A DNA stretch of 46,473 nucleotides from a virus. Lineage: Duplodnaviria > Heunggongvirae > Uroviricota > Caudoviricetes. Where the stretch lies: the IMG/VR virus record IMGVR_UViG_2563366824_000001; one strand, written 5' to 3'. Below the pieces are notes generated by a model. The model searched no databases. It was not told the origin of the DNA and worked only from the letters and a program-made list of their open reading frames with translations. Of the stretch, positions 1 through 46,473 are shown in pieces. Positions within the stretch are counted from its first letter, which is position 1. The number at the start of each line of letters is the position of its first letter. The position numbers and the translations under genes were made by a program.

Positions 1-90
1 TTGCCTCCCCCCCGTTGATGGGTAAAATAGCCGCAATTTTTCGTTTTCAACAAGCGCGGCGCGATGCCGCTTACTCAAGAAGAAAGAATT

Positions 91-165
91 ATGACGTTGT
101 CTCCTTATTTGCAAGAGGTGGCGAAGCGCCGCACTTTTGCCATTATTTCTCACCCCAATAATTAA
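91..165 (+). pseudogene. prfC: Truncated 5' fragment of prfC (peptide chain release factor RF3): 24 codons then stop, directly upstream of the prophage integrase
   Basis: ORF 91..165 translates [24 protein letters not shown], which matches the remembered N-terminus of RF3 up to ISHP, then diverges and stops. Promoter-like AT-rich sequence lies upstream. Confidence 0.55.
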
Positions 166-385
166 TCCCAAATTAAAGCTCTTTTACTCTTTCAAAATCC
201 TTTCAGTTAATTGAGGTCTGGTTATATAACTCATTTAAATACATATGGTTATGTGGCTTCTTTAATTGAAAATTCTTTCATGTAACTTTAAATCGATCAG
301 GTTGCTTTCATCAAAAATCTGTACATATGCTTGTACATAATGTACAAAGCAGCAGAGGTGTTTTGCGATTTGTACAAGGTGAGTA

Positions 386-1609
386 ATGGCGCTGTCTGAT
401 GCGTGGTTGCGTTCAGTCGTTGGAAAGGAACGTGATAAGGTTTTGGTTAAATCCGATCGTGATGGTCTGTCTGTCAGAGTATCACCGAAAGGTCGCGTAG
501 TGTTCCAATATCGTTATCAATGGGCAGGGAAAGGTGAGCGTCTTGATATCGGAACTTACCCGGCAACTGGATTAAAAGAGGCCAGAGAAGAAGTTATCCG
601 TCTCCGTGGTGAACTCGAGTCAAACCGTAATCCACGATTGGTCAAGCAGGCTGAAAAACGAAAAGCTACTGAAGCCATGACGGTAGAGTCTGTGATCCGT
701 GCCTGGTATGAAGCATATTGTGTAAAAAATAAAAAGGGTTCTGAACAGATACTCCGCTCGTTTGAGCTGCACCTGTTCTCTAAAATCGGGAATATCCCTC
801 ACGATGCAGCTACATTGCATGATTGGTTAGAAGTCCTGGAGCCTCTTAGCACTAAGACTCCAGCAATAGCAGACCGATTGCTAATTAACGCAAAGCAGGC
901 CCATGTCTGGGCGTATAAGAGAAAGCTTATTGAAACTCGCCCGCTGTCGGATATCACGGGTAAAGATATGGATATCCGTAAAGGTCAGAAGAAACGGTTT
1001 CTGACACACGATGAAATTAAAATTCTTTATGCTGCGATCGATGGCTCTAGAATGGTTCCCAAATACAGGGCCTTCATTAAACTATTACTGCATTTTGGTT
1101 GCCGTAGTTCGGAGCTAATTACTGCTAGGGTGGGTGATTTTGATTTCATAAATAAGGTATGGACTGTACCACCTGAACGACATAAGACAGGGGACATAAC
1201 AGGCGAACCGCTAAAGCGGCCCATTATTGAACCGGTTGAAGAGCTTATAAAATACGTTATCTCTATGAACAACGGTTCCGATATGCTTTTTACTAAGGAA
1301 GGAAGCAGGGAGCCAGTCGGTAGGACATCATTACAGTCGCTGCCTTACAATTTAATGCAGTACGCGTGGCGGCGTTTAGGATATCAATTCCCTCATTGGT
1401 CTCTTCATGACTTGAGACGGACAGCACGAACAAATTTTTCTGATCTTACTGCGCCTCATATCGCAGAAATTATGCTTGGTCATAAGCTGCCAGGGGTATG
1501 GCAAGTTTATGATAAGAGCGATTATCTAGAAGAACAGCGTAAAGCTTACCTGGCATGGTGGAAGAGGGTTGAATCGATTGTTAATTGTACTATCTCTGAT
1601 TCAAACTGA
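386..1609 (+). CDS. int: Tyrosine site-specific integrase (P4-like family with N-terminal arm-binding domain)
   Basis: 407 aa; C-terminal catalytic region with HDLRRTARTNFSDL and LGHK motifs typical of tyrosine recombinases; SD-like aggtgag before the ATG; first gene inside the element. Confidence 0.9.
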   Translation: MALSDAWLRSVVGKERDKVLVKSDRDGLSVRVSPKGRVVFQYRYQWAGKGERLDIGTYPATGLKEAREEVIRLRGELESNRNPRLVKQAEKRKATEAMTVESVIRAWYEAYCVKNKKGSEQILRSFELHLFSKIGNIPHDAATLHDWLEVLEPLSTKTPAIADRLLINAKQAHVWAYKRKLIETRPLSDITGKDMDIRKGQKKRFLTHDEIKILYAAIDGSRMVPKYRAFIKLLLHFGCRSSELITARVGDFDFINKVWTVPPERHKTGDITGEPLKRPIIEPVEELIKYVISMNNGSDMLFTKEGSREPVGRTSLQSLPYNLMQYAWRRLGYQFPHWSLHDLRRTARTNFSDLTAPHIAEIMLGHKLPGVWQVYDKSDYLEEQRKAYLAWWKRVESIVNCTISDSN

Positions 1610-1894
1610 CGGTTTGTATCACCTGAACATAACCAAATCTCCTAGCACACTTTGAGCGAGATGTGAGCGTTAAGTTTACGCCATTGTGTTGACATAAGAG
1701 GGCACGGGTATAGATATCATCACTATCCCTATGCCCCTAAATCGCTCCTGCTATTTGATAAATGCAGATGTTTACCACCAAATGTTTTTGATACTATAGG
1801 TTGATTCATGATTTACCTAGAAACTTAGTTGTAACGAAAACTTCTTAACGGACACTATCTGGATAAAGTTAGTTTTTTATTTAAGAGGGTTAAC

Positions 1895-2614
1895 ATGTCA
1901 AAGTTAAAAAATGAACCATTAGTAAGGGTATCAGAAGAAGACGGAATAGAAATAAGGAAGATCCAATATCCAGATAATACGATAGAAAGAGTTTATAAGC
2001 AGAAAGGTGTAATATTACCACGAATACCTTTAAAAGGCCGCTTTGTAGAACAATATGTGGCCTTACAGTTGCTGGATAAAGATCTTCGGAATGTTATTGG
2101 TTGGGAGAATATAATAAAAAACATTTGTAATAACATTAATAGAGAACAACACTTTATTTATCCTGATTTAGAAAAGAATCTAATATTAAAGTCTTTATTT
2201 ATATCAAAAGTTGTTACTTACGGTAAGTGTTTTACAGAGGCGAAAGGGCGTCGATTCACATTGCAGAGAAAGCATGTGCCAGAAAAATACAGAGATTTAC
2301 ATGATTCTATTATGAATGTTAGACATAACTTTGCTGCCCATAAAGGTGAATTTGAATATGATCAATGCGGCTTGGTTTTAATATTGCCGGGGACCAAGAA
2401 AAAAAGGTGCTATCATATTTTTTCAGAACTCAATCAAATAAATTACGGTAATAATGAGGAAGATGATGAACGTTTTTTTATGTTATATGATTCACTGCGT
2501 AAAGTCATTAAAGAAAAACGAGATAAATTAATTGAAAAAATATACGCTGAAAAGATTCATACTCAAACAATGGAGTATTGGTTGAGCCGAACAGGAAAAG
2601 AAACAGAGATTTAA
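1895..2614 (+). CDS. Hypothetical protein, markedly AT-rich orphan cargo gene between int and xis
   Basis: 239-aa ORF with SD taagaggg 6-8 nt before the ATG; codon composition much more AT-rich than the flanking phage genes; no motif I can name. Confidence 0.7.
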   Translation: MSKLKNEPLVRVSEEDGIEIRKIQYPDNTIERVYKQKGVILPRIPLKGRFVEQYVALQLLDKDLRNVIGWENIIKNICNNINREQHFIYPDLEKNLILKSLFISKVVTYGKCFTEAKGRRFTLQRKHVPEKYRDLHDSIMNVRHNFAAHKGEFEYDQCGLVLILPGTKKKRCYHIFSELNQINYGNNEEDDERFFMLYDSLRKVIKEKRDKLIEKIYAEKIHTQTMEYWLSRTGKETEI

Positions 2615-2890
2615 TTTGTTCAGTATATAAAAGCTAATTTTTAAGGAGTAATTTTCAGATGATTAAAGCTGATTACATTGCGATAGGTACTCTACGACTA
2701 ACTTTTCAACAAGAGTAAGGGGGTAATCAATTTTATTTGTATCAATACATTTCTTGGCGATAATGTTTTGATCTTATCGATTCATGTCATATGGTCATTG
2801 GTAACGTCCGCTCTTGGTAAAGAGTGGACGCTCAGATTAGGTTTGGCATCTAATCATAGATGTGTCAGCTCACATCTAAGCTAATACATA

Positions 2891-3085
2891 TTAATCAATC
2901 ACTCCCGCAAATCTGTAAATCTTGTGTGATGCCCATTTATTTGGGCAGGATTTAATATCAGGATCTGGAAAGTCAGGCCTGTATTTCTGGCCAGTTCTCC
3001 TGTTTACGCTGTTCCAGCGAAGAACTGTCGATACTGAAACACCACAGAAATCGGCGACTTGTTTAGTTGTCATTAAGTTGTTCAT
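2891..3085 (-). CDS. Excisionase / AlpA-like helix-turn-helix DNA-binding protein
   Basis: 64 aa; MTTKQVADFCGVSVSTVLRW is the classic Xis/AlpA/MerR-like HTH; sits next to int, at the end of the minus-strand early operon; start overlaps the upstream stop. Confidence 0.65.
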   Translation of the reverse strand: MNNLMTTKQVADFCGVSVSTVLRWNSVNRRTGQKYRPDFPDPDIKSCPNKWASHKIYRFAGVID

Positions 3086-3705
3086 TACTTCACCTCCTGC
3101 GGCGGCTCCGGTAGCGGCATCCAGTGGGTTACTTTCGATGCCGGTTCTTCCCCATTGTCAGTAACTGCCCACCATTTGTTTCTCGAACAATCGTAATACC
3201 CTTCGAAGGTATCGCACTCAGTCCAGCCGTAAGACTTACCCCAACACCAAACATACTGTTTATCGTTCGGCATTCGCTCACTACAGCTTATCCAACCATC
3301 CGGAGTTACCGGAGAGTTGCCCGACAGCTCGTTCAACTTATAAGTCTGGCTTACAGGTTCGGCACCATTAAGCATGGAGGCGCGGCAGGCGTTCCAGCCT
3401 TCATCAAAGCCGACTATGCCATTATTTAAAGACGGACGAGCATCTGGCACCATCGGCACTGGCTTGGCTATATATAGCGGCTGAACATACCAGCCCTTTG
3501 ATAACCAACTGTCAGCAATGTTTTTACTCCTCGTTATTGCCGGAATACCTAAGCCATTTTCTGAATGCAGCCATGCCACCGGCTCCTCTTCTAGCGATGC
3601 CAGAGCAATTTCATAAGCACGGCGCTCAATATCGTCTCGAACCTCTAGGCTGCTGATTCGTTCTTTGATTTCTTTAATCAGTTCTTTATTGGTAAATGTG
3701 GTCAT
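3085..3705 (-). CDS. DUF551-domain phage protein
   Basis: 206 aa; Trp-rich C-terminus (WISCSERMPNDKQYVWCW ... VTHWMPLPEPP) typical of DUF551; translationally coupled to its neighbours. Confidence 0.65.
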   Translation of the reverse strand: MTTFTNKELIKEIKERISSLEVRDDIERRAYEIALASLEEEPVAWLHSENGLGIPAITRSKNIADSWLSKGWYVQPLYIAKPVPMVPDARPSLNNGIVGFDEGWNACRASMLNGAEPVSQTYKLNELSGNSPVTPDGWISCSERMPNDKQYVWCWGKSYGWTECDTFEGYYDCSRNKWWAVTDNGEEPASKVTHWMPLPEPPQEVK

Positions 3706-4067
3706 TATGCTCCAGCCTCCGGCGCTTTTGGCATTACTGCCCAGTGAGTGATATTGAAGTTTTCAAGGTCCCCGACCTGAAATGTCCACTGCCATTCTCC
3801 GGTTTCTTTTTGTCCCCAGGTGTACCAGAGAGAACGCCAGCCAATCAGCCAGCCTTCTCCGTTAGCATCAAATAACAGAACACTTTCATTTGCTGGTGGC
3901 AGTTCAGCTGACACTGGTATTATTTTGTTTTCCAGTGCCGCACATTTAGCTTCAAGCGCGTCGAATTTACGTACCAGGTACTCAGCATTTGTTTCGTTCA
4001 CTTTCAGATCTCGCGGTACACATTTCCCGCGAAGAAACCCTTCCATTTCGAAAACATTCATGCGCAT
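3705..4067 (-). CDS. Hypothetical early protein (YfdS-like size; DUF551-like C-terminal ITHWAVMPKAP motif)
   Basis: 120-aa ORF in the same operon with overlapping start/stop junctions. Confidence 0.55.
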   Translation of the reverse strand: MRMNVFEMEGFLRGKCVPRDLKVNETNAEYLVRKFDALEAKCAALENKIIPVSAELPPANESVLLFDANGEGWLIGWRSLWYTWGQKETGEWQWTFQVGDLENFNITHWAVMPKAPEAGA

Positions 4068-4594
4068 TTGCGTAACTCCGATAACTCGTTAAAACGTTCC
4101 ATAAACATCCCGTAGGCATGGCTAGGTGCCAGTGGAATCACGTTGAACATCTCTGTTGCCGGGATGCCTTCCAGTACAGGCCAGAAAGAGCCATCATCAA
4201 GCCCGAGATCGCGGCGTTCGGTTGCCAGCATGATAAGATCGGCATATTTCACGGGCGTACTCATAACTGGGGGTAACCCGTATTTCTCACGGATTACGGC
4301 GTCAATTTTTTCTTCCATCCGTTTATAGTCAGGAAGAAGGCGTTTCAGTGGAGCGGGAATATCCTGGCAATACGCTTCTGTTGCATCATGCATTAACGCT
4401 TCAAAAGCAAATTCCTGCGGCACCAGCTGGCTGCAAAGCACCGCATGTTGGGCGACACTGTAGAAGTGAGAAAGATGACCGGCAAAGCGGCAGATATTTG
4501 AAAGGGAAACCGCGATATCGTTAATCACGATGTCGTCTTTATTTATCTTGTTATAATAAAAATGCTTCCCGGAAAAAGTTTTAATAAATGACAT
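4058..4594 (-). CDS. yfdR: HD-domain phosphohydrolase (YfdR/YfbR-like 5'-deoxynucleotidase)
   Basis: H..H and MHDATEAY (HD) metal-binding motifs; start taken at the second ATG (MSFIKTF...), which has SD ggaga 8 nt upstream and gives 178 aa. Confidence 0.7.
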   Translation of the reverse strand: MSFIKTFSGKHFYYNKINKDDIVINDIAVSLSNICRFAGHLSHFYSVAQHAVLCSQLVPQEFAFEALMHDATEAYCQDIPAPLKRLLPDYKRMEEKIDAVIREKYGLPPVMSTPVKYADLIMLATERRDLGLDDGSFWPVLEGIPATEMFNVIPLAPSHAYGMFMERFNELSELRKCA

Positions 4595-4721
4595 TTTGTT
4601 CTCCACGTATATGCGCTGCACCGCGCTGAGTTTGGGTAAAAGGAAGCCCTCACCATCCGGTGATTATTGAGTTAATTACGTTTCCATAAATGCCCCCGCA
4701 GGGGCATTTGCAGTAATGAAA

Positions 4722-5546
4722 TCAGGCGGTGAAAGTACCAATAAAGGTTTCTACTTTGCTGTCTTTGAATTTCTCAACAAGCAGATCACGAAATTCGTTA
4801 GCCATATCTTCCTGCACCGCTTCCAGCTGAATAATGCGCAGAACCAGTACAGGACGATCGCCAGTGATAATGCTGAGGCGTAATTTAAACGGACGTTCTT
4901 TCAGACCTTCAAACGGAACGCATTTAAATTCAAATGCCACTGGCATAATGTCTTTGGTCTTCGCTTCGACAGATTCCATCAGGGAGCGTTTGCCGCTGAA
5001 GTCATTATCTTCAAAATCAGCGGTCTGGTTTGCTTCAATCGTGATTTTACGGACTGCCGCAGCCGCTTTTGTTGCCTGAATGGTGTCACCATTAGCATCA
5101 AAGCCCACAAGGTAGTCGGCCCAGTCTTCAATCCATTCTGCCAGTGACTTCTGGGAGTTACGCTCGCCGTTAACAGACAACAGGGCAGAGAACGGTCCTG
5201 TCTTTTTCAGTTTGAGAGTGGCGGTGTTATCTGCGTGACCTGGTTCATCAATAGTACCCAGGTTAAGTACACTGACGGCACGCATATTATCAGCATCGAT
5301 AAAGCAGCGGGTGCCTTCATCTGCAAGATCTTTAGAATAACGGGTAAAGTCATCGATGCTGGCAGTGGAAAGCGCACCACGGAAACGGAAGCGATTTAAA
5401 TTAAATTTTTCCAGATCATGAATGCGGAAATTCTCAGGCAATGCCACAGCATCGGCACCAATATTACTGATAATTTCATTAACACCCTGAGCAGAAATAA
5501 GGGCATGGATTTGATTAATTGCGGTTGCGTCTAAGTTCTGAGACAT
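4722..5546 (-). CDS. yfdQ: YfdQ-like protein (DUF2303 family) of lambdoid prophage early-left region
   Basis: 274 aa beginning [21 protein letters not shown]; SD gagga before the ATG; size and sequence agree with my recollection of CPS-53 YfdQ. Confidence 0.65.
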
Positions 5547-5611
5547 AATAAGTCCTCACTATATAAAGATATTCAGTGATGAGATAAATAATCAGTTAAT
5601 TAAGAACGATA

Positions 5612-5974
5612 TTAATGACCTGCTGCGCGTAGTTTTCCGTCAGGTTCACCGGCAAGAGTCAGTAATTGTCCCTGGTCTTCCTGCAGAATAGTCAGGCGAC
5701 CACCGCGATTGACATACATCGGCGTTTCGGTGGTGTCTTCTTCGGAAATTTTCCCGCGGTTAGTCGGGCGAACATATGAGAGTTTGTGTTTGATTTTCAC
5801 ACGGTTCTCATCAAATGGTTCGATTTCCAGGTTGAGTGAGACCTTACCTTTGGTTTTCGTGTTCATCACACCGGAAGCGACTTCACTGAGAACTGCGCCG
5901 ATTTTGGTTTCAAATACGCCGCCGTCCAGCTCCCCGATAAATGCCTGCACATCAGTACTGCGTTCGCTAGCCAT
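5612..5974 (-). CDS. Hypothetical early protein (YfdP-like), first gene of the leftward operon
   Basis: Start placed at MASERSTDV..., preceded by SD gaggag at 8 nt (120 aa); the longer six-frame ORF extends into GC-rich non-coding sequence. Confidence 0.6.
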   Translation of the reverse strand: MASERSTDVQAFIGELDGGVFETKIGAVLSEVASGVMNTKTKGKVSLNLEIEPFDENRVKIKHKLSYVRPTNRGKISEEDTTETPMYVNRGGRLTILQEDQGQLLTLAGEPDGKLRAAGH

Positions 5975-6444
5975 TTTGCTGCTCCTCATCATATCGACCC
6001 TGCAAGGTCGGTTGGTTTCTCCACAAAACAGAGAAGAACACCTGCGGTGGCAGCCGCCCGGATGGATTGGGTTATGAGCCCGTCGTCCGGTGATGCTCTT
6101 CTCTGTTTTGCAAAAAAGGACGGTACCAGCCGGAAGCAAGGGTACAAACTGGTACCGCCAGGACTACACACAGCATAAAGTTGTGGTGCCGGGTGCCTCC
6201 CGGTGCCTGGCGAAGGTTGCACACCAGGCGGGTGGGTATCCACAGAAGGTCGACTGTCAGCCTCAACCTTAACCCGCGTGCGCTGAGCCGCATTCACCAC
6301 AACGCTAAGGATTCTCTCTGGTTGAAAATACTTAGCTGTTATGTGCCTGCTTTTAGCCACATCAGGCGAGGTGGACCTGGTTATTCCCCAACAACAAGGA
6401 TTCGGTTAATCTGGATATCCCCAACAACAATAAGAGTATTCAAT

Positions 6445-6960
6445 GTGATCGCTGAATTAACGGCAGCAATGACGGCTATTCGTGAAACAGCCCAGATTGC
6501 AAAACTAATGAACGAGGCAAAAACTCAAGCTGAAGTAAATGCGGCTATTGGTGAGCTGAACTCAAAGCTTGCGTCTATTCAGCGCGAATGCGTGTCTCTC
6601 GTTGAACTGGTGGGCTCTTATCAAGAAATAAATGCTTCTCTCAAAGCTAAAATTGCAGAATTCGAAAACTTTGAGGCTCAGACGGAAGGCTATATCCTTA
6701 ACCAACTTGAGTCGGGTACTTTTGTATACTCGAAGGAGGTAATCGTGAACGGTGGCAGCATAACCATGCATCTTTGCCCAAAATGTTTTGGACAAAAGAT
6801 AGTATCGATACTTCAACCATTCCCGGTTAGCGAAGATGAGCTTTTTCATAAAAGCAGGTGCCTCCACTGTGAAAATAAGTTTCTGATGAATAAAAATCCG
6901 GATTACGTATCGCCTCCATCCATTGAGGAGTTGTCCAGAAAACTTAACGGCAATCTGTAG
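6445..6960 (+). CDS. Coiled-coil protein with C-terminal C4 zinc ribbon; lysogeny-region accessory gene convergent with cI
   Basis: Probable GTG start at 6445 (SD aagag), alternative ATG at 6469; N-terminal heptad-like helix, C-terminal CPKC ... CLHC; own terminator at 6990..7017. Confidence 0.6.
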   Translation: MIAELTAAMTAIRETAQIAKLMNEAKTQAEVNAAIGELNSKLASIQRECVSLVELVGSYQEINASLKAKIAEFENFEAQTEGYILNQLESGTFVYSKEVIVNGGSITMHLCPKCFGQKIVSILQPFPVSEDELFHKSRCLHCENKFLMNKNPDYVSPPSIEELSRKLNGNL

Positions 6961-6989
6961 ATTGCTACTGTTGTGGATATCCAGATTGT

Positions 6990-7017
6990 TAAAGAGCTAA
7001 GCGTCCTGTAGGGCGCT
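6990..7017 (+). terminator. Rho-independent terminator for the 6445..6960 gene
   Basis: agcgtcc-tgta-gggcgct stem-loop followed by TTTTTT. Confidence 0.5.
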
Positions 7018-7139
7018 TTTTTGTTGCTAATGAATCATCCTAGACTTCATATGCTCCAGGCGGCTACTTCGTGGGCGTCCTGCCTGTTTGTTGTTTCTCT
7101 TGGGTACATTATGTATCCCAAAGGTACATTGTCAAGTAT

Positions 7140-7165
7140 AAAAAAACCTGCCGAAGCAGGTTCAT
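7140..7165 (-). terminator. Rho-independent terminator downstream of cI (minus strand)
   Basis: aacctgc-ttcg-gcaggtt stem-loop followed by a 7-T run when read on the minus strand, just past the cI stop. Confidence 0.55.
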
Positions 7166-7174
7166 AAACATTGA

Positions 7175-7849
7175 TTAGGCTTTGATTTTGTATCTTCTTG
7201 GTTTTCCTGAGAAAATCACAGTTCCAATTATAGAGCAATTACCGTTGATCTTAATGTAAGGCTCAGGCCAGTTTGGGTTTAACGCTTTGAGATAACGCTG
7301 TGTCCCATCTTCTATCAACCTTTTGAAGGTGGTTTCACCTGTATCGTGCATCAATGCAATAACGTCGTCACCGTGGCAGGCAGGTACTTCAGGATCGACA
7401 AAAATCATGTCTCCCGGGCGGTACTCATCAATCATTGAATCACCTATCACCCGCAAGATATAAGTCATTTCCCCACAGGGTACAGGGCAGGGATACGTTT
7501 CTGCTGTGCTCAAATCAACCTCAGAATATCCAACTTCTTTCCATGCTCCGGCCTGTACCCATGATATGACAGGGACTAATGTGATTTGTTTATTAGTGAT
7601 TGAAACATCAGGTTTTTTTGTGATGTTCGTTGTCTGGTGTTCTTGATCGAGCCATCCGACAGGCAGGTCGAAACATTTTTCGATGTGTCGTGCCATGCTG
7701 TCACCGATATTTTTAGTAGCACCATCTCCCATAAACCTGCTGGTCTGGGTTGGCTCGCGATCAATCATAGTGGCAAAGGAAGAATTCCCGCCAACACCAT
7801 CTCTCAGTTTTCTGGCGTTAGACCGCCGGATGTCATGGATTGTTTTCAT
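7175..7849 (-). CDS. cI: CI-type prophage repressor (N-terminal HTH, C-terminal LexA-like S24 autopeptidase domain)
   Basis: 224 aa; C-terminal GDSM ... K pattern of S24 peptidases; divergent from a Cro-like gene across a palindromic operator region. Confidence 0.85.
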   Translation of the reverse strand: MKTIHDIRRSNARKLRDGVGGNSSFATMIDREPTQTSRFMGDGATKNIGDSMARHIEKCFDLPVGWLDQEHQTTNITKKPDVSITNKQITLVPVISWVQAGAWKEVGYSEVDLSTAETYPCPVPCGEMTYILRVIGDSMIDEYRPGDMIFVDPEVPACHGDDVIALMHDTGETTFKRLIEDGTQRYLKALNPNWPEPYIKINGNCSIIGTVIFSGKPRRYKIKA

Positions 7850-7864
7850 AACGAAATTAAAACC

Positions 7865-7885
7865 CTTGTACCGTTAAGGTACAAG
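7865..7885. promoter_or_regulatory. Palindromic operator candidate (OR) between cI and cro
   Basis: cttgtacc-gttaa-ggtacaag: perfect 8-bp inverted arms. A second inverted repeat atatgta-N9-tacatat (7914..7936) overlaps the cro SD. Confidence 0.5.
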
Positions 7886-7939
7886 TATCTTGAAGGTTCA
7901 TTTCAATCATGTAATATGTATACCGGAGGTACATATTGT

Positions 7940-8140
7940 ATGAAAGCGTATTGGGACTCTTTAACCAAAGAACAGCAGGGCGAGTTGGCCGGAAAAGTTG
8001 GCTCAACACCTGGCTACTTACGGCTGGTTTTCAATGGCTATAAAAAAGCCAGTTTTGTGCTGGCTAAAAAACTTGAGCAATGCACGTCAGGTGCAATTAC
8101 GAAATCTGACTTAAGACCGGATATCTATCCGAAAGATTAG
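7940..8140 (+). CDS. cro: Cro-like HTH regulator
   Basis: 66 aa; SD ggaggt 9 nt before the ATG; divergent from cI; HTH-like GELAGKVGSTPGYL. Confidence 0.75.
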   Translation: MKAYWDSLTKEQQGELAGKVGSTPGYLRLVFNGYKKASFVLAKKLEQCTSGAITKSDLRPDIYPKD

Positions 8141-8171
8141 CAGAACACTTTCAATTTTTAACCACAGAACG

Positions 8172-8741
8172 ATGAGGCTAATCGTGGGTAAGCATCACTG
8201 GAAAATAGAAAAACAGCCTGAGTGGTACGTGAAAGCTGTCAGAAAAACTATCGCGGCGTTGCCGGGTGGTTACGCTGAAGCGGCTGACTGGCTCGATGTA
8301 ACAGAAAACGCTTTATTCAACCGCCTTCGTGCAGATGGCGATCAGATTTTCCCGCTGGGATGGGCAATGGTTTTACAGCGTGCTGGTGGCACTCATTTCA
8401 TTGCTGATGCTGTGGCGCAGTCTGCAAATGGCGTCTTTGTGTCTCTTCCTGACGTCGAGGATGTGGACAACGCCGATATTAACCAGCGTCTGCTGGAAGT
8501 CATTGAACAGATCGGCAGTTATTCAAAACAGATTCGTTCAGCAATCGAAGACGGTGTAGTGGAACCGCATGAGAAGACAGCAATTAACGACGAGCTGTAT
8601 CTCTCAATTTCGAAGCTGCAGGAGCATGCAGCACTTGTCTACAAAATTTTTTGCATTTCAGAAAGTAATGACGCCCGCGAGTGTGCAGCTCCGGGCGTCG
8701 TGGCGTCGATTGCTTCTGGTTGTGGAGAAACTAACGCATGA
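8172..8741 (+). CDS. Hypothetical protein at the cII position (possible CII/YdaT-like regulator)
   Basis: 189-aa ORF right after cro; family assignment is a guess from position only; alternative GTG start at 8184 has a better SD. Confidence 0.45.
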
Positions 8742-9096
8742 ACAGTTTAACAACACACTACCGTCGCTCGCAACTGATTGCGCTTCCTGTACCGGGTGGA
8801 AAAGCGAAGGTGGAATATTGCTATGCAGTGAATGTACCAGGTGACAGGGAAATTGTAACCCACAGCTTTGCAGAGTGGGCTGTGGGGGATTTCAACCGGC
8901 AGAAGGAGACAGTCCTTTGCGACAAGTTAACCGCTGGTTCAAAGATCACTACGGAGTGCCCGTCAGAGTCATTCGTTGGGAACCGGAAACACAACGGGTT
9001 ATCTACCTCCGCGAAGGCTATGAGCATGAGTGCTTCAGTCCGCTCGAACAGTTTCGTCGTAAATTCAGGGAAATAGAGGTCGGTCATGAGCACTAA
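8738..9096 (+). pseudogene. Two overlapping ORFs (8738..9076 and 8875..9096, frames offset by -1) consistent with a frameshifted small early gene
   Basis: 8738 frame starts with ATGA coupling and is protein-like for about 55 codons, then becomes Ser-rich junk; the 8875 frame is protein-like at its C-terminus ([21 protein letters not shown]) and overlaps the next start. Confidence 0.4.
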
Positions 9097-10027
9097 ATTA
9101 ACCGGCTATGTATGGGATGGTTGCGCAGCGTCAGGCATGAAATTATCCAGCGTGGCAATTATGGCCCGCCTGGCTGATTTCAGTAATGACGAAGGTGTGT
9201 GCTGGCCATCGATTGAAACCATTGCCCGCCAGATTGGCGCGGGGATGAGTACAGTCAGAACGGCTATCGCACGGCTGGAAGCAGAAGGCTGGTTAACGCG
9301 TAAGGCGCGTCGCCAGGGTAACCGCAATGCGTCGAATGTTTATCAGCTTAACGTTGCGAAGCTTCAGGCTGCGGCATTTTCTCAACTGTCAGATTCTGAC
9401 CCGTCAAAATCTGACGCATCAAAATCTGACCCGTCAAAATTTGATGCGTCGAAATCTGGCAAAAAAGCGGGTTTTCACCCGTCAGAATCTGGCGGGGATC
9501 CGTCAGTAAAATCAAAACATGATCCGTCAGATAAAAAACCTTCTCGTCCGGACGCTTCGCAACCGGACACGCAGACGGCTGAACAGGATTTTTTAACTCG
9601 CCATCCTGATGCGGTTGTATTCAGCCCTAAAAAGCGCCAGTGGGGGACGCAGGATGATTTGACCTGCGCACAGTGGCTCTGGAAAAAAATCATCGCCCTG
9701 TACGAGCAGGCTGCCGAATGTGACGGCGAGGTGGTTCGTCCCAAAGAACCGAACTGGACAGCCTGGGCAAACGAAATTCGCCTGATGTGTGTGCAGGATG
9801 GTCGTACTCACAAACAAATCTGCGAGATGTACAGCCGCGTCAGCCGCGATCCGTTCTGGTGCCGTAACGTGCTCAGCCCGTCGAAGCTGCGGGAAAAATG
9901 GGATGAGCTTTCCCTGCGCTTATCGCCGTCCGTAAGCACGTACACCGAAAAACGCGAAGACGCGTACTTCAAAGCCAGTTACGACAACGTGGACTACAGC
10001 CAGATCCCGGCAGGATTCAGGGGGTAA
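9086..10027 (+). CDS. Replication initiation protein (lambda O-like function; N-terminal winged HTH) containing the origin iterons
   Basis: 313 aa; SD gaggt; N-terminal HTH (IETIARQIGAGMSTVRTAIARLEAEGWL); internal 15-bp DNA iterons encode the SDSDPSKSDASKSDPSKFDASKS peptide repeat. Confidence 0.75.
   Translation: MSTKLTGYVWDGCAASGMKLSSVAIMARLADFSNDEGVCWPSIETIARQIGAGMSTVRTAIARLEAEGWLTRKARRQGNRNASNVYQLNVAKLQAAAFSQLSDSDPSKSDASKSDPSKFDASKSGKKAGFHPSESGGDPSVKSKHDPSDKKPSRPDASQPDTQTAEQDFLTRHPDAVVFSPKKRQWGTQDDLTCAQWLWKKIIALYEQAAECDGEVVRPKEPNWTAWANEIRLMCVQDGRTHKQICEMYSRVSRDPFWCRNVLSPSKLREKWDELSLRLSPSVSTYTEKREDAYFKASYDNVDYSQIPAGFRG
9386..9460. repeat. Iteron array (about five 15-bp tandem repeats, consensus CCGTCAAAATCTGAC) followed by an A-rich tract; candidate ori
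   Basis: Seen directly: ctgtcagattctgac / ccgtcaaaatctgac / gcatcaaaatctgac / ccgtcaaaatttgat / gcgtcgaaatctggc, with further copies at 9478..9535. Confidence 0.65.
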
Positions 10028-10029
10028 TC

Positions 10030-10518
10030 ATGAGTCTTTTGAATGAAGTTCAGAAATTCATTGAAGCCCATCCGGGGTGTACTTCCGGAGACATTGCGGA
10101 TGCTTTTGCAGGCTACTCACGGCAGCGCGTTCTGCAGTCAGCAAGCAAGTTACGTCAGAGTGGGCGTGTGGCTCACCGTTGTGAAGGGGATACACGCAGA
10201 CATTTCCCGCGCCTGACTGAGAGAGCGCAGGAGCCGGAACCACAACCAGTTCGTGAAACCAGACCTGCGCGCAATTTCTATGTCGGCACTAACGATCCCC
10301 GGGTGATTTTGTGCCTGACCCGCCAGGCTGAAGAACTGGAGTCAAGGGGCTTATACCGTCGTGCTGCAACCGTGTGGATGGCGGCATTCCGTGAAAGCCA
10401 CTCCCAGCCAGAACGAAACAATTTTCTGACGCGTCGTGAGCGGTGCTTACGGAAAAGCAGCAAGCGCGCTGCATCGGGTGAAGAGTGGTATCTGTCAGGG
10501 AATTACGTGGGGGCTTAA
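10030..10518 (+). CDS. PerC-family-like putative regulator (YfdN-like)
   Basis: 162 aa; C-terminal AEELESRGLYRRAATVWMAAF resembles the PerC motif as I remember it; N-terminal winged-helix-like region. Confidence 0.5.
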   Translation: MSLLNEVQKFIEAHPGCTSGDIADAFAGYSRQRVLQSASKLRQSGRVAHRCEGDTRRHFPRLTERAQEPEPQPVRETRPARNFYVGTNDPRVILCLTRQAEELESRGLYRRAATVWMAAFRESHSQPERNNFLTRRERCLRKSSKRAASGEEWYLSGNYVGA

Positions 10519-11171
10519 TGAGTAATAAATATTGCCAGGCGCTGGTGGAACTGCGGAACAAACCAGCCCATGAACTGAAGGAAGTGGGCGATCAGTGGCG
10601 CACGCCGGACAACATTTTCTGGGGAATTAACACCCTGTTTGGCCCGTTTGTTCTGGATCTGTTCACTGACGGTGATAACGCCAAATGTGCTGCGTATTAC
10701 ACGGCGGAAGACAACGCGCTGGCGCATGACTGGTCAGAACGTCTTGCGGAGCTTAAAGGGGCTGCCTTTGGTAATCCCCCATACAGCCGCGCCAGTCAGC
10801 ATGAGGGGCAATACATCACCGGCATGCGTTACATCATGAAACATGCCAGTGCCATGCGTGATAAGGGTGGGCGCTATGTTTTCCTGATCAAAGCTGCCAC
10901 CAGCGAAGTGTGGTGGCCGGAAGATGCAGACCATATTGCTTTTATTCGCGGGCGTATTGGTTTTGAACTGCCTGCCTGGTTTATCCCGAAGGATGAGAAG
11001 CAGGTGCCGACAGGCGCTTTCTTCGCTGGTGCTATTGCTGTTTTCGACAAGACCTGGAAGGGACCGGCAATCAGCTACATCGGGCGCGATGAACTTGAGG
11101 CATGTGGTGAGGCGTTTTTGGCGCAGGTTCGCCAGCAGGCAGAAAAACTTGTCAGGGAGATGGCGGCATGA
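10518..11171 (+). CDS. Phage DNA N6-adenine methyltransferase (Dam-type)
   Basis: GNPPYS catalytic motif; start ATG overlaps the preceding stop (TAATG); the six-frame ORF extends upstream to 10485. Confidence 0.8.
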   Translation: MSNKYCQALVELRNKPAHELKEVGDQWRTPDNIFWGINTLFGPFVLDLFTDGDNAKCAAYYTAEDNALAHDWSERLAELKGAAFGNPPYSRASQHEGQYITGMRYIMKHASAMRDKGGRYVFLIKAATSEVWWPEDADHIAFIRGRIGFELPAWFIPKDEKQVPTGAFFAGAIAVFDKTWKGPAISYIGRDELEACGEAFLAQVRQQAEKLVREMAA

Positions 11172-11494
11172 CGACGTTAACTCAGTGTCAGCAGCAGGTG
11201 CTGGATATGCTGATTTCTTACCAGCAAGAACGTGGCTTTCCGCCAACCAATCAGGAGGTGGCAACCATGCTGGGATACCGTTCAGTGAATGCAGCGGTGG
11301 AGCATCTTCGCGCACTGGAGAAAAAAGGCGTCATCACGATAAAGCGTGGTGTGGCCCGGGGGATCACGCTTCATACCGCGGTGAAGGACGACGACAGCGA
11401 GGCGGTCGGGATTATCCGCTCACTGCTTGCCGGTGAGGAAAACGCAAGGCTGCGTGCAACTCACTGGTTACATGAGAGAGGCCTGAAAGTATGA
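11168..11494 (+). CDS. LexA DNA-binding-domain-only protein (no S24 peptidase domain)
   Basis: 108 aa; LTQCQQQVLDML ... GFPPTNQEVATMLGYRSVNAAVEHLRALEKKGVITIKRGVARGITL is collinear with the LexA N-terminal winged HTH; no Ser/Lys peptidase domain follows; ATGA coupling. Confidence 0.7.
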   Translation: MTTLTQCQQQVLDMLISYQQERGFPPTNQEVATMLGYRSVNAAVEHLRALEKKGVITIKRGVARGITLHTAVKDDDSEAVGIIRSLLAGEENARLRATHWLHERGLKV

Positions 11495-11881
11495 AGCTGA
11501 TCCTGCCTTTCCCGCCCAGCGTGAACACGTACTGGCGACACCCCAACAAAGGGGCGTTTGCTGGTAAGAGCCTGATAAGCGCGGCGGGGCGAAAATTCCA
11601 GAGCGCGGCGTGCGCAGCAATAGTTGAGCAGTTACGTCGTCTGCCAAAACCAACGTCGGCACCTGCTTCAGTGGAGATCGTGTTGTTTCCTTCCGGATAA
11701 CCGGAGCCGCGATCTGGACAACTATAACAAGGCGCTGTTTGACGCCCTGACCCACGCGGGTGTGTGGGAAGACGACAGTCAGGTGAAAAGAATGCTGGTG
11801 GAGTGGGGACCGGTTATCCCGGAAGGGAAGGTCGAGATCACTATCAGTAAGTACGAGAAAACGGCGGGTGCAGCCGCCTGA
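11491..11881 (+). pseudogene. rusA: rusA (Holliday junction resolvase) split by a frameshift into 11491..11700 and 11624..11881
   Basis: N-terminal part MKLILPFPPSVNTYWRH... in one frame and RDLDNYNKALFDALTHAGVWEDDSQV... in the +1 frame; junction near gtgttgtttccttccggataa (11683..11700). Confidence 0.7.
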
Positions 11882-11900
11882 GCAAAAGGAGAAACGAAGT

Positions 11901-12710
11901 ATGAATAATCTGATGGTCATTGATGGTATTGAAGTTCGTCGTGATGCTTATGGGCGTTACAGCCTGAACGATCTGCATCGCGCAGCAGTAGCATCTGGTG
12001 CAAATGCCAGAACCAAGGAGCCAGGAAAGTTTCTTTCCAGCCAACAAACTGTTGAACTTGTTCATGAATTGACCAACACCCAGAATTTGGGTGTTGACCC
12101 GGTGAGTGTGATTCATGGGGGAAATGAACGGGGAACTTATGTCTGCAAGGAACTGGTGTATGCCTATGCAATGTGGATCAGCCCGTCATTCCATCTGAAG
12201 GTGATCCGTACTTTCGATATGGTAACCAGCGCACCGGAAAAATTATCCGGGCAGGCTGCTGACAAGATGCAGGCTGGAGTGATTCTGCTGGACTTTATGC
12301 GCAGGGAGTTAAACCTGTCTAACTCTTCAGTGCTTGGGGCCTGTCAGAAACTCCAGGAGGCTGTTGGCTTACCGAATCTGGCACCGCGCTATGCCATTGA
12401 TGCTCCTGCTGACGCGCCTGATGGCTCAAGCCGCCCCACGCTGTCACTGAGTGCATTGCTGAAGCAGTATGGTATCCGCCTGACAGCTAATCAGGCATAT
12501 CACCAGATGGTGAAGCTGGGGATCGTCGAGCAGCGCGAACGATACAGCCGTACCGCGATTAACAACATCAAAAAATTCTGGTCACTGACAGCGAAAGGCT
12601 GCATGTTCGGCAAGAACATCACCAGTCCCGCAAATCCGCGCGAGACGCAGCCGCATTTCTTCGAATCCCGATTCCCTGAGCTGTTAAAGCTGCTCGATAC
12701 CGTACATTGA
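11901..12710 (+). CDS. KilA-N domain protein (antirepressor-like)
   Basis: SD aaggag 7 nt before the ATG at 11901; N-terminal MNNLMVIDGIEVRRDAYGRYSLNDLHRAA ... LVYAYAMWISPSFHLKV typical of KilA-N. Confidence 0.7.
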   Translation: MNNLMVIDGIEVRRDAYGRYSLNDLHRAAVASGANARTKEPGKFLSSQQTVELVHELTNTQNLGVDPVSVIHGGNERGTYVCKELVYAYAMWISPSFHLKVIRTFDMVTSAPEKLSGQAADKMQAGVILLDFMRRELNLSNSSVLGACQKLQEAVGLPNLAPRYAIDAPADAPDGSSRPTLSLSALLKQYGIRLTANQAYHQMVKLGIVEQRERYSRTAINNIKKFWSLTAKGCMFGKNITSPANPRETQPHFFESRFPELLKLLDTVH

Positions 12711-12711
12711 G

Positions 12712-13707
12712 GTGACCGTGAGAGCACTACTGACCCCTGAAATTGCCCCGCGTATGGGGATCGTATTGTTCAGACCAGGTTCAGAGCTGATGCCCCTGTT
12801 TATGCAGGGGCGTGTCCTGCTGGAGCCTGAGCCGGAACGTTATTCATCTTTCGCCAGTGGTGCCGTTCCGGCGGCATCACAACCGCTGGCGGATGATCCT
12901 GCCGTTCGGGCCGTGTTCCGCAATGAGGCAGTGATTCGTCGTGCTGGTGGCGTGGAATGTCTTGAAAGCTGGTTACTTCGTGAAAAAGGCTGCCAGTGGC
13001 CTCATTCCGACTGGCACAGCGAGAACATGACAACAATGCGACACGCGCCGGGCGCAATCCGTCTGTGCTGGCACTGCGATAACCAGCTGCGTGATCAGTT
13101 CACGGAACGGCTGGAATCAATGGCAACGGATAACTGTGCCCGCTGGGTGTTGTCTGTTGTGCGTCGGGATCTCGGTTTTGATGATAGTCACGTTGTGACA
13201 ATGCCGGAACTGTGCTGGTGGCTGATTCGTAATGACCTGGCGGATGCCTTACCGGAAAGTGCAGCCCGTAAGGCACTGAGATTACCGAAGCCTGTTGTGC
13301 CGTCTGTCACCCGGGAAAGTGACCTTGTGCCTTCGGTTCCTGCCACCAGCATCATCCAGGATAAGGCGAAAAAGGTGCTGGCGCTGAAAGTGGATCCGGA
13401 GTCGCCGGAGTCTTTTATGTTACGCCCAAAACGTCGCCGCTGGGTTAATGAAAAGTACACGCGCTGGGTTAAGACACAGCCGTGTGCATGTTGTGGAAAG
13501 CCTGCTGATGATCCCCACCACCTGATAGGCCACGGTCAGGGTGGAATGGCTACAAAAGCGCATGACCTCTTTGTGTTGCCTTTGTGCAGAAAGCATCACG
13601 ACGAGCTGCATGCGGATACCGTGGCATTTGAAGAGAAGTATGGTTCCCAGCTGGAGCTGATATTTCGTTTTATCGATCGTGCGCTGGCAATAGGCGTACT
13701 GGCGTAA
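12712..13707 (+). CDS. DUF968-domain protein (YdfU-like, HNH-like Cys/His-rich C-terminus)
   Basis: C-terminal CACCGKP..DPHHL.GHGQGG...HDLFVLPLCRKHHDELH pattern; probable GTG start at 12712 or 12718. Confidence 0.7.
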   Translation: MTVRALLTPEIAPRMGIVLFRPGSELMPLFMQGRVLLEPEPERYSSFASGAVPAASQPLADDPAVRAVFRNEAVIRRAGGVECLESWLLREKGCQWPHSDWHSENMTTMRHAPGAIRLCWHCDNQLRDQFTERLESMATDNCARWVLSVVRRDLGFDDSHVVTMPELCWWLIRNDLADALPESAARKALRLPKPVVPSVTRESDLVPSVPATSIIQDKAKKVLALKVDPESPESFMLRPKRRRWVNEKYTRWVKTQPCACCGKPADDPHHLIGHGQGGMATKAHDLFVLPLCRKHHDELHADTVAFEEKYGSQLELIFRFIDRALAIGVLA

Positions 13708-13720
13708 GTGGAGAACGAGC

Positions 13721-14473
13721 ATGAACCTTGAAGCCTTACCGAAATATTACTCCCCGAAATCTCCAAAATTGAGCGATGACGCACCGGCGACAGGCTCTGG
13801 TGGTTTAACAATTACGGATGTAATGGCTGCGCAGGGGATGGTGCAGTCGAAAGCACCGCTTGGGTTTGCCTTATTCCTGGCAAAAGTTGGTGTTCAGGAT
13901 CCTCAGTTTGCGATTGAAGGTCTGCTCAATTACGCGATGGCACTGGATAACCCGACATTGAACAAATTGAGTGAAGAAACCCGGTTACAGATCATCCCTT
14001 ACCTTGTGAATTTTGCCTTTGCTGATTATTCCAGGTCTGCGGCAAGTAAGGCTCGCTGTGAGTATTGTGCTGGTACTGGATTTCATAATGTATTGCGCGA
14101 AGTGGTGAAACACTCCAGAAGTGGGGAATCTGTTATCAAGGAAGAGTGGGTGAAGGAACTATGTCAGCATTGCCATGGTAAGGGAGAAGTCAGCACAGCG
14201 TGCAGAGGGTGTAAGGGTAAAGGTATTGTCCTGGATGAAAAAAGGACCCGGCTTCATGGCGCGCCTGTTTATAAGATTTGTGGGCGTTGCAATGGAAACC
14301 GGTTTAGTCGTTTACCAACGACACTGGCGCGGTGTCATGTCCAGAAGCTGGTACCAGACCTGACTGATTATCAGTGGTACAAAGGATATGCAGATGTCAT
14401 TGATAAACTGGTTACAAAGTGCTGGCAGGAAGAAGCATATGCTGAGGTGCAATTAAGAAAAGTGACGAGATAA
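13721..14473 (+). CDS. Late-gene antiterminator Q-like protein (QuuQ/YdfT-like, four CxxCxGxG zinc-finger repeats)
   Basis: 250 aa; SD ggaga; CEYCAGTGF, CQHCHGKGE, CRGCKGKGI, CGRCNGNRF repeats; followed by a PR'/tR'-like unit and the lysis genes. Confidence 0.65.
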   Translation: MNLEALPKYYSPKSPKLSDDAPATGSGGLTITDVMAAQGMVQSKAPLGFALFLAKVGVQDPQFAIEGLLNYAMALDNPTLNKLSEETRLQIIPYLVNFAFADYSRSAASKARCEYCAGTGFHNVLREVVKHSRSGESVIKEEWVKELCQHCHGKGEVSTACRGCKGKGIVLDEKRTRLHGAPVYKICGRCNGNRFSRLPTTLARCHVQKLVPDLTDYQWYKGYADVIDKLVTKCWQEEAYAEVQLRKVTR

Positions 14474-14504
14474 ATGATTTTCGCCGAAGATGGCGACGTA
14501 ATGC

Positions 14505-14533
14505 TTGCATTTTTCAAAAAATATGGATAAAAT
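14505..14533 (+). promoter_or_regulatory. Candidate late promoter PR' (-35 TTGCAT, 17-bp spacer, -10 TAAAAT)
   Basis: Seen in sequence immediately downstream of the Q-like gene; the region up to the terminator would carry a qut-like site. Confidence 0.4.
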
Positions 14534-14577
14534 TCTTTCAACGATGGGCTTTATATACCCGACGTTAAGAAAAAGTA

Positions 14578-14606
14578 GAAAACCCGCTGATGAGCGGGTT
14601 TTTGTG
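14578..14606 (+). terminator. Rho-independent terminator (tR'-like), about 65 nt downstream of the candidate PR' start
   Basis: aacccgct-gatg-agcgggtt stem followed by TTTTT. Confidence 0.6.
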
Positions 14607-14888
14607 CTTTAAATAGGGTAATAGAGATGTTGAATCTCATTCCGGGATTCATGTTTGTTTACTTATTATTTATCGGGTGACTTTGCCTGATGTTTAAAAT
14701 GTTTTCTTCCAGTACTATGTCCCTAGATACAATGAGTCTGCATATTACATTATTAGCAGAGCTATTACGGTCAAAGTACAGCATAAGCTTTTAAAGCCAA
14801 TCAACCAGTCATCAAGACAGACGGGGTTATTCATGAAAACTCTCCATGTTTGATTCGATGGGGCCTGAAATTAAAGCTTTAATATAGC

Positions 14889-15101
14889 TCATGAAAGGTA
14901 AACATTGGCAGCTGAAGGGCCACGCAGACCATTTATCCGGCAAAATTCCACGCGTAATCCGGTGGTAATTTCTTCTGCATCGCGGAGATTGAGCGCTGAA
15001 ACATGAAGCTGGACATCGATACGACCATCGGATGGGGTGATAAGACCCTTGCCGCTTTTGCCGTCAAAGGTTTTGACAATTCCTGTCATTTTACGGGACA
15101 A
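14889..15101 (-). CDS. Cold-shock protein family member (CspF/CspH-like)
   Basis: 70 aa [27 protein letters not shown] ... [23 protein letters not shown] fold of the CspF/H subgroup. Confidence 0.85.
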
Positions 15102-15401
15102 AAAAATTCCTTAATACTGATAACTGGGCGCACTATACACACGTTCCTGAAGAAAGCTATAGTTTTTTGATGGGGTTGAAGATGGCTGGATGTCTAAAAT
15201 AAACATTGCTTCATATGTTCAACTATGCGTTAATGATTGCGTCGGTTTGAAGAACAGACGATATACGAAGTAGTTTACTAAAGCAGTTCTCATTTCAGGT
15301 GTTATTCACTTATTCCTTCTTTGAGTCTCTCCAATTAAGTACGAAGTCGTTTCTGTTATACAAGCCATTTATGCCGAAAGGCTCAAGTTAAGGAATGTAG
15401 A

Positions 15402-15617
15402 ATGTCAAATAAAATGACTGGTTTAGTAAAATGGTTTAACGCTGATAAAGGTTTTGGCTTTATTTCTCCTGTTGATGGTAGTAAAGATGTGTTTGTGCAT
15501 TTTTCTGCGATTCAGAATGATAATTTTCGAACCTTATTTGAAGGTCAAAAGGTTACCTTCTCTGTAGAGAGTGGTGCTAAAGGTCCTGCAGCAGCAAATG
15601 TCATAATTACTGATTAA
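15402..15617 (+). CDS. cspB: Cold-shock protein CspB-like
   Basis: 71 aa [67 protein letters not shown]; RNP1/RNP2 motifs present. Confidence 0.85.
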
Positions 15618-15898
15618 AATTCATAGTTTGTCTGTATACGATAACGAAGAAGGCTGATGCCTGAGTGGAGATACAGACAGAGTGGTGAATATTGGATCTC
15701 TTTAATAAATAGTAAGGAGGTCCAATACATGAAACAATGGCCAGCATATTTGGCAATAACTTAATCAGGAAAAGTATGCTAACCATTGTGGTGAAGTGCA
15801 GGTTTGCTGCATGAATAGTTTTACAGCAGAAGCTAACTGCTGGCATAGCAAAACAAAGTGCGTAAGTGGATGACTCCCACAAAAAGTACCACAATATT

Positions 15899-15922
15899 AA
15901 ACCCGCTCAGGCGGGTTTTTTA
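15899..15922 (+). terminator. Rho-independent terminator
   Basis: acccgc-tcag-gcgggt followed by TTTTTT. Confidence 0.55.
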
Positions 15923-15980
15923 TTATCTGCTTTAAATATGTTATTAAAATATAAAAAATACTTGTTACGAATAAAATCAA

Positions 15981-16151
15981 TCAAGCTACAGCTTTAAGAT
16001 TTGTCTGGAATACTTTGTTGCAATGAGGGCAGATCAAAAGGGCACCTTTTTGTACTCTTGAAAAACTGTGTTCTGACTCTTGGGTGCAGTTTGGGCAGGA
16101 ACATTTAACGAGATAATTACGGCGTGATTTTGAGTCTTTACGTTCTGACAT
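15981..16151 (-). CDS. Small zinc-ribbon protein (YnfN-like)
   Basis: 56 aa from MSERKDSKSRRNYLVKCSCPNCTQESEH ... CPHCNK (CxxC ... CxxC); the longer six-frame ORF has an unlikely N-terminal extension. Confidence 0.5.
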   Translation of the reverse strand: MSERKDSKSRRNYLVKCSCPNCTQESEHSFSRVQKGALLICPHCNKVFQTNLKAVA

Positions 16152-16369
16152 AGGCTTTTCCTGTATAAATGGCCGTATACAGTACACTAAATATGAAAAC
16201 ATATCTCGTATTATTATTTAATATATGATTTTCTTTTAAAATAATTACCCACATTTTTAATGTGTCTGTTTTTTAGCGCCGTTGAGAACAACGTTTGCTA
16301 TAAAAACTAACCCATAGACTCCGATCTTTTCAAACATATTGCACCATCTGTGTACATCGGGGTGAGGAT

Positions 16370-16585
16370 ATGAAATCAATGGATAAGTTAACAACAGGTA
16401 TCGCCTATGGCACATCGGCTGGTAATGCTGGTTTCTGGGCATTGCAGTTACTCGATAAAGTAACTCCGTCACAGTGGGCTGCAATCGGTGTGCTGGGTAG
16501 TCTGGTTTTTGGCCTGCTGACGTATCTGACAAACCTTTATTTCAAGATTAAAGAAGACAGGCGTAAGGTTGCGAGAAGAGAGTAA
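16370..16585 (+). CDS. Class II holin (phage 21 S-type, EssD/EssQ-like)
   Basis: 71 aa [28 protein letters not shown] ... with two TM helices and a charged C-terminus; SD gaggat. Confidence 0.85.
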
Positions 16586-16589
16586 TCCA

Positions 16590-17141
16590 ATGACACAAGA
16601 CTATGAACTGGTTGTGAAAGGAGTCCGCAATTTTGAGAATAAAGTGGCGGTAACTGTAGCCTTACGGGACAAAAAACGCTTTGACGGTGAAATTTTTGAC
16701 CTGGACATCTCGCTGGACCGTGTTGAAGGTGCCGCGCTGGAGTTTTATGAGGCAGCAGCCAGAATGAGAATCAGACAGGTATTCCTGGATGTTGCTGCCG
16801 GGTTATGTGTAGGGGATGAGCAGTCGCCGGAAAAGCGCCCCATAATTTTAGAGGCGCAGAATGTGTGGATAACCTACAAAGGAAAGCTACCGGGAAGAAT
16901 TACTGGTTCTCTGAAGACGCCACCGACGGCATTGCGGTCAGAAAAAGATGATATTGAATCGCCCATTGAAAAACTGGAGGGCAGCGTCGCTGATCTGAAT
17001 AAAAAATTGTCGGTGCTGATCCCTTCTGAAGATGAAAAAAAACGCCGCGATGAGCAGTTTGCGGCGTTTTACGATTATTGCATTGAAGTTACTCGCAGGA
17101 ATTTTGTGAAGATTTTTGAGGAGGGTAAATCTCTTCAGTAA
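16590..17141 (+). CDS. Hypothetical protein between holin and endolysin (possibly YdfR/DUF1327-like)
   Basis: 183-aa ORF from MTQDYELVVKG...; family assignment from position and memory only. Confidence 0.5.
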   Translation: MTQDYELVVKGVRNFENKVAVTVALRDKKRFDGEIFDLDISLDRVEGAALEFYEAAARMRIRQVFLDVAAGLCVGDEQSPEKRPIILEAQNVWITYKGKLPGRITGSLKTPPTALRSEKDDIESPIEKLEGSVADLNKKLSVLIPSEDEKKRRDEQFAAFYDYCIEVTRRNFVKIFEEGKSLQ

Positions 17142-17355
17142 GCTTAATGGCGGACGCTGCAATTAATTCAGGAAGGTCCGCAAGGTCATCTGTCAGTGGA
17201 TATGATGAAAAATCGGCGGCAGTTCTGTTAAGAAGCGCTTTAACTAATTCCTTTTCCTTCTCCGGCAACAAGTTGATTAGAGCTACGACTGCTTGCCTGA
17301 GTGCGATTAAATCAGCAAAAGTTTGTTTTGGTAGATTTGTGTAATCCATAGTCAC
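17089..17355 (-). CDS. Possible small protein antisense/convergent to the 3' end of the preceding gene
   Basis: 88-aa ORF with helical, protein-like composition, but it overlaps the + strand gene by about 50 bp; may be spurious. Confidence 0.3.
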   Translation of the reverse strand: MTMDYTNLPKQTFADLIALRQAVVALINLLPEKEKELVKALLNRTAADFSSYPLTDDLADLPELIAASAIKLTEEIYPPQKSSQNSCE

Positions 17356-17462
17356 CTCTGTGTTTATCAGATTGACATCCTCCTCCCGCCAGTGCCCATC
17401 ACTGGTGAGGTAAGATTTAACATATCCGGGGATTTGAAGCCGATAAATCCTGATAAATATCC

Positions 17463-18490
<1,028 letters not shown>

Positions 18491-18850
18491 ATTAATATTA
18501 AATCGGATTATTTTTAGCGCTGAATGTGAAATTTAAATAAAAAGGACTCTTCCATGAGTCAAAATCCTTGAAATCTTAAGGGTAAGATAAAAGGTCATTA
18601 GACAGAATGACACGTTTTATTAATAAATAAAGCTATTGTTTCATTCGTGTGTTTTTCTTTACAAAAGTAATCCTTGCTATGGTTGGTTAATCATGCGTTA
18701 ATGGTGTTCTGGTTTGTTACAAAATTATCTGAAGCAGTCATTGTTATAATTTTATTATTTGTACCTCTTGAGATCTCCTTGTTGGTTTTTCTCTCTGATA
18801 TTTTTTTTCGGACCATTCTGCCCAAGGGCTAACTTCTTCAAAAGGTAATA

Positions 18851-19066
18851 ATGATGTCTAACAAAATGACTGGTTTAGTGAAATGGTTTAACCCTGAAAA
18901 AGGTTTTGGTTTCATCACGCCGAAAGATGGTAGCAAAGATGTGTTTGTCCATTTCTCAGTTATTCAGAGCAACGATTTCAAAACGTTAACTGAGAATCAG
19001 GAAGTCGAATTCGGTATTGAGAACGGACCTAAAGGCCCCGCGGCTGTTCATGTAGTGGCACTTTGA
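18851..19066 (+). CDS. cspI: Cold-shock protein CspI-like
   Basis: [71 protein letters not shown]; long AT-rich 5' leader upstream as in csp genes. Confidence 0.85.
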
Positions 19067-19269
19067 GGTAGAAAATATTACAAACCATATTCACTTTAGA
19101 TGCCCGTGTTGCCATGGTTCTCAGTATAGAACATCATCTTTTGATGTTTCTGACAGGAATCCTTTCGGGGCAAAATGTATCTTTTGTAAATCAATGATGA
19201 TTACATTTGATAATATTTCACAATACTTAAATGTTAGCCGTCTGTCGTTAGATTTAAGAAAGTGAAAAT

Positions 19270-19294
19270 GAAGGCTCCTTCGGGAGCTTTTTTG
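19270..19294 (+). terminator. Rho-independent terminator after cspI
   Basis: ggctcc-ttcg-ggagc followed by TTTTTT. Confidence 0.6.
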
Positions 19295-19337
19295 CTTAGT
19301 GTCTAGTCGATGGATACTCACATATTACGGTAACATT

Positions 19338-19568
19338 ATGAAAAAAATAATAGTTTTTTTTAACTCTGAACCAGCAATGGTAGTGCCAGTGATGACCGGA
19401 GTTAACACCATCATGCGTGAATATCCAAATGGCGAAACAACACACCTCACTGTAATGGCTGCAGGGTTTCCATCTCTGACCGGAGATCATAAAGTCATTT
19501 ATGTAGCAGCGGATCGACATGTAACTTCAGAAGAAATTCTGGAAGCAGCAATGAGACTCTTGAATTGA
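19338..19568 (+). CDS. Hypothetical small protein
   Basis: 76 aa from MKKIIVFFNSEP...; no SD-like purine tract recognised upstream; the six-frame ORF starts 13 codons earlier. Confidence 0.45.
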   Translation: MKKIIVFFNSEPAMVVPVMTGVNTIMREYPNGETTHLTVMAAGFPSLTGDHKVIYVAADRHVTSEEILEAAMRLLN

Positions 19569-19737
19569 TTTGATTCTAATGCATTGATAATAAATGATAA
19601 TCATCTTTATCTGTTTGTGTGAAATTTAGACCGTCGTATGTTGATTATTGCGATGTTTCATCTTATCTTTTATACGTTTGCTCCATATAATTGACACTAC
19701 TGTGTACCAGGAAAGTCATAACAGACTAAAAGAGGAA

Positions 19738-19914
19738 ATGATGAACATTGAAGAGTTAAAAACAAAAACAGAAGCAGATATTTCTGAATATATAACAAAA
19801 AAAATCATTGAGCTTAAGAAAAAGACCGGGAAAGAAGTTACCAGTATCCAGTTTACTGCACGGGAAAAAATGACTGGTCTTGAAAGCTATGATATCAAGA
19901 TTGATTTAATCTAG
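19738..19914 (+). CDS. gnsB: GnsA/GnsB-family protein
   Basis: MMNIEELKTKTEADISEYITKKIIELKKKTGKEVTSIQFTAREKMTGLESYDIKIDLI matches GnsA/B as I remember it; SD aagagga before the ATG. Confidence 0.75.
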   Translation: MMNIEELKTKTEADISEYITKKIIELKKKTGKEVTSIQFTAREKMTGLESYDIKIDLI

Positions 19915-20033
19915 TATGTTTATAGTATTAGCATCAATTTCTCATCAGATGCTATTCAACAATACAAATTACCCATAAACCTCGTTTTTACGGGGTTTTG
20001 TTATATTTAAACATTACCGAATAGATATAAATC

Positions 20034-20068
20034 TCGATTGTCGATTGTCGATTGTCGATTGTCGATGG
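20034..20068. repeat. Heptanucleotide tandem repeat (TCGATTG) x 4 plus one degenerate copy
   Basis: Seen directly: tcgattg tcgattg tcgattg tcgattg tcgatgg. Confidence 0.9.
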
Positions 20069-20230
20069 TATTGGTTGTGTGATAATACCTAGTCTTTCCG
20101 GTATGCCTGAAGAGAATACAAACGACAGATTATGTAAGGGAAACGCGCTGAAACTTTCACTCTTTCATGCTGAGTGATTTGACGTTATATTTTTAGCCGC
20201 AAGTGAAGAGCAAACGCATGGAGCGACAAA

Positions 20231-20437
20231 ATGAATAAAGATCAATACACTGATGCCCCCTCCCAGGAGCAGGTTCGTGTAAAAACTATGCTTAATAGCA
20301 CCATTTCGATGGGTTACCCGGATGTTGTAATTGCATGTATAGAACATCAAGTATCTCTGGAAGCATTCAGGGCAATTGAGGCCGCGTTAGTAAAGCACGA
20401 TAAGAATACGAAGGATTATTCCCTGGTGGTTGACTGA
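20231..20437 (+). CDS. Hypothetical small protein
   Basis: 68-aa ORF with a weak SD; function unknown. Confidence 0.4.
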
Positions 20438-20803
20438 TCACCATAACTGCTAACCATTCTGACCATTTCACAAGTGACAGAGTCAATATCGTATTCTGTC
20501 ACTGTCAGGCTAATACAGTACTGCAATTCAACTACAGCAATGCCTCGTATTTAGGTGAATTTACAATATCGTCCAGTTCGGATGCCGGCTGCATTTCTGA
20601 AGATAAGGCATTTCGGTTCGCGTATTTTCCCCTCATGCTCGTCAGTCCTGCGCGTAGTAAGAAACAGGACACTCACACTAATTTGTGTGGGCATGCTGTG
20701 ATGTCCTTCTGAATTATCCCCACGCCATTATGTAAAGCTCTGTTTCAGATGCTCGTCACGGTTGTCAGGCTGTCGGGTCCTCCCTGTGGGGGGCCCTGCC
20801 ACG

Positions 20804-20815
20804 GGGCGGGAGCGT
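20804..20815. other. Candidate cosN cohesive-end site (GGGCGGGAGCGT) within a lambda-like cos region
   Basis: acggggcgggagcgtcgcgg aligns with the lambda cos sequence ACGGGGCGGCGACCTCGCGGG (from memory); lies about 180 bp upstream of the terminase small subunit. Confidence 0.45.
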
Positions 20816-20986
20816 CGCGGAAAAAGACTAGTTTTTGCATTTCCATGGCGGCGGCAGCATGTTTGGTAATTTATTGATAATTAAAAGTTATTTCTCTTTT
20901 CACCTGTACAATATTTTTTCTCCCTGTCATTAGACCAGTTTGCAATTAATTGAAATATATAAATAAACCTGATTTTCACCTGCCAG

Positions 20987-21526
20987 ATGGAGTTGCTTAT
21001 GTCAAATGTGAGCGGGATCGGTGATGCTTATTACTGGAGTGTTTTTAAAATCGCCGAGGCCTTTGGGCTTCACCGGGACACAGTAAAAAAACGGCTCCTC
21101 GCGGCCAACACTCCTGTGGCTGCGACTGTCAGGGGGAACCCCGTTTACGCCCTGCAGCATGTCGGGCCCGCCCTGTTTAGTGTGAAGCATGAGGCAGCAG
21201 ACTCTGTTCATGATCCATCCCGTATGGAGCCGAAAGAGAGAAAGGACTGGTACCAGTCTGAAAATGAAAGGATCAAGCTGGAAAAGGAGCAGCGAAAACT
21301 CATCCCAGTTGATGAAGTAGTCATCGTCTATTCGTCCATGAGAAAGGCTGTCGTCCAGGTTCTGGAGACAATTCCGGATGTTCTTGAACGCGATTGCGCC
21401 CTGACTCCTCAGGCCGTCGGCGTTGTACAGCAGGCCATTGATGACCTGCGATACACTCTTCAGGAAAAATCCTACGAGGCTTGTGCTGCTGAATTAATTC
21501 CTGATGAGGAAGGAGAGAGTCTCTAG
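20987..21526 (+). CDS. Terminase small subunit (lambda Nu1-like)
   Basis: 179 aa immediately upstream of the large terminase; N-terminal HTH-like region (FKIAEAFGLHRDTVKKRL). Confidence 0.7.
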   Translation: MELLMSNVSGIGDAYYWSVFKIAEAFGLHRDTVKKRLLAANTPVAATVRGNPVYALQHVGPALFSVKHEAADSVHDPSRMEPKERKDWYQSENERIKLEKEQRKLIPVDEVVIVYSSMRKAVVQVLETIPDVLERDCALTPQAVGVVQQAIDDLRYTLQEKSYEACAAELIPDEEGESL

Positions 21527-21534
21527 GAGGAATA

Positions 21535-23634
21535 ATGGGTTTTTCATCAGCCCGAAATTTGGGAAGGGACATATCGGCAGGATTTTCCCCACCACGTCGC
21601 ATGCCGATTTCGGAGGCTGTTAAAAAATTCATGCGTGTTCCCAAGGGGGCTGGTAACTCGGTGCCATGGGATCCTGAACTGACACCCTACATCATTGAGC
21701 CCATGAACTGCCTGGCATCGCGTGAATACGATGCGGTGATTTTTGTTGGTCCTGCGCGAACAGGGAAGACCATTGGTCTGATCGATGGATGGATTGTCTA
21801 TACCATCGTTTGCGATCCTTCGGACATGCTCGTTGTGCAGATGACCGAAGATAAGGCCCGCGAGCATTCTAAAAAGCGCCTCGACAGAACGTTCAGAAGC
21901 AGTGCGGCGGTAAAGAAAAGAATGAGTCCACGTCGTAACGACAATAATGTCCATGATAAGACGTTCAGGGATGGCTCGTTCCTTAAAATTGGTTGGCCCT
22001 CGGTCAACATTATGTCGTCGTCGGATTACCGGTTTGTCGCCTTAACCGATTACGACCGTTTTCCGGAGAATATCGACAGCGAGGGTGATGGTTTCTCCCT
22101 GGCCTCAAAACGTACCACCACATTTATGTCCGCCGGGATGACTCTGGTGGAGAGCTCGCCGGGACGTGACATCTGCGACAGCAAATGGCGACGTAAGTCG
22201 CCTCATGAAGCGCCACCGACGACTGGTATTCTTTCCCTTTACAATCGTGGTGACCGCCGCCGCTGGTACTGGCCATGTCCGCACTGCGGTGAATATTTTC
22301 AGCCAGCTATGGATGCCATGACCGGCTACCGTAATGAACCGGATCCCTTTAAAGCCAGTGAGGCGGCGTATCTACTTTGCCCGCACTGCAGCGGCATTAT
22401 CACTGCGGAGAAAAAGCGTGAGCTCAATAGTGCAGGAGTCTGGTTGCGTGAAGGTCAGGTCATTGATCGTAACGGCAACGTTTCCGGTGAACCGCGCCGC
22501 TCCCGTATCGCCAGTTTCTGGATGGAAGGGCCAGCTGCTGCGTATCAGACCTGGGCGCAACTGGTTTACAAATTACTGACTGCAGAACAGGAGTATGAAG
22601 CGACAGGAAGCGAAGAAACACTCAGGGCGGTTATCAACACCGACTGGGGATTGCCTTATCTTCCTCGTGCCAGCATGGAGCAACGAAAAAGTGAACTGCT
22701 TGAGCAGCGGGCAGAGCCAGTTCCTTCCCGCAGTGTTCCGGATGGCGTTAATTTCCTTGTGGCGACAGTGGATGTGCAGGCGGGACGTCATCGCCGTTTT
22801 GTGGTTCAGGTAACGGGCTATGGCAGCCGTGGCGAACGCTGGATTATTGATCGTTACAACATCACGCAGTCATTGCGCAGTGACTGCGACGGGGAGAGCC
22901 AGCGAATTGATCCGGCCAGCTATCCGGAAGACTGGGATGTCCTGCTGACGGATGTTTTTCATAAAAGCTGGCCGCTGGCCTCCGATCCTTCTCAACAAAT
23001 GCGACTGATGGCAATGGCGGTGGACTCCGGCGGTGAAGACGGGGTCACTGATAATGCCTATAAATTCTGGCGTCGTTGCCGTCGTGATGGCCTTGGTAAA
23101 CGTATTTACCTGTTTAAGGGCGACAGCATCCGGCGCGCAAAACTGATCAGCCGTACATTCCCTGATAACACCGGACGAACGGGCCGCCGGGCGCAGGCCG
23201 CAGGTGATGTGCCGCTCTGGCTTCTTCAGACGGATGCCCTGAAAGACCGGGTGAATAACGCGTTATGGCGTGACTCGCCAGGTCCAGGCTATGTGCATTT
23301 CCCTGACTGGCTGGGGAGCTGGTTTTACGACGAACTGACGTATGAAGAGCGGAGCAGTGACGGGAAATGGAGTAAGCCGGGTCGCGGTGCCAACGAAGCT
23401 TTTGACCTGATGGTGTATGCCGAGGCGCTGGTCATTCTGCATGGATACGAAAAGATCCGCTGGCCGGATGCACCGGAGTGGGCGAGCCGGGAAACCTGGC
23501 TGGAGTGTGTCCCGGACAGTACCGAACCGTCACCCTCACCGGAACCGGTACCCACGCCTGTTAAAAAACAAAAACGGAAGAAAACAGTAACTGACGATGT
23601 TAACCCCTGGCTGACTTCCGGAGGATGGTTATGA
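21535..23634 (+). CDS. A: Terminase large subunit (lambda gpA family)
   Basis: 699 aa; SD ggagg; Walker A GPARTGKT; size and position as lambda A. Confidence 0.9.
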   Translation: MGFSSARNLGRDISAGFSPPRRMPISEAVKKFMRVPKGAGNSVPWDPELTPYIIEPMNCLASREYDAVIFVGPARTGKTIGLIDGWIVYTIVCDPSDMLVVQMTEDKAREHSKKRLDRTFRSSAAVKKRMSPRRNDNNVHDKTFRDGSFLKIGWPSVNIMSSSDYRFVALTDYDRFPENIDSEGDGFSLASKRTTTFMSAGMTLVESSPGRDICDSKWRRKSPHEAPPTTGILSLYNRGDRRRWYWPCPHCGEYFQPAMDAMTGYRNEPDPFKASEAAYLLCPHCSGIITAEKKRELNSAGVWLREGQVIDRNGNVSGEPRRSRIASFWMEGPAAAYQTWAQLVYKLLTAEQEYEATGSEETLRAVINTDWGLPYLPRASMEQRKSELLEQRAEPVPSRSVPDGVNFLVATVDVQAGRHRRFVVQVTGYGSRGERWIIDRYNITQSLRSDCDGESQRIDPASYPEDWDVLLTDVFHKSWPLASDPSQQMRLMAMAVDSGGEDGVTDNAYKFWRRCRRDGLGKRIYLFKGDSIRRAKLISRTFPDNTGRTGRRAQAAGDVPLWLLQTDALKDRVNNALWRDSPGPGYVHFPDWLGSWFYDELTYEERSSDGKWSKPGRGANEAFDLMVYAEALVILHGYEKIRWPDAPEWASRETWLECVPDSTEPSPSPEPVPTPVKKQKRKKTVTDDVNPWLTSGGWL

Positions 23635-23843
23635 ATCAGAATGATATTGAAGCCATGATTCAGCGTTATACGGAAGCTGAAATGGCGGTGCTGGACGGAA
23701 AATCCGTCACTTTTAATGGTCAGCAGATGACCATGGAAAACTTATCTGAGATCCGGCAGGGACGGCAGGAGTGGGAGCGCCGCCTTGCGGCTCTGATTAC
23801 ACGACGACGGGGGCATCCCGGGTACCGGCTGGCGAGGTTCTGA
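23631..23843 (+). CDS. W: Head-tail joining protein gpW-like
   Basis: About 70 aa; ATGA overlap with the terminase stop; position and size as lambda W. Confidence 0.7.
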   Translation: MNQNDIEAMIQRYTEAEMAVLDGKSVTFNGQQMTMENLSEIRQGRQEWERRLAALITRRRGHPGYRLARF

Positions 23844-25351
23844 TGGCAATTCTTGATGATGTGATTGGCGTTTTTTCACCAGGATGGAAAGCGGCAAGGC
23901 TGCGTTCCCGTGCGGTGATCCAGGCTTATGAGGCCGTAAAAACGACGCGGACACACAAAGCCCGGCGGGAAAACCGAACTGCCGACCAGTTAAGCCAGTA
24001 CGGGGCCGTGTCGTTACGTGAGCAGGCCCGTTACCTTGATAACAACCACGATCTGGTTATTGGTGTATTTGACAAGCTGGAAGAACGGGTGGTGGGGAAA
24101 AACGGGATTATTGTCGAGCCACATCCGGTATTACGCAATGGGGCCATTGCCCGTGATCTGGCAGCGGAGATTCGCACCCGATGGAGTGAATGGTCTGTCA
24201 GCCCGGAAGTCACCGGGCAGTTTACCCGTCCGATGCTGGAACGTCTGATGCTGCGTACCTGGCTGCGCGATGGTGAGGTGTTTGCCCAGATGGTTTCCGG
24301 GCGCATAAACAGCCTGACGCCTTCTGCCGGTGTTCATTTCTGGCTGGAGGCGCTCGAGCCAGACTTTATTCCCATGACCAGTGATGAGAGCAACAGGCTG
24401 AATCAGGGCGTGTTTGTTGATGACTGGGGGCGTCCCGAAAAATATCTGGTGTATAAAAGCCGTCCCGTATCCGGACGGCAGATGGAAACCAAAGAAGTGG
24501 ATGCAGAGCGAATGCTGCATCTTAAATTTGTTCGCCGTCTGCACCAGATGCGCGGGACGTCTTTGTTGTCCGGTGTGCTGATCCGCCTCAGTGCCCTGAA
24601 AGAGTATGAAGATTCTGAGCTGACTGCAGCAAGGATCGCCGCTGCTCTGGGGATGTACATCCGCAAAGGCGACGGGCAGAGCTATGAACCGGATGGTAAT
24701 GGCAGCAAGGATAAGGAACGCGAGCTTACCATTCAGCCAGGCATTATTTACGACGATCTGAAACCCGGCGAAGAAATTGGAATGGTGAAGTCGGATCGCC
24801 CCAATCCTAATCTTGAAACTTTTCGTAATGGTCAGTTGCGTGCAGTGGCGGCTGGCAGTCGTCTGAGTTTTTCCAGTACAGCGCGCAACTATAACGGCAC
24901 TTACAGCGCCCAGCGTCAGGAGCTGGTTGAGTCTACTGATGGCTACCTGATCCTGCAGGACTGGTTTATTGGTGCCGTCACCCGCCCGATGTATCGTGCA
25001 TGGCTGAAACAGGCTGTGGCATCCGGTGTTATCAGGTTACCCCGCGATCTTGACCGTTCTTCACTGTATACCGCGGTGTATTCCGGACCAGTGATGCCGT
25101 GGATTGACCCTGTTAAGGAGGCTGAGGCCTGGAAAATCCAGATTCGTGGTGGAGCGGCGACAGAATCAGACTGGGTACGTGCTGGTGGTCGTAATCCGGA
25201 TGATGTCAAACGTCGGCGCAAGGCCGAAATTGATGAAAACCGCAAGCTGGATCTGGTATTTGATACCGATCCGGCCAGTGATAAAGGAGGCAGCAGTGCC
25301 GCAACGAAACGACAGGAGCCGCAGCACACCGACGACCAGTCCGAAGAATAA
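23843..25351 (+). CDS. B: Portal protein (lambda gpB family)
   Basis: About 502 aa from MAILDDV...; start overlaps the W stop (TGATG); position between W and the head protease. Confidence 0.85.
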   Translation: MAILDDVIGVFSPGWKAARLRSRAVIQAYEAVKTTRTHKARRENRTADQLSQYGAVSLREQARYLDNNHDLVIGVFDKLEERVVGKNGIIVEPHPVLRNGAIARDLAAEIRTRWSEWSVSPEVTGQFTRPMLERLMLRTWLRDGEVFAQMVSGRINSLTPSAGVHFWLEALEPDFIPMTSDESNRLNQGVFVDDWGRPEKYLVYKSRPVSGRQMETKEVDAERMLHLKFVRRLHQMRGTSLLSGVLIRLSALKEYEDSELTAARIAAALGMYIRKGDGQSYEPDGNGSKDKERELTIQPGIIYDDLKPGEEIGMVKSDRPNPNLETFRNGQLRAVAAGSRLSFSSTARNYNGTYSAQRQELVESTDGYLILQDWFIGAVTRPMYRAWLKQAVASGVIRLPRDLDRSSLYTAVYSGPVMPWIDPVKEAEAWKIQIRGGAATESDWVRAGGRNPDDVKRRRKAEIDENRKLDLVFDTDPASDKGGSSAATKRQEPQHTDDQSEE

Positions 25352-25364
25352 TTCCTGGTTCAGG

Positions 25365-27323
25365 ATGCAGGCTGGTCACCAGAGTGACGCGGATATTTAT
25401 ATTTATGACGAGATTGGTTTCTGGGGTGTTACAGCGAAGCAGTTTATCAGTGATCTGAATGCACTGGGCGATATCACCCACATTAATCTCCATATTAATT
25501 CACCGGGTGGCGATGTCTTTGAAGGCATCGCCATTTTTAATGCGCTGAAAACACATGGTGCGTCCATTACCGTTTATGTCGACGGTATGGCGGCGTCAAT
25601 GGCGTCGGTCATTGCGATGGTGGGAAACCCGGTCATTATGCCGGAAAACACCTTCATGATGATTCATAAACCATTTGGCTTTACGGGCGGTAATGCGGAG
25701 GACATGCGCACCTATGCCGACCTGCTCGATAAAGTTGAGGCGGTTCTGTTACCCGCTTATGCACAGAAAACCGGGAAAACCACCGATGAAATTGCTGCCA
25801 TGCTGGCGGATGAGACCTGGATGTCCGGTGCCGAATGTCTGGCACATGGATTTGCTGATCAGGTAACGCCAGCCGTTAAGGCAATGGCATGTATTCAGTC
25901 AAAACGTACAGAGGAATTTAAAAAGATGCCGGAATCCATTCGAAACATGATTACTCCGCCACGCAACAGTGCTCCACGCGTACAGGATGATGAACCTGCA
26001 GCCTCCCGGACGCCAGTGCAGGCAGCAGCACCCGTGGTGGATGAAAACAGCATCCGTGCGCAGGTCCTGGCAGAGCAAAAAGCGCGTGTAAACGGTATTA
26101 ATGATCTGTTTGCCATGTTTGGCGGGCGTTATCAGTCGCTGCAGGCTCAGTGTCTTGCCGATCCTGAATGTTCGCTGGAGCAGGCCCGCGAAAAGCTGTT
26201 GAACGAGATGGGGCGCGAGTCCACGCCATCCAATAAAAATACCCCGGCTCATATTTATGCCGGTAACGGTAATTTTGTGGGGGACGGGATCCGCCAGGCG
26301 CTGATGGCGCGTGCCGGATTTGAAAAAACCGAACGTGATAATGTCTACAACGGGATGACCCTGCGTGAATATGCCCGTATGTCACTGACTGAACGGGGTA
26401 TTGGGGTTTCCAGTTATAACCCGATGCAGATGGTCGGTGCGGCGTTCACACACAGTACGTCTGACTTCGGTAATATTCTGCTGGATGTTGCGAACAAAGC
26501 CATTCTGCAGGGCTGGGAAGATGCCCCTGAAACCTATGAACAGTGGACGCGGAAAGGTCAGTTGTCTGATTTTAAAATTGCCCATCGTGTGGGTATGGGG
26601 GGCTTCAGTGCTCTGCGTCAGGTGCGTGAAGGGGCGGAATATAAATACGTCACCACCGGAGATAAACAGGCCACTATTGCACTGGCGACCTATGGCGAGC
26701 TGTTCAGTATCACCCGTCAGGCCATTATCAATGATGATCTGAATATGCTGACCGATGTCCCGATGAAACTGGGCCGTGCGGCGAAATCCACTATTGCCGA
26801 TCTGGTTTATGCCATTCTGACGTCTAACCCGAAAATCTCCACAGATAATGTAAATCTGTTCGATAAAGCGAAACATGCAAACGTACTGGAGAGCGCTGCA
26901 ATGGACGTGGCATCGCTGGATAAAGCCCGCCAGTTGATGCGCGTTCAGAAAGAGGGGGAGCGTCATCTGAATATTCGTCCTGCGTTCGTACTGGTACCGA
27001 CGGCGATGGAGTCTGTTGCTAACCAGGTCATTCGCTCCTCAAGTGTCAAGGGGGCTGACATTAACGCCGGTATTATTAACCCGGTGAAAGATTTTGCGAC
27101 CGTTATTGCAGAGCCTCGTCTTGATGATAACAGCCAGACCACCTTCTACCTGGCTGCGTCAAAAGGCTCCGATACGATTGAAGTGGCTTATCTCAACGGT
27201 GTGGATACGCCATATATTGATCAGATGGAGGGCTTCAGTGTGGATGGCGTGACAACGAAAGTGCGTATTGACGCCGGTGTCGCGCCAGTTGATCACCGCG
27301 GTCTGGTGAAATGTACGGCGTAA
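25365..27323 (+). CDS. Fused prohead protease (ClpP/S14-like) - scaffold - major capsid protein
   Basis: N-terminal ClpP-like region (IYIYDEIGFWGV ... INSPGGDVFEGIAIFNALK ... MMIHKP), Ala/Gln-rich linker, C-terminal capsid-like domain; single uninterrupted ORF; start at 25365 is tentative. Confidence 0.8.
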   Translation: MQAGHQSDADIYIYDEIGFWGVTAKQFISDLNALGDITHINLHINSPGGDVFEGIAIFNALKTHGASITVYVDGMAASMASVIAMVGNPVIMPENTFMMIHKPFGFTGGNAEDMRTYADLLDKVEAVLLPAYAQKTGKTTDEIAAMLADETWMSGAECLAHGFADQVTPAVKAMACIQSKRTEEFKKMPESIRNMITPPRNSAPRVQDDEPAASRTPVQAAAPVVDENSIRAQVLAEQKARVNGINDLFAMFGGRYQSLQAQCLADPECSLEQAREKLLNEMGRESTPSNKNTPAHIYAGNGNFVGDGIRQALMARAGFEKTERDNVYNGMTLREYARMSLTERGIGVSSYNPMQMVGAAFTHSTSDFGNILLDVANKAILQGWEDAPETYEQWTRKGQLSDFKIAHRVGMGGFSALRQVREGAEYKYVTTGDKQATIALATYGELFSITRQAIINDDLNMLTDVPMKLGRAAKSTIADLVYAILTSNPKISTDNVNLFDKAKHANVLESAAMDVASLDKARQLMRVQKEGERHLNIRPAFVLVPTAMESVANQVIRSSSVKGADINAGIINPVKDFATVIAEPRLDDNSQTTFYLAASKGSDTIEVAYLNGVDTPYIDQMEGFSVDGVTTKVRIDAGVAPVDHRGLVKCTA

Positions 27324-27345
27324 ACGTCGCAGACAACAACTCTGA

Positions 27346-27367
27346 TGGCCCGTAAGGGCTTTTTTTG
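27346..27367 (+). terminator. Weak terminator-like hairpin after the capsid gene
   Basis: ggccc-gtaa-gggct followed by a 7-T run; short stem, so probably partial. Confidence 0.4.
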
Positions 27368-27409
27368 TACCTGAAATCAGCCCCTGAACGGGGCTGTGCG
27401 GAGACAGTT

Positions 27410-27733
27410 ATGGCAAAGAATTTTGTAGAAGAAGGAAAAACGGTGGCGATTGTTGCCAGTGCAGCCATCAGCAGCGGAGATCTGGTGCAGGTGGGTGATG
27501 TTTTTGCGGTGGCGCTGACCGATATTCCACAGGGTGAAACAGGCGACGGCATGACCGAAGGTGTGTTTATGCTGCCTAAGCTGAAAACGGATGACATGAA
27601 AACGGGTAAGAAGGTTTATCTGAAGTCCGGAAAAGTTCAGCTGACTAACAGCGGCTCTGATCCGCTGGTCGGGGTTGTCTGGGCAGATGCCGGAACCAGT
27701 GCAGAAGAAGTGCCGGTAAAACTCAATGTCTGA
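27410..27733 (+). CDS. Putative head-associated (decoration-like) protein
   Basis: 107 aa with SD ggaga 4-8 nt before the ATG; position immediately after the capsid gene. Confidence 0.45.
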   Translation: MAKNFVEEGKTVAIVASAAISSGDLVQVGDVFAVALTDIPQGETGDGMTEGVFMLPKLKTDDMKTGKKVYLKSGKVQLTNSGSDPLVGVVWADAGTSAEEVPVKLNV

Positions 27734-28001
27734 TCCCTTTTCCCGGCTGGTAGCGCGTATGGATGCGATCACGGTCAGAAAGATGGGAAAGACAGCCTCG
27801 ATTAATGATGTCGATATAACTGTGATCCCGGGAGAAACACTGGCAGAGCTGAATGCTCTGTCCGGACCTGCGGTCTCTCTGGTGGTGTTTTCTTCGGGAT
27901 ACCGCCCACGGCGCGGGGATCGCGTTGTTTATGACGGACAACAATGGACGGTCACACGGCATGAACGCTTTAACGGTAAGCCAATGATCTTTATTGAGTA
28001 A
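27726..28001 (+). CDS. Head-tail joining protein (lambda FII-like)
   Basis: 91 aa; RRGDRVVYDGQQWTVTRHE resembles the lambda FII C-terminal RGD..W.V pattern (from memory). Confidence 0.5.
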   Translation: MSDPFSRLVARMDAITVRKMGKTASINDVDITVIPGETLAELNALSGPAVSLVVFSSGYRPRRGDRVVYDGQQWTVTRHERFNGKPMIFIE

Positions 28002-28012
28002 AGAGGTATGGG

Positions 28013-28603
28013 ATGAAGGGGCTTGAGAATGCCATCCGCAATCTGAACAGCCTTGATACCCGTATGGTGCCACAGGCCAGCGCATGGGCGATAAACCGTG
28101 TGGCACAGAAAGCGGTCTCGGTTGCCACCCGGCAGGTTGCCGGGAATACCGTTGCGGGAGATAACCAGGTGAAAGGGATCCCCCTGAAACTGGTACGTCA
28201 GCGTGTCCGGGTGTTTAAAGCCAGTCCGTCAGGAAAAATGACGGCCAGGATCCGCGTTAACCGGGGCAATCTGCCCGCCATCAAACTGAACACAACACGG
28301 CGGCGTGCTGGTGAAGGACTGAGAGTGGGAAAATACTTTTTCCGGGGGGCATTTGTTCAGCAACTGGCGAATGGCCGCTGGCATGTTCTGAGGCGTCTTC
28401 CTGAAGCGCGTTTTGCAACAGGGCATGACCATCAGGGCAGGCCAAGAAAAAATCGTCTTCCTGTGGAGGTAGTGAAAATCCCGCTGTCCGGACCGCTGAC
28501 ACAGGCATTTGAAGATGCCCGCGACCGCATCATTGCTGCGGAAATGCCGAAACAGCTGGGGTATGCACTGAAACAACAACTGAGGTTATGGCTGACCCGA
28601 TGA
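28013..28603 (+). CDS. Z: Minor tail protein Z
   Basis: 196 aa; NRGNLPAIKL ... GAFVQQLANGRWHVLRR ... VVKIPLSGPLTQAF ... LGYALKQQLRL is collinear with lambda Z as I remember it. Confidence 0.8.
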   Translation: MKGLENAIRNLNSLDTRMVPQASAWAINRVAQKAVSVATRQVAGNTVAGDNQVKGIPLKLVRQRVRVFKASPSGKMTARIRVNRGNLPAIKLNTTRRRAGEGLRVGKYFFRGAFVQQLANGRWHVLRRLPEARFATGHDHQGRPRKNRLPVEVVKIPLSGPLTQAFEDARDRIIAAEMPKQLGYALKQQLRLWLTR

Positions 28604-29001
28604 ACCGACATACACAAATCCGCCAGGTCGTACTGGCACGCCTTCGGGAACAGTGTGGAGACAGCGCCACGTTTTTTGACGGGCTTCCGGCATTTGTTGA
28701 TGCGCAGGAACTGCCTGCCGTGGCGGTGTGGCTGAGTGATGCTCAGTACACCGGAAAAATGACGGATGAAGATGACTGGCAGGCTGTTCTGCATATTGCT
28801 GTCTTCATCCGGGCACAGGCACCGGATTCAGAGCTGGATATGTGGATGGAGAGCACCATTTTCCCGGCCCTGAATGATGTACCGGCACTTTCCGGACTCA
28901 TCGACACCCTGATCCCACTCGGTTTTAACTATCAACGTGATAATGAGATGGCCACCTGGGCGATGGCGGAAATCACGTACCAGATCACGTACACGAATTA
29001 A
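28588..29001 (+). CDS. U: Minor tail protein U (tail terminator)
   Basis: 137 aa; ATFFDG.PA..D..ELPAVAVWLSDAQYTG ... PDSELDMWMES ... ALS.LI matches lambda U. Confidence 0.85.
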   Translation: MADPMNRHTQIRQVVLARLREQCGDSATFFDGLPAFVDAQELPAVAVWLSDAQYTGKMTDEDDWQAVLHIAVFIRAQAPDSELDMWMESTIFPALNDVPALSGLIDTLIPLGFNYQRDNEMATWAMAEITYQITYTN

Positions 29002-29011
29002 GGAGGTGGCA

Positions 29012-29755
29012 ATGACCACACCAAATCCACTGGCAAAGACGAAAGGTGCGGGGACGACGTTCTGGATGTATACCGGCAACGGCGACGCATTTGCGAACCC
29101 TTTGTCGGACACTGACTGGCTGCGTCTTGCGATGGTGAAGGATCTGCAACCTGGCGAAATGACCGCTGATGCAGAAGATGATACTTATCTCGATGATGAA
29201 GATGCAGACTGGAAAACGACAACCCAGGGGCAGAAATCAGTCGGTGATACTTCGGCGACGCTGGCCTGGCGTCCGGGTGACAGCGGGCAGAAAAAACTGG
29301 TTCAGTTGTTCGACTCCGGTGAAGTCTGCGCGTTTCGTATCAAATATCCCAACGGTACTGTTGATGTTTTCCGTGGCTGGCTGAGTTCACTGGGTAAAAC
29401 CATTGCCTCAAAAGACGTGATGACCCGCACTGTGAAAATCAGCGGTGTGGGGCGTCCGTATCTGGCAGAGGAAGGCACTGAAACAGTGAGCGTTACCGGG
29501 CTGACGGTGGCACCGGCATCTGCCAGTGTAAAAGTGGGAGCAACCACCACGCTGACCTTTACAGTAAAACCTGACGGAGCCAGTGACAAAGCGATCAGTG
29601 TGCATTCGTCAGATCCACAGACTGCCACGGTGACCCTGAACGGGCTTGTAGCCACGGTGAAAGGCGTGAAGCAGGGCAGTGTCAGCATTGTGGGCATGAC
29701 CGCTGACGGGAATTTTGTGGCTGTGGCTGCGGTGACTGTCAGCGCCGCAGGTTAA
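29012..29755 (+). CDS. V: Major tail protein V with C-terminal Ig-like domain
   Basis: SD aggagg; TPNPLAKTKGAGTTFWMY ... ANPLSDTDWLRLAMVKDL ... YLDDEDADW ... YPNGTVDVFRGWLSSLGK is collinear with lambda V. Confidence 0.9.
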   Translation: MTTPNPLAKTKGAGTTFWMYTGNGDAFANPLSDTDWLRLAMVKDLQPGEMTADAEDDTYLDDEDADWKTTTQGQKSVGDTSATLAWRPGDSGQKKLVQLFDSGEVCAFRIKYPNGTVDVFRGWLSSLGKTIASKDVMTRTVKISGVGRPYLAEEGTETVSVTGLTVAPASASVKVGATTTLTFTVKPDGASDKAISVHSSDPQTATVTLNGLVATVKGVKQGSVSIVGMTADGNFVAVAAVTVSAAG

Positions 29756-29775
29756 CAGGACGATACTCATCATTT

Positions 29776-29799
29776 GCCCCGGTTATCCGGGGCTTTTTT
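29776..29799 (+). terminator. Terminator-like hairpin between V and G (probably partial)
   Basis: gccccgg-ttat-ccggggc followed by TTTTTT. Confidence 0.55.
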
Positions 29800-29812
29800 G
29801 CAGGTGGAGAAC

Positions 29813-30202
29813 ATGATGTTTCTGAAACAGGGCACGTTTAATTATGAAAAACAGTCCGTGGTGCTCAGTGAGCTGTCCGGGCTGCAGAGAATTGAATATC
29901 TGGCGTTTGTTCAGCAGCGAACGGCAAAGTTTGATGCCGGTGAGGGAGAACTGCCGGAGGCTGAACGACAGATTGCTTTTCTGCGGATGGGGATGGATAT
30001 CAATGCCTGGCTGGTTTCCCGCTCACTGTGGAATGCGGATCAGTCTAAGGATGTAGAGACGCTTTGCGCATCCGTTATTACAACATGGTCGTATGATGCC
30101 CTGGGTGCGGGGGCGGAGATGGTTCTGTCGCTGAGCGGTATGGGGGCCATTGATAATGCCGGGGATGATGAGCATGAGGCGCTGACGCCGGAAAAGTCCT
30201 GA
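29813..30202 (+). CDS. G: Tail assembly chaperone G
   Basis: MMFLKQGTF ... LSELSGLQRIEYLAF resembles lambda G; start placed after the terminator hairpin, with SD ggtggaga. Confidence 0.8.
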   Translation: MMFLKQGTFNYEKQSVVLSELSGLQRIEYLAFVQQRTAKFDAGEGELPEAERQIAFLRMGMDINAWLVSRSLWNADQSKDVETLCASVITTWSYDALGAGAEMVLSLSGMGAIDNAGDDEHEALTPEKS

Positions 30203-30540
30203 CGCGGGAAATGCAGTTTGTCATGCGGCTTGCCCGGGAGTTCCGGCGGGCAGACTGGCGGCGGATGCTGTCGGAAATGTCGGCCACTGAGCTTGGTGAG
30301 TGGGGCGATTATTTCCGGATGCAGAGCTTCAGTGATGTGTGGATGGATGCGCAGTTTGCCTCGCTGAAGGCATTGATCGTGAGAATGGTGTCCGGCAGCA
30401 GTGATGCTGCGGTGGCTGATTTCAGCCTTTTACCGGAAGAGAACGGGATACCGGAGCGAACGGACGAAGAACTGATGCATCTTGGGGAAGGTATTTCCGG
30501 AGGTGTGCGTTATGGACCAGATAGCCAACCTGGTCATTGA
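30178..30540 (+). CDS. T: T-frame extension of the G-T tail assembly chaperone, expressed by -1 programmed frameshift from G
   Basis: The -1 frame is open from 30178 (just after a TGA at 30175..30177) and encodes VMRLAREFRRADWRRML ... GGVRYGPD, which resembles lambda gpT; G stops at 30202. Confidence 0.7.
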   Translation, partial: GADAGKVLTREMQFVMRLAREFRRADWRRMLSEMSATELGEWGDYFRMQSFSDVWMDAQFASLKALIVRMVSGSSDAAVADFSLLPEENGIPERTDEELMHLGEGISGGVRYGPDSQPGH

Positions 30541-33500
30541 TTTGGGGATTGATGCGGCAGAGTTTAAAAATGAAATCCCCCGTATCAAAAACCTTCTGAA
30601 TGGTGCAGCCAGCGATGCAGAACGGTCTTCTGCCCGTATGCAGCGTTTTATGGAGCGTCAGACTCAGGCCGCCCGGCAGACAACGCAGGCGGCGTCTTCG
30701 GCTGCAACAGCCGCATCCGTCCATGCGCAGACAGTGGAGAAGAACGCACAGGCTCATGAACGCATGGCCCGCGAGGTGGAGAAAACCCGCCAGCGCATGG
30801 AGGCGCTGAGCCAGAAAATGCGCGAGGAACAGGCGCAGGCCATGGCTCTGGCGGAGGCTCAGGATAAAGCGGCTGCTGCGTTTTATCGTCAGATTGACAG
30901 TGTGAAACAGGCCAGTGCGGGGCTGCAGGAATTACAGCGTATTCAGCAGCAGATCCGACAGGCCAGAAACAGTGGCGGGATTGGTCAGCAGGATTATCTG
31001 GCGCTGATTTCTGAGGTTACGGCGAAAACCCGTGTTCTTACACAGGCTGAGGAAGAGGCTACCCGACAGAAAGTGGCGTTTATCCGTCAGCTTAAAGAGC
31101 AGGCAACCCGCCAGAATCTTTCTTCTTCTGAGTTGCTTCGTGCTAAGGCTGCCCAGCTGGGGGTAAGCAGTGCTGCAGAAGTGTATATCCGCAAAATGGA
31201 GCAGGCAGGAAAAGCCACGCATTCGCTGGGTCTGAAAAGTGCAGCGGCCCGTCAGGAGATAGGCGTTCTGATAGGTGAACTGGCCCGCGGAAATTTAGGT
31301 GCGCTGAGGGGATCCGGAATAACGCTGGCTAACCGTGCCGGGTGGATAGACACATTGATGTCACCGAAAGGCATGATGCTTGGCGGGGTTATTGGCGGTA
31401 TTGCCGCGGCTGTCTATGGTCTGGGTAAAGCCTGGTATGACGGTCAGAAGGAGGGGGAAGAATTTAACCGCCAGCTGTCGCTGACGGGGCATTATGCCGG
31501 AGTCACTGCCGGGCAGCTGTGGACGCTCAGTCGTGCTATTTCCGGGAATGGTATCACGCAACATGCTGCAGCCGGTGCGCTGGCTCAGGTGGTGGGGAGT
31601 GGTGCATTTCGTGGAAACGATATCGGTATGGTGGCGAGAGCTGCCGCACAGATGGAGCGATCGGTTGGCCAGTCGATCAGCGATACCATAAATCAGTTTA
31701 AGCGGCTGAAGGATGATCCTGTAAATGCCGCGAAGGCTCTGGACAATGAGCTGCATTTTCTTACTGCCACTCAGCTTGAGCAGATACGTGTCCTTGGGGA
31801 TCAGGGACGGTCCAGTGATGCTGCACGGATAGCCATGTCTGCACTGGCAGAGGAAACCGGTCGGCGTACTGCGGATATTGATAATAACCTCAATGCGCTT
31901 GGTAGTACGCTGAAGTATCTGTCTGATTTGTGGAGTCGTTTCTGGGATGCGGCCATGAATATTGGTCGTGAAGACTCGCTGGATGAACAAATTGCCGCTT
32001 TACAGGAGAAAGTGTCGCGGGCGAAAAGACTCCCCTGGACGGCATCATCTTCTCAGGTTGAATACGATCAGCAGCGTCTTAACGATCTTCAGGAGAAAAA
32101 ACGCCAGAAGGATTTGCAGGATGCAAAAGAGCAGGCAGAGCGGAATTATCAGGAGCAACAGAAACGCCGTAATGCTGAAAATGCTGCACTGAACCGGATG
32201 AATGAAACTGAAGCAGCACGGCATCAGCGTGAAATTGCGCGTATTAATGCCATGCAGTACGCCGATCAGGCTGTCAGGGATGCGGCGATACAACGTGAAA
32301 ATGAACGTTACGAGAAAGCCCTGGCATCCGGTAAGAAAAAAACACGCGAAACCCGTAATGATGAGGCCACCCGGTTATTGCTGCAGTACAGTCAGCAACA
32401 GGCACAGGTGGAAGGGCAGATTGCTGCTGCAAGACAGTCAGCAGGCATTGCCACTGACAGGATGACAGAAGCGCATAAACAGCTTCTGGCTCTGCAGCAG
32501 CGCATCAGCGACCTGGACGGGAAAAAACTGACGGCAGATGAAAAGAGTGTGCTTGCCCGTAAAGATGAACTGATTCAGGCATTGACGCTGCTGGATGTAA
32601 AACAGCAGGAGCTTCAGAAACAGACGGCACTCAACGAGCTGAAGAAAAAAACAATTCAGCTGACCAGTCAACTGGCTGAAGAAGAGCGCGCTCAGCGTCA
32701 GCAACATGACCTGGATATCGCCACGGTGGGTATGGGTGATCAGCAGCGGCAGCGATATCAGGTACAACTGAGTCTTCGCCAGAAATACCAGCAACAGCTG
32801 GAGCAGTTGAGGCGGGATAGCGAGCAGAAAGGGACATATAACACGGATGACTACAGAAAGGCCGAGCAGGCGCTGACGGAGAGCCTGAACCGACAACTGA
32901 ATGAGAATCGCCGTTACTGGCAACAGCTTGAAATTGCTCAGGGTGACTGGAAAAACGGAGTCCTGCGTGCACTCCAGAATGTCACTGAGAATGCGGATAA
33001 CACAGCCGGGACAGTGGAACAGTTGTTCACGTCTGCGTTCAGTAGCATGAGTGACTGGCTGGCGACATTCTGTACTACAGGCAAACTCAATTTCAAATCC
33101 TTCACCTCTTCTGTGCTGTCAGATATGTCCAGAATCATGGCTCAGATAGCTTTAATGAAAGCGGTAAAAGGCATTGCTTCCGCGCTGCCTTTTGATTTTG
33201 TAGCTAATGCTGATGGCGGTGTTTATCAGTCGGCTGATTTGAGTCGCTACAGTGGCACGGTGGTTAACCGTCCGACGTTTTTTGCTTTTGCAAAAGGCGC
33301 GGGTGTGATGGGGGAAGCTGGGCCTGAAGCCATTCTGCCACTGCGTCGTGGTGCTGACGGTAAGCTGGGGGTTGTGGCGGATATTGGTGGTTCAGGTATG
33401 GCGATGTTTGCCCCGCAGTACAACATCGAGATCAATAACGATGGCACGAACGGGCAGATAGGTCCGGCTGCCCTGAAGGTGGTTTATGACCTTGGGAAAA

Positions 33501-33568
33501 AAGCGGCAGCGGACTTTATGCAACAGCAGGCCCGTGATGGTGGTCGGTTAAGTGGAGCATATCGGTAA
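30512..33568 (+). CDS. H: Tail tape measure protein (lambda H-like)
   Basis: About 1018 aa, Ala/Gln/Arg-rich coiled coil, located between G-T and M; SD ggaggtg before the ATG at 30512. Confidence 0.9.
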   Translation: MDQIANLVIDLGIDAAEFKNEIPRIKNLLNGAASDAERSSARMQRFMERQTQAARQTTQAASSAATAASVHAQTVEKNAQAHERMAREVEKTRQRMEALSQKMREEQAQAMALAEAQDKAAAAFYRQIDSVKQASAGLQELQRIQQQIRQARNSGGIGQQDYLALISEVTAKTRVLTQAEEEATRQKVAFIRQLKEQATRQNLSSSELLRAKAAQLGVSSAAEVYIRKMEQAGKATHSLGLKSAAARQEIGVLIGELARGNLGALRGSGITLANRAGWIDTLMSPKGMMLGGVIGGIAAAVYGLGKAWYDGQKEGEEFNRQLSLTGHYAGVTAGQLWTLSRAISGNGITQHAAAGALAQVVGSGAFRGNDIGMVARAAAQMERSVGQSISDTINQFKRLKDDPVNAAKALDNELHFLTATQLEQIRVLGDQGRSSDAARIAMSALAEETGRRTADIDNNLNALGSTLKYLSDLWSRFWDAAMNIGREDSLDEQIAALQEKVSRAKRLPWTASSSQVEYDQQRLNDLQEKKRQKDLQDAKEQAERNYQEQQKRRNAENAALNRMNETEAARHQREIARINAMQYADQAVRDAAIQRENERYEKALASGKKKTRETRNDEATRLLLQYSQQQAQVEGQIAAARQSAGIATDRMTEAHKQLLALQQRISDLDGKKLTADEKSVLARKDELIQALTLLDVKQQELQKQTALNELKKKTIQLTSQLAEEERAQRQQHDLDIATVGMGDQQRQRYQVQLSLRQKYQQQLEQLRRDSEQKGTYNTDDYRKAEQALTESLNRQLNENRRYWQQLEIAQGDWKNGVLRALQNVTENADNTAGTVEQLFTSAFSSMSDWLATFCTTGKLNFKSFTSSVLSDMSRIMAQIALMKAVKGIASALPFDFVANADGGVYQSADLSRYSGTVVNRPTFFAFAKGAGVMGEAGPEAILPLRRGADGKLGVVADIGGSGMAMFAPQYNIEINNDGTNGQIGPAALKVVYDLGKKAAADFMQQQARDGGRLSGAYR

Positions 33569-33897
33569 TGGAGACGTTTCACTGGAAAGTGCGCCCGGAT
33601 ATGAATGTGGTATCAGAGCCGAAAGTGGTGACAGTGAAGCTGGGCGATGGTTATGAACAGCGTCGTGCGGCGGGACTGAATAACCAGTTGTCGACTTACA
33701 GCGTGACGATACGTGTTCGTAAATGTGAACACCCATCTTTAAAAGCCTTTCTGGAACGGCACGGTGGCGTCCGCGCATTTCAGTGGACGCCACCTTATGA
33801 CTGGAAGCCGATCAGGGTGGTTTGTCGTAAATGGTCGGCAAGCGTGGGGGCGCTGTGGGTAACCATAACGGCAGATTTTGAACAGGTCGTGGCATAG
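33568..33897 (+). CDS. M: Minor tail protein M
   Basis: 109 aa; FHWKVRPDMNV ... GDGYEQRRAAGLN ... TYSVT ... HGG.RAF.WTPPYDWKPI.V.C.KWS collinear with lambda M. Confidence 0.9.
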   Translation: METFHWKVRPDMNVVSEPKVVTVKLGDGYEQRRAAGLNNQLSTYSVTIRVRKCEHPSLKAFLERHGGVRAFQWTPPYDWKPIRVVCRKWSASVGALWVTITADFEQVVA

Positions 33898-33906
33898 GAG
33901 GCCCTG

Positions 33907-34605
33907 ATGCAGGATATTCCACAGGAAACACATCATGAGACGACACGCCTTACTCAGTCAGCCCAGGTGGTGCTCTGGGAAATCGATCTGACAGAGGTCG
34001 GTGGTGAACGTTATTTTTTCTGTAATGAGCAGAACGAAAAAGGTGAGCCGGTCACCTGGCAGGGGCGGCAGTATCAGGTATACCCTATTCAGGGGACGGG
34101 ATTTGAACTGAACGGTAAGGGTAGTGCTGCCCGTCCGACACTGACGGTCTCTAACCTGCACGGCATGGTCACCGGGATGGTGGAAGACCTGCAGAGTCTG
34201 GTCGGCGGAACGGTGGTCAGGCGTAAGGTTTACGCCCGTTTTCTGGATGCGGTGAACTTCGTCAACGGAAACAGCGACGCCGATCCGGAGCAGGAGGTGA
34301 TCAGCCGCTGGCGCATCGAGCAGTGCAGCGAACTGAGTGCGGTCAGTGCCTCCTTTGTGCTCTCCACACCGACGGAAACGGATGGTGCTGTTTTTCCGGG
34401 GCGCATCATGCTGGCCAACACCTGCACCTGGACCTATCGCGGTGATGAGTGCGGTTATCATGGTCCGGCTGTCGCGGATGAATATGACCAGCCGACGTCC
34501 GATATCACGAAGGATAAATGCAGCAAATGCCTGAGCGGCTGTAAGTTTCGCAATAACGTCGGCAACTTTGGCGGCTTCCTTTCCATTAACAAACTTTCGC
34601 AGTAA
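33907..34605 (+). CDS. L: Minor tail protein L
   Basis: 232 aa; nearly residue-for-residue match to lambda L as I remember it (VVLWEIDLTEVGGERYFFCNEQNEKGEPVTWQGRQYQ ...). Confidence 0.9.
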   Translation: MQDIPQETHHETTRLTQSAQVVLWEIDLTEVGGERYFFCNEQNEKGEPVTWQGRQYQVYPIQGTGFELNGKGSAARPTLTVSNLHGMVTGMVEDLQSLVGGTVVRRKVYARFLDAVNFVNGNSDADPEQEVISRWRIEQCSELSAVSASFVLSTPTETDGAVFPGRIMLANTCTWTYRGDECGYHGPAVADEYDQPTSDITKDKCSKCLSGCKFRNNVGNFGGFLSINKLSQ

Positions 34606-34609
34606 TCCC

Positions 34610-35353
34610 ATGACACAGACAGAATCAGCGATTCTGGCGCACGCCCGGCGATGTGCGCCAGCGGAGTCGTGCGGCTTCGTGGTGAGAACGCCGGAAGGGG
34701 AAAGATATTTTCCCTGCGTGAATATCTCCGGTGAGCCGGAGGCGTATTTCCGGATGTCGCCGGAGGACTGGCTGCGGGCAGAGATGCAGGGTGAGATTGT
34801 GGCGCTGGTCCACAGCCACCCCGGTGGCCTGCCCTGGCTGAGTGAGGCTGACAGGCGGCTGCAGGTGCAGAGCGATTTGCCTTGGTGGCTGGTCTGCCGG
34901 GGTGAGATTCATAAATTCCGCTGTGTGCCGCATCTTACCGGGCGGCGCTTTGAGCACGGGGCGACGGACTGTTACACGCTGTTCCGGGATGCTTATCATC
35001 TGGCGGGGATTGAGATGCCGGACTTTCATCGTGAGGATGACTGGTGGTGTAACGGCCAGAATCTCTATCTGGATAATCTGGAGGCCACAGGGCTGTATCA
35101 GGTGCCGTTGTCAGCGGCGCAGCCGGGCGATGTGCTGCTGTGCTGTTTTGGTTCATCGGTGCCGAATCATGCCGCCATTTACTGCGGCGACGGTGAGCTG
35201 TTGCACCATATTCCTGAACAACTGAGCAAACGAGAGAGGTATACCGACAAATGGCAGCGACGCACACACTCCCTCTGGCGTCACCGGGCATGGCACGCAT
35301 CTGCCTTTACGGGGATTTACAACGATTTGGCCGCCGCATCGACCTTCGTGTAA
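34610..35353 (+). CDS. K: Tail assembly protein K (JAB/MPN plus NlpC/P60-like domains)
   Basis: HSHPGG (JAB-like) and Cys/His peptidase-like motifs; located between L and I; start is uncertain (34568 or 34610). Confidence 0.8.
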   Translation: MTQTESAILAHARRCAPAESCGFVVRTPEGERYFPCVNISGEPEAYFRMSPEDWLRAEMQGEIVALVHSHPGGLPWLSEADRRLQVQSDLPWWLVCRGEIHKFRCVPHLTGRRFEHGATDCYTLFRDAYHLAGIEMPDFHREDDWWCNGQNLYLDNLEATGLYQVPLSAAQPGDVLLCCFGSSVPNHAAIYCGDGELLHHIPEQLSKRERYTDKWQRRTHSLWRHRAWHASAFTGIYNDLAAASTFV

Positions 35354-35709
35354 AAACGGGGGCTGAAGCCATCCGGGCGTTGTCCACACAGCTCCCGGCG
35401 TTTCGTCAGAAACTGAATGACGGCTGGTATCAGGTGCGCATTGCCGGGCGTGATGCAGGTGAAACCGAATTATCTGCCCGTCTTAATGAGCCGCTGGCAA
35501 ATGGTGCCGTGATCCACATCGTGCCGCGTCTGGCGGGAGCTAAAAGTGGCGGTGTGTTTCAGGTGGTGCTGGGGGCGGCGCTGATTGCGGTGGCATGGTG
35601 GAACCCTGTGGGCTGGCTGGGTGCCGCGGCTGTATCGGGCATGTATGCGGCAGGGGCCAGTATGATCCTGGGTGGTGTGGCCCAGATGCTGGCACCGAAA
35701 GCCCGGACG

Positions 35710-37145
<1,436 letters not shown>

Positions 37146-37219
37146 TGATTGGTCGCTGATGCAAAATGTTTTATGTGAAACCGCCTCCGGGCGGTTTTAT
37201 CGTTTATGGAGCATGACGA

Positions 37220-40200
37220 ATGGGTAAAGGCAGCAGTAAGGGGCATACCCCGCGCGAAGCGAAGGACAACCTGAAGTCCACGCAACTGCTGAGTGTGATC
37301 GATGCCATCAGCGAAGGGCCGGTTGAAGGTCCGGTGGATGGATTAAAAAGCGTGCTGCTGAACAGTACGCCGGTGCTGGACAGTGAGGGGAATACCAATA
37401 TATCCGGCGTCACGGTGGTGTTCCGGGCCGGTGAGCAGGAGCAGACTCCGCCGGAGGGATTTGAATCCTCCGGTTCCGAGACGGTGCTGGGTACGGAAGT
37501 GAAATATGACACGCCGATCACCCGCACCATCACGTCGGCAAACATCGACCGTCTGCGCTTTACCTTCGGTGTGCAGGCACTGGTGGAAACCACCTCAAAG
37601 GGGGACAGGAATCCATCGGAAGTCCGCCTGCTGGTTCAGATACAACGTAACGGTGGCTGGGTGACGGAAAAAGACATCACCATTAAGGGTAAAACCACCT
37701 CGCAGTATCTGGCCTCAGTGGTGGTGGATAACCTGCCGCCGCGCCCGTTTAATATCCGGATGCGCAGGATGACGCCGGACAGCACCACAGACCAGCTGCA
37801 GAACAAAACGCTCTGGTCGTCATACACCGAAATCATCGATGTGAAACAGTGCTACCCGAACACGGCACTGGTCGGCGTGCAGGTGGACTCGGAGCAGTTC
37901 GGCAGCCAGCAGGTGAGCCGTAATTATCATCTGCGCGGGCGTATTCTGCAGGTGCCGTCGAACTATAACCCGCAGACGCGGCAATACAGCGGTATCTGGG
38001 ACGGGACGTTTAAACCGGCATACAGCAACAACATGGCCTGGTGTCTGTGGGATATGCTGACCCATCCGCGCTACGGCATGGGGAAGCGTCTCGGTGCGGC
38101 GGATGTGGACAAATGGGCGCTGTATGTCATCGGCCAGAATTGCGACCAGTCGGTGCCGGATGGCTTTGGTGGCACAGAGCCGCGCATCACCTGTAATGCC
38201 TGGCTGACCACGCAGCGCAAGGCGTGGGATGTGCTCAGTGATTTCTGCTCGGCGATGCGCTGTATGCCGGTATGGAACGGGCAGACGCTGACGTTCGTGC
38301 AGGACCGGCCATCGGATAAGGTGTGGACCTATAACCGCAGTAATGTGGTGATGCCGGATGATGGCGCGCCGTTCCGCTACAGCTTCAGCGCCCTGAAGGA
38401 CCGTCATAATGCCGTTGAGGTGAACTGGATTGACCCGAATAACGGCTGGGAGACGGCGACAGAGCTTGTGGAGGACACGCAGGCCATTGCCCGTTACGGT
38501 CGTAACGTCACGAAGATGGATGCCTTTGGCTGTACCAGCCGGGGGCAGGCACACCGCGCCGGGCTGTGGCTGATTAAAACAGAACTGCTGGAAACGCAGA
38601 CCGTGGATTTCAGCGTCGGCGCAGAAGGGCTTCGCCATGTACCGGGTGATGTTATTGAAATCTGCGATGATGACTATGCGGGGATCAGCATTGGCGGGCG
38701 CGTGCTGGCGGTGAACAGCCAGACCCGGACGCTGACGCTCGACCGTGAAATCACGCTGCCATCCTCCGGTACCACGCTGATAAGCCTGGTTGACGGGCAG
38801 GGGAGTCCGGTCAGCGTGGAGGTTCAGTCCGTCACCGACGGCGTGAAGGTGAAAGTGAGTCGGGTTCCTGACGGCGTTGCCGAATACAGCGTGTGGGGGC
38901 TGAAGCTGCCGACGCTGCGCCAGCGCCTGTTCCGCTGTGTGAGTATCCGTGAGAACGATGACGGCACGTATGCCATCACTGCCGTGCAGCATGTACCGGA
39001 AAAAGAAGCCATCGTGGATAACGGGGCGCACTTTGACGGCGACCAGAGCGGCACGGTGAATGGTGTCACGCCGCCAGCGGTGCAGCACCTGACCGCCGAA
39101 GTCACCGCAGACAGCGGGGAATACCAGGTGCTGGCGCGCTGGGATACGCCGAAGGTGGTGAAGGGCGTGAGCTTTATGCTTCGCCTGACCGTGGCAGCGG
39201 ATGACGGCAGTGAGCGGCTGGTCAGCACGGCCCGGACGACGGAAACCACATACCGCTTCAGGCAGCTGGCTCTGGGAAATTACAGTCTGACAGTCCGGGC
39301 GGTAAATGCGTGGGGGCAGCAGGGCGATCCGGCGTCGGTATCGTTCCGGATTGCCGCACCGGCAGCGCCATCGCGGATTGAGCTGACGCCGGGCTATTTT
39401 CAGATAACTGCCACGCCGCATCTTGCGGTTTATGATCCGACGGTACAGTTTGAGTTCTGGTTCTCGGAAAATCGGATTGCGGATATCAGGCAGGTTGAAA
39501 CCAGCGCGCGTTATCTTGGCACGGCGCTGTACTGGATAGCCGCCAGTATCAATATCAAACCGGGCCATGATTATTATTTTTACGTTCGCAGTGTGAACAC
39601 CGTCGGCAAATCGATATTCGTGGAGGCTGTCGGTCGGGCGAGCGATGATGCGGAAGGTTACCTGGATTTTTTCAAAGGCAAGATAACCGAATCCCATCTC
39701 GGCAAGGAGCTGCTGGAAAAAGTCGAGCTGACGGAGGATAACGCCAGCAGACTGGAGGAGTTTTCGAAAGAGTGGAAGGACGCCAACGATAAGTGGAATG
39801 CCATGTGGGCTGTCAAAATTGAGCAGACCAAAGACGGCAAACATTATGTCGCGGGGCTTGGCCTCAGCATGGAGGACACGGAGGAAGGCAAACTGAGCCA
39901 GTTCCTGGTTGCCGCTAACCGTATCGCATTTATTGACCCGGCAAACGGGAATGAAACGCCGATGTTTGTGGCGCAGGGCAATCAGATATTCATGAACGAA
40001 GTGTTCCTGAAATATCTGACGGCTCCCACCATTACCAGCGGCGGTAATCCTCCGGCATTTTCCCTGACACCGGACGGGCGGCTGACGGCGAAAAATGCCG
40101 ATATCAGCGGTAACGTGAATGCGAACTCCGGGACGCTCAACAACGTCACGATTAACGAGAACTGCCGGGTTCTGGGAAAACTGTCCGCGAACCAGATTGA

Positions 40201-40615
40201 AGGCGATCTCGTTAAAACAGTGGGCAAAGCTTTCCCCCGTGACTCCCGAGCACCGGAGCGGTGGCCATCAGGGACCATTACCGTCAGGGTTTATGACGAT
40301 CAGCCGTTTGACCGGCAAATTGTTATTCCGGCGGTGGCATTCAGTGGCGCTAAGCATGAGAGAGAGCATACTGATATTTACTCCTCATGCCGTCTGATAG
40401 TGCGGAAAAACGGTGCTGAAATTTATAACCGTACCGCGCTGGATAATACGCTGATTTACAGTGGCGTTATTGATATGCCTGCCGGTCACGGTCACATGAC
40501 ACTGGAGTTTTCGGTGTCAGCATGGCTGGTAAATGGCTGGTATCCCACAGCAAGTATCAGCGATTTGCTGGTTGTTGTGATGAAGAAAGCCACTGCAGGC
40601 ATCACGATTAGCTGA
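37220..40615 (+). CDS. J: Central tail fibre / host specificity protein J
   Basis: 1131 aa; SD ggag; position after I and size as lambda J. Confidence 0.9.
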
Positions 40616-40633
40616 ATTTTATAACCCAGATAC

Positions 40634-40659
40634 GGGCACCAGAAATGGTGCCTTTTTTA
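40634..40659 (+). terminator. Rho-independent terminator after J
   Basis: ggcacc-agaaat-ggtgcc followed by TTTTTT. Confidence 0.6.
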
Positions 40660-40682
40660 TTGCAGAAAAGCGAGAGGTAATT

Positions 40683-41282
40683 ATGCGTAAATTATGTGCT
40701 GTTATTCTGTCCGCAGTAGTCTGGCTGGTTGCCGCTGGTACGCCAGCGAGCGCAGCAGAGCATCAGTCCACACTAAGCGCCGGGTATCTTCAGACCCATA
40801 CTGATATGCCAGGCAGTGATGACCTGAAGGGCATTAACGTGAAATACCGTTATGAATTTACGGACACGCTGGGGCTGGTGACGTCATTCAGTTATGCCAA
40901 TGCCAAAGATGAGCAAAGAACGCATTACAGCGATACCCGCTGGCATGAAGATTCAGTGCGTAACCGCTGGTTCAGCATGATGGCGGGGCCATCTGTACGC
41001 GTGAATGAATGGTTCAGTGCTTATGCGATGGCAGGTGTGGCTTACAGCCGTGTTTCGACGTTCTCCGGGGATTATCTCCGCGTAACTGACAACAAGGGGA
41101 AAACGCACGATGTGCTGACCGGAAGTGATGACGATCGCCACAGCAACACGTCTCTGGCGTGGGGAGCTGGCGTGCAGTTTAACCCGACCGAATCCGTGGC
41201 CATTGATATTGCTTATGAAGGCTCCGGCAGTGGCGACTGGCGCACTGACGGTTTCATCGTGGGTGTCGGTTATAAGTTCTGA
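40683..41282 (+). CDS. lom: Lom/Ail/PagC-family outer-membrane beta-barrel protein
   Basis: 199 aa with signal peptide and beta-barrel pattern ending ...GFIVGVGYKF; located after J as in lambda. Confidence 0.85.
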   Translation: MRKLCAVILSAVVWLVAAGTPASAAEHQSTLSAGYLQTHTDMPGSDDLKGINVKYRYEFTDTLGLVTSFSYANAKDEQRTHYSDTRWHEDSVRNRWFSMMAGPSVRVNEWFSAYAMAGVAYSRVSTFSGDYLRVTDNKGKTHDVLTGSDDDRHSNTSLAWGAGVQFNPTESVAIDIAYEGSGSGDWRTDGFIVGVGYKF

Positions 41283-41309
41283 TTAGCCAGGTAACACAGT
41301 GTTATGACA

Positions 41310-41337
41310 GCCCGCCGGTTCAGGCGGGCTTTTTTGT
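41310..41337 (+). terminator. Rho-independent terminator after lom
   Basis: gcccgcc-ggttca-ggcgggc followed by TTTTTT. Confidence 0.65.
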
Positions 41338-41346
41338 GGAGTGGAT

Positions 41347-43746
41347 ATGGCAGCAGTAAAAATCTCAGGTGTGCTGAAAGATGGTGCGGGAAAACCAATA
41401 CAGAACTGCACTATTCAACTGAAGGCAAAGCGTAACAGCACCACGGTACTGGTGAACACGGTGGCTTCTGAAAATCCGGATGAAGCCGGACGTTACAGCA
41501 TGGATGTTGAGTATGGCCAGTACAGCGTCACCCTGCTGGTTGAAGGTTTTCCGCCTTCACATGCCGGGACCATCACCGTGTATGAAGATTCTAAGCCGGG
41601 GACGCTGAATGATTTTCTCGGTGCCATGACGGAAGATGATGTCATGCCGGAGGCATTGCGTCGTTTTGAGGAAATGGTGGAAGAAGCGGCACGCAACGCT
41701 GAAGCCGCCTCTCAGAGCGCAGCGGCGGCAAAGAAATCCGAAACTGCAGCGGCATCATCGAAGAACGCGGCGAAAACCTCAGAAACGAATGCAGCTAATA
41801 GTGCACAGGCGGCAGCGACCTCAAAGACTGCATCGGCAAACTCCGCGACAGCAGCCAAAAAATCAGAAACCAACGCGAAAAATAGCGAGACAGCCGCAAA
41901 GACGAGCGAAACCAACGCAAAGTCCAGCCAGACGGCAGCGAAAACCAGCGAAACGAATGCCAAAGCCAGTGAAACTGCGGCAAAAAACAGCCAGGTTGCA
42001 GCAGCCCAAAGCGAGAGCGCGGCAGCCGGTTCTGCGACTTCAGCAGCTGGATCAGCAACTGCTGCGGCTAACAGCCAGAAAGCTGCGAAGACGAGTGAAA
42101 CTAACGCAAAGTCCAGCCAGACGGCAGCGAAGACCAGCGAAACGAATGCCAAAGCCAGCGAAACTGCGGCGAAAAACAGTCAGGATGCAGCAGCCCAAAG
42201 CGAGAGTGCTGCAGCTGGTTCTGCAAGCGCGGCGGCTGCTTCTGCCACTGCATCAGCCAACAGTCAAAAAGCAGCAAAAACCAGTGAAACCAATGCAAAG
42301 ACAAGCGAGACTGCAGCGGCGAACTCGGCGAAAGCATCGGCAGCAAGCCAGACAGCAGCTAAAGCAAGTGAAGACGCAGCCAGAGAGTATGCAAGTCAGG
42401 CAGCAGAGCCGTATAAATATGTCTTACAGCCACTGCCTGATGTGTGGATACCGTTTAATGATTCACTGGATATGATTACGGGCTTTTCGCCGTCATATAA
42501 AAAAATTGTTATTGGTGATGATGAAATAACGATGCCTGGCGACAAGGTTGTTAAGTTTAAACGCGCATCAACTGCCACATATATCAATAAATCAGGCGTA
42601 TTTAGTGTTGCTAAAATTGATGAGCCACGATTTGAAAAAGAAGGTTTATTGATTGAAGGACAGCGCACTAACTATTTTGTTAAATCCAATACTCCCGCTG
42701 AATGGACGAGTACCAGCAATATCGATAAAACTAATAATGGTGTTGATGAATTTGGTTTTTCATATGCCAAAATGCGAACAAAAGATAATATGACAGGACA
42801 ATCATCTGCACTTAGTCTGCATACATGCAGTGCATCCCGGGGGATTGATGTTAGTGGCGATAATAAGTATTGCACTGTTTCATGCAGGGTTAAAGCTCCT
42901 GATGGTCTTCGTTGTCGTTTGCGTTTTGAAAAATACGATGGGTCGGTTTATACATTTTTAGGAGATGCTTATTTAACTTTCGGAACTCTGATAATAGAAA
43001 AAACTGGCGGAGCAGCCAATAGAATAGCAGCTACTGCAACTAAAGATCCGGTTACAGGGTGGATTTTCTATGAGGCAACTATAGAAGCTGTTGAAGGTGA
43101 AACCTTAATTGGCGCAATGATTCAGTATGCGCCGAAAAAAGGTGGTATAACTGAAGCGGGAGATTATATTTACCTTGCAACACCACAATTTGAAAACGGC
43201 GGATGTGCTTCATCTTTTGTTATTACGACAACTGCACCCGCAACCCGCTCCAGTGATATGGTGACGATCCCAACTGAAAATAATATCTATAATAGACCGC
43301 TTACGTGTCTTGTCGAGGTTAATAGAAATTGGGGCGATATTCCTCCTAATGTAGCACCGCGTATTTTTGATTTTTCTGGTGTGCCACCTATTGAGTCAAT
43401 TACATACGCTTTTAACACAACTGAGAAATATTACGGTCAGCTTTATATGCAAACTTATAAAGCGTCGACAAGTACTTACGTTTCTAGTGTGTTTGCTGGT
43501 CGAACTGATGTTCGAAAATTCATTGGTGGTTTTAATATTTATTCTGATGGTACTAAACGAGTAGTTTCTAACGGTGAGGCTACTAAAACTATGAAAACGG
43601 AGTGGACGGGCGTAAAAACACGGACCTTTATTCGAATTGGAGGTCAAGCCACATCGGGAACTCGTCATCTATTCGGCCATTTGAGAAATCTTCGTCTCTG
43701 GCATAAAGAATTAACTGATGCGCAAATGGGGGAGAGTATTAAATGA
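41347..43746 (+). CDS. stf: Side tail fibre protein Stf with Ala/Thr/Ser-rich repeat region and a divergent C-terminal domain
   Basis: N-terminus AVKISGVLKDGAGKPIQNCTIQLKAKRNSTTVLVNTVASENPDEAGRYSMDVEYGQYSV matches lambda Stf; C-terminus ends ...LRNLRLWHKELTDAQM (LamG/ConA-like signature); AT-rich 3' half. Confidence 0.85.
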   Translation: MAAVKISGVLKDGAGKPIQNCTIQLKAKRNSTTVLVNTVASENPDEAGRYSMDVEYGQYSVTLLVEGFPPSHAGTITVYEDSKPGTLNDFLGAMTEDDVMPEALRRFEEMVEEAARNAEAASQSAAAAKKSETAAASSKNAAKTSETNAANSAQAAATSKTASANSATAAKKSETNAKNSETAAKTSETNAKSSQTAAKTSETNAKASETAAKNSQVAAAQSESAAAGSATSAAGSATAAANSQKAAKTSETNAKSSQTAAKTSETNAKASETAAKNSQDAAAQSESAAAGSASAAAASATASANSQKAAKTSETNAKTSETAAANSAKASAASQTAAKASEDAAREYASQAAEPYKYVLQPLPDVWIPFNDSLDMITGFSPSYKKIVIGDDEITMPGDKVVKFKRASTATYINKSGVFSVAKIDEPRFEKEGLLIEGQRTNYFVKSNTPAEWTSTSNIDKTNNGVDEFGFSYAKMRTKDNMTGQSSALSLHTCSASRGIDVSGDNKYCTVSCRVKAPDGLRCRLRFEKYDGSVYTFLGDAYLTFGTLIIEKTGGAANRIAATATKDPVTGWIFYEATIEAVEGETLIGAMIQYAPKKGGITEAGDYIYLATPQFENGGCASSFVITTTAPATRSSDMVTIPTENNIYNRPLTCLVEVNRNWGDIPPNVAPRIFDFSGVPPIESITYAFNTTEKYYGQLYMQTYKASTSTYVSSVFAGRTDVRKFIGGFNIYSDGTKRVVSNGEATKTMKTEWTGVKTRTFIRIGGQATSGTRHLFGHLRNLRLWHKELTDAQMGESIK
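41893..42221. repeat. Two roughly 144-bp direct repeat copies (about 185-bp period) inside stf, over a background of shorter 33-bp-period repeats
   Basis: AAKTSETNAKSSQTAAKTSETNAKASETAAKNSQ.AAAQSESAAAGSA is encoded twice (about 41893..42036 and 42078..42221) with near-identical DNA. Confidence 0.7.
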
Positions 43747-44024
43747 AAGATTTAACACTCAAATTTGCAGACAGGGTCGACTTTTCGGCCTTTATGGAGA
43801 GCATTGGCTATTATGATGACGAGTCGATGCAGGATGATATTCTTATTGACGTGATAGGTAATGTGTACAAAGAAACCGGAGAACTTACTGAAGATGGCGA
43901 GCCGGTATGTGTTAAGGAGGACGGATATTTTGTAAATGTGCGCATCATTAATGATTCGCAAATATCGTCATTATTCGATGAACACGCGGTTGCTGTTGAG
44001 CATCAACTCCGTAGCTGGATGTGA
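43743..44024 (+). CDS. Hypothetical protein downstream of stf (possible fibre-associated chaperone/adaptor)
   Basis: 93-aa acidic ORF, ATGA-coupled to the stf stop; AT-rich. Confidence 0.5.
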   Translation: MKDLTLKFADRVDFSAFMESIGYYDDESMQDDILIDVIGNVYKETGELTEDGEPVCVKEDGYFVNVRIINDSQISSLFDEHAVAVEHQLRSWM

Positions 44025-44033
44025 GGAAGAAAA

Positions 44034-44738
44034 ATGGCTACATCGACAGTAATTCCTGATGACATCAAAACGCTAAAGGGAGATGTCAGTAAGGCAAAGG
44101 AAGATATTTCCTCAATTAACGTAAAAGTATCAACGCTTCAGACTGATATGGACAGTGCAAAGCAGGATATCAGTACCAGATACACAAAAACAGAAGTGGA
44201 TAATAAGCTGAAAAACAAAGTGGAAGTGAACGATCTGGAAAGTGGTCGTTATGGCGGAGATTTTTACCCGCTGACTGGCCGTGAAGCGTTTTATTTATGG
44301 GGATTGGGCACAACTACAGCGGCGGCAAATCTTTATCTTAATCCTGACCCTGCAATTTCGTCTGTGCTGCGGTCAACATCGTCTATCCGCTATAAACATT
44401 CAGTAGAGACGATAGATTCAGAGCACGCCGATCTCATTTTCAGGATGCGCCCTGTGTGGTACAGGTCGCAATGCGAAAATGACAGGCGTGACTGGGGATT
44501 CTATGGATTGATTGCCGAGGAAGTAGGAGAAATTGCCCCTCAGTTTGTTCACTGGCGACCAGCCAACGAAGATGATGCACCGGAAACCATTTCCAGCAAT
44601 GGCCTTGTTGCCGAAGGTGTAATGTACGAACGTCTGGTTGTTCCACTGATTCACCATATCCAGAAACTGACTGAAAGAGTTGATGAACTTGAGTCAGAAT
44701 TGAAGTTGTTATCAACTTCCCAAAGCGATATCGGATAA
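44034..44738 (+). CDS. Small coiled-coil fibre-like protein with C-terminal S74-type intramolecular chaperone domain
   Basis: SD gagga; N-terminal heptad-repeat region; C-terminal STSSIRYKHSVETIDS ... RPVWYRS ... GFYGLIAEEVGEIAPQFV ... ERLVVPLIHHIQKLTERVDELESEL fits the S74 pattern. Confidence 0.55.
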   Translation: MATSTVIPDDIKTLKGDVSKAKEDISSINVKVSTLQTDMDSAKQDISTRYTKTEVDNKLKNKVEVNDLESGRYGGDFYPLTGREAFYLWGLGTTTAAANLYLNPDPAISSVLRSTSSIRYKHSVETIDSEHADLIFRMRPVWYRSQCENDRRDWGFYGLIAEEVGEIAPQFVHWRPANEDDAPETISSNGLVAEGVMYERLVVPLIHHIQKLTERVDELESELKLLSTSQSDIG

Positions 44739-44748
44739 AGGAGGAGTA

Positions 44749-45042
44749 ATGGATATAACACCTTTTCTTCATGCGCTTTGTGCTGTGGCTGCGCAGGTAA
44801 TGATTGGTCTTTTTACCGGAAACTGGGTTTACGGGGCGATAGCCGGTTGTACGTTCTTCATTGCGCGTGAACACACCCAGGCAGAATATCGCTGGATTGA
44901 AATGTTCGGGCATGGCAAGCGGATTAACATGCCGTGGTGGGGCGGTTTTGATCCGCGTGTTTGGGATGTGGCAAGCCTGATAGATTTTGCTGTGCCGGTG
45001 GTGGCGTGTCTGCTGGTCTGGCTGTTGGTTAATCGTGGGTGA
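44749..45042 (+). CDS. Small inner-membrane protein with two predicted TM helices
   Basis: SD aaggagg; hydrophobic helices LHALCAVAAQVMIGLFTGNWVYGAIAGCTFFIA and VASLIDFAVPVVACLLVWLLV. Confidence 0.6.
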   Translation: MDITPFLHALCAVAAQVMIGLFTGNWVYGAIAGCTFFIAREHTQAEYRWIEMFGHGKRINMPWWGGFDPRVWDVASLIDFAVPVVACLLVWLLVNRG

Positions 45043-45052
45043 AAAAAGGTGA

Positions 45053-45172
45053 GCTGTATATGCAACGGAGGAAGAAACCCCGTTGCTGGAAGCCTGGAAA
45101 AAGTATCGGGTGTTGCTGAACCGTGTTGATACGTCAACTGCACAGGATATTGAATGGCCAGCACTGCCGTAG
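45053..45172 (+). pseudogene. tfa: 3'-terminal remnant (39 codons) of a tail fibre assembly gene tfa
   Basis: Open frame encodes [39 protein letters not shown], matching the conserved Tfa C-terminus (...YR..L..VDTSTAPDIEWP..P, from memory); no in-frame start, and an upstream TGA at 45050. Confidence 0.55.
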
Positions 45173-45269
45173 GGTAAAACATATAAATTCTATAATTAGA
45201 TGTATCTTTCCATTTACGGCAAGGAAGGGGGCTTGGAAGACGTAAAGCATCTCACACCGAGATTATTTT

Positions 45270-45860
45270 TTATATGTCAGGTGTCTGAAGTTTTGCTTTG
45301 GCTCTTAAAATGGTTTGCCGCGAGGTTTTGAATTCCCGGGCAATGGCACTTATACTTACACCTGACTTAATTCGTTCGAATACCACCTGTTTCTGTTCTT
45401 CATTTAACACAGGTGGTCGACCAAAACGTTTCCCTGCGCCCCGGGCTCTTACTATCCCGGAATGAGTGCGTTCAAGTAAAAGGTCTCGTTCAAATTCAGC
45501 GACTGCTGAAATTACTTGCATCATCATTTTTCCTGTTGGACTGGTCAGGTCAATGCCCCCCAATGCTAAGCAATGCACTCTGATACCTGTTTCGGTCAGT
45601 TGTTCCACTGTTTTCCTGATATCCATTGCATTACAACCAAGGCGATCCAGTTTTGTCACAATCAATTGATCACCACATTTCAGGCGAGCAAGCAACCGGT
45701 TAAAACCAGGACGCTCACTGGTTGCTGCTGAGCCGCTAATGTGTTCTTCGATTATTTGCTGAGGTTTGATTTTAAAACCTGCACTTTCGATTTCCCGGCG
45801 TTGATTTTCGGTGGTCTGATCCAGAGTTGATATCCGACAGTAAGCAAAAATTCGAGACAT
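45270..45860 (-). CDS. Serine recombinase (resolvase / Pin-like DNA invertase family)
   Basis: 196 aa; N-terminal catalytic motif [13 protein letters not shown] with Ser nucleophile, LDRLG motif, C-terminal HTH ([15 protein letters not shown]). Confidence 0.85.
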
Positions 45861-46239
45861 AGTGAGACTCTATACGAAATTGGTGTACATATCATAATGC
45901 ATATCCAAAAATTATTTCGCTTATTATTGCACATATTTGTATGTATACGTTCGAAAATAAACAAATTCGGATGCAGTCCCGTAATTTTGGTGTAACCCAA
46001 AATCGATTTTTTGAAAAATGGCTTTAACTCGGTTTGTTTTTCGAACTCCGGGCGGACTCGAGAAAGACGAATAATAGTGTTGTATGTTGTTTTAGCCAGA
46101 TTTCAATTTGTTTGGTCTTGGAAAAGTGGAGCAAAAAGTTGTTAAAGTGGAAAAATGGTAAAAAAGTAGGTTGTTGCGGCATAACGTAGTTGTTGATATT
46201 TTTTAATGCATTGAAAAATTATTTTTCAGGGGGTGTTTA

Positions 46240-46473
46240 TTACACTTTACCATTTAAATTTTGGTTGTCTTTAAGAACTGATATCGCTGTTTGTAATAAT
46301 TCTTTGTTATCCAGCCATGACTTTTTCTTTATGTTTCCTTCAATGTAATCAAGCAATGTTCTGGTATTGATAGGTCTTCCCTGTTTTGCCACTTCCACGA
46401 CAGCATCTCCCAGGATAATTCTGACTTCAGGAAGCTGCGCGGGGAACCACTTTAGGGTGTCTTTTGATTTCAT
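46240..46473 (-). CDS. Hypothetical small protein; start codon is the last three bases of the window
   Basis: 77-aa ORF MKSKDTLKWFPAQLP...; promoter and SD lie outside the window, so the start cannot be validated. Confidence 0.35.
   Translation of the reverse strand: MKSKDTLKWFPAQLPEVRIILGDAVVEVAKQGRPINTRTLLDYIEGNIKKKSWLDNKELLQTAISVLKDNQNLNGKV

Follow-up and report, generated by a model that had tools for sequence, protein, structure and literature searches.

A lambdoid prophage cargo gene between int and xis encodes a probable stand-alone HEPN-superfamily protein with a predicted role in phage defence

Positions 1610-2802 of the analysed viral DNA (the window, which is the whole stretch of 46,473 nucleotides) constitute a horizontally acquired cargo cassette, or moron, occupying a variable slot between the integrase and excisionase genes, and this cassette holds a single real gene, located at 1895-2614. 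Its 239-residue product is, judging from conservation and the predicted fold, a probable stand-alone member of the HEPN superfamily, and on balance we favor the reading in which this acquired cargo encodes a solo HEPN nuclease acting through abortive infection. Because the same slot holds known anti-phage systems in sister prophages, the gene most likely specifies a new single-gene phage-defence protein. The features described in the initial annotation of this region all exist at or near the positions where it had placed them, and they are collected, with those added here, in Table 1.

Table 1. Location of the features of the int-xis region in the window
Feature	Position	Strand	Basis or remarks
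int, tyrosine integrase	386..1609	+	Pfam Phage_integrase, Arm-DNA-bind_3, Phage_int_M; conserved left flank of slot
Left junction of variable slot	1591..1640		11 sister prophages with different cargo lose homology here
Upstream part of mobile cassette	1733..1894	+	Promoter-like pair and RBS
Cargo gene, stand-alone HEPN-like protein (probable), 239 aa	1895..2614	+	WP_000040220.1, PHROG 8440
Codons of predicted HEPN Rx4-6H catalytic motif, R143-H-N-F-A-A-H149	2321..2341	+	Conservation and model position
AAGGAG and 19-codon ORF (MIKADYIAIGTLRLTFQQE)	2643..2718	+	AAGGAG 2643-2648, ORF 2659..2718
Right junction of variable slot	2802..2895		Sister-prophage homology picks up again here
Hairpin 1, right cargo edge	2805-2815/2820-2830		11-bp stem with one G.U, 4-nt loop; folding
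Hairpin 2, just downstream of xis	2857-2864/2871-2878		8-bp stem; dG -9.8, z -3.4
xis, 64-aa excisionase	2891..3085	-	phrog_1553, E 6.4e-36; conserved right flank of slot

The variable int-xis slot and its cargo

The E. coli prophage belongs to a lambdoid family integrated in the 5' end of prfC and is 99% identical to Escherichia phage 2H10. The int gene lies downstream of yjjG and adjoins a truncated 5' fragment at all 13 of the 13 loci inspected; in the window (91-159) we take this fragment to be the N-terminus of prfC, its RefSeq label being only "hypothetical protein, incomplete". The insertion of the gene between int and xis, as proposed initially, is borne out by comparison with sister prophages having the same int and xis, which are homologous to the window on both sides of the slot and carry unrelated DNA between the two junctions. 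The excisionase gene is convergent with both int and the cargo gene, and its product gives weak HTH_17/MerR-type matches under the Pfam cut-offs.

The base composition of the segment is clearly atypical, in agreement with the initial description of an AT-rich gene that differs from its neighbors. The 1.2-kb int-xis segment has a GC content of 33% against a window mean of 49% and is the lowest-GC stretch of the window, with the gene itself at 31.5% (GC3 of 26%) compared to 44.6% for int, 41.5% for xis, 49% for the DUF551 gene and 49.2% for the whole window. Of all 720-nt stretches in the 46 kb, the one with the lowest GC content begins at 2071, and the AT content of the gene is reached by just 0.7% of sliding windows. 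A core phage function was considered as well and rejected, the gene being present in only 69 of the roughly 700 prophages that have the same integrase.

This integrase occurs in 700 of 5426 complete E. coli genomes (13%), and the cargo of the slot was surveyed in 12 sampled prophages that carry it. Known defence genes occupy six of the 12 slots, namely a dCTP deaminase in three, Dsr1, the Borvo protein BovA (matched at E 4e-241) and an AriA/OLD/GajA/PARIS-like ATPase, with the other six holding a large HNH protein, the 239-residue protein and four sets of unannotated proteins (150 and 160 aa; 271 aa; 81 and 436 aa; 369 aa, a STAS-like protein and 164 aa). No recognised virulence factor was present among the sampled alternative cargoes. 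The slot has the features by which a defence hotspot is recognised: its flanks are conserved, its cargo is exchanged, and known defence systems occur within that cargo. The earlier suggestion that integrase-proximal slots serve as landing sites for morons holds for this one. Literature searches found no paper on a prfC int-xis hotspot, and searches by accession likewise yielded no relevant paper.

Outside of this slot, homologues of the gene are found as solo cargo in several other settings. In P2/186-like prophages the order is repressor, int and homologue, with the homologue overlapping the int stop codon, and in P2-like prophages it forms the final gene of the repressor-int operon. In Cronobacter prophages it follows umuDC at the prophage end, and it occurs also in a Vibrio filamentous phage, as well as on a 100-kb plasmid record with lambdoid phage genes, where it lies between genes for lysis and terminase. 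Across the P2-like, Cronobacter, Vibrio and plasmid contexts examined, no neighbor gene is conserved, such that the gene-neighborhood comparison called for initially returns swapped cargo in the slot and homologues without a conserved partner.

The company that the gene keeps in this hotspot is suggestive of a role in defence, and an independent prediction points the same way. DefensePredictor (DeWeirdt et al., Science 2026, PMC13092281) lists the cluster of WP_000040220.1 as a "Predicted novel defense gene" with a mean log-odds of 9.62, its strict cut-off being 4, though only about 45% of the high-scoring candidates reported there protected once cloned. The HHblits analysis tabulated in the same work gives this cluster no homology to known defence proteins and no HEPN match; the entry occupies one table line, and the cluster is absent from the validated DS systems in the parts of that paper considered here. 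Taken together with the hotspot and with the HEPN signature described below, this score makes anti-phage cargo, as first proposed, the best-supported reading of the cassette.

The 239-residue protein and its family

The gene is under strong purifying selection (dN/dS 0.05-0.12), and its family (PHROG 8440) comprises about 925 cluster representatives (50% identity, E<=1e-3), nearly all of which are 220-260 aa long and none of which carries an annotation. The protein has no match in Pfam or NCBIfam, its sole match in PHROGs is the unannotated phrog_8440, and a search of PADLOC-DB v2 gave no matches at E<=10; when 125 homologues were searched with PADLOC, scattered single-member matches were obtained and no model matched consistently. 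No further homologues came from a word-indexed search that used the 125-sequence profile, and a scan of the genome contigs returned one locus only.

Upstream of the gene, the DNA homology of the cassettes begins at 1738 with Cronobacter and at 1733 with L030, the one diverged copy, and the stretch from there to the start codon contains a promoter-like pair (TTGTAA at 1829-1834 and CACTAT at 1853-1858, with an 18-nt spacer), followed by a good ribosome-binding site (GAGG, 1885-1888) that is conserved in four cassettes. The promoter-like element is weak in the window copy; the Leclercia copy reads TTGATA-N17-TATTAT, and TATTAT likewise occupies the -10 position of the Cronobacter and L030 copies. 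Since a strict scan returned no sigma-70 site in 1733-1894, and no plus-strand promoter, the promoter of the gene is best regarded as putative.

Two AlphaFold2 (AF2) models (pLDDT 86 and 93.9) agree in topology. A small beta unit at the N-terminus precedes a four-helix up-and-down bundle, the arrangement expected of a HEPN domain; helices 2 and 3 are joined by a long loop, and a beta-hairpin separates helix 3 from helix 4. Across an alignment of 125 diverse homologues (20-50% identity) R143 never varies and H149 is conserved in at least 90%. In the predicted fold helix 3 (130-147) has R143 in its final turn, and H149 falls in the loop after it, the helix/loop position at which an Rx4-6H motif defines HEPN domains (PMC3710099). 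The initial annotation had found no nameable motif in the protein, a statement that the R143-x5-H149 motif overturns. The polar N, D or H that HEPN domains have right after the conserved arginine is represented by H144 in the window protein; among the 125 aligned homologues the residue is H or N in all but one, which has D. Another HEPN-superfamily feature is present in loop 112-129 (CFTEAKGRRFTLQRKHVP), which carries R119, a residue that, like Y109 and H136, is invariant among the 125 homologues. HEPN domains typically also have a second conserved acidic residue, in an Ex3[KR] motif close to the active site; a possible counterpart here is the conserved element [ED]61-K-D63-L-R65, located in the first long helix, with D63 conserved in at least 90%. 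Two further hallmarks of the superfamily, which would be expected of the protein, are RNase activity that needs no metal and a dimer that brings two Rx4-6H motifs together. The invariance of R143, the near-invariance of H149 and the presence of other invariant polar residues argue for an active site rather than a structural scaffold.

Searches against curated families and structures bring less. HEPN_AbiU2 is the only Pfam family matched by more than two members (5 of 125), its best match having E 0.0022 and 15 bits against a PF18734 gathering score of 26.8, and in one member (P0155) residues 118-146 align to positions 113-142 of the 193-position profile, which correspond to the Rx5H region. 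All of the scores fall well below the gathering threshold, for which reason the protein is not filed as an AbiU2 member. The window protein has no Pfam HEPN match at E<=1, the family consensus sequences have no HEPN_AbiU2 match, and a significant match to a curated HEPN family was found with neither of these nor with any of the 125 members. Profile searches of PDB sequences (phmmer and hmmsearch) returned no HEPN protein and no meaningful match, and Foldseek searches of PDB and BFVD gave nothing with E<0.001. The remote-homology and structure comparison proposed initially yielded a confident predicted fold with HEPN features and no significant PDB, Foldseek or Pfam HEPN match. The assignment that we draw from the model and the conserved residues is that of a probable stand-alone HEPN-superfamily protein with a probable, predicted RNase activity.

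The same data have to be weighed against a non-defence accessory role, in which the protein would be a non-catalytic helical bundle with a regulatory function, would serve in superinfection exclusion or anti-defence, or would be an RNase modulating host or prophage transcripts in the course of lysogenic conversion. Such a role would fit with the lack of significant matches to curated HEPN or defence models, with the catalytic inactivity of some HEPN domains, such as that of AbiA (PMC13064643), with the fact that prophage end slots also bear virulence and fitness morons, and with the position of the Cronobacter gene beside umuDC. Against it speak the invariant R143, the near-invariant H149 and the additional invariant polar residues in the 125 homologues, the half share of bona fide defence among the sampled alternative cargoes, which include no recognised virulence factors, and the high DefensePredictor score of the cluster. 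We consider this alternative unlikely.

The region downstream of the gene

The DNA between the gene and xis bears on a different alternative, in which a constitutively toxic HEPN RNase would be paired with a cis-encoded antitoxin, either the 19-residue peptide encoded at 2659-2718 or a structured or antisense RNA from 2615-2890. There is precedent for this, as the HEPN Abi proteins AbiV and AbiF are type III toxin-antitoxin (TA) toxins with RNA antitoxins (PMC13064643), and among the 71 E. coli genomes with any match to a 180-nt downstream segment, 69 have it together with the gene. That segment is nevertheless missing from all P2-like contexts examined and from the related cassettes, where homology stops 8 nt past the stop codon of the gene in Cronobacter (85% identical) and 24 nt past it in Leclercia (83% identical). 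Moreover, the overlap of the P2-like homologue with int leaves no space for an upstream RNA antitoxin.

As for the peptide, the ORF and its strong Shine-Dalgarno (SD) sequence, AAGGAG, are present as initially noted, the spacer being 10 nt instead of the 9 nt given at the time. An SD with an ATG and an ORF of at least 15 codons arises in only about 1.4% of simulated intergenic regions of equal size and composition, making the combination improbable by chance. SD and ORF are identical in all E. coli copies, and the reading frame is preserved in L030 by a compensating new ATG. Opposed to this are a dN/dS of 1.05 for the peptide relative to L030, the degradation of the SD to AGAGAG in that copy, a natural variant (L044) in which an 11-nt duplication frameshifts and truncates the ORF and leaves the 239-residue gene intact, and the absence of the ORF from the Cronobacter and Leclercia cassettes. 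As a second component of the system the ORF hence loses its standing, and from these comparisons it is probably not a functional gene.

Both of the inverted repeats reported initially are real and lie near the positions assigned to them. Hairpin 1 is stable, with a dG of -19.1 kcal/mol and z of -5.2 on the plus strand and -16.4 and -5.5 on the minus strand, none of 200 shuffles folds equally well, and its pairing is kept in L030 via a T-A to C-G compensatory change, which counts in favor of an RNA partner; it is also present in the slot with HNH cargo, where homology begins at 2802. Hairpin 2 is common to five slots with unrelated cargo (L008, L010, L011, L013 and L014), in which homology resumes at 2802-2834, and in this respect the initial picture has to be amended, as it is part of the conserved xis-side flank and not of the cargo. 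No terminator-like site was found by a scan of 1500-3200. The only Rfam match over 1-4000 was a chance snoRNA-like one, and tandem repeats are lacking from the cassette, both of which count against an RNA antitoxin. A direct repeat at 2619-2639/2654-2674, with two copies of 76% identity, was judged to be a chance match. Weighing both sides, we regard the toxin-antitoxin reading as quite improbable. The weakest proposal takes the ORF to be spurious or in decay, part of AT-rich junk DNA that illegitimate recombination has left behind at the end of the prophage. It could appeal to the composition, the "hypothetical" annotation and the lack of a domain match, and it is effectively refuted by the low dN/dS, by full-length conservation across about 925 clusters, by the confident AF2 fold (pLDDT 94) and by the RBS conserved in four cassettes, which leave it a negligible likelihood.

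Proposed mode of action and relation to known systems

In the model favored here, which is patterned on HepS, ApeA, AbiV and other HEPN defence nucleases, the lysogen would make the 239-residue protein either from its own weak promoter or by read-through from int. In the uninfected lysogen the protein would be kept inactive, a step suggested by the lack of a conserved antitoxin partner. The trigger would then come from a superinfecting phage, in the form of one of its components, with the beta elements as candidate sensor surfaces, and the activated protein would be a metal-independent RNase cutting tRNA, rRNA or mRNA, the resulting RNA cleavage leading to abortive infection and protection of the lysogen population. 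The wider proposition, that PHROG 8440 as a whole is a new single-protein, self-contained anti-phage system, an HEPN nuclease whose own N-terminal sheet and helix 3/4 hairpin sense the trigger, and which travels as cargo of temperate phages of four or more kinds (lambdoid, P2/186-like, filamentous and the plasmid record with lambdoid phage genes), seems to us evenly poised.

If correct, the model would add a compact single-gene HEPN defence protein of 239 residues to the E. coli repertoire, from a family of several hundred members that currently lacks any annotation. As no partner is needed, sensing and killing would reside in one small protein, which would make it a tractable model, beside HepS and ApeA, for the silencing of HEPN nucleases and their phage-triggered switch-on. 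A second outcome is the recognition of a defence hotspot, the int-xis slot of a prophage family that 13% of the complete E. coli genomes carry; this hotspot would be undescribed, and its other unannotated cargoes would form a short testable list of more new systems. The practical value is moderate, given that prophage hotspots and HEPN-based abortive infection are already established and that a machine-learning screen has already flagged the cluster.

Among the closest known systems is HepS (STM14_3211), the "HEPN Solo" abortive-infection protein of the Salmonella prophage Gifsy-1 (Sargen et al., Nature 2026, PMC13043305). Like HepS, the gene described here is a solo prophage gene without a conserved partner. 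[quoted passage not shown] The Rx4-6H motif is retained in HEPN_AbiU2 (PF18734; AbiUii of Lactococcus; Anantharaman et al. 2013), a family associated with abortive infection, with AbiUii itself being the second gene of a two-gene locus and not its protective component (PMC13064643). Compared to the type VII TA toxin HepT of the HEPN-MNT (HepT/MntA) pair (PDB 7ae2/7ae6), to which it has 9% sequence identity, the 239-residue protein is about 100 residues longer and carries additional beta elements, and none of the contexts examined encodes an MNT nucleotidyltransferase antitoxin nearby. AbiV and AbiF are likewise HEPN RNases that abort phage infection and are borne on mobile elements, and they require an adjacent RNA antitoxin; in contrast to these and to ToxIN, the other type III TA system compared, the locus described here has no repeats, Rfam family or conserved flanking non-coding segment. 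In its genomic organization the slot has the same layout as the P2/P4 hotspots (Rousset et al. 2022, PMC9122126), in which conserved phage flanks enclose swapped cargo that includes many defence systems, and it differs from them in lying between int and xis of prfC-integrating lambdoid prophages.

The int-xis slot and its cargoes

The window starts with a fragment which we take to be the first 22 codons of prfC, annotated in RefSeq as no more than a "hypothetical protein" (incomplete) 3' of yjjG, and then runs on into a lambdoid prophage. The studied region shares 99.3% identity with Escherichia phage 2H10 (Glaedevirus), and chromosomal prophages of several E. coli strains match it at 100%. 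Homology to sister prophages stops at 1591-1640 and resumes at 2802-2895, with unrelated DNA in between, so that the insertion between int and xis proposed in the initial annotation is real. The AT-rich composition noted there is likewise borne out, with a GC content of 31.5% (GC3 26%) for the 239-aa gene, against 44.6% for int, 41.5% for xis and 49.2% for the whole window; an AT content this high is reached in only 0.7% of sliding windows, and the lowest-GC 720-nt stretch of all 46 kb falls within the AT-rich region of this gene.

Of 5426 complete E. coli genomes, 698 have the integrase at full length, adjoining yjjG in every locus inspected, and only 69 have the cargo region. Twelve loci (L007-L018), taken at even steps along the ranking and with unnamed cargoes classed by PADLOC, show that recognised defence systems occupy half of the sampled slots (see the table). 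This hotspot setting makes the unannotated cargoes in four of the twelve slots further candidate defence systems. A literature search found no published description of this int-xis hotspot.

Several further features of the prophage were observed. The excisionase gene is missing from the RefSeq/PGAP annotation of E. coli genomes (L001, L007-L018) and annotated in phage 2H10, and the DUF551 gene is marked as a pseudogene in several strains by RefSeq/PGAP, yet its ORF is intact in the window. The TGTACA palindromes directly 5' of the int start codon (TTGTACA has seven matches across the 46-kb window, four of them inside 331-377) are probably binding sites for Int, Xis or a regulator, or the int promoter-operator. 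Around the late-regulation and lysis region, three ORFs of CspA-type cold-shock appearance lie in or beside low-GC islands and are, judged from sequence, putative further AT-rich morons of the same prophage. An ORF resembling Pin/Hin-type serine DNA invertases adjoins the tail-fibre genes and an AT-rich end segment, a region that may form a tail-fibre inversion switch.

Features of the window, of the predicted 239-aa protein and of compared loci (window positions unless residues or a locus are named)
Feature	Position	Strand	Remark
TGTACA palindrome cluster	319-377
int	386-1609	+	left neighbour of the 239-aa ORF
239-aa ORF	1895-2614	+	RefSeq WP_000040220.1, "hypothetical protein"
AAGGAG	2643-2648
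19-codon ORF	2659-2718
Hairpin 1	2805-2815/2820-2830	+	dG -19.1, z -5.2
Hairpin 2	2857-2864/2871-2878	+	dG -9.8, z -3.4
xis	2891-3085	-	64-aa excisionase, right neighbour of the 239-aa ORF
DUF551 gene, then early-left genes	beyond xis	-	DUF551 ORF 3085-3705
CspA-like ORF	14889-15101	-	70-71 aa
CspA-like ORF	15402-15617	+	70-71 aa
CspA-like ORF	18851-19066	+	70-71 aa
Low-GC islands	15251-16421, 18301-20381
Tail-fibre protein	41341-43746	+	801 aa; long run of imperfect Ala/Ser-rich repeats (KTSETNAKxSxTAA and similar)
Invertase-like ORF	45270-45860	-	196 aa, judged from sequence
AT-rich end segment	45651-46471
Three N-terminal strands	residues 9-36		AlphaFold2
Helices	residues 49-79 and 92-111		AlphaFold2
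Long loop	residues 112-129		AlphaFold2
Third bundle helix	residues 130-147		AlphaFold2
Beta-hairpin	residues 156-181		AlphaFold2
Last helix	residues 188-221		AlphaFold2
Slot cargo	L007		this 239-aa gene
Slot cargo	L012, L016, L018		anti-phage dCTP deaminase
Slot cargo	L017		Dsr1
Slot cargo	L008		710-aa CHAT protein, Borvo BovA (E 3.9e-241)
Slot cargo	L013		595-aa AriA/OLD/GajA-like ATPase
Slot cargo	L014		868-aa HNH protein
Slot cargo	L009:5325-6301		150+160 aa, annotated only hypothetical; no PADLOC match
Slot cargo	L010:5378-6193		271 aa, annotated only hypothetical; no PADLOC match
Slot cargo	L011:5396-6944	-	81+436 aa, annotated only hypothetical; no PADLOC match
Slot cargo	L015:5022-6931	-	369 aa + STAS-like protein + 164 aa (three genes), unannotated; no PADLOC match
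Repressor-int interval	L019:3063-6020	same	Flk_N-domain protein + 292-aa unknown
Repressor-int interval	L023:3553-5966	same	Flk_N-domain protein + DUF8087 protein
Short ORF	L004:6846-7055, L003:6720-7050		weak DUF4113 (UmuC C-terminus) match

Family and predicted fold of the 239-aa protein

The 239-aa ORF is a genuine gene, a member of a fairly large family that has no annotation. It is under purifying selection, with dN/dS of 0.05-0.12 in comparisons to four cassettes whose proteins are 75-85% identical, and while a word-indexed search returned only 25 clusters of close homologues, all enterobacterial, a full HMMER profile search at E<=1e-3 yielded 925 cluster representatives, of which 63 reach E<=1e-30. 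With few exceptions the members are 220-260 aa long and are thus stand-alone proteins; those checked are all annotated "hypothetical". An alignment of 125 members, mostly 20-35% identical to the query, matches phrog_8440 only (125/125; function unknown), and no PADLOC model was matched by more than one of them.

In this alignment Y109, R119, H136 and R143 are invariant and D63, W70, K111, F113, G118, A148, H149 and G151 are at least 90% conserved, giving the core signature YGKCF...GR...L......H[DE]..[MI]..R[HN]NFAAH[SK]G, in which R143 is followed by H or N in 124 sequences out of 125. AlphaFold2 predicted an identical topology from 23 sequences (pLDDT 86.3, pTM 0.75) and from 125 (pLDDT 93.9, pTM 0.85), with R143 in the final turn of the third bundle helix and H149 as the second residue of the loop that follows. 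The HEPN domain, as described by Anantharaman et al. (PMC3710099), is a bundle of four helices in which helices 2 and 3 are often separated by an insert, and all four HEPN-defining features are present in the predicted model and the alignment. By predicted fold and motif, the protein is assigned to the HEPN superfamily. Among Pfam families, HEPN_AbiU2 alone was matched by at least three members (5/125, best E 0.0022, well under the gathering score; over the motif region in one inspected member), and filing the protein in AbiU2 or another curated HEPN family was rejected for want of significance.

Contexts of the homologues and the mobile unit

In P2/186-like prophages (Enterobacter, Yersinia, Citrobacter and several IMG/VR contigs), homologues of 37-42% identity lie directly 3' of int, at the prophage end and on the repressor-gene strand, either overlapping the final ~20 nt of int (Enterobacter, Yersinia) or within a few tens of bases of it (the remaining loci). 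In P2-type phages the lysogenic operon comprises the repressor and int genes, and a homologue downstream of int in it would mean expression in the lysogen. Two P2-like loci (L019, L023) have additional same-strand genes between repressor and int, and the operon may thus carry several cargo genes in such phages.

At the other prophage end, after the tail-fibre genes and umuDC, lie the homologues of Cronobacter (85%) and of one metagenomic contig (54%). The short DUF4113-matching ORF 3' of the Cronobacter homologue, with a full umuC upstream, suggests that this cassette was inserted in or beside the umuC 3' end, duplicating it. A 28% homologue (E 4e-18) occurs in the accessory region of a Vibrio filamentous phage, one copy between the lysis genes and terminase of a 100-kb E. 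coli plasmid record with lambdoid phage genes, and one further copy in a chromosomal islet. In the contexts examined the homologues are always solo and ride as phage cargo, with no neighbouring gene shared across them.

The DNA common to the window and to the cassettes of Cronobacter and of the diverged copy L030 extends from ~1735 to just beyond the stop codon, which defines the mobile unit as the gene plus ~160 nt upstream. Within these ~160 nt lie a conserved RBS and a promoter-like pair, TTGATA-N17-TATTAT in Leclercia, with TATTAT at the equivalent position in Cronobacter and L030 and a weaker TTGTAA-N18-CACTAT in the window; since a strict promoter scan made no call there, the promoter is a putative one.

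Both inverted repeats of the initial annotation exist, at slightly refined positions, and each folds better on the plus strand than 200/200 shuffles. Hairpin 1 is retained in L030 through one compensatory change (T-A to C-G) and is also present in the slot with the HNH cargo; hairpin 2 is common to several slots with unrelated cargo and hence belongs to the xis-side flank. They lie between transcription units that converge, with int and the cargo read rightward and xis leftward, and a consensus scan found no terminator-like site in 1500-3200. The probable role of the hairpins would be that of 3'-end structures for transcripts or of barriers.

Alternative readings and known systems

The gene is, with moderate confidence, read as a stand-alone HEPN-type nuclease for abortive-infection defence, carried as swappable prophage-hotspot cargo. 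The analysis shows its predicted fold, its motif, selection, mobility and neighbourhood, and we infer how it would act as an enzyme, be expressed and triggered, and with what phenotype. An accessory role other than defence is unlikely.

Still less probable is a toxin-antitoxin pair of the gene with its downstream segment. The 19-codon ORF and its AAGGAG are present, though with a spacer of 10 nt instead of the 9 nt initially given, and chance alone would put a strong SD ahead of an ATG and an ORF of at least 15 codons in ~1.4% of intergenic regions with this size and composition. The E. coli copies are near-identical and therefore uninformative on selection at the ORF and the hairpins. The more distant comparisons disfavour a functional peptide: the Cronobacter and Leclercia cassettes lack the segment, and in L030 (79% identical as DNA) the SD has decayed to the weaker AGAGAG, the ATG has become ATA with a new in-frame ATG one codon upstream, the stop is lost, and dN/dS is 1.05 (11.5 non-synonymous vs 3.5 synonymous changes), against ~0.1 for the main gene. 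In the natural variant L044 an 11-nt duplication truncates the peptide after 12 codons and leaves the 239-aa gene intact. The same evidence argues against a peptide antitoxin, and neither tandem repeats nor Rfam families were found at the cassette. That the 239-aa ORF is spurious is effectively excluded.

On the nuclease reading, the kind of system is a well-known one and the sequence family and architecture are new. Independent support for a role in defence comes from the machine-learning screen DefensePredictor (Science 2026, PMC13092281), which has already flagged, although not analysed or tested, the cluster as WP_000040218.1 (representative WP_000040220.1, 239 aa), "Predicted novel defense gene", with mean log-odds of 9.62 (minimum 6.26, strict cut-off 4) and no HHblits homologue among known defence proteins; in the accessible part of its tables the accession is not among the cloned or validated systems, ~45% of cloned candidates having protected, at a rate that rises with score. 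HepS of Gifsy-1, a solo prophage HEPN which by itself senses phage through the tail-tip protein J and kills by cleaving the tRNA anticodon (Nature 2026, PMC13043305), is the closest functional template for the 239-aa protein, but not a detectable relative.

Follow-up and report, generated by a model that had tools for sequence, protein, structure and literature searches.

A pseudoknotted leader RNA of the early-left operon in an SfV-like prophage is a new member of the STnc100/PasD/sRNA-17 family

STnc100 overlaps the Hfq-bound EcOnc27/sRNA103 (PMC12711010), and PasD is an abundant Hfq RIL-seq sRNA that has been validated by Northern blot and described as a structural homologue of STnc100 (bioRxiv 10.64898/2026.05.13.724894). 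sRNA-17 of E. coli RS218 (K1) is 193 nt long as determined by 5'/3' RACE and Northern blot; its authors reported finding no counterpart in Rfam and gave no description of its fold, and yfdP rose from 0.49 to 47 reads upon deletion of sRNA-17 (PMC7719688). DicF originates from a PL-equivalent transcript by RNase III/E processing and termination, with no longer read-through species detected past dicF (bioRxiv 10.1101/2023.04.14.536235), and an RNase III-dependent 3' end of the 72-nt DicF has been reported (PMC5069750). The put RNA, which starts with the PL transcript, measures about 70 nt and folds as two stem-loops (PMC9378689).

We analyzed a stretch of 46,473 nt (the window), an E. coli prophage of the SfV-like lambdoid type. 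Positions 6430-5975 of its minus strand are a folded non-coding 5' leader of the prophage early-left operon, which carries yfdP/yfdQ/yfdR-like genes. Of 5426 complete E. coli genomes, 2780 carry the leader; in K-12 CPS-53 it is deleted, and yfdO is almost fused to the yfdP ribosome-binding site. The minus strand of the region flagged by a first-pass annotation (5975-6444) consists of four parts: decayed repeats, a pseudoknotted core, a DicF-like terminator and a long hairpin (hairpin 2). Its features, and the start of the following gene, are:

6430-6418 and 6397-6385, minus strand: two exact 13-nt direct repeats, RNA-strand sequence UUGUUGUUGGGGA (0/100 shuffles)
6303-6338, minus strand: hairpin X of the MFE fold, CAGCUAAG...CCUUAGCG, abutting helix P1
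6303-6180, minus strand: core RNA of the STnc100/PasD/sRNA-17 family, ~125 nt, five helices and a pseudoknot
6303-6295 with 6188-6180, minus strand: helix P1, 9 bp in the window copy
6291-6276, minus strand: helix P2, covariation in the same set as P1
6270-6264 with 6219-6213, minus strand: pseudoknot, from a custom pairing analysis
6228-6222 with 6212-6206, minus strand: helix P4, compensatory variation
6203-6189, minus strand: invariant P5 CCGGGAGGCACCCGG, conserved sequence
6162-6174, minus strand: single-stranded GCUGUGUGUAGUC between core and terminator, aligning with the DicF 5' region
6159-6112, minus strand: intrinsic terminator, 11-13 bp stem GGCGGUACCAG / CUGGUACCGUC, 19-nt loop, U6 at 6117-6112
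6110-6024, minus strand: hairpin 2, 19-bp basal stem with G-U pairs and a branched tip, running into GUGGAGA
6010-5995, minus strand: small hairpin at the leader 3' end
5987-5982, minus strand: Shine-Dalgarno GAGGAG of the yfdP-like gene
5974-5612, minus strand: yfdP-like gene, ATG at 5974-5972, protein matching phrog_204

As the first-pass annotation had noted, the region is GC-rich (0.55-0.58 over 5900-6400 compared with ~0.35-0.50 in the flanks) and contains no credible ORF. Mechanically called ORFs of 123, 73 and 60 aa do overlap it, and two of the three match PHROG families of unknown function: the 60-aa plus-strand ORF (6090-6269) aligns with positions 109-160 of the 162 in the phrog_3651 profile (E = 1e-30), and the 123-aa minus-strand ORF matches phrog_33599 (E = 4e-15). 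A Pfam search gave no match. Homologous cores are 97-125 nt long, with differences of 1 or 2 nt that are not multiples of 3. These length differences, together with compensatory base-pair changes, show that the region is non-coding, and phrog_3651 and phrog_33599 are probably ORF calls gathered on conserved non-coding DNA. "Hypothetical proteins" are annotated at the leader locus in several phage records. ARAGORN found zero tRNAs in the whole window. Folding gave -161.6 kcal/mol for a 386-nt minus-strand RNA, compared with -129.5 +/- 5.5 for shuffles (z = -5.9), a structure beyond chance.

At gathering thresholds, an Rfam search of the region returned nothing. In E-value mode, STnc100 (RF02076) matches 6333-6110(-) with 40.3 bits, which misses its gathering score of 47, at E-values of 7e-7 in a 1.7-kb search and 2e-5 over the whole window; DicF (RF00039) reaches 15.7 bits (E = 3.2) at 6172-6118(-), below its gathering score of 48. 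The window copy has GGUGAAU ... CACCGGGAGGCACCCGGCACC with helices P1, P2, P4 and P5, and GGUGAAU ... CACCGGGAGGCACCCGGCACC is common to the window, SfV, ST64B, phiES15, P1/SJ46 and 933W. The invariant 20-mer is exact at 6204-6185(-), in the sole core copy of the window, and viral contigs hold more than 170 distinct core copies.

The core is conserved at the RNA level. P1 and P2 covary among 48 representatives, and the outer pairs of P1 are changed on both sides in 7-14 of the 48. Among 50 representatives, P4 appears as 46 different stems, scoring 7.5 compared with 4.9 +/- 1.8 for shuffled sequences. The pseudoknot has at least 6 bp in 38 of the 50 representatives, compared with 9.7 +/- 2.4 with permuted partners, and it comprises 63 distinct pairings at a fixed offset. 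Custom scripts were used for the pseudoknot and P4 counts because MAFFT misaligns the variable middle of the core. Beside the covarying helices and pseudoknot, 29 invariant columns lie in the junctions and P5, a pattern seen more typically in RNAs that bind a ligand, a protein or polymerase than in base-pairing sRNAs. A literature search with the invariant sequences of the core family found nothing. By our own terminator detector, only about half of the distinct cores are followed by a hairpin and T5. A core copy precedes kil in phiES15 and lies 20-40 nt before dicB in Qin and tciA in P1; the P1 and Qin cores have no terminator of their own and stand directly ahead of tciA or dicB, indicating that the core is probably more than the body of a terminated sRNA. 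In phage P1, the core is located among tRNA genes.

We placed sRNA-17 onto mEp460 via its published primers. The full-length primers, starting with CGTTGTGGTGAATGCG and ending with GGTACCGCTCTTTT, span the mEp460-type leader from the 5' strand of P1 to the terminator U tract, and through them the RACE-mapped 3' end of sRNA-17 corresponds to the terminator hairpin. The counterpart of the window's core-terminator unit in an mEp460-type prophage is sRNA-17. Both are encoded on the yfdP strand, in the interval from the cI side to the yfdP-like gene, and end in a GGUACC-type terminator; they have the P1 strands GUUGUGGUGAAU ... CACCACAAC in common, and the stretch from the terminator hairpin through hairpin 2 to the ribosome-binding region is 98% identical. 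The mEp460-type core differs in its P5-like hairpin CCGG-AGAUCAGCA-CCGG and in its other middle helices. Because the core interior differs, BLAST joins the window and the mEp460 type only downstream of ~6160; nucleotide identity to sRNA-17 does not cover the whole 193 nt, and mEp460-type records align only over 5900-6160. Lysogen RNA-seq contains 2-8 sRNA-17 reads per library, so few that the RNA may matter only after induction. We rejected terminator loss as the cause of the yfdP de-repression in the sRNA-17 deletion, since the primers show that the Cm-cassette replacement kept the terminator; cassette read-through could therefore explain the rise.

STnc100 (overlapping EcOnc27/sRNA103 downstream of stx2B) and PasD1/PasD2 share with the window the invariant junction, P5, the P1/P2/P4/P5 layout and, as found here, the pseudoknot; they are prophage-borne, and an intrinsic terminator usually comes next. 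In contrast to the window, their copies are in the late region (Q, stx, lysis), the upstream RUGCUCUY hairpin is absent, and P2 is CCCCC...GGGG instead of GCGGC...GC-CGC. In K-12 Qin, a core copy lies in the dicF-dicB spacer (34.4 bits), its P5 is compensatorily changed to CCUGG/CCAGG, and the reported DicF 3' end falls into its 17-bp P1. The dicBF operon of Qin resembles the window in being an early-left (PL-equivalent) lambdoid operon with a core of this family; in Qin, the leader gives rise to an sRNA by RNase III/E processing and intrinsic termination, and the terminator module of the window aligns with DicF. However, DicF precedes the core in Qin, whereas the core precedes the DicF-like hairpin in the window, and conservation does not extend to the ftsZ-pairing 3' half of DicF.

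In a local alignment with DicF, the terminator module and linker obtain a score of 43 (shuffle mean 18), which 1 of 1000 shuffles attains. The linker GCUGUGUGUAGUC is kept across subtypes that differ in core and terminator, and it is a candidate seed. The GGTACC, GGTACA and GGTACC motifs at 6122-6127, 6141-6146 and 6151-6156 are present as first reported; related at that time to operator half-sites, they are instead the two arms and the loop of the terminator hairpin, which moves with the yfdP module. The hairpin and this module have 98% identity in Stx2c, mEp460 and cdtI phages, and because these phages diverge upstream of ~6160, the hairpin is not linked to the immunity region of the window. 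We considered and rejected a riboswitch-style switch in which the 3' strand of P4 would pair with the 5' strand of the terminator; the window has 7 nt of such complementarity, but on inspection the ST64B and phiES15 types do not keep it.

Downstream of the terminator, the inverted repeat seen in the first reading forms hairpin 2 and turns out to be longer than stated, with DNA arms of 24 nt (6024-6047 / 6087-6110, 83% complementary) and a basal RNA stem of 19 bp. Hairpin 2 is kept in ST64B-type and other leaders, and in the suggested comparison with relatives 3 of its stem pairs carry changes in both strands; in other subtypes, unrelated sequences fold into a corresponding hairpin that ends in UGUGUGGAGA. 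The lambda N leader has a long RNase III hairpin downstream of the PL-proximal signals and ahead of the ribosome-binding site of the first gene read from PL. Hairpin 2 occupies the equivalent position, although the sequences are unrelated, and it may be cut by RNase III. With its terminator-type and conserved long hairpins, the region is the structured non-coding leader of the leftward early operon that had been proposed.

Upstream of the core, the direct repeat recorded earlier is exact: TCCCCAACAACAA occurs at 6385-6397 and 6418-6430, and 0 of 100 shuffles have two matches. Positions 6386-6403 are 78% identical to 6297-6314 (family D1), and the 13-nt repeats of 6385-6430 are read, from their sequence, as putative diverged or decayed copies of the junction at the core 5' edge. 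Their bipartite UGUUGGGGA...UGUUGGGGAAUA motif is also found in the HK639 PL operon, and mosaic joints with respect to other phages lie at ~6374 and ~6428. At the position of hairpin X, relatives have a long hairpin with the 3'-strand consensus RUGCUCUYNNCGUUGU, which is matched by 42 of 97 early-left-type upstream flanks, compared with a background frequency of 0.002. We also rejected a boxA in the 3' strand of hairpin X; this strand is boxA-like in many relatives but base-paired, and it is degenerate in the window.

PL and OL, which had been expected within the flagged region, are located instead at 7092-7135, 0.8-1.1 kb upstream of it, with these features around them:

7135-7108, minus strand: PL, TTGACA-16-CATAAT, 11/12 matches, directly after the cI terminator
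7112-7128 and 7092-7108, minus strand: OL sites, TGTACC-N5-GGTACA-like
7091-7030, minus strand: element A, a 62-nt structured RNA starting ~10 nt after the predicted PL start
6997-6986, minus strand: the window's sole exact rrn-type boxA, GCUCUUUAACAA, carried by the PL transcript
6445-6960, plus strand: convergent moron ORF, 171 aa, coiled coil and C-terminal Cys4 motif; phrog_1244, E = 9e-60
6999-7018, plus strand: the moron ORF's own terminator

This PL alone combines a strong sigma-70-like promoter with cI-type operators. Within 5975-6444, no promoter-like site was found, and TGTACC-N5-GGTACA with up to 3 mismatches never occurs there; in the regulatory regions, it occurs only at 7092-7128 and 7867-7933. 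PADLOC gave zero matches on the neighboring ORFs. The moron ORF is, of necessity, crossed antisense by the PL transcript.

The early report that an N-like gene is missing holds for the minus strand from 7100 to 5975, where no N-like ORF was found. Its suggestion of a nut-like site did not hold, as there is neither a boxA inside 5975-6444 nor an N-like ORF; the boxA at 6997-6986 is not conserved in relatives and therefore carries no claim. Likeness to put was judged by a length of ~70 nt and two stem-loops at or near a promoter, with HK022 having put sites after both PL and PR. A blastn-short comparison of the HK022 immunity region with 5900-8300 gave chance matches of up to 15 nt, none meaningful in the leader, and HK639 putL is unrelated to the leader. 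The window does resemble HK022 and HK639 in combining an N-less lambdoid phage with a structured PL-leader RNA ahead of terminators. However, its core, ~125 nt long, has five helices and a pseudoknot, lies ~800 nt away from PL and occurs once, and the put-type RNA envisaged for 5975-6444 finds no support in sequence, architecture or copy number. Element A is like put in position and size, not in sequence. It contains 23 invariant nucleotides (AGGCAGGACGCCCACGAAGUAGC at 7085-7063) and two covarying helices, with compensatory changes in 9 of 13 pairs among 16 sequences, and nine phages have lineage-specific promoter/operator sequences at an equal distance ahead of it. An RNA-based mechanism may still operate in this N-less phage, with element A as a better antiterminator candidate than the flagged stretch.

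We consider it on balance probable that the leader yields a processed and terminated small RNA of ~190 nt and attenuates the early-left operon. PL at 7135-7108 would transcribe the leader and then the yfdP/yfdQ/yfdR-like genes, and by analogy the window copy would be transcribed and processed as in its relatives. The majority of PL transcripts would stop at the terminator (6159-6112), and RNase III or a different processing enzyme would probably trim their 5' end where P1 has its base. The predicted RNA unit runs from 6304 to ~6113 and comprises the core, the conserved single-stranded stretch and the DicF-like terminator. We infer a stable small RNA, probably bound by Hfq via its U-tailed terminator and acting on targets in trans, and an attenuator role in cis, in which the terminator would hold the early-left genes low unless read through. 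The read-through RNA would carry hairpin 2 as a near-perfect stem just before the ribosome-binding site.

Rather unlikely, in our judgment, is a core that acts in cis as a sensor or binding platform for a metabolite, protein, RNA polymerase or ribosome, gating the adjacent terminator or the translation or stability of the next, often toxic gene (dicB, kil, tciA or the yfdP operon), with the terminated sRNA as a by-product. The 29 invariant columns beside covarying helices and a pseudoknot do form a riboswitch- or ribozyme-like pattern, and the core lies 20-40 nt before dicB (Qin) and tciA (P1) with no intervening terminator and just before kil (phiES15), but no conserved alternative core-terminator pairing was found, Rfam gave zero riboswitch or ribozyme matches, and the relatives were recovered as discrete Hfq-bound RNAs. 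That the relatives are Hfq-bound, with RIL-seq partners, also argues against a leader that is mainly a processing or insulation module, a tRNA-like "punctuation" with no trans-acting role. RNase III or RNase P would then cut at P1 and the long hairpins, so that segments of the PL transcript are separated and differentially stabilized. Inside P1, 5-6 nt ahead of GGUGAAU, lie both the 5' end of sRNA-17 and the RNase III site of Qin, and hairpin X and hairpin 2 have long stems. The fold is cloverleaf-like, with P5 abutting the P1 3' strand like a T arm on an acceptor stem; relatives carry T-arm-like GGUUCGAUUCC inserts, the HK639 PL operon has a tRNA-Ile-like gene at a similar location, and the phage P1 core has tRNA genes around it. 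Against these likenesses stand the tRNA-negative ARAGORN result in the window, a window P1 of only 9 bp, which is short for RNase III, and the seed-like conserved single-stranded motif, and we regard a pure processing module as doubtful at best.

A cis-acting processive antiterminator RNA of the put type would suit a stretch from PL to the first early-left gene that has no N-like gene, at least one intrinsic terminator to be passed and a highly structured RNA. Such an element in the flagged region is very unlikely, considering its lack of similarity to HK022/HK639 put and its different size, fold, PL distance and copy number; moreover, the transcript of the mEp460-type homologue ends at the terminator right after the core, and no read-through species past dicF was detected in Qin. 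The profile matches (E = 1e-30 for phrog_3651 and E = 4e-15 for phrog_33599) and the "hypothetical proteins" in phage records could reflect a degraded or real gene on the plus or minus strand, respectively, but this is highly improbable given the missing Pfam match, core lengths differing by 1 or 2 nt, variation that is compensatory and concentrated at paired positions, and the minus-strand RNA mapped with the sRNA-17 primers. Hardly credible is a PL/OL within the region with GGTACC/GGTACA as cI operator half-sites: the hexamers resemble the OR palindrome half-sites TGTACC/GGTACA, but 5975-6444 has neither the operator pattern (up to 3 mismatches) nor a promoter-like site, and the hairpin holding the motifs is 98% identical in phages that diverge upstream of ~6160. 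More tentatively, and with only a modest chance of being right, the PL leader of the N-less SfV/ST64B/mEp460 type can be viewed as a two-part RNA device made of a put-like element A and a binding/processing core. Element A may be a protein-independent put-like antiterminator of a new sequence family, the core may be a cloverleaf-like specific binding/processing module, possibly tRNA-derived, that goes beyond an sRNA body, and the two together may determine if RNA polymerase gets through the one to three terminators of the leader and on into the early-left genes.

The leader RNA is a new member of a known, functionally obscure family, which is annotated merely as "sRNA" of unknown role and whose early-left subfamily falls below the Rfam threshold. 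One common pseudoknotted fold emerges for sRNA-17, STnc100/PasD and the unannotated dicF-dicB spacer of K-12; in the early-left subfamily, this fold emerges as coupled to a DicF-like terminator, with a second conserved RNA at the PL start. Because ORF callers now put "hypothetical proteins" on the leader RNA, better genome annotation can be expected. Relatives adjoin Shiga toxin genes and the cell-division inhibitors dicB and kil, and also occur in phage P1. The shared fold, the terminator coupling and element A give testable handles on the control of early-left and toxic genes in N-less lambdoid prophages.

The window is an SfV-like lambdoid prophage, and the sequence of the flagged region (5975-6444) shows 100% identity to Escherichia phage PhiR49_1 and 97-98% identity to SfV and SfIV. 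The neighboring features are as follows:

8172-8741, cII (Phage_CP76)
start near 7941, plus strand, cro-like gene
7175-7849, minus strand, cI (S24 peptidase family)
6999-7018, plus strand, terminator of the moron ORF
6445-6960, plus strand, moron ORF between cI and the flagged region (phrog_1244, 171 aa, with a coiled coil and a C-terminal CxxC...CxxC motif)
5974-5612, leftward, yfdP-like gene
5546-4722, leftward, yfdQ-like gene
4621-4058, leftward, yfdR-like gene

The moron ORF has no PADLOC match, phrog_1244 is a family of unknown function, and SfV carries a different gene, the leftward orf33, at this position. Because the moron ORF sits between PL and the leader in the opposite orientation, transcription from PL has to traverse it antisense. 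Elsewhere in the window, the cspA-thermoregulator (two full-length matches, 156 and 120 bits), the isrC sRNA (150 bits), and IS009 (66 bits, below the threshold of 117) are matched, the listed coordinates being 15241-15680(+), 18707-19112(+), 36777-36899(-), and 44978-45138(+). Modules of isrK and C4 antisense RNA (P1/P7 immI-like antirepressor control) lie in the rightward operons of SfV (L002 7062-7250), mEp460 (L008 6250-6438), and ST64B (L004 1409-1597), and no match to them is reported in the window.

The flagged region is GC-rich, as the first-pass annotation had described it (0.55-0.58 versus roughly 0.35-0.50 in the flanks), and its minus-strand RNA folds far more stably than shuffled controls (z = -5.9). 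The covariance-model search proposed in that annotation gives a match to Rfam STnc100 (RF02076) at 6333-6110(-) with 40.3 bits and E = 7e-7 (E-value mode), which falls under the gathering score of 47 bits. The flagged element is a sub-Rfam-threshold new member of a known, poorly understood prophage RNA family. Its core, about 125 nt from GUUGUGGUGAAU to CACCGGGAGGCACCCGGCACCACAAC, folds into five helices and one pseudoknot, including:

6303-6295 / 6188-6180, minus strand, P1, closing the core structure
6291-6276, minus strand, P2
6270-6264 / 6219-6213, minus strand, pseudoknot
6228-6222 / 6212-6206, minus strand, P4
6203-6189, minus strand, P5, invariant

Comparison with relatives reveals compensatory changes in the core helices. 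Of 48 sequences, 7-14 have the outer pairs of P1 altered on both sides, P2 occurs in two covarying forms, and P4 has 46 different stems in 50 representatives. The pseudoknot, in which the P4 loop pairs with the strand directly after P2, is missing in the consensus-structure line printed with the Rfam STnc100 match. Its 63 distinct complementary pairings all keep one offset, and 38 of 50 representatives have a pseudoknot of 6 bp or more, compared to 9.7 +/- 2.4 (maximum 17) when loops and targets were permuted among members. Two pattern scans of viral contigs yielded more than 170 distinct core copies. Early-left leaders of SfV, ST64B, and phiES15 also contain the core, as do the region downstream of stx2B in 933W and, immediately before tciA, the ban operon of P1 and SJ46. 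In these P1-like plasmid prophages (P1 L003 2499-2628, upstream of tciA; SJ46 L007), the operon is C1-controlled and the core, which lacks a terminator, is flanked by tRNA genes and tciA; the adjoining hairpin could sequester the tciA Shine-Dalgarno sequence. Two or three closely spaced copies occur in contigs L011, L133, L136, L144, L176, L188, L198, and L236, and the three copies within about 1.1 kb of L136 suggest tandem amplification of the unit.

The core is followed by a conserved single-stranded GCUGUGUGUAGUC (6174-6162(-)) and a hairpin at 6159-6119(-) that runs into U6. The three GGTACC/GGTACA hexamers previously likened to operator half-sites are all present where the annotation placed them and form the arms and loop of this hairpin. 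The alignment of terminator hairpin plus GCUGUGUGUAGUC with DicF outscores 999 of 1000 shuffles. The inverted repeat noted earlier (hairpin 2) is longer than first reported, with 24-nt arms at 6024-6047 and 6087-6110. Leaders of the ST64B type and others keep it, with both sides altered at three stem pairs. In further subtypes unrelated replacement sequences form an equivalent hairpin, and every version leads into UGUGGAGA. The 13-nt direct repeat is also exact and is matched by none of 100 shuffles. Its copies sit at mosaic joints (6374 and 6428), match the 5' edge of the core at 78% over 18 nt, and share a bipartite motif with the HK639 PL operon; we read them as decayed duplicates of the core 5'-edge junction.

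PL/OL, expected by the first-pass annotation within the flagged region, lies elsewhere. A scan of 5900-8000 found only three promoter-like sites, none of them in 5975-6444, and the strongest (TTGACA-16-CATAAT, 7135-7108(-)) is directly past the cI terminator (7163-7144). The OR palindrome TGTACC-N5-GGTACA has copies, differing at one or two positions, at 7112-7128 and 7092-7108, and a pattern search showed that it is absent throughout the flagged region. In nine phages with differing operators, a promoter with lineage-specific repeats stands at a constant distance before a shared downstream element. Taken together, these results place PL/OL at 7092-7135, which makes the flagged region the distal portion of a leader of about 1.1 kb. 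The PL transcript also carries the sole exact copy in the window of the 12-nt rrn-type boxA (GCUCUUUAACAA, 6986-6997(-)), just after the hairpin serving as the moron ORF terminator; this boxA is not kept in related leaders.

The HK022 put-type antitermination proposed for the flagged stretch is unlikely, as the stretch has no similarity to HK022 or HK639 put, the size, fold, and PL distance of the core are wrong for put (PMC9378689), and the window holds only one core copy. A better candidate for RNA-based antitermination, because of its position, size, and downstream terminators, is element A, a structured RNA of about 62 nt at 7091-7030(-) that begins about 10 nt past the predicted PL start. 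Element A has 23 nt that never vary (AGGCAGGACGCCCACGAAGUAGC, 7085-7063(-)) as well as two covarying helices, with compensatory changes in 9 of 13 predicted pairs (16 sequences), and it is conserved, once per locus, behind cI/PL in the phages of eight or more genera (among them Escherichia, Shigella, Citrobacter, Pantoea, Yersinia, Salmonella, Klebsiella, and Pectobacterium). The core lies 325-921 nt downstream of it in 54 of 60 fetched loci, and a terminator-like site separates the two in 29 of 41 distinct intervals. Element A is absent from Rfam and shows no sequence resemblance to put, and we consider it a candidate antiterminator or leader element.

Several relatives of the core have been studied experimentally. 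The sRNA-17 of E. coli K1 RS218, from an mEp460-like prophage, is 193 nt by 5'/3' RACE and Northern blot, and its full-length primers, as published, begin with CGTTGTGGTGAATGCG and finish with GGTACCGCTCTTTT (PMC7719688). On mEp460, the P1 5' strand and the U tract of the terminator hairpin also present in the window mark the exact limits of this span. Deletion of sRNA-17 raised yfdP from 0.49 to 47 reads (PMC7719688), which is unusable as proof because the cassette replacement left the terminator in place. In K-12 Qin, a core copy with 34.4 bits to STnc100, under threshold, lies between dicF and dicB (L250 2447-2590, NC_000913 about 1649446-1649589), a spacer with no feature annotated in the RefSeq record. 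Its P5 is compensatorily altered to CCUGG/CCAGG, and the reported RNase III-dependent 3' end of the 72-nt DicF (PMC5069750) maps inside its 17-bp P1. RNase III/E processing of the PL-equivalent transcript, together with termination, yields DicF, and read-through species of greater length were not seen for the dicBF operon (bioRxiv 10.1101/2023.04.14.536235). Among late-region relatives, STnc100 overlaps the Hfq-bound EcOnc27/sRNA103 (PMC12711010), and PasD, an sRNA abundant in Hfq RIL-seq, is regarded by its authors as an STnc100 homologue (bioRxiv 10.64898/2026.05.13.724894).

A protein-coding explanation could draw on PHROG 3651 and 33599, which match ORFs overlapping the structured RNA (6090-6269(+) and 5992-6360(-)). 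It fails because core lengths among homologues differ by non-multiples of three, the changes seen are compensatory, and Pfam gives no match, which makes the region non-coding, as the annotation had held; both PHROGs are probably ORF calls on conserved non-coding DNA. In two less probable readings, the core would be a cis-acting sensor or binding element, or a pure processing ("punctuation") module, possibly tRNA-derived. The core shows riboswitch-like conservation and also occurs, lacking its own terminator, right next to dicB and tciA on their upstream side. A tRNA-Ile-like gene is found in the HK639 PL operon (L257 5695-5764), and T-arm-like GGUUCGAUUCC hairpins followed by ACC occur within the variable inserts of the hairpin upstream of the core (L012, L056, and L077), a hint of a tRNA-derived origin of leader modules.

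The analysis demonstrates the fold, the terminator shape, the homologies, and where PL lies; for this particular phage, we infer that the RNA is expressed and processed, binds Hfq, and attenuates. In the most likely course of events, the core is part of a processed and terminated leader RNA. PL transcripts would pass the moron ORF antisense and then reach the leader, where most would end at 6112-6117. Processing at the base of P1 would release a stable RNA of about 190 nt, in which a structured body is joined to a single-stranded, seed-like stretch and a terminator whose U tail would suit Hfq. On read-through RNA, hairpin 2 would stand directly ahead of the ribosome-binding site, and the same terminator would also hold the yfdP operon low.

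Follow-up and report, generated by a model that had tools for sequence, protein, structure and literature searches.

The DNA analyzed here, referred to as the window in its full length of 46,473 nt, is a lambdoid prophage. Over positions 5900–7900, it shares 100% identity with Escherichia phage PhiR49_1 (PV340568.1; host of origin E. coli ECOR13), for which a literature search returned no publication. The packaging module is of the lambda-type Nu1/A/B organization, and the immunity genes are of the ymfK/ymfT/ymfL/ymfM type of e14. Early-left genes occupy the minus strand, and GC-rich non-coding DNA lies between the yfdP-like gene and an open reading frame (ORF) on the plus strand, which is the subject of this study (Table 1). 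In agreement with the initial annotation, this ORF converges with cI, which is encoded on the opposite strand.

Table 1. Features around the putative Rip1-family gene in the window, and alternative cargo genes at the corresponding position of related prophages (L022, L023, and L025; coordinates of the respective locus).
Feature	Position	Strand	Remarks
yfdR-like HD hydrolase gene	4058–4621	minus	early-left gene
yfdQ/DUF2303	4722–5546	minus	early-left gene
yfdP-like gene	5612–5974	minus	early-left gene
Candidate extended −10 (TGtTATGTG) of cargo gene	6337–6345	plus	weak, predicted
Conserved leader, ~100 nt, with two TCCCCAACAACAA repeats	6346–6444	plus	upstream of start codon
Inverted repeat, left arm, 19 nt (AATCTGGATATCCCCAACA)	6408–6426		5′ cargo junction
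Shine–Dalgarno-like AAGAG	6432–6436	plus	8 nt before GTG; AAGAG/ATGAG conserved across loci
Putative Rip1-family gene, 171 aa	6445–6960	plus	N-terminal helical hairpin and C-terminal beta/zinc-ribbon domain (predicted)
Inverted repeat, right arm	6969–6987		3′ cargo junction
boxA-like GCTCTTTAACAA	6986–6997	minus	between right arm and terminator; PL direction, ~110 nt from PL start
Intrinsic terminator of cargo gene	6999–7024	plus	8-bp stem, 4-nt loop (hairpin 6999–7018), then T run; conserved
PL, TTGACA-16-CATAAT (11/12 consensus matches)	7108–7135	minus	leftward, antisense to the gene
OL operator ATGTATCCCAAAGGTACAT	7110–7128		palindrome between PL −35 and −10
Terminator of cI transcript	7163–7144	minus	between cI and PL
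cI repressor gene (HTH and Peptidase_S24, E = 1.5e-26)	7175–7849	minus	convergent with the putative Rip1-family gene
cro	7940–8140	plus	
cII-like gene	8172–8741	plus	
ECs1072-family cargo, 144 aa	L022 2605–3039; L025 1945–2379		same platform beside repressor
Unrelated hypothetical cargo, 167 aa	L023 2606–3109		same platform beside repressor

The ORF starts with GTG at position 6445 and ends with TAG (6958–6960), in the frame of 6181–6960. In GenBank, a 242-aa version of this frame is given (XSB42938.1, PhiR49_1), starting at window position 6232, i.e., 213 nt further upstream. We prefer the start at 6445 because most homologues comprise 165–175 aa and share the N-terminus MIAEL, because the ORF opens exactly at the equivalent codon in several other loci, and because codons 2–8 vary synonymously between loci, while the ~100 nt just 5′ of them are conserved as DNA. 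The 242-aa frame is supported neither by the homologue lengths nor by this conservation pattern, and the start of XSB42938.1 is probably too long a call. Downstream of the stop codon, the terminator hairpin extends to 7018, so the end of the feature at 7017, as initially annotated, falls inside the terminator. The Shine–Dalgarno-like motif, this terminator, and the homologues described below bear out the earlier description of a real gene with its own expression signals, and leader, Shine–Dalgarno motif, coding sequence, and terminator form a self-contained cassette. Regarding the promoter, a consensus scan of positions 5500–8200 revealed no strong sigma-70 promoter on the plus strand. A weak candidate extended −10 element precedes the leader, and in other loci, similar elements (TGTTAT, TAATAT, or TTTAAT) are located directly before the conserved leader as well. 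As no convincing sigma-70 promoter could be assigned to the gene, its expression in the lysogen is something that we infer.

To describe the protein family, we combined database searches with structure prediction. The protein matched phrog_1244 (annotated as ‘unknown function’) with an E-value of 9.3e-60. A word-indexed search retrieved 123 homologues at E ≤ 1e-3 across Enterobacterales, all of them labeled ‘hypothetical’, and an exhaustive profile search retrieved 2599 clusters at the 50% identity level (E ≤ 1e-3; 868 at E ≤ 1e-10). In an alignment of 31 diverse homologues, the four cysteines of the motifs CPKC (C111/C114) and CLHC (C139/C142) are invariant, confirming the C4 zinc ribbon that had been noticed initially. 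Further features of this alignment are the motif S-I-L-Q-P and the conservation of the N-terminal half. An AlphaFold2 model calculated from the homologue alignment (pLDDT 91.2) predicts an alpha-helical hairpin (H3–24 and H28–79), followed by a six-stranded, beta-rich zinc-ribbon domain. Of the coiled coil proposed earlier, the helical part is retained, whereas its predicted form is that of a hairpin. When the model was compared to the PDB using Foldseek, the only matches at E ≤ 1e-3 were chains L and M of entry 9oox (probability 1.00; TM-score normalized to target length 0.53–0.71), which represents Rip1 of phage HK446 bound to the small terminase of phage T6. Likewise, a profile of the 31 homologues matched 9oox_L with an E-value of 3.6e-19, aligning profile positions 5–156 (of 170) with chain positions 15–160, and both CxxC pairs as well as SILQ line up. 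BLASTP identities amount to 27% for HK446 Rip1 (E = 4e-11) and 29% for the homologue of phage JBD30 (E = 9e-20). Furthermore, our protein, HK446 Rip1, HK620 HkaP, and JBD30_030 were all assigned to phrog_1244 (8e-51 to 3e-61). C111, C114, C139, and C142, together with I122 and L123, are invariant across the clade of our protein and the proteins of HK446, HK620, and JBD30, and the CxxC...(S/T)ILQ...CxxC zinc-ribbon motif of the Rip1 family is present.

The 171-aa protein is thus clearly related to Rip1 (‘ring interacting pore 1’). With a probability of roughly 75%, we consider it to act as the members of this family do, i.e., as an antiphage defense that consists of one protein and is carried by prophages, the defensive role being assigned by homology. 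Judged from the sequences, the clade characterized by the MIAEL N-terminus is a distinct enterobacterial branch of this already known family. The initial annotation had recognized no family, a view that is superseded by the structure prediction and profile search leading to Rip1 and phrog_1244; its guess of a defense or exclusion gene is supported by full-length homology to the experimentally characterized Rip1. Routine annotation of the protein is blank because the Rip1 family is absent from the copies of Pfam, NCBIfam, and PADLOC (v2.0.0) used here, in which only chance-level matches were obtained. The only PADLOC match, obtained with a model of a type I restriction enzyme, was at chance level (E = 0.063), and nothing matched RexA or RexB. 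HK446 Rip1 itself has no match in the same copies of Pfam and PADLOC and is equally blank, so these negative results carry no information about our protein.

According to the review PMC13434031, which summarizes Patel et al. 2026 (Nature 651:1060), the prophage protein Rip1 has no toxicity of its own. As further stated in this review, escape mutations map to the portal in Pseudomonas phages and to the small terminase in E. coli phages, and cryo-EM revealed 12 Rip1 monomers surrounding an 11-mer ring of the small terminase. The N-terminal part consists of amphipathic helices, and the C-terminal half touches the ring. The complex is pore-like, and both dye release from liposomes and holes in cells are reported there. 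Homologues are said to be widespread in proteobacteria, mainly in prophages (PMC13434031), and PMC12908700 and PMC13601566 agree with this account. In our protein, the N-terminal helix reaches a peak hydrophobic moment of 0.44, compared to 0.42 for HK446 Rip1. The amphipathicity is thus moderate; this crude measure is weak evidence, and a monomer model by AlphaFold2 carries no information on the assembly of a pore. We detected no signal peptide, no transmembrane segment, and no hydrophobic run of ≥ 10 residues, and the net charge is −5. Variability within the clade is highest in the insert between the zinc knuckles (residues 126–138) and in the C-terminal tail. The insert comprises 9–18 aa in at least four sequence types, with a majority-residue fraction of 0.37; the fraction is 0.28 for the tail and 0.58–0.75 for the remaining protein. 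This pattern would fit a diversifying sensor surface. As insert and tail are the most variable parts, the trigger may differ from that of the characterized Rip1, and given identities of only 27–29% to the characterized proteins, the trigger and even the outcome could be different.

HK446 Rip1 (HK446_037) and the homologues from Mu-like Pseudomonas phages (e.g., JBD30_030) share more with our protein than full-length homology and the PHROG. All of them comprise 164–171 aa, have the same predicted architecture of a helical hairpin and a C4 zinc-ribbon beta domain, and are encoded by single-gene cassettes of temperate phages, antisense to the surrounding lytic operon. However, the genomic positions differ. 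The gene studied here adjoins PL and the repressor gene, whereas HK446 rip1 follows N, antisense within the PL operon, and the Pseudomonas gene lies between terminase genes. For Pseudomonas, this position is given in PMC13434031, and our matches in JBD30, DMS3, and D3112 fit it; JBD30_030 is antisense between two genes that are unnamed in the JBD30 record and that the same review identifies as those of the small and the large terminase. A further difference concerns the flanks, as the HK446 and JBD30 loci lack the platform of leader, inverted repeat, boxA, and terminator in which our gene is embedded. HkaP of HK620 belongs to the same PHROG (28% identity), and hkaP is likewise antisense in the PL operon, HK620 being a lambdoid/P22-like phage. 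However, its distance from PL is larger, with nutL, N, and hkaQ in between, and it is not accompanied by the platform flanks.

We next consider the position relative to the immunity switch. The sequence assigned to OL and PL places an operator palindrome between the −35 and −10 elements, and the same operator type recurs at OR (7917–7935), between cI and cro, with CCNNNGGTACA present at both 7118–7128 and 7923–7933. In phage Ayreon, the position aligned with PL of the window is an annotated promoter. On these grounds, region 7108–7135 is identified as OL/PL. The block 7029–7095 (GAATCATCC...GGCGGCTACTTCGTGGGCGTCCTGCCTGT), located 3′ of PL, is kept in SfV and in the distant loci L005, L006, L013–L016, and L023, which have different repressors, and is probably a PL leader element.

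In lambda, rexAB occupies the interval from cI to OL and shares the PRM transcript with cI; RexB is thought to abort superinfection by membrane damage. Like RexAB, the protein studied here is encoded in a prophage near the repressor gene. However, it lacks homology to RexAB (no PADLOC match), is one protein instead of two, and is encoded on the strand opposite to cI, off the PRM transcript. The terminator of the cI transcript and OL/PL lie between cI and the gene, whose position is therefore downstream of PL and antisense to it, inside the early-left unit and with its terminator facing PL. The initial proposal that it takes the position of rexAB is thus wrong in this detail. The arrangement beside a repressor gene recurs among relatives, found in the prophage immunity regions of 13 genomes, in line with the Rip1-family trait of a single small prophage gene. 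Of the 13 genome loci, 11 were read through (L004–L010 and L013–L016); in these, the gene and a repressor gene of the HTH or cI type point toward each other, in most cases with a divergent cro-like gene after the latter. The 3′ end of the repressor gene is ~210–450 bp downstream in L004–L006, L009, L010, and L013–L016. The genera include Citrobacter, Kosakonia, Scandinavium, Trabulsiella, Symbiopectobacterium, and Enterobacter. These repressors belong to unrelated types, and different neighbors are found upstream of the gene.

A comparison of related prophages substantiated the variable slot suggested at the outset, as SfV, Ayreon, and other E. coli prophages have different content at this position. 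The match between SfV and the window breaks off at 6374 and resumes at 7029; the intervening 523 bp of SfV contain orf33 (phrog_3195), which is encoded on the opposite strand. The slot of Ayreon comprises only 385 bp. Elsewhere in E. coli prophages, different genes are enclosed by the leader of the window (6300–6428, 98% identity) and by its 3′ flank, starting at 6975 or 6981, which applies to the alternative cargos of L022, L025, and L023 (Table 1). Their resemblance to our locus stops ~15 nt upstream of the start codon, and the junctions of the swaps coincide with the 19-nt inverted repeat. None of these three cargo genes has a Pfam or PADLOC assignment, and their products are candidates for lysogen-expressed functions. 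Among 5426 complete E. coli genomes, 698 (about 13%) contain the Rip1-type cassette at ≥ 80% coverage, and pieces of the slot flanks are found in 1922. From these comparisons, we regard the slot as a hotspot for the exchange of cargo. Separately, window positions 6300–6374 are common to SfV and the E. coli K-12 prophage e14, where ymfH is annotated over them.

The flanks of the cargo are conserved to a high degree. The leader is near-invariant in 12 of the 13 loci, although the encoded proteins are only 45–62% identical. We considered a structured or riboswitch-like 5′ UTR; the leader is no more structured than shuffled sequences (z = +1.18), its alignment displays no covarying or compensatory pairs, and Rfam has no match to it, which rules out such an element as far as detectable by these means. 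The arms of the inverted repeat are 95% complementary, and the pair recurs in L004, L005, L006, L013, and L016. Its 13-mer has exactly two copies in the window, any further match requiring 2 mismatches. Pairing of the two arms at the 5′ and 3′ ends of the RNA would be disturbed by uncompensated changes in L013, L014, and L015, while one change in L023 is compensated (G–C to U–A). An invertible, phase-variable cassette was rejected, since none of the 5426 complete E. coli genomes has a chimeric junction of leader and inverted cargo.

The boxA-like GCTCTTTAACAA agrees letter by letter with the core of boxA, the antitermination signal of rrn operons, and has its sole exact copy of the window at this site. 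It is found exactly, and always on the minus strand in PL direction, in all 13 platform-bearing loci, including ones with other cargo (the other loci named are L004, L005, L008–L010, L014–L016, L022, L023, and L025). It is absent from the loci of SfV, Ayreon, HK446, HK620, and JBD30, which lack the platform. This distribution assigns the element to the swappable platform and not to the phage backbone. It may enable transcription from PL to get past the antisense insert, which is untranslated.

Transferring the properties of the characterized Rip1, we propose that the protein would be made in the lysogen, where PL is shut and the gene would be free for expression, and that it would be harmless on its own. 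A superinfecting phage that reaches late gene expression would build a ring oligomer, either of the small terminase or of the portal, and the C-terminal zinc-ribbon beta domain would bind around this ring. The ring would then template a ~12-mer, with the amphipathic helical hairpins of the N-termini forming a pore in the inner membrane. Death or lysis of the cell before completion of progeny would amount to abortive infection. After induction of the prophage itself, convergent PL transcription would cross the gene and damp further synthesis of the protein while the prophage grows lytically, and the boxA-like element may help this transcription through the untranslated antisense stretch.

Several other explanations have to be weighed against a Rip1-type defense. 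The gene could serve the prophage's own lytic cycle, its product acting as an accessory protein that binds the terminase or portal ring and tunes packaging or the timing of lysis. Family members do bind rings of small terminase or portal, as stated in PMC13434031, the Mu-like Pseudomonas phages have the gene between terminase genes, and this prophage possesses a lambda-type packaging module. However, the gene has its own terminator and, in all contexts that we examined, is oriented antisense to the lytic operon around it. Moreover, the slot holds unrelated genes in sister prophages and is dispensable, and the published deletion and expression data on Rip1 favor defense (PMC13434031). We consider a role in the own lytic cycle unlikely. 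The build of the protein also resembles that of nucleic-acid- or protein-binding regulators of the CT398/HP0958 or DksA/TraR kind, by which it might act on the immunity region or on host transcription. CT398/HP0958 proteins are larger and have a housekeeping role in flagellar and type III secretion system (T3SS) biology. The identity to CT398 is only 10%, with neither Pfam nor significant Foldseek support, and CT398/HP0958 is a structural analogue at most. No Pfam zinc-ribbon, DksA/TraR, or other family scored above threshold. Clear homologues reside in quite different contexts, i.e., after N or between terminase genes, and since the partner repressors are of unrelated types, a specific regulatory partnership is disfavored, leaving a regulator as a quite unlikely explanation.

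A classical superinfection-exclusion protein, which blocks the entry of DNA, is suggested by the HK620 record, where hkaP is labeled ‘putative superinfection exclusion protein’. However, membrane proteins of the SieA/SieB type would not be expected to lack signal peptide, transmembrane segment, and longer hydrophobic runs as our protein does, and the escape mutations and the solved complex of the family point to late morphogenetic rings and not to injection (PMC13434031), so that we rate a block of DNA entry as very unlikely. Finally, the public annotation as ‘hypothetical protein’ with an over-long start might raise the suspicion of a decaying or chance ORF. With 2599 homologous clusters, invariance of the four cysteines and further motifs, a confidently predicted fold, and the presence of the cassette in 698 of 5426 genomes, this is refuted by conservation and has practically no probability left.

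Apart from the antiphage function proposed for the gene, the slot itself caught our interest. In a broader and clearly more tentative reading, to which we give less than even odds, the main object is not the gene but the slot, i.e., a conserved platform 3′ of PL (~54–100-nt CA-rich leader, 19-nt repeats at the junctions, boxA, and terminator) that carries interchangeable cargo in many enterobacterial lambdoid prophages. If so, the platform would be a dedicated module for the exchange of defense genes and for their expression in the lysogenic (ON) but not the lytic state (OFF), its uncharacterized cargos would be new defense candidates, boxA would carry PL transcription across the antisense insert, and the hypervariable knuckle insert would retarget the Rip1 clade to different phage rings. 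The platform with its alternative cargos is the more original lead compared to the gene itself, and a shared leader and terminator with swappable cargo offers a practical handle for finding candidate defense genes beside lambdoid repressors. As for the gene, a ‘hypothetical’ entry in about 13% of complete E. coli genomes gains a name and a hypothesis on its mechanism. For phage therapy and the prediction of host ranges, such prophage genes likely determine which phages fail late in infection.

Regarding other observations in this prophage, a stretch between the cassette and the yfdP-like gene (6110–6333, minus strand, reading in PL direction) matches the gammaproteobacterial sRNA STnc100 (RF02076) over the full length of the model (1–206 of 206). 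Its score of 40.3 bits (E = 5.8e-7) does not reach the gathering score of 47. SfV, Ayreon, L005, L013, and L016 share a conserved part of this sequence. Two small neighboring CDSs of PV340568.1 annotated as ‘hypothetical’ (4052–4183 and 5056–5172) are doubtful, since they overlie the STnc100-like RNA and the PL/OL region, respectively. Outside of the immunity region, an OmpD-like porin gene is located between Q and the lysis genes (PV340568.1 12455–13597; window about 14450–15592), and a gene for an omptin (OmpT-like) protease near the right end of the prophage (PV340568.1 43844–44797; window about 45839–46473, running off the window end). Both represent further lysogenic-conversion cargo of the prophage. 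Scores above the Rfam gathering scores were obtained for two cspA thermoregulator matches on the plus strand (15241–15680 and 18707–19112; 156 and 120 bits) and for a match to the Hfq-binding sRNA isrC on the minus strand (36777–36899; 150 bits).

Follow-up and report, generated by a model that had tools for sequence, protein, structure and literature searches.

In the crystal structure of LexA bound to DNA, residues S39, N41, A42 and E45 provide the main direct readout of CTGT (reviewed in PMC11442139), and earlier NMR-based work added E44 to the contact residues (PMC3091678, PMC13416735). The rigid N8 spacing of LexA has been attributed to its wing (PMC8565304). A truncated LexA homologue, gp6, has been characterised in GIL01, a tectivirus of the Gram-positive Bacillus; its DNA-binding region aligns with that of the host LexA at 44% identity, and the protein binds the palindrome GaCACAnnTGTGaC and activates transcription from the late promoter P3 (PMC6182141). 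This palindrome is not an SOS site and is recognised through K38, and an extra C-terminal module has not been reported for gp6. DinI proteins, which modulate the RecA co-protease, are small, phage-borne and SOS-linked; they have an unrelated fold and target RecA filaments instead of DNA operators. The stabilised N-terminal fragment of LexA, LexA(1-84), and the LexA(Ind-) mutants, that is, LexA heads or uncleavable LexA, keep SOS promoters repressed; these are host-derived laboratory or transient species.

Here we describe a phage gene, referred to below as mini-LexA, and compare it with these systems. Throughout, the window is the whole stretch of DNA that was analysed, 46,473 nucleotides of a Caudoviricetes virus (IMG/VR record IMGVR_UViG_2563366824_000001). 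The closest characterised system to mini-LexA is GIL01 gp6. Both are early phage proteins that consist essentially of a LexA head without the cleavage domain, and both are about 44–51% identical to the host LexA head. In contrast to gp6, whose host belongs to a different phylum, mini-LexA occurs in lambdoid phages of enterobacteria, has retained the readout residues of the SOS type and carries a conserved tail of 39 residues. Mini-LexA shares with the N-terminal domain of E. coli LexA (1lea, 3jso) the same winged helix-turn-helix fold and a similar wing. However, it lacks the S24 peptidase/dimerisation domain, the catalytic Ser and Lys and the conserved Ala-Gly site; E44 is replaced by Val and R28 by Asn, the protein ends in a new two-helix tail, and it is encoded by a phage, in an early lytic operon. 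Unlike LexA(1-84) and LexA(Ind-), it represents a stable gene family that evolved separately and has a tail of its own. The likeness to DinI is a functional analogy only; in a sister clade, described below, the two share an SOS-box operon. In the literature searched, no experimental work on the enterobacterial mini-LexA family was found.

The gene and its parts were delimited as follows:

11168..11494, plus strand: mini-LexA coding sequence (open reading frame list; PF01726, E = 2.6e-19; PHROG 362, E = 1.7e-59)
11168..11374, plus strand: residues 1–69, LexA-type winged helix-turn-helix with helices 6–22, 28–35 and 40–52 and a beta wing at 56–58 and 66–68
11282..11323, plus strand: residues 39–52, the start of the recognition helix and the helix itself, SVNAAVEHLRALEK (alignments; contact residues according to PMC11442139 and PMC3091678)
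11375..11491, plus strand: residues 70–108, family-specific tail with a short low-confidence linker followed by amphipathic helices 74–87 and 93–103

The open reading frame starts with ATG and encodes 108 amino acids followed by a stop codon. Residues 1–65 aligned with the entire Pfam LexA_DNA_bind model (positions 1–65 of 65; 69.2 bits against a cutoff of 23.7), and no Pfam match to the S24 peptidase (PF00717) was obtained for the protein. The best sequence match in the PDB was 1lea, the DNA-binding domain of E. coli LexA (E = 6.6e-16), and full-length LexA was a further top match (E about 1e-15). In an ungapped comparison with residues 1–69 of E. coli LexA, 35 of the 69 positions were identical (50.7%). 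The AlphaFold2 model, with a mean pLDDT of 75.8, comprised three helices, a beta wing and, after these, the two tail helices, and it matched 1lea and 3jso structurally. These results agree with the initial annotation, which described a whole LexA winged helix-turn-helix without the autopeptidase domain and a protein that RecA could not cause to be cleaved: as there is no S24 domain, mini-LexA has no means of RecA-stimulated self-cleavage.

The LexA equivalog model of NCBIfam (TIGR00498) was matched at positions 1–91 of 203 only, and the score of 70.5 bits was below the cutoff of 110.95. Consequently, the RefSeq product name ‘LexA repressor’ is an over-annotation and misleading. Judged by its sequence, mini-LexA is not a LexA repressor, having neither the S24 domain nor the equivalog score nor a conserved cleavage site; it belongs to PHROG 362 (‘transcriptional repressor’, 106 positions), a group of stand-alone LexA_DNA_bind phage proteins, and its residues 1–108 matched profile positions 1–106 of 106. 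Mini-LexA is very probably a DNA-binding, non-cleavable regulator.

The gene might alternatively be a non-functional remnant of a full-length LexA- or CI-like repressor, shortened by a frameshift or deletion. The RefSeq label would fit such an origin, as would the frameshifted rusA gene adjoining it in the same prophage and a HMMER alignment that reaches LexA residue 86 and sets A88-G89 of mini-LexA opposite the LexA cleavage site A84-G85. However, rusA starts at the mini-LexA stop codon, and no S24 remnant was found downstream in any frame. The PHROG 362 profile is matched from end to end. A profile search of 1.84 billion representatives returned full-length relatives at 38–49% identity that retain both length and tail motif; since homologues down to 38% identity keep the length of the open reading frame and its motifs, the frame is far beyond chance. 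Close relatives have 104–108 amino acids. The gene is carried by 2233 of the 5426 complete E. coli genomes (about 40–41%), at 90–100% identity and in up to four copies per genome, and the Ala-Gly pair varies among family members. The remnant reading is refuted as far as sequence analysis allows, its remaining probability being very small, and the frameshifted LexA-like remnant considered in the initial annotation can be set aside.

The conserved C-terminal two-helix module, residues about 74–103, was overlooked in the initial annotation. In alignments, its pattern LLRxLxAxxxxARxRAxxxL is kept in the full-length relatives at 38–49% identity, and no homologue of the tail was found in the PDB or Pfam. 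On the basis of the model, the tail may be a dimerisation or partner-binding module. The pLDDT of its helices was about 82–84; the pTM of the model, 0.49, and the lack of a structural analogue of the tail count against giving dimerisation much weight. The region around A88-G89 was predicted to be helical. The tail was also considered as a mimic of the LexA cleavage site, which was ruled out, as the Ala-Gly pair varies across the family (variants include AN, VG, ER, EG, NG, DD, DE and CN).

Compared with LexA, mini-LexA retains S39, N41, A42, A43, E45, H46, R64 and G65 and has Val in place of E44. Its wing, GVITIKRGVARGITL, is similar to that of LexA, GVIEIVSGASRGIRL. The SxNA part of the helix is essentially invariant in the family as a whole, and V, A or T, but never Glu, is found at position 44. 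By clade, positions 44–46 read VEH, AEH, TDM or ALH; E45 is thus replaced by Asp in the P0122 clade and by Leu in the L069 clade. Full-length LexA-like paralogues altered at positions 44/45 were also found. The correspondence with LexA contact residues, which the initial annotation proposed to verify by alignment, therefore held for S39, N41, A42 and E45 and broke down at E44, replaced throughout the family (by Val in the window). The retained residues make a CTGT specificity of the window allele plausible, though not assured, and in some clades the specificity is probably different.

The differences between clades at positions 44–46 would be expected if specificity co-evolves with phage sites, and the loss of E44 fits the same idea, namely that mini-LexA is a phage-specific transcription factor of the gp6 type, a captured LexA head that acts on a non-SOS phage operator and times a phage promoter. 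GIL01 gp6 provides an experimentally established precedent (PMC6182141). Against this, none of the four direct-readout residues of LexA has been lost from the window allele. Further evidence on this reading comes from the genomic setting and from the search for operators.

The window is a lambdoid prophage with an integrase, an S24-type CI, divergent operators and a tightly packed rightward operon. The features relevant to mini-LexA are:

7175..7849, minus strand: CI-type repressor with an S24 peptidase domain (PF00717, E = 1.5e-26)
7940..14473, plus strand: rightward early operon with cro-like, cII-like, O-like, PerC/YfdN, Dam, mini-LexA, rusA, KilA-N, DUF968/HNH and Q genes (Pfam assignments)
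10518..11171, plus strand: Dam-type N6-adenine methyltransferase, 5' of mini-LexA (PF05869, E = 1.1e-45)
11168-11171, plus strand: ATGA overlap of the mini-LexA start and the Dam stop (gcATGAcg, read directly from the sequence)
11491-11494, plus strand: ATGA overlap of the rusA start and the mini-LexA stop (gtATGAag, read directly from the sequence)
11491..11881, plus strand: rusA, disrupted by a 1-nt insertion near 11691 (split open reading frames 11491..11700 and 11624..11881)

Beside the CI gene, the divergent operator palindromes occupy positions 7865-7885 and 7913-7937. A promoter scan of the plus strand from 7800 to 14600 revealed no internal promoter-like site. Because promoter-like sites were not found between the early promoter region and Q, mini-LexA would be expressed after CI inactivation, and the S24-type CI would act as the RecA-sensitive switch through which the rightward early operon, mini-LexA included, is released. 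A PADLOC search for defence systems returned nothing meaningful. In the Dam reading frame that starts with GTG, the first residue covered by the PADLOC MTase_II match is residue 12, and on this basis, together with the SfV annotation, the true start of Dam is likely the ATG at 10518, which overlaps the PerC/YfdN stop.

The translational coupling of mini-LexA to the Dam methyltransferase noted initially is real here as an overlap of stop and start codons, but it is not conserved: the upstream gene is PerC in E. coli ST540 and SfIV and a replication-region protein in mEp390, with no dam in between. As the upstream neighbour varies, the coupling to Dam is incidental. On the other side, rusA or DUF968 is a more constant neighbour than the upstream gene, and the ATGA junction between mini-LexA and rusA is also present in mEp460, SfV and mEp390. 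The break in rusA was recognised from a RusA Pfam match located on the second half and from alignment with the intact rusA of mEp460; RefSeq likewise marks the allele as frameshifted.

Mini-LexA was detected in 61 phage records, including SfV (orf42), SfII, SfIV, cdtI, mEp460 and Stx2a, Stx2c and Stx2k phages, and divergent homologues were located at the equivalent place in mEp390, Klebsiella phages and 90 IMG/VR loci. In every case the gene lies in the nin-like, delayed-early part of a lambdoid phage, with RusA and/or DUF968 and Q downstream of it. Mini-LexA is a real, conserved phage gene of the lambdoid delayed-early region.

The invariance of this synteny across 38–50% identity, with mini-LexA after the replication genes and directly 5' of RusA and/or DUF968-HNH, could indicate a DNA-binding accessory of the phage replication/recombination module (RusA, DUF968/HNH, O-like) that does not act as a transcription factor, and translational coupling to rusA points the same way. 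However, the shared nin-region backbone explains the synteny equally well, and the partner varies, RusA being absent in the P0131 sister clade and frameshifted in the window. Furthermore, a protein that is 50% identical to LexA and has retained its base-reading residues would be expected to bind operators in a sequence-specific manner. We regard an accessory function as improbable.

Operators were sought in the window with exact patterns and with a 20-bp SOS-box position-specific scoring matrix (PSSM) derived from about 21 boxes of E. coli. No exact CTGT-N8-ACAG was present, the best matrix score of 11.1 bits was inside the range of shuffled sequences, and matches to TACTGT-N8-ACAGTA with 2 mismatches were at chance level. 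Other spacings of CTGT and ACAG were not enriched. The LexA-box-like motifs that had been suggested as a check on the prophage were thus not recovered there by pattern, PSSM or relaxed consensus. Consequently, the target of the window copy would lie outside the prophage, on the host chromosome or on another element, or be a single unrecognised site.

One 7+7 inverted repeat, CTGTATA-N8-TATACAG, was found at 16161-16182. It was considered as a wider-spaced operator of the family and rejected: the module occurs in only 6 phage records, mini-LexA is unlisted for 3 of the 5 distinct phages, and the N14 spacing of this repeat is not enriched across 94 related loci.

The repeated palindromes in the window were CI operators, terminators and ori-type repeats only, which leaves the CI operators alone as repeated or conserved operator palindromes, and the gp6-type palindrome was absent even when 1 mismatch was allowed. 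Both results speak against a gp6-type factor, as does the fact that the late genes of lambdoid phages are already under Q, which is encoded in the same operon. Despite its precedent, this explanation, the main rival of the one favoured below, is rather unlikely.

Among the 94 related loci, CTGT-N8-ACAG occurred 52 times, in 37 loci, versus about 9 occurrences expected. Of the other spacings, N20 alone rose above expectation and was traced to one conserved dam coding sequence. In the P0131 sister clade, 41–44% identical to the window protein, a same-strand upstream SOS box was present in 28 of 28 loci, with scores from 17.6 to 30.7 bits. At least 8 distinct box sequences occur in this clade, with both arms, CTGT and ACAG, intact in all of them. 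In both P0131 loci examined (L060, L072), a terminator precedes the box, which in L060 abuts a promoter-like −10 element. The box heads an operon of dinI (usually present), orf101, mini-LexA, orf67 and DUF968, the dinI homologue being identified by PF06183 (E = 8e-22); in loci without dinI, the box lies directly before orf101 and mini-LexA. Klebsiella phage ST846-OXA48phi9.1 has the same gene order, with dinI first, and a Q-type gene follows DUF968 in this phage as well as in L062 and L072. A reading of orf101 as a degenerate S24 domain was rejected, as it had no Pfam match.

SOS boxes were also found in phages of the window clade. SfV has one, within codons 4–10 of a late DNA methylase gene, and mEp460 has four, including a tandem pair by a dinI-like gene. 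Mini-LexA and the late methylase that bears the SOS box occur together in 28 of 32 records; this co-occurrence was rejected as independent evidence, since a single phage backbone carries both modules at a distance of about 4 kb from each other.

The SOS-box dinI operons of the sister clade constitute the strongest link to the SOS response and had been overlooked in the initial annotation. In some lineages, the mini-LexA family is wired into the SOS circuit. However, control by host LexA alone suffices to account for the SOS boxes of the relatives, which is a point against the mechanism proposed below: the boxes establish SOS-linked expression, whereas binding of mini-LexA to them would be a further step.

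Tentatively, and with somewhat less than even confidence, we favour the explanation that mini-LexA is a RecA-insensitive binder of SOS-type operators that would re-impose repression on LexA-controlled promoters during lytic growth. It draws on the architecture and the homology to the LexA head with four identical direct-readout residues, on a wing similar to the one credited with the fixed spacing of LexA, on the stop/start overlaps with both neighbours in an operon where no internal promoter-like site was found, on the excess of CTGT-N8-ACAG among the 94 related loci, and on the SOS boxes in the P0131 operons, SfV and mEp460. Conversely, the window has no SOS box, E44 is never kept and E45 is changed in some clades, so that specificity may have drifted, as in GIL01 gp6. 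For the separate parts of the proposal, an SOS-box-type specificity has nearly even chances, and an SOS-damping role is possible but doubtful.

Under the favoured mechanism, cleavage of the S24-type CI of the prophage would lead to transcription of mini-LexA from the early rightward promoter. The protein could then pair by means of its tail or, in the manner of LexA heads, by contacts between wings on the DNA, and would occupy operators of the CTGT-N8-ACAG type whatever the activity of RecA. Repression of LexA-controlled promoters would in this way be restored at a time when the host repressor is scarce. The genes affected could be host SOS genes or LexA-controlled genes on co-resident elements; in relatives, SOS-box promoters of the phage itself are further candidates. 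Such an action would complement that of phage DinI homologues, which damp RecA. The repression maintained by the LexA N-terminal fragment and by LexA(Ind-) makes this mechanism plausible.

The initial annotation had also suggested a decoy. In such a role, mini-LexA would be an SOS antagonist that competes at SOS boxes without repressing, pairs with LexA heads on DNA or titrates a LexA partner, leaving SOS genes derepressed or uncoupled. Homology to the LexA head is all that speaks for it apart from that suggestion. As the SOS boxes of LexA operators overlap with promoters, repression should result whichever head is bound there. In LexA, dimerisation and contact with RecA involve the C-terminal domain (compare entries 8trg and 3jso), which is missing from mini-LexA, and the association with dinI, an SOS damper, points in the opposite direction. 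The decoy role is unsupported and highly improbable.

A more far-reaching version of the favoured explanation is a RecA-proof ‘SOS off-switch’, in which tail-dimerised mini-LexA would bind canonical SOS boxes after the destruction of host LexA and re-silence the SOS regulon during prophage induction. This version is unlikely. If it were true, SOS-dependent mutagenesis, the expression of toxins and colicins and the induction of competing LexA-controlled prophages would be modulated, and in the sister clades mini-LexA and DinI would jointly make up a negative-feedback loop induced by SOS. If the specificity has instead drifted to a phage-specific site, mini-LexA would be a second, independent capture of a LexA head by a phage, after GIL01 gp6.

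Mini-LexA is widespread and, through Stx phages, medically adjacent; for the functional steps past its architecture, we infer from the comparisons above. Mutagenesis, persistence, prophage induction and the release of Shiga toxin are all under the control of the SOS response. With an uncleavable LexA look-alike supplied by induced prophages, this circuit would gain a brake controlled by the phage.

In the sister clade of mini-LexA loci (the P0131 clade; L060-L086 and L093), an SOS box heads a terminator-insulated operon that contains the mini-LexA gene, as in two examples:

L072, 3209-4327, SOS-box-headed operon
L060, 3507-4408, SOS-box-headed operon

The gene order is a dinI homologue, orf101 (phrog_1813), mini-LexA, orf67 (phrog_1212) and DUF968, followed at some loci by a Q-type gene. 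The sister-clade mini-LexA carries an N-terminal extension and is always flanked by orf101 and orf67.

SOS-box matches were also found inside coding sequences. The sequence TACTGTAAAAATAAACAGTG, a strong match (22.6 bits), falls within a DNA methyltransferase gene (codons 4-10) located between Q and the lysis genes, and TACTGTTTTTACATACAGTA (26 bits) lies in the 5' portion of the prophage repressor gene of mEp460:

SfV (L095), 34170-34189, TACTGTAAAAATAAACAGTG match
mEp460 (L096), 41021-41040, TACTGTAAAAATAAACAGTG match
L001, a further compared locus, 18651-18670, TACTGTAAAAATAAACAGTG match
mEp460 (L096), 31970-31989, SOS box TACTGTTTTTACATACAGTA
mEp460 (L096), 31506-32153, minus strand, prophage repressor gene

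Mini-LexA is also present in 28 of the 32 phage records having this methyltransferase module, a co-occurrence that is not independent evidence, as the two lie about 4 kb apart on one phage backbone. The TACTGTAAAAATAAACAGTG match may either function as a LexA site or simply result from the codons that the gene uses there.

The window contains one further LexA-like repeat:

16161-16182, perfect 7+7 inverted repeat CTGTATA-N8-TATACAG, ahead of a minus-strand ORF with its ATG at 16151

It consists of two LexA-type half-sites with a spacing 6 bp too wide, and is flanked by an AT-rich promoter-like stretch and the RBS of a 56-aa four-Cys zinc-ribbon ORF. This repeat and zinc-ribbon module occurred in only six phage records and showed no link to mini-LexA.

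Downstream of mini-LexA, a single inserted nucleotide near 11691 breaks the window rusA (11491-11881) into two ORFs; it is an extra T within TTTCCTTCCGG relative to the intact rusA of mEp460. An identical allele in E. coli ST540 is annotated as frameshifted by RefSeq.

Occasional mini-LexA fusions were observed: P0207 (224 aa), in which an mEp390-type mini-LexA runs on into an unrelated 120-aa C-terminal region, and the L043 locus, where the mini-LexA reading frame continues into rusA. Each is probably a variant produced by frameshift or assembly. Six proteins from public metagenomes and genomes (P0126, P0128, P0135, P0138, P0142 and P0160) carry two tandem LexA DNA-binding domains without an S24 domain and so resemble a LexA-head 'dimer' built as a single chain.

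Other window features include two CspA-type genes between Q and the lysis genes, judged by eye from sequence, and a lysozyme-like gene that starts only at 17463:

14889-15101, minus strand, cold-shock-protein-like gene
15402-15617, plus strand, cold-shock-protein-like gene
9086-10027, O-like gene

Within the O-like gene, repeated DPSKSDASKSD-type peptide and DNA repeats (9327-9515) and a palindrome, GTCAGATTCTGAC...GTCAAAATCTGAC, at 9388 look like origin iterons inside the replication gene, an arrangement also found in lambda O.

Follow-up and report, generated by a model that had tools for sequence, protein, structure and literature searches.

A widespread side-tail-fibre cassette with a predicted self-chaperoned second fibre in place of tfa in a lambda-like prophage

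What stands in for the fibre chaperone gene tfa at the side-tail-fibre locus of a lambda-like prophage, and does the gene now found in the usual tfa place do the same job? The question is raised by IMG/VR record IMGVR_UViG_2563366824_000001, a stretch of 46,473 nucleotides that was analyzed as a whole and is referred to here as the window, in which a first-pass annotation had described an AT-rich module with a new Stf C-terminus and three genes before a remnant of tfa. The host prophage adjoins prfC in E. coli F344, and the region forms the distal end of the late operon. The answer to which we attach moderate confidence is that the prophage carries a widespread alternative side-tail-fibre cassette that consists of a GTA/LamG-like Stf tip, a probable helper protein (orf93), a predicted self-chaperoned second fibre (orf234), and orf97.

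With windows of 300 nt, the GC content ranges over 0.54-0.56 from 41600 to 42400 and over 0.35-0.43 from 42400 to 44200, and the drop near 42400 from about 0.55 to 0.38 bears out the compositional break within stf that had been placed there. It coincides with position 42385, at which DNA homology to T1-like phages such as PeterMerian starts. Homology to the DNA of lambda and phage 2H10 ends at 41699 and restarts at 45061, inside the 3' end of tfa. These junctions, and the fact that the part from 42385 onwards is common to unrelated T1-like phages, support the proposal that the 3' end of stf and nearly all of tfa were replaced by an acquired, compositionally distinct cassette. That this replacement was a special or recent event is not supported: the locus is a case of classical tail-fibre mosaicism, a genuine yet commonplace exchange of the side tail fibre's receptor-binding end. 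The expected reading frames for proteins of 93, 234, and 97 residues are all present (Table 1); they are tightly packed 3' of stf, each with a Shine-Dalgarno sequence, and all are under purifying selection. Neither a promoter nor a terminator was found when sought among these three genes, and the PADLOC models for anti-phage defence did not match orf93, orf234, orf97, or pin. The tfa remnant corresponds to positions 95-130 of the 131 positions of Caudo_TAP (PF02413; E 4.8e-16) and is 94% identical to residues 156-191 of 2H10 Tfa. While its presence was recognized correctly, it had been described as 39 codons starting at 45053, and tblastn and DNA homology give the shorter extent listed in Table 1.

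Table 1. Features of the tail-fibre locus (positions refer to the window)
Feature	Position	Strand	Basis and remarks
stf	41341-43746	+	ORF, 801 aa from GTG; RefSeq start is ATG 41347
Tandem repeat in Stf shaft	41884-42318	+	189 nt (63 aa), 2.3 copies; Tandem Repeats Finder score 604, 83% matches
Cassette part of stf	42385-43746	+	aa ~349-801; GC break and start of PeterMerian DNA homology
GTA head-spike-fibre domain in Stf	42649-43251	+	aa 437-637; NCBIfam NF048003
Laminin_G_3-like end of Stf	43537-43725	+	aa 733-795; sub-cutoff profile match
orf93	43743-44024	+	ORF; ATG overlaps stf stop (ATGA)
orf234	44034-44738	+	ORF; short fibre protein (predicted)
Predicted self-cleavage pair of orf234	44379-44381 (Ser116 codon); 44394-44396 (Lys121 codon)	+	Invariance in homologues
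orf97	44749-45042	+	ORF; small membrane protein (hydropathy)
tfa 3' remnant	45062-45172	+	36 codons and stop, without start codon; RefSeq pseudogene
pin-type serine DNA invertase	45270-45860	-	196 aa; Resolvase and HTH_7

Stf matches phrog_1419 over its full length. As had been stated, its N-terminus and repeat region are lambda-like: the gene follows J and lom, residues 5-134 correspond to Pfam phage_tail_N (PF08400, E 2e-68), and this anchor is followed by a helical shaft rich in Ala, Ser, Thr, and Lys, the repeat in which is also visible as self-offset blast matches. The Stf protein of phage 2H10 aligns to residues 2-369 only, and a search for a lambda/T4 gp37-like receptor-binding end, by tblastn with the C-terminal half of lambda Stf (orf-314), gave no match in stf. 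From the conservation pattern across alleles, the cassette part begins with an invariant junction, starting PLPDVWIPFNDSLDMITGF, 3' of which lies a hypervariable, beta-rich middle. Profile NF048003 is matched with 58.1 bits (cutoff 36) over its positions 1-181 of 182, and the direct sequence match to the PDB chain of RcGTA Rcc01080 (6TB9) is weak (E 0.057). The LamG/ConA-like signature that had been read at the end of the protein holds at the level of the family, in which Laminin_G_3 (PF13385) matches 10 of 11 alleles of the end domain (best E 1.7e-7); for the present allele, the C-terminal fragment reaches 18.8 bits where the cutoff is 27.6 (E 0.0019), over profile positions 87-149 only, and no LamG/ConA profile was listed with full-length Stf as the query. 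The structure model of the tip is poor (mean pLDDT 49.6), and its matches to neurexin LamG domains at about 9e-3 are mixed with generic beta-sandwich matches. Stf keeps the lambda-type anchor and helical shaft and would continue, from about residues 349-361, into a beta-sandwich module of some 440 residues that combines a GTA head-spike-fibre domain with a ConA/LamG-like end. The RcGTA head fibre, a relative of this tip, binds capsule polysaccharide and is attached as a single subunit (PMC7296036), and we infer that the tip is of a domain kind that may bind surface glycans without the need for a Tfa-type chaperone.

The product of orf93 is a small acidic protein that is translationally coupled to stf through the overlapping ATGA. 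It matches phrog_1361 over its full length (E 1.2e-44), is 43% identical to the 92-aa protein of PeterMerian, and has a dN/dS of 0.20-0.45; the family is narrow (47 representatives) and was found in every cassette examined. Because of the coupling and because it always accompanies the tip, orf93 is probably a dedicated assembly factor or adaptor for the Stf tip. The last gene of the cassette, orf97, is specific to lambdoid phages and absent from T1-like loci. It is a full-length match to phrog_1443, has the Shine-Dalgarno sequence AAGGAGG and a dN/dS of 0.22-0.43, and would provide the cassette with a small membrane protein, in agreement with the earlier reading, as hydropathy indicates at least two hydrophobic segments (residues ~3-27 and 71-97). 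A PHROG family matches each of the three small genes over its full length, with orf234 aligned to the C-terminal end of the fibre family phrog_3299 (positions 1147-1384 of 1385), so they can no longer be called unrecognized.

The S74 domain attributed to orf234 was recovered by Pfam (PF13884, residues 116-172; 27.3 bits, cutoff 22) and by structure comparison: with an AF2 model (pLDDT ~80-90 over residues 130-230), Foldseek returned the ICA domain of MyRF (7DC3, E 1.2e-4), followed by 3GUD and 3GW6, which points to the ICA/IMC fold. The 123 structural matches in BFVD at E <= 1e-3 are mostly IMC-bearing fibres, and the long fibres to whose ends the protein aligns structurally include Ltf of the T5-like phage DT57C. 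Ser116 and Lys121 do not vary among 30 homologues, the most distant of which has 26% identity; their i, i+5 spacing follows the rule given by Ser911/Lys916 of endoNF. Three parts can be distinguished, namely a conserved anchor and helix (residues 1-62), a small tip (residues ~66-115), and the S74 chaperone (residues 116-234). The protein would be a short trimeric second fibre with a conserved N-terminal anchor, a coiled coil, a small tip, and the C-terminal S74 domain, which would fold the trimer of orf234 itself and, by subsequent self-cleavage at Ser116, release a mature protein of 115 residues. In the literature that we searched, no experiment on the cassette was found, and we infer incorporation of orf234 into the virion, its self-cleavage, its docking site, and any receptor.

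The cassette is widespread, with thousands of carriers among E. coli prophages and virulent T1-like phages. Dozens of IMG/VR prophage loci show the same junctions, three genes, and tfa scar. Of 5426 complete E. coli genomes, 179 have the cassette; identical copies of the orf234 protein and of the orf97 protein are found on about 1000 contigs each, and the isolated lambdoid phages PhiR49_1, Tritos, HannyBb, and IdasGreatGrand share the four-gene layout. Stand-alone S74 mini-proteins, earlier regarded as unusual, are not rare at loci of this kind. A recent, lineage-specific overwrite in this prophage, with the three genes as novel cargo, might be read from the sharp GC break and the truncated tfa; it is nevertheless very improbable, given that many loci have identical architecture and junctions (86-100% protein identity), that the scar lies directly 3' of orf97 in 32 of the 47 loci with enough DNA, that the module occurs in isolated phages of different sources with genes that belong to PHROGs, and that the varied Stf alleles and right-hand flanks speak against the loci being one clonal prophage. 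Conservation of the three genes in known lambdoid fibre loci, together with an intact tfa elsewhere, had been named beforehand as a counter-case to an overwrite; the genes are indeed conserved in such loci, but neither an intact tfa nor any other Tfa-like sequence was found in the window. Since the scar is inherited with the module, the replacement is, judging from the sequences, old. Recombination probably exchanged the ancestral stf 3' end and tfa for the cassette long ago, and the cassette probably now travels as a unit between lambdoid phages, with the conserved stf shaft and junction on the left and the tfa scar and pin region on the right as homology arms. It is just as improbable that orf234, in the manner of the tfa scar, is a pseudogene, the decaying 3' part of what used to be a long fibre gene. 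Its confinement to the end of the phrog_3299 alignment and the long fibres that make up most of its structural neighbours would fit such an origin, yet its dN/dS is 0.15-0.23, also across the divide between lambda-like and T1-like phages, it has its own ATG and Shine-Dalgarno sequence 10 nt after orf93, and both its length (221-269 aa) and its N-terminus (MAT.T.IP.DI..LK) are conserved in two phage families. The recombinase downstream, recognized early as Pin/resolvase-like, is an intact Pin-type invertase (phrog_125), which brings to mind invertible host-range switches (Mu G, P1 C, e14 P), in which a pair of inverted 26-bp crossover sites brackets alternative fibre ends; the small genes would here be those ends. 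We give this idea next to no credence: no hix/gix/pix-like crossover site was found at up to three mismatches to a degenerate hix/gix consensus, no inverted repeats longer than 24 nt flank the cassette genes and no convincing pair brackets them, all cassette genes lie on the stf strand, each with its own start, and neither a fibre 3' end nor a tfa copy lies in the opposite orientation. The pin gene appears to be an orphan invertase here, as no invertible segment was detected.

A more serious competitor, which we still hold to be unlikely, is that orf234 helps the new Stf tip to assemble, as a chaperone in trans, and takes over the function of the lost Tfa. It sits 3' of the fibre gene, its domain bears the name 'chaperone of endosialidase', and there is annotation precedent in the PeterMerian homologue, the T1-like counterpart being labelled 'putative lateral tail fiber chaperone' by the BASEL authors. 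Across more than 80 loci, however, the third gene is either of the 234-aa type, of an unrelated 346-aa type, or absent, all of these states being combined with several Stf-tip alleles, and the 346-aa allele, which shares only residues 1-32 with orf234 and has its own S74 domain at residues 227-278, combines a wholly different pre-S74 part with the same Stf tips. The invariant Ser/Lys pair is what self-cutting S74 domains that act in cis need. The S74 domains of endoNF, T5 pb1, and GA-1 gp12 work in this way, on the trimeric segment that immediately precedes them in their own chain, from which they subsequently cleave themselves. IMCs are, moreover, known to fold intertwined beta-helices, unlike the predicted LamG/GTA-type beta-sandwich of the Stf tip. 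Both alleles of the third gene occur with all three of the Stf-tip allele classes that are well sampled; the assortment shows linkage (16:2 vs 8:31), so independence of the two is incomplete. In phage ev243 and E. coli A13 the third gene is missing although their Stf tips are intact reading frames. Stf is dispensable for plaque formation by lambda, and viability without tfa or the third gene therefore says little about fibre assembly. Because the mature parts differ, each type has its own S74 domain, several Stf tips serve as partners, and the gene is sometimes absent, orf234 is most likely an optional, self-chaperoned short second fibre rather than a Tfa substitute, and the comparative data suggest that it may act as an optional, exchangeable second receptor-binding element.

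Tentatively, and as a possibility rather than a probability, this can be extended to all siphophages with the cassette, lambdoid and T1-like: they may build a two-part, Tfa-independent side fibre in which a lectin-like Stf tip, aided by the 93-aa protein, is joined by a separate self-chaperoned mini-fibre (234 or 346 aa) that docks by its conserved N-terminal ~20 residues. If true, the two-part fibre would offer an exchangeable second receptor specificity and would represent the branched fibres of T5-like phages in a minimal, 'plug-in' form.

One of the closest known systems is the lateral fibre locus of the T1-like Drexlerviridae, where homologues of three cassette genes follow one another in identical order and orientation (e.g., bas05_0031/0030/0029 in PeterMerian, Bas05, and gp50-52 in SLUR29). 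The C-terminal fibre module is 45% identical overall to the PeterMerian lateral fibre, with a near-identical junction, and identities are 43-50% for the 92-aa protein and 56-59% for the 231-aa S74 protein. These loci differ in that they belong to virulent phages, have a T1-type fibre anchor instead of lambda PF08400, and lack orf97, the tfa scar, and the invertase; multi-protein lateral fibres are noted in the BASEL text. The stf-tfa(-pin) loci of lambda, Rac, and Qin share with the present locus the site, the N-terminal anchor, the shaft rich in Ala, Ser, and Thr, and, from 45061 on, the tfa 3' end and pin region (98% to 2H10), whereas the receptor-binding end of Stf is unrelated here and three other genes fill the interval in front of what is left of tfa. 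The domain at Stf residues 437-637 is of the same family as that of the RcGTA head spike fibre Rcc01080 (NF048003; PDB 6TB9), the globular part of which is not resolved in the solved structure (PMC7296036); in Stf this domain caps a tail fibre shaft, and in RcGTA it belongs to a capsid spike. With S74/ICA fibres and spikes (K1F/NF endosialidase, T5 pb1, GA-1 gp12, DT57C LtfA/LtfB), orf234 shares the Ser-x4-Lys pair, the ICA fold, the C-terminal helix, and the location of the S74 domain as the last element of a helical or beta fibre; its predicted mature part comprises ~115 residues as opposed to hundreds to more than 1000 in those proteins. In DT57C, two RBP chains from separate genes, both carrying an IMC, reportedly make up a single virion fibre (Golomidova et al. 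2016).

The side-fibre cassette of this lambda-like prophage, i.e., the new C-terminal end of Stf together with the genes for proteins of 93, 234 and 97 aa (orf93, orf234 and orf97), ranks with the commonest alleles that E. coli prophages carry for the side fibre. It takes the place of the lambda-type 3' end of stf and of tfa, as the first-pass annotation had proposed: lambda-like DNA homology in stf is confined to the first ~120 codons and ends at 41699, from 45061 to the window end the DNA is homologous (98%) to lambda hybrid 2H10 across its canonical tfa-pin region, and no intact tfa is present elsewhere in the window. A remnant of tfa is indeed there, but it is shorter than the 39 codons claimed. 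The listed genes, orf93, orf234, orf97 and pin, were all recovered as ORFs, and the AT-rich shift was confirmed, GC in 300-nt windows being 0.54-0.56 in the stf shaft and 0.35-0.43 from ~42400 to ~44200. DNA homology to the T1-like phage PeterMerian starts at 42385, exactly at the GC break. The segment common to T1-like phages runs from 42385 to ~44738; orf97 and the tfa scar were added on the lambdoid side. E. coli F344 carries the stretch 42400-45260 in its chromosome (NZ_OY754421) at 100% identity; the prophage adjoins prfC there.

Features of the tail-fibre locus and its flanks (window coordinates)
Feature	Position	Remark
J	37220-40615	
lom	40683-41282	between J and stf
stf	41341-43746	801 aa counted from GTG
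orf93	43743-44024	ATG overlaps stf stop
orf234	44034-44738	
orf97	44749-45042	
tfa remnant	45062-45172	36 codons + stop
pin	45270-45860	minus strand, opposite to cassette genes

The stf start in the table is that of the mechanical ORF, whereas RefSeq places it at ATG 41347, two codons downstream (799 aa). A strong terminator-like hairpin (41309-41330; 8 pairs, 7 of them GC, then a T-run) separates lom from the start of stf, and expression of stf and the cassette would need read-through or antitermination past it. Promoter- or terminator-like sites separating the small genes from stf did not rise above background.

Of the lambda-like N-terminus and shaft described initially, the N-terminus stood (aa 5-134, Pfam prophage tail fibre N-terminal domain, E 2e-68), but the shaft, which we take to resemble lambda Stf solely in its Ala/Ser/Thr-rich character, is alike in composition only. 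It contains a 189-nt (63-aa) tandem repeat (41884-42318, 2.3 copies, 83% matches). Stf homologues vary in length (about 735/736, 785 and 801 aa), perhaps because they differ in the number of repeats. Stf aligns with phrog_1419 over its full length, and homologues of its beta-rich tip domain fill more than 2600 clusters at 90% identity. Residues 437-637 match the NCBIfam 'GTA head spike fiber' domain (NF048003; 58.1 bits, cutoff 36), and a comparison of the tip with sequences of solved structures gave a weak match to the RcGTA head fibre chain (E 0.057). The LamG/ConA-like end held at the level of the family but not of the single sequence: Laminin_G_3 is recognised in 10 of the 11 end-domain alleles (best E 1.7e-7), while the window allele (aa 733-795) scores 18.8 bits, below the threshold of 27.6, so that we accept the predicted ConA/LamG-like assignment for the family only. 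An AF2 model of the C-terminal 449 aa, built on a 19-sequence alignment, had a mean pLDDT of 49.6 and no Foldseek match in the PDB at E <= 0.001, and no fold is claimed from it. For the related head fibre of RcGTA, binding to capsular polysaccharide and attachment as one single chain have been described (PMC7296036). By analogy, the Stf tip may be a glycan-binding domain that folds without a trimer-specific chaperone, which would explain the loss of tfa.

The three small genes carry the marks of selection and translation. Pairwise dN/dS comes to 0.15-0.23 (orf234), 0.20-0.45 (orf93) and 0.22-0.43 (orf97), a Shine-Dalgarno sequence precedes every one of them, and all three are genuine genes. 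They had been called unrecognised, yet they match phrog_1361 (orf93), phrog_3299 (orf234) and phrog_1443 (orf97). The three proteins are abundant, yet in the records examined the 93- and 97-aa products are labelled hypothetical protein and the 234-aa product either the same or 'tail fiber domain-containing protein'; all three are uncharacterised in the Eligo lambda-Stf engineering and Bil/SECphi27 preprints, the SH6 proteomics paper and two BASEL papers, and the papers found under the names of the phages HannyBb, IdasGreatGrand and Tritos were all unrelated. A role as defence genes was dismissed, as none of them matched a PADLOC model. The family of orf93 is a narrow one, with 47 representatives among 1.84 billion at the 50% identity level, and the gene is translationally coupled and co-occurs strictly with the fibre cassette; its product is a candidate tip-specific assembly factor or adaptor. 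The 97-aa protein is of membrane type, as anticipated, with stretches of hydrophobic residues at about aa 3-27 and 71-97. Aeromonas jumbo phages, a 156-kb Salmonella phage and some 47-kb siphophages encode distant relatives, 40-50% identical over roughly half of the protein, so the family of this small membrane protein extends beyond the fibre cassette. Matches confined to the orf97 segment were sampled in three E. coli genomes.

The comparison does not bear out the novelty and unusualness that the first-pass annotation implied for the cassette. The exact orf234 and orf97 proteins occur in ~1000 contigs each, the 90% cluster of orf234 has 2928 members, at least 80% of 42400-45260 is present in 179 of 5426 complete E. 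coli genomes, and the four-gene layout recurs in the deposited phages PhiR49_1 (98.8% DNA identity), IdasGreatGrand, HannyBb, Tritos, PhiR63_1 and 2G7b. We compared 80 IMG/VR loci, retrieved through orf93, with all parts mapped. Across them orf93 (90-99%) and orf97 (86-100%) are conserved, while Stf-tip alleles fall at about 100, 78, 57, 52 and 45-47% identity to the window and combine an invariant junction and a common C-terminal strand with hypervariable middles. The slot after orf93 (gene 3) holds a 234-aa type or a 346-aa type, and both turn up in every one of the three tip classes that are well sampled (10:8, 8:31 and 16:2): gene 3 and tip have been separated by recombination, yet linkage is visible. 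The tfa scar lies directly 3' of orf97 in 32 of the 47 loci with sufficient downstream DNA; tfa was thus replaced long ago, and this prophage inherited the change and did not undergo it itself. In PhiR49_1 (L001, 8384-12215), 2G7b (L090, 4988-8819) and ev243 (L091, 3987-7291) the cassette is not followed by pin; their DLP12-like right arm carries a ybcY-like methyltransferase gene, more tfa fragments, a hydrolase gene and ompT, which places the module in at least two right-hand contexts. Some IMG/VR loci, L018 (4362-5705) and L082 (4658-6001), have stop codons in the C-terminal half of stf with orf93 intact, in L018 also orf234; their fibres are decaying while the genes downstream are preserved.

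Pin is intact, with Resolvase and HTH_7 domains, and 100% identical in many loci. A scan with a hix/gix/pix consensus revealed no such crossover site near Pin, no inverted repeats bracket the cassette, and all cassette genes are co-oriented with stf. The idea of an invertible segment was rejected after the two scans, which gave no evidence of such a switch, and Pin appears to be an orphan invertase.

The 234-aa protein was rightly credited with an S74 domain (Peptidase_S74 above cutoff, aa 116-172), in which Ser116 and Lys121 are invariant in 30 homologues. The reading as a pseudogene was rejected on dN/dS, start signals and conserved length. Studied S74 domains (endoNF, T5 pb1, GA-1 gp12) fold an upstream trimeric segment of the same chain and are then cleaved at a conserved Ser. 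The model of the protein, whose sequence begins MATSTVIPDDIKTLK..., has a long N-terminal helix, low confidence at aa 58-115 and a confident S74 domain resembling the MyRF ICA domain (Foldseek, E 1.2e-4) and the phage IMCs 3GUD and 3GW6; the family profile found no match among sequences of solved structures at E <= 0.1. The protein corresponds to positions 1147-1384 of the 1385-aa phrog_3299, and in structure it resembles long-fibre ends (123 BFVD matches at E <= 1e-3, the L-shaped fibre of DT57C among them). The 346-aa type has only aa 1-32 in common with it and possesses its own S74 domain (aa 227-278). Gene 3 is absent in phage ev243 and in E. coli A13, where a prophage remnant adjoining sitABCD (L089, 2669-5307) retains the tip and the 92- and 97-aa genes.

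The most economical reading, by analogy, is that orf234 encodes a short, self-chaperoned second fibre: each type carries its own S74 domain behind a differing mature part, they share only an N-terminus of ~20-30 residues, the gene is optional and mixes with different Stf tips, and the product resembles long-fibre ends. Such a fibre would dock through the conserved N-terminus, with residues about 66-115 as its tip. That the protein instead acts in trans as a chaperone in place of Tfa agrees with the BASEL annotation of its T1-like homologue, but we consider it improbable, since alleles with their own S74 domains, the shared N-terminus, mixing with or absence beside the various tips and the likeness to long-fibre ends all fit it less well.

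The main value of this analysis lies in a correction: the locus looks exotic from raw sequence, yet it is very common. Practical interest is modest but real (conserved, clean recombination arms, no need for Tfa, and tip and gene-3 alleles that recombine naturally); should orf234 prove to be a second fibre, the cassette would offer a compact modular scaffold to retarget lambda-based particles, and the possibility of such a plug-in mini-fibre is of modest interest.

The closest known counterpart is the lateral-fibre locus of an unrelated family, the T1-like Drexlerviridae (PeterMerian, SLUR29 and about 40 others), where three homologous genes follow one another as they do here: a fibre gene whose product shares 45% identity with Stf over the C-terminal ~440 residues and has a near-identical junction, a 92-aa protein (43-50% identity to orf93) and a ~231-aa S74 protein (56-59% to orf234). 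Among siphoviruses, lateral fibres made of several proteins have been described, as have T5-like tips bearing C-terminal IMCs. That temperate and virulent coliphages, though unrelated, exchange side or lateral fibre cassettes is a classical finding (Montag 1989; Haggard-Ljungquist 1992; Sandmeier 1994; as cited in PMC3945230), and the present locus adds one more, very common, case of this known type.

Follow-up and report, generated by a model that had tools for sequence, protein, structure and literature searches.

Cor (of phages phi80, N15 and T1) and Llp (of T5) are lipoproteins of the outer membrane with specificity for FhuA; in phi80, N15 and T1 the cor gene follows the tail genes, and in P2 Z/fun follows H-G. 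The holin genes 17.5 of T7 and t of T4 are located right after tail-fibre genes. T4 Imm, P22 SieA and HK97 gp15 are small integral inner-membrane proteins that are non-essential for growth. SieA is described in these terms, as a small integral protein of the inner membrane that P22 can grow without (PMC10883804). In coliphage CSP1 a Stf/S74 fibre together with the next two genes, CSP1_021 and CSP1_022, brings about an antiholin-type suppression of lysis; the two genes lie far from the CSP1 lysis cassette, and one of them encodes a holin-binding membrane protein (Kim & Ryu 2025, PMC13577005). Here we describe ORF97, the gene of a 97-aa membrane protein that closes a fibre cassette in a prophage, and compare its locus with these systems.

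The window (the whole stretch of phage DNA that was analysed, 46,473 nt) contains the following features around ORF97:

41341-43746, plus strand: side tail fibre gene stf, 801 aa, with a 'Prophage tail fibre N-terminal' domain (PF08400, E = 2e-68)
43743-44024, plus strand: gene of a 93-aa protein of phrog_1361, function unknown (PHROG match)
44034-44738, plus strand: gene of a 234-aa short fibre protein with a Peptidase_S74 intramolecular chaperone domain (PF13884, E = 4.6e-6)
44738-44746, plus strand: Shine-Dalgarno sequence AAGGAGGAG, read from the sequence, directly after the stop of the 234-aa gene
44749-45042, plus strand: ORF97, coding sequence of a 97-aa membrane protein of the PHROG 1443 family, ATG start, stop codon included
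45062-45172, plus strand: C-terminal remnant of tfa (tail fibre assembly), a pseudogene (RefSeq annotation of the E. coli F344 locus; translation)
45270-45860, minus strand: pin-type DNA invertase gene, convergent with ORF97 (ORF list, RefSeq)

The reading frame, the Shine-Dalgarno sequence and the position between the fibre genes and the tfa remnant had all been given in the initial annotation and are borne out, with the pin invertase gene also lying downstream. The E. coli F344 locus is 99.9% identical to the ORF97 region. The TAA stop of the 234-aa gene occupies positions 44736-44738, leaving a gap of 10 nt to ORF97, and the same ORF97 frame is annotated in RefSeq as hypothetical protein WP_001545206.1. 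A comparison with the phrog_1443 profile yielded E = 5.6e-58, with residues 1-96 aligned to positions 1-96 of 97. A word-indexed search returned 564 homologues, and an exhaustive profile search returned relatives in 438 clusters at 50% identity. The ratio dN/dS was 0.145 among 42 distinct E. coli alleles. ORF97 is a genuine gene, far beyond a chance ORF. The GC content of ORF97 is 0.52 and that of the fibre genes beside it 0.42-0.46, a difference that points to an origin of its own.

Judged by its profile match, ORF97 is to be regarded as an ordinary member of PHROG 1443, a widespread and uncharacterised family. The profile search that had been proposed as a check gave this full-length match, to a family with no assigned function, and no match in Pfam, NCBIfam or PADLOC. 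Neither Pfam nor NCBIfam has a model of the family, and no structure of it has been solved; a sequence search of the PDB with the family profile gave no match at E <= 10, and the literature, searched by accession, PHROG identifier and phage names, held no account of it. The weak Pfam matches obtained among 52 distant members (PhoR, VirB3 and one Phage_holin_8, the latter with E = 0.0036) are noise of the transmembrane type. The Tai tail-assembly-interference systems were also considered; they are unrelated to ORF97 and are not membrane proteins.

That ORF97 encodes a small membrane protein agrees with both hydropathy and an AlphaFold2 model built from a 38-sequence alignment (mean pLDDT 93.4). 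Hydropathy delimits two hydrophobic stretches, residues 3-39 and 77-95, and two membrane helices had been claimed initially; the prediction of a membrane topology stands, but the model gives three membrane helices (residues 4-23, 26-53 and 74-96) plus a structured loop, the first hydrophobic stretch being a hairpin. The predicted layout is an N-terminal hairpin followed by a 36-residue loop and a C-terminal helix, with the following parts:

44758-44817, plus strand: helix 1, residues 4-23 (AlphaFold2 helix, hydropathy, conservation)
44824-44865, plus strand: membrane part of helix 2, residues 26-39, with the motif G29xxxG33 (hydropathy, conservation, AlphaFold2)
44866-44973, plus strand: conserved loop, residues 40-75, REHTQAEYRWIEMFGHGKRINMPWWGGFDPRVWDVA (invariant columns; dN/dS 0.057)
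44974-45036, plus strand: helix 3, residues 76-96, followed by a very short C-terminal tail (hydropathy, AlphaFold2)

Helix 2 extends to residue 53 in the model. The same length and architecture were found in all relatives, and ORF97 is best modelled as a three-helix protein of the cytoplasmic membrane. The loop is the most constrained part (dN/dS 0.057 versus 0.145 for the whole of ORF97): it contains invariant columns in the alignment of closer relatives (A1), residues R40, E41, Q44, A45, E46 and W72 are preserved in the distant alignment (A2), and its sequence is nearly unchanged from E. coli to Aeromonas and Comamonas. His8 in helix 1 is almost invariant throughout the family. Invariant polar residues (H8, R40, E41, Q44 and E46) lie at one membrane face and are joined in the close family by D2, D68 and D79. 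Regarding the distribution of basic residues, the loop holds 5.5 K+R versus 0.6-0.8 on the opposite side of the membrane, and the K/R counts suggest that the loop probably faces the cytoplasm. The tail after helix 3 comprises about 4-5 residues with 0.6-0.8 K+R on average and is uncharged in comparison with those of classical holins and antiholins.

In this prophage the fibre cassette runs from stf as its first gene to ORF97 as its last. The 93-aa phrog_1361 protein is encoded immediately before ORF97 homologues in some other phages, too, and the 234-aa S74 protein also matches positions 1147-1384 of phrog_3299 (E = 4.9e-139). No inverted repeats flanking pin were detected in 41000-46473 and no invertible segment is left there, so that a location of ORF97 inside a pin-controlled invertible segment is ruled out. 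A crude scan of the plus strand from 43500 to 44749 for sigma-70-like promoters found none, and no terminator was found either. Given the 10-nt gap to the last fibre gene and the lack of a promoter-like site, ORF97 should share the late transcript of the fibres and be made along with them. Regarding the usual criteria for a moron, an autonomous insert among late genes that has its own promoter and terminator and a deviating composition, ORF97 shows the GC contrast mentioned above, and neither a promoter nor a terminator of its own was found. The terminator-plus-promoter pattern seen upstream of the family gene in EC.W1-9 was at chance level. A conserved promoter concealed in the fibre-gene remnant and travelling with ORF97 in P22-like phages was considered and dropped, the upstream regions being unalignable between contexts and the promoter scans being at chance level.

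ORF97 was detected in 1887 of 5426 complete E. coli genomes (35%), with a median of 2 and a maximum of 7 near-identical copies per carrier genome. Position statistics were computed from 155 non-redundant family loci. Across these the family gene lies directly 3' of tail-fibre or other receptor-binding protein (RBP) genes, irrespective of the RBP type; the adjacency to receptor-binding genes noted initially holds as a family-wide rule rather than as an accident of one prophage. Tail-fibre clusters were found upstream in at least 45 of the 155 loci and downstream in 1. Regarding the viral loci, a co-directional gene of at least 350 aa occupied position -1 or -2 in 50 of 72, versus 14 of 72 for the downstream side, and the gap to a co-directional upstream gene was 30 nt or less in 41 of 58, including 25 overlaps. 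The family gene is shown to be usually translationally coupled to the preceding RBP gene. In HZ41 it overlaps a putative tailspike ORF by 4 nt (ATGA-type), and Aeromonas HP1-like prophages show such an overlap with the fibre gene.

Near-identical ORF97 proteins follow a 234-aa S74 ORF, a 346-aa S74 ORF, a 92-aa ORF lacking S74, and P22-like tailspikes; more distant members follow P1-like fibres, P2/HP1-like fibres and Mtd-like targets of diversity-generating retroelements (DGR). An association specific for S74 fibres was rejected, because an S74 fibre lies upstream in only 19 of the 155 loci, a count that did not change with more seeds and iterations. The genes after the family member differ (lysis cassette, head genes, integrase or invertase), and mid-operon arrangements occur as well (fibre - family gene - scaffold - major capsid protein; fibre - family gene - HP1_ORF34). 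In P22-like phages the family gene lies between tailspike and integrase. In phages of alpha-, beta- and gamma-proteobacteria, relatives are encoded at the end of tail-fibre cassettes. PHROG 1443 was already known as a family; its place at the end of RBP cassettes in many unrelated phages of Proteobacteria is shown here. Intact copies are also found in jumbo Aeromonas phages of the genus Ferozepurvirus (about 235 kb, presumably virulent), beside structural or replication genes; in phage HC6 and Kuttervirus KFSST3, which we both take to be virulent, the gene survives after the fibre genes only as a decayed remnant. E. coli B retains an intact family gene in its decayed Qin prophage. Several species of Aeromonas carry syntenic chromosomal orthologues in the order pirin - family gene - RIO1, and sphingomonads carry chromosomal copies among housekeeping neighbours.

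Endolysin-type genes were found at positions +1 to +4 in 16 loci, compared with 1 upstream, and small transmembrane proteins at +1 in 15 of 73 viral loci versus at -1 in 2 of 73. Pfam searches of the downstream neighbours recovered one GTA_holin_3TM together with endolysins of seven families. In Comamonas (L005) and in L267/L268 the lysis cassette begins with a membrane-protein gene that the family gene overlaps; in Aeromonas phage 62AhydR11PP the family gene overlaps an upstream phrog_1544 membrane-protein gene, whose product we read as holin-like, a reading that Pfam did not confirm. Pfam likewise did not confirm a 167-aa neighbour in an Aeromonas phage as a GTA_holin_3TM protein, and the single match of that name probably stems from a similar protein in L267. 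A P1-like phage-plasmid has the family gene followed by a 104-aa gene in the lydA position and then LydB; in EC.W1-9 it is followed by Phage_holin_8, holin, endolysin and Rz, and in three loci (L113, L188, L200) it lies immediately before the endolysin gene. The holins and endolysins near family genes belong to many unrelated types. The main association of the family gene is with fibre genes, and the approximately 10-25% of loci that are followed by lysis genes may reflect the base rate of lysis cassettes after tail genes.

Our best guess, which is tentative, is that ORF97 may be a late-acting accessory that times lysis at the cytoplasmic membrane. It would be made late, from the late transcript and together with the fibres; its loop would engage a conserved component of the host inner membrane rather than an outer-membrane receptor; and late in lytic growth it would modulate the permeabilisation of the membrane in a generic way, delaying or timing holin-dependent lysis with an antiholin-like effect such as that of the non-homologous membrane protein encoded after the CSP1 fibre. 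Such a role would differ from that of a receptor-blocking exclusion factor. Because the neighbouring holins are of unrelated types and the loop is invariant, binding of a specific holin is unlikely and any effect on lysis would have to be generic. In favour we count the constraint on the gene, the three-helix model with the loop inside, the late co-expression with the fibres, the rule of position, the lysis genes and small membrane proteins downstream, and the precedent of CSP1. The remnants in HC6 and KFSST3 are also counted in favour, as they show the family gene to be dispensable in some lytic phages. Several observations stand against lysis timing: another holin candidate is present in every lysis cassette that adjoins a family gene, the window already has a complete lysis cassette 27 kb from ORF97 (16370-18490; dual-start S21-like pinholin at 16370-16585, SAR endolysin at 17463-17996, and Rz/Rz1), the C-terminal tail is short and uncharged, and the lysis genes downstream are perhaps a matter of base rate only. 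The chromosomal orthologues in Aeromonas and sphingomonads argue for a function at the level of the cell, which a lysis timer leaves unexplained.

The analogy with Cor and Llp from which the initial annotation derived a superinfection-exclusion factor fails. A mask of this kind, in which ORF97 would block the outer-membrane receptor of the adjacent fibre, can hardly be credited: its position beside RBP genes is the single point in favour, and the N-terminus (MDITPFLHALCAV) has neither a signal peptide nor a lipobox, there being no basic n-region, Leu at position -1 relative to Cys11, and A, I or V in place of this unconserved cysteine in homologues. Moreover, ORF97 is predicted to be an integral three-helix protein, the same protein accompanies many different RBPs, and almost nothing would be exposed to the periplasm if the loop is cytoplasmic. 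Exclusion at the inner membrane is a different matter, although we consider it rather improbable; here ORF97 would stop translocation of the incoming genome by way of a conserved component of the host's inner membrane, whatever the RBP, and with an effect resembling that of T4 Imm, P22 SieA and HK97 gp15. Its small size and predicted integral position in the cytoplasmic membrane (hydropathy, AlphaFold model) are consistent with this, as are the slots it occupies, after fibre genes and, in P22-like phages, between tailspike and integrase, both of them known for conversion and exclusion genes. The syntenic orthologues of Aeromonas fit a domesticated defence gene, and the intact copy in the decayed Qin prophage and the mere remnants in HC6 and KFSST3 point the same way. 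However, exclusion genes need early or prophage expression, and for this reason the coupling to late genes of the fibres and the lack of a recognisable promoter, both seen here and at most loci, count against exclusion. Several near-identical copies in one genome would not be expected if a resident copy excluded related phages, and the invariance of the loop across genera is unlike what is seen in known exclusion proteins and in arms-race proteins. The negative searches of PADLOC, Pfam and NCBIfam and the intact copies in the jumbo Aeromonas phages also speak against it.

A host-directed membrane function apart from phage entry or lysis (lysogenic conversion or physiology) is likewise unlikely in our estimation; ORF97 might, for example, act on a conserved pathway of the envelope, either as a small regulator or as an enzyme, with its gene placed at a permissive late-operon end. 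This would suit the stable chromosomal orthologues with their housekeeping neighbours, the invariant polar cluster, which in the alignments looks like a binding or catalytic site, the GC contrast with the fibre genes and the commonness of the gene in E. coli. It leaves unexplained the strict place directly 3' of RBP genes, even in the middle of structural operons, and no fold or sequence similarity of ORF97 to any enzyme or regulator and no partner gene conserved beside the family gene were found. That ORF97 is a membrane-anchored helper for maturation or delivery of the upstream fibres, i.e. a fibre-linked factor of assembly or quality control, would accord with the tightest and most general association, a place immediately after the fibre gene and often overlapping it, and in P2/HP1-like prophages the family gene occupies the place that the fibre chaperone gene G has in P2. 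Nevertheless it is very unlikely, as the invariant loop is set against unrelated types of RBP, the gene has decayed in HC6 and KFSST3 while working fibres are kept, chromosomal orthologues have no fibre genes nearby, and we know of no caudovirus fibre chaperone that is an integral membrane protein. Very improbable, too, is that ORF97 is itself a holin, the hole-forming protein of lysis. Small size, three predicted transmembrane helices, the few loci with the gene immediately before the endolysin and the weak Phage_holin_8 match of one distant member would suit a holin, but ORF97 itself has no Pfam holin match and no charged C-terminal tail, its long, invariant and structured loop is atypical, the prophage has its own pinholin, another holin candidate was present in all 16 loci with a downstream endolysin, and chromosomal family copies exist.

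A broader reading, offered as speculation and rather improbable, would see in PHROG 1443 a pan-proteobacterial family of three-helix proteins of the inner membrane, found in phages and in cells, whose invariant cytoplasmic loop binds a universal inner-membrane machine and gates permeabilisation generically, in lysis timing or in genome entry, whatever the holin or RBP. Made with the fibres as the last gene of the RBP cassette, its members would form a new class of phage membrane effector lacking homology to known holins, antiholins and exclusion proteins, with a domesticated branch in Aeromonas and sphingomonads. About one in three complete E. coli genomes carries ORF97, often in several prophages. 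If lysis timing is true, the gene would control lysis independently of the holin and travel with host-range cassettes; if a block of entry is true, it would be a very common, unrecognised determinant of phage resistance, of relevance to phage therapy and to tail-fibre swaps. On either reading the invariance of the loop points to a target that is conserved in the host and would be worth finding, and the family gene conveniently marks the 3' boundary of RBP modules.

Compared with the known systems, ORF97 shares with Cor and Llp that all are small accessory proteins encoded beside receptor-binding genes; it differs in lacking a lipobox, in its three predicted membrane helices and in not being bound to a single RBP type. 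Imm, SieA and gp15 are, like ORF97, small integral inner-membrane phage proteins, but they are expressed early or from the prophage, are narrowly distributed and show no homology to it (Pfam, PADLOC), whereas ORF97 is coupled to late fibre genes. T7 gene 17.5 and T4 gene t resemble ORF97 as genes of small membrane proteins encoded immediately after fibre genes, a likeness extended by those family loci that run straight into endolysin genes; ORF97 is set apart from them by its uncharged tail, the presence of another holin, the long invariant loop and the chromosomal orthologues. Regarding CSP1, homology was rejected: BLAST and HMM comparisons of ORF97 with CSP1_021 and CSP1_022 gave no sequence similarity, nor was there a match to Pfam LydB or any other match that would suggest an antiholin. 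CSP1_021 also differs in its length of 235 aa, its single transmembrane helix and its requirement for the fibre and CSP1_022, and the CSP1 activity was demonstrated by experiment, whereas an effect of ORF97 is proposed by analogy. The CSP1 fibre combines a lambda Stf-type N-terminus with an S74 chaperone C-terminus and matches the N-terminus of the window's Stf (E = 4e-20) as well as the S74 ORF (E = 2.5e-5); like ORF97, the CSP1 genes lie directly 3' of a Stf-type/S74 side tail fibre and distant from the lysis cassette, and both loci encode an inner-membrane protein after the fibre.

ORF97, the gene for a 97-aa membrane protein, is a true gene rather than a chance open reading frame. The profile phrog_1443 matched it across its full length (E = 5.6e-58), 564 relatives were found in a word-indexed search, and an exhaustive profile search yielded 438 clusters at 50% identity, all of them stand-alone proteins, most 90-130 residues long within a range of about 60-146, the shortest apparently truncated. 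The gene is present in 1887 of 5426 complete E. coli genomes (median 2 copies, maximum 7), and at least 999 contigs encode the identical protein, always named 'hypothetical'. For 42 distinct alleles taken from E. coli prophages, dN/dS was 0.145, with values of 0.057 for the loop (residues 40-75), 0.22 for helices 1-2 and 0.45 for helix 3. The uncharacterised phrog_1443 was the only family match in the profile search that the initial annotation had called for; Pfam, NCBIfam, PADLOC and a PDB sequence search gave no match. In some alleles (IMG/VR E. coli prophages L075, L078, L079, L080 and L082; proteins P0006 and P0008) the stop codon is lost, with readthrough (…LVNRGRKK…) towards the tfa remnant; the resulting products of 118-146 aa indicate that the C-terminus tolerates extension.

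Hydropathy places hydrophobic stretches at residues 3-39 and 77-95. The AlphaFold2 model (38-sequence alignment; mean pLDDT 93.4, pTM 0.79) has helices at 4-23, 26-53 and 74-96 and thus splits the first stretch into a helical hairpin, so that of the two-helix membrane protein initially described the membrane nature stands, but the predicted number of helices is three. Among aligned close relatives (57-92% identity; Escherichia, Aeromonas, Comamonas, Leclercia, Enterobacter, Citrobacter and Salmonella) the helices vary, whereas hardly any change is seen in the segment REHTQAEYRWI..FG.GKR.NMPWWGGFD.R.W; H8, G29, R40, E41, Q44, A45, E46, W72 and P83 are kept down to 28% identity. Lysine and arginine residues number about 5.5 in the loop, 0.2-0.9 in the N-terminus and 0.6-0.8 in the hairpin turn and C-terminal tail together. 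By the positive-inside rule, this skew indicates that the loop probably faces the cytoplasm, with the N-terminus in and the C-terminus out.

The gene order in the window agrees with the initial placement of ORF97 between the fibre cassette and the tfa remnant:

Genes and features around ORF97 in the window
37220-40615, J-type tail tip gene
40683-41282, lom
41341-43746, side tail fibre (Stf), 801 aa, 'Prophage tail fibre N-terminal' domain
43743-44024, 93-aa ORF, acidic protein, phrog_1361
44034-44738, 234-aa ORF, Peptidase_S74 (S74) intramolecular-chaperone domain
44738-44746, AAGGAGGAG motif (Shine-Dalgarno), directly 3' of the TAA stop of the upstream gene
44749-45042, + strand, ORF97, ATG start, 97 codons
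45062-45172, tfa C-terminal remnant, directly following ORF97 in gene order
45270-45860, pin-type invertase, convergent with the tfa remnant and ORF97
46240-46473, - strand, YdfK-type cold-shock gene, running past the window end

Because AAGGAGGAG abuts the stop of the 234-aa gene, ORF97 lies 10 nt from its upstream neighbour. The GC content is 0.52 in ORF97, 0.42-0.46 in the three upstream fibre-cassette genes and 0.57 in J; the compositional joint at 44738-44749 fits a mosaic boundary at which fibre cassettes are swapped beside a conserved ORF97. A counterpart with 99.9% identity in E. coli F344 is a lambdoid prophage adjoining prfC; RefSeq lists ORF97 there as a hypothetical protein and labels the piece of tfa a pseudogene. 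ydfK, a ynaM/ynfT-family gene and a dinI-like gene form the end of the prophage in the matching E. coli genome, beside prfC. The fibre of the window is split (41341-44738): Stf comprises an N-terminal anchor domain and long Ala/Ser/Thr-rich repeats (KTSETNAK.. units, about aa 130-340) without S74, which lies on the separate 234-aa ORF, itself matching the phrog_3299 profile (1385 positions) over no more than its last ~240 positions. The phrog_1361 protein is a frequent partner, and in E. ruysiae and phage-plasmid PhiR41_1 (L089, 7710-7988, and L155, 4713-4991) a 92-aa ORF of similar size lies directly 5' of the ORF97 homologue, no S74 ORF intervening. No inverted repeats were found flanking the pin/tfa-remnant region, which indicates that the fibre-switching inversion system of the window is frozen or decayed.

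Across phages, the gene follows receptor-binding protein (RBP) genes of many kinds:

Gene order around the family gene
Lambdoid coliphages: Stf, 93 aa, S74 ORF, ORF97
P22-like phage 611R6: tailspike, OafA, fibre remnant, ORF97, int
P22-like phage HZ41: ORF97 in 4-nt overlap with a 685-aa ORF in the tailspike position (record unannotated)
EC.W1-9: lyase-type tailspike (annotated 'eliminase'), remnant, ORF97, holins, endolysin, Rz
Phage-plasmid PhiR41_1: J, Stf, Stf, 92 aa, ORF97
Comamonas prophage: 2520-aa J-like protein, 72 aa, family gene, lysis cassette
DGR-bearing prophages: Mtd-like protein, family gene, Avd
P1-like Leclercia phage-plasmid: R, S-like fibres, 95 aa, family gene, 104 aa, LydB, DarA
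P2/HP1-like prophages of Aeromonas and Leclercia: baseplate J, I, S74 fibre, family gene (0-nt gap or 4-nt overlap), HP1_ORF34

For the survey, 67 loci of species-representative genomes and 127 IMG/VR loci were found with two distant sub-alignments, the family ORF was located by HMM, and neighbours were called and clustered, giving 155 loci without redundancy. Gene clusters with a tail-fibre or tail-protein annotation lay upstream in at least 45 of the 155 and downstream in 1; a co-directional gene of at least 350 aa occupied positions -1/-2 in 50 of 72 viral loci versus +1/+2 in 14. The upstream gap was at most 30 nt in 41 of 58 viral loci (negative in 25). S74-type fibres made up only 19 of the upstream neighbours, and one E. 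ruysiae contig carries two copies, each after a different fibre set. The downstream neighbour is variable: head scaffold and major capsid protein (22 loci), lysis cassette, integrase, invertase or other tail genes. The family-wide rule is that the gene stands last, 3' of the RBP genes, irrespective of RBP type.

The initial annotation had proposed a superinfection-exclusion factor like Cor or Llp. That model demands an outer-membrane lipoprotein specific to one receptor, and ORF97 departs from it in its defining features, having neither lipobox nor signal peptide, three predicted membrane helices and many RBP types as neighbours; a receptor mask of this kind is barely credible. Exclusion at the inner membrane is unlikely. 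It would suit the conversion-type slots, such as the tailspike/int interval of P22-like phages, and the chromosomal copies adjoining housekeeping genes such as ligA in sphingomonads. Several Aeromonas species likewise have syntenic orthologues that keep the loop motif, downstream of a pirin gene in at least 5 genomes (L006, L092, L094, L095, L099) and followed in L006 by RIO1 and two lipid A acyltransferase genes, the downstream side differing among the five loci; this copy is a domesticated or ancestral cellular gene. Also in favour, the degenerate Qin prophage of E. coli B (ATCC 11303), in which IS3 truncates J and stf is in pieces, retains an intact ORF97, although lom and the 93-aa and 234-aa S74 ORFs are likewise intact. 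A further point in favour is that HC6 and Kuttervirus KFSST3, which we take to be virulent, hold only decayed, unannotated remnants, directly after an S74 fibre gene (L157, 3965-4200) and a tailspike-cluster gene (L160, 3001-3156), respectively; the remnants suggest that these phages took over their fibre modules from temperate phages along with a piece of ORF97. Against exclusion, however, stand the tight coupling to late genes with no promoter or terminator found for ORF97, the multiple near-identical copies per genome, the independence from RBP type, the invariance of the loop across hosts, and intact copies in jumbo Aeromonas phages (Ferozepurvirus), presumably virulent.

A host-directed membrane function is about as doubtful as inner-membrane exclusion, and a fibre-linked assembly role is very improbable. 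Lysis offers a further thread. In a search seeded with six endolysin types, genes of this kind lay at +1 to +4 in 16 loci versus upstream in 1, and small transmembrane proteins at +1 in 15 of 73 viral loci versus -1 in 2; Pfam identified Glyco_hydro_108, Peptidase_M15_3/4, Muramidase, Amidase_2, Phage_lysozyme, Glyco_hydro_19 and one GTA_holin_3TM among 92 downstream neighbours. In Comamonas L005, and also in L267/L268, the cassette's first membrane-protein gene is overlapped by the family gene; in Aeromonas phage 62AhydR11PP the overlap is with an upstream membrane-protein gene whose product is read as holin-like, with no Pfam confirmation. Two cautions bear on this thread. The frequency of lysis genes downstream may be the base rate of lysis cassettes following tail genes, and every lysis cassette beside a family gene has another holin candidate. 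That ORF97 is a true holin is highly improbable. The prophage in the window encodes a full lysis cassette of its own, 27 kb 5' of ORF97:

Lysis cassette of the window
16370-16585, S21-like pinholin, dual start (MKSM)
17463-17996, SAR endolysin
17993-18490, Rz
18144-18440, Rz1 lipoprotein, embedded in Rz

A 190-aa ORF (16569-17141) is inserted between pinholin and SAR endolysin. Elsewhere, phrog_3108 (motif ...GLQESR...FxQFE) occupies the endolysin position in two unrelated cassettes, those of 62AhydR11PP (L004, 2499-2996) and the Comamonas prophage L005 (6970-7521, just 5' of an Rz/Rz1-like pair), and is probably an unrecognised endolysin family.

It is firmly established that ORF97 belongs, as a member in no way unusual, to a large and uncharacterised family of predicted three-helix inner-membrane proteins, which closes RBP cassettes, is predicted to be co-expressed with them and carries an invariant, probably cytoplasmic loop. 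The two strongest clues, translational coupling to late fibre genes and stable chromosomal orthologues, are reconciled by none of the explanations. The position rule and the conserved loop are new, and together make a cheap experimental test worthwhile. In the leading explanation, tentative and at well under an even chance, ORF97 would act as a late, generic lysis-timing accessory, antiholin-like in effect. A published precedent comes from coliphage CSP1, where antiholin-type suppression of lysis needs an Stf/S74 fibre together with the two genes following it, all at a distance from the lysis cassette; one of the two post-fibre genes encodes a holin-binding membrane protein with a single TM (PMC13577005); these post-fibre genes are not homologous to ORF97.
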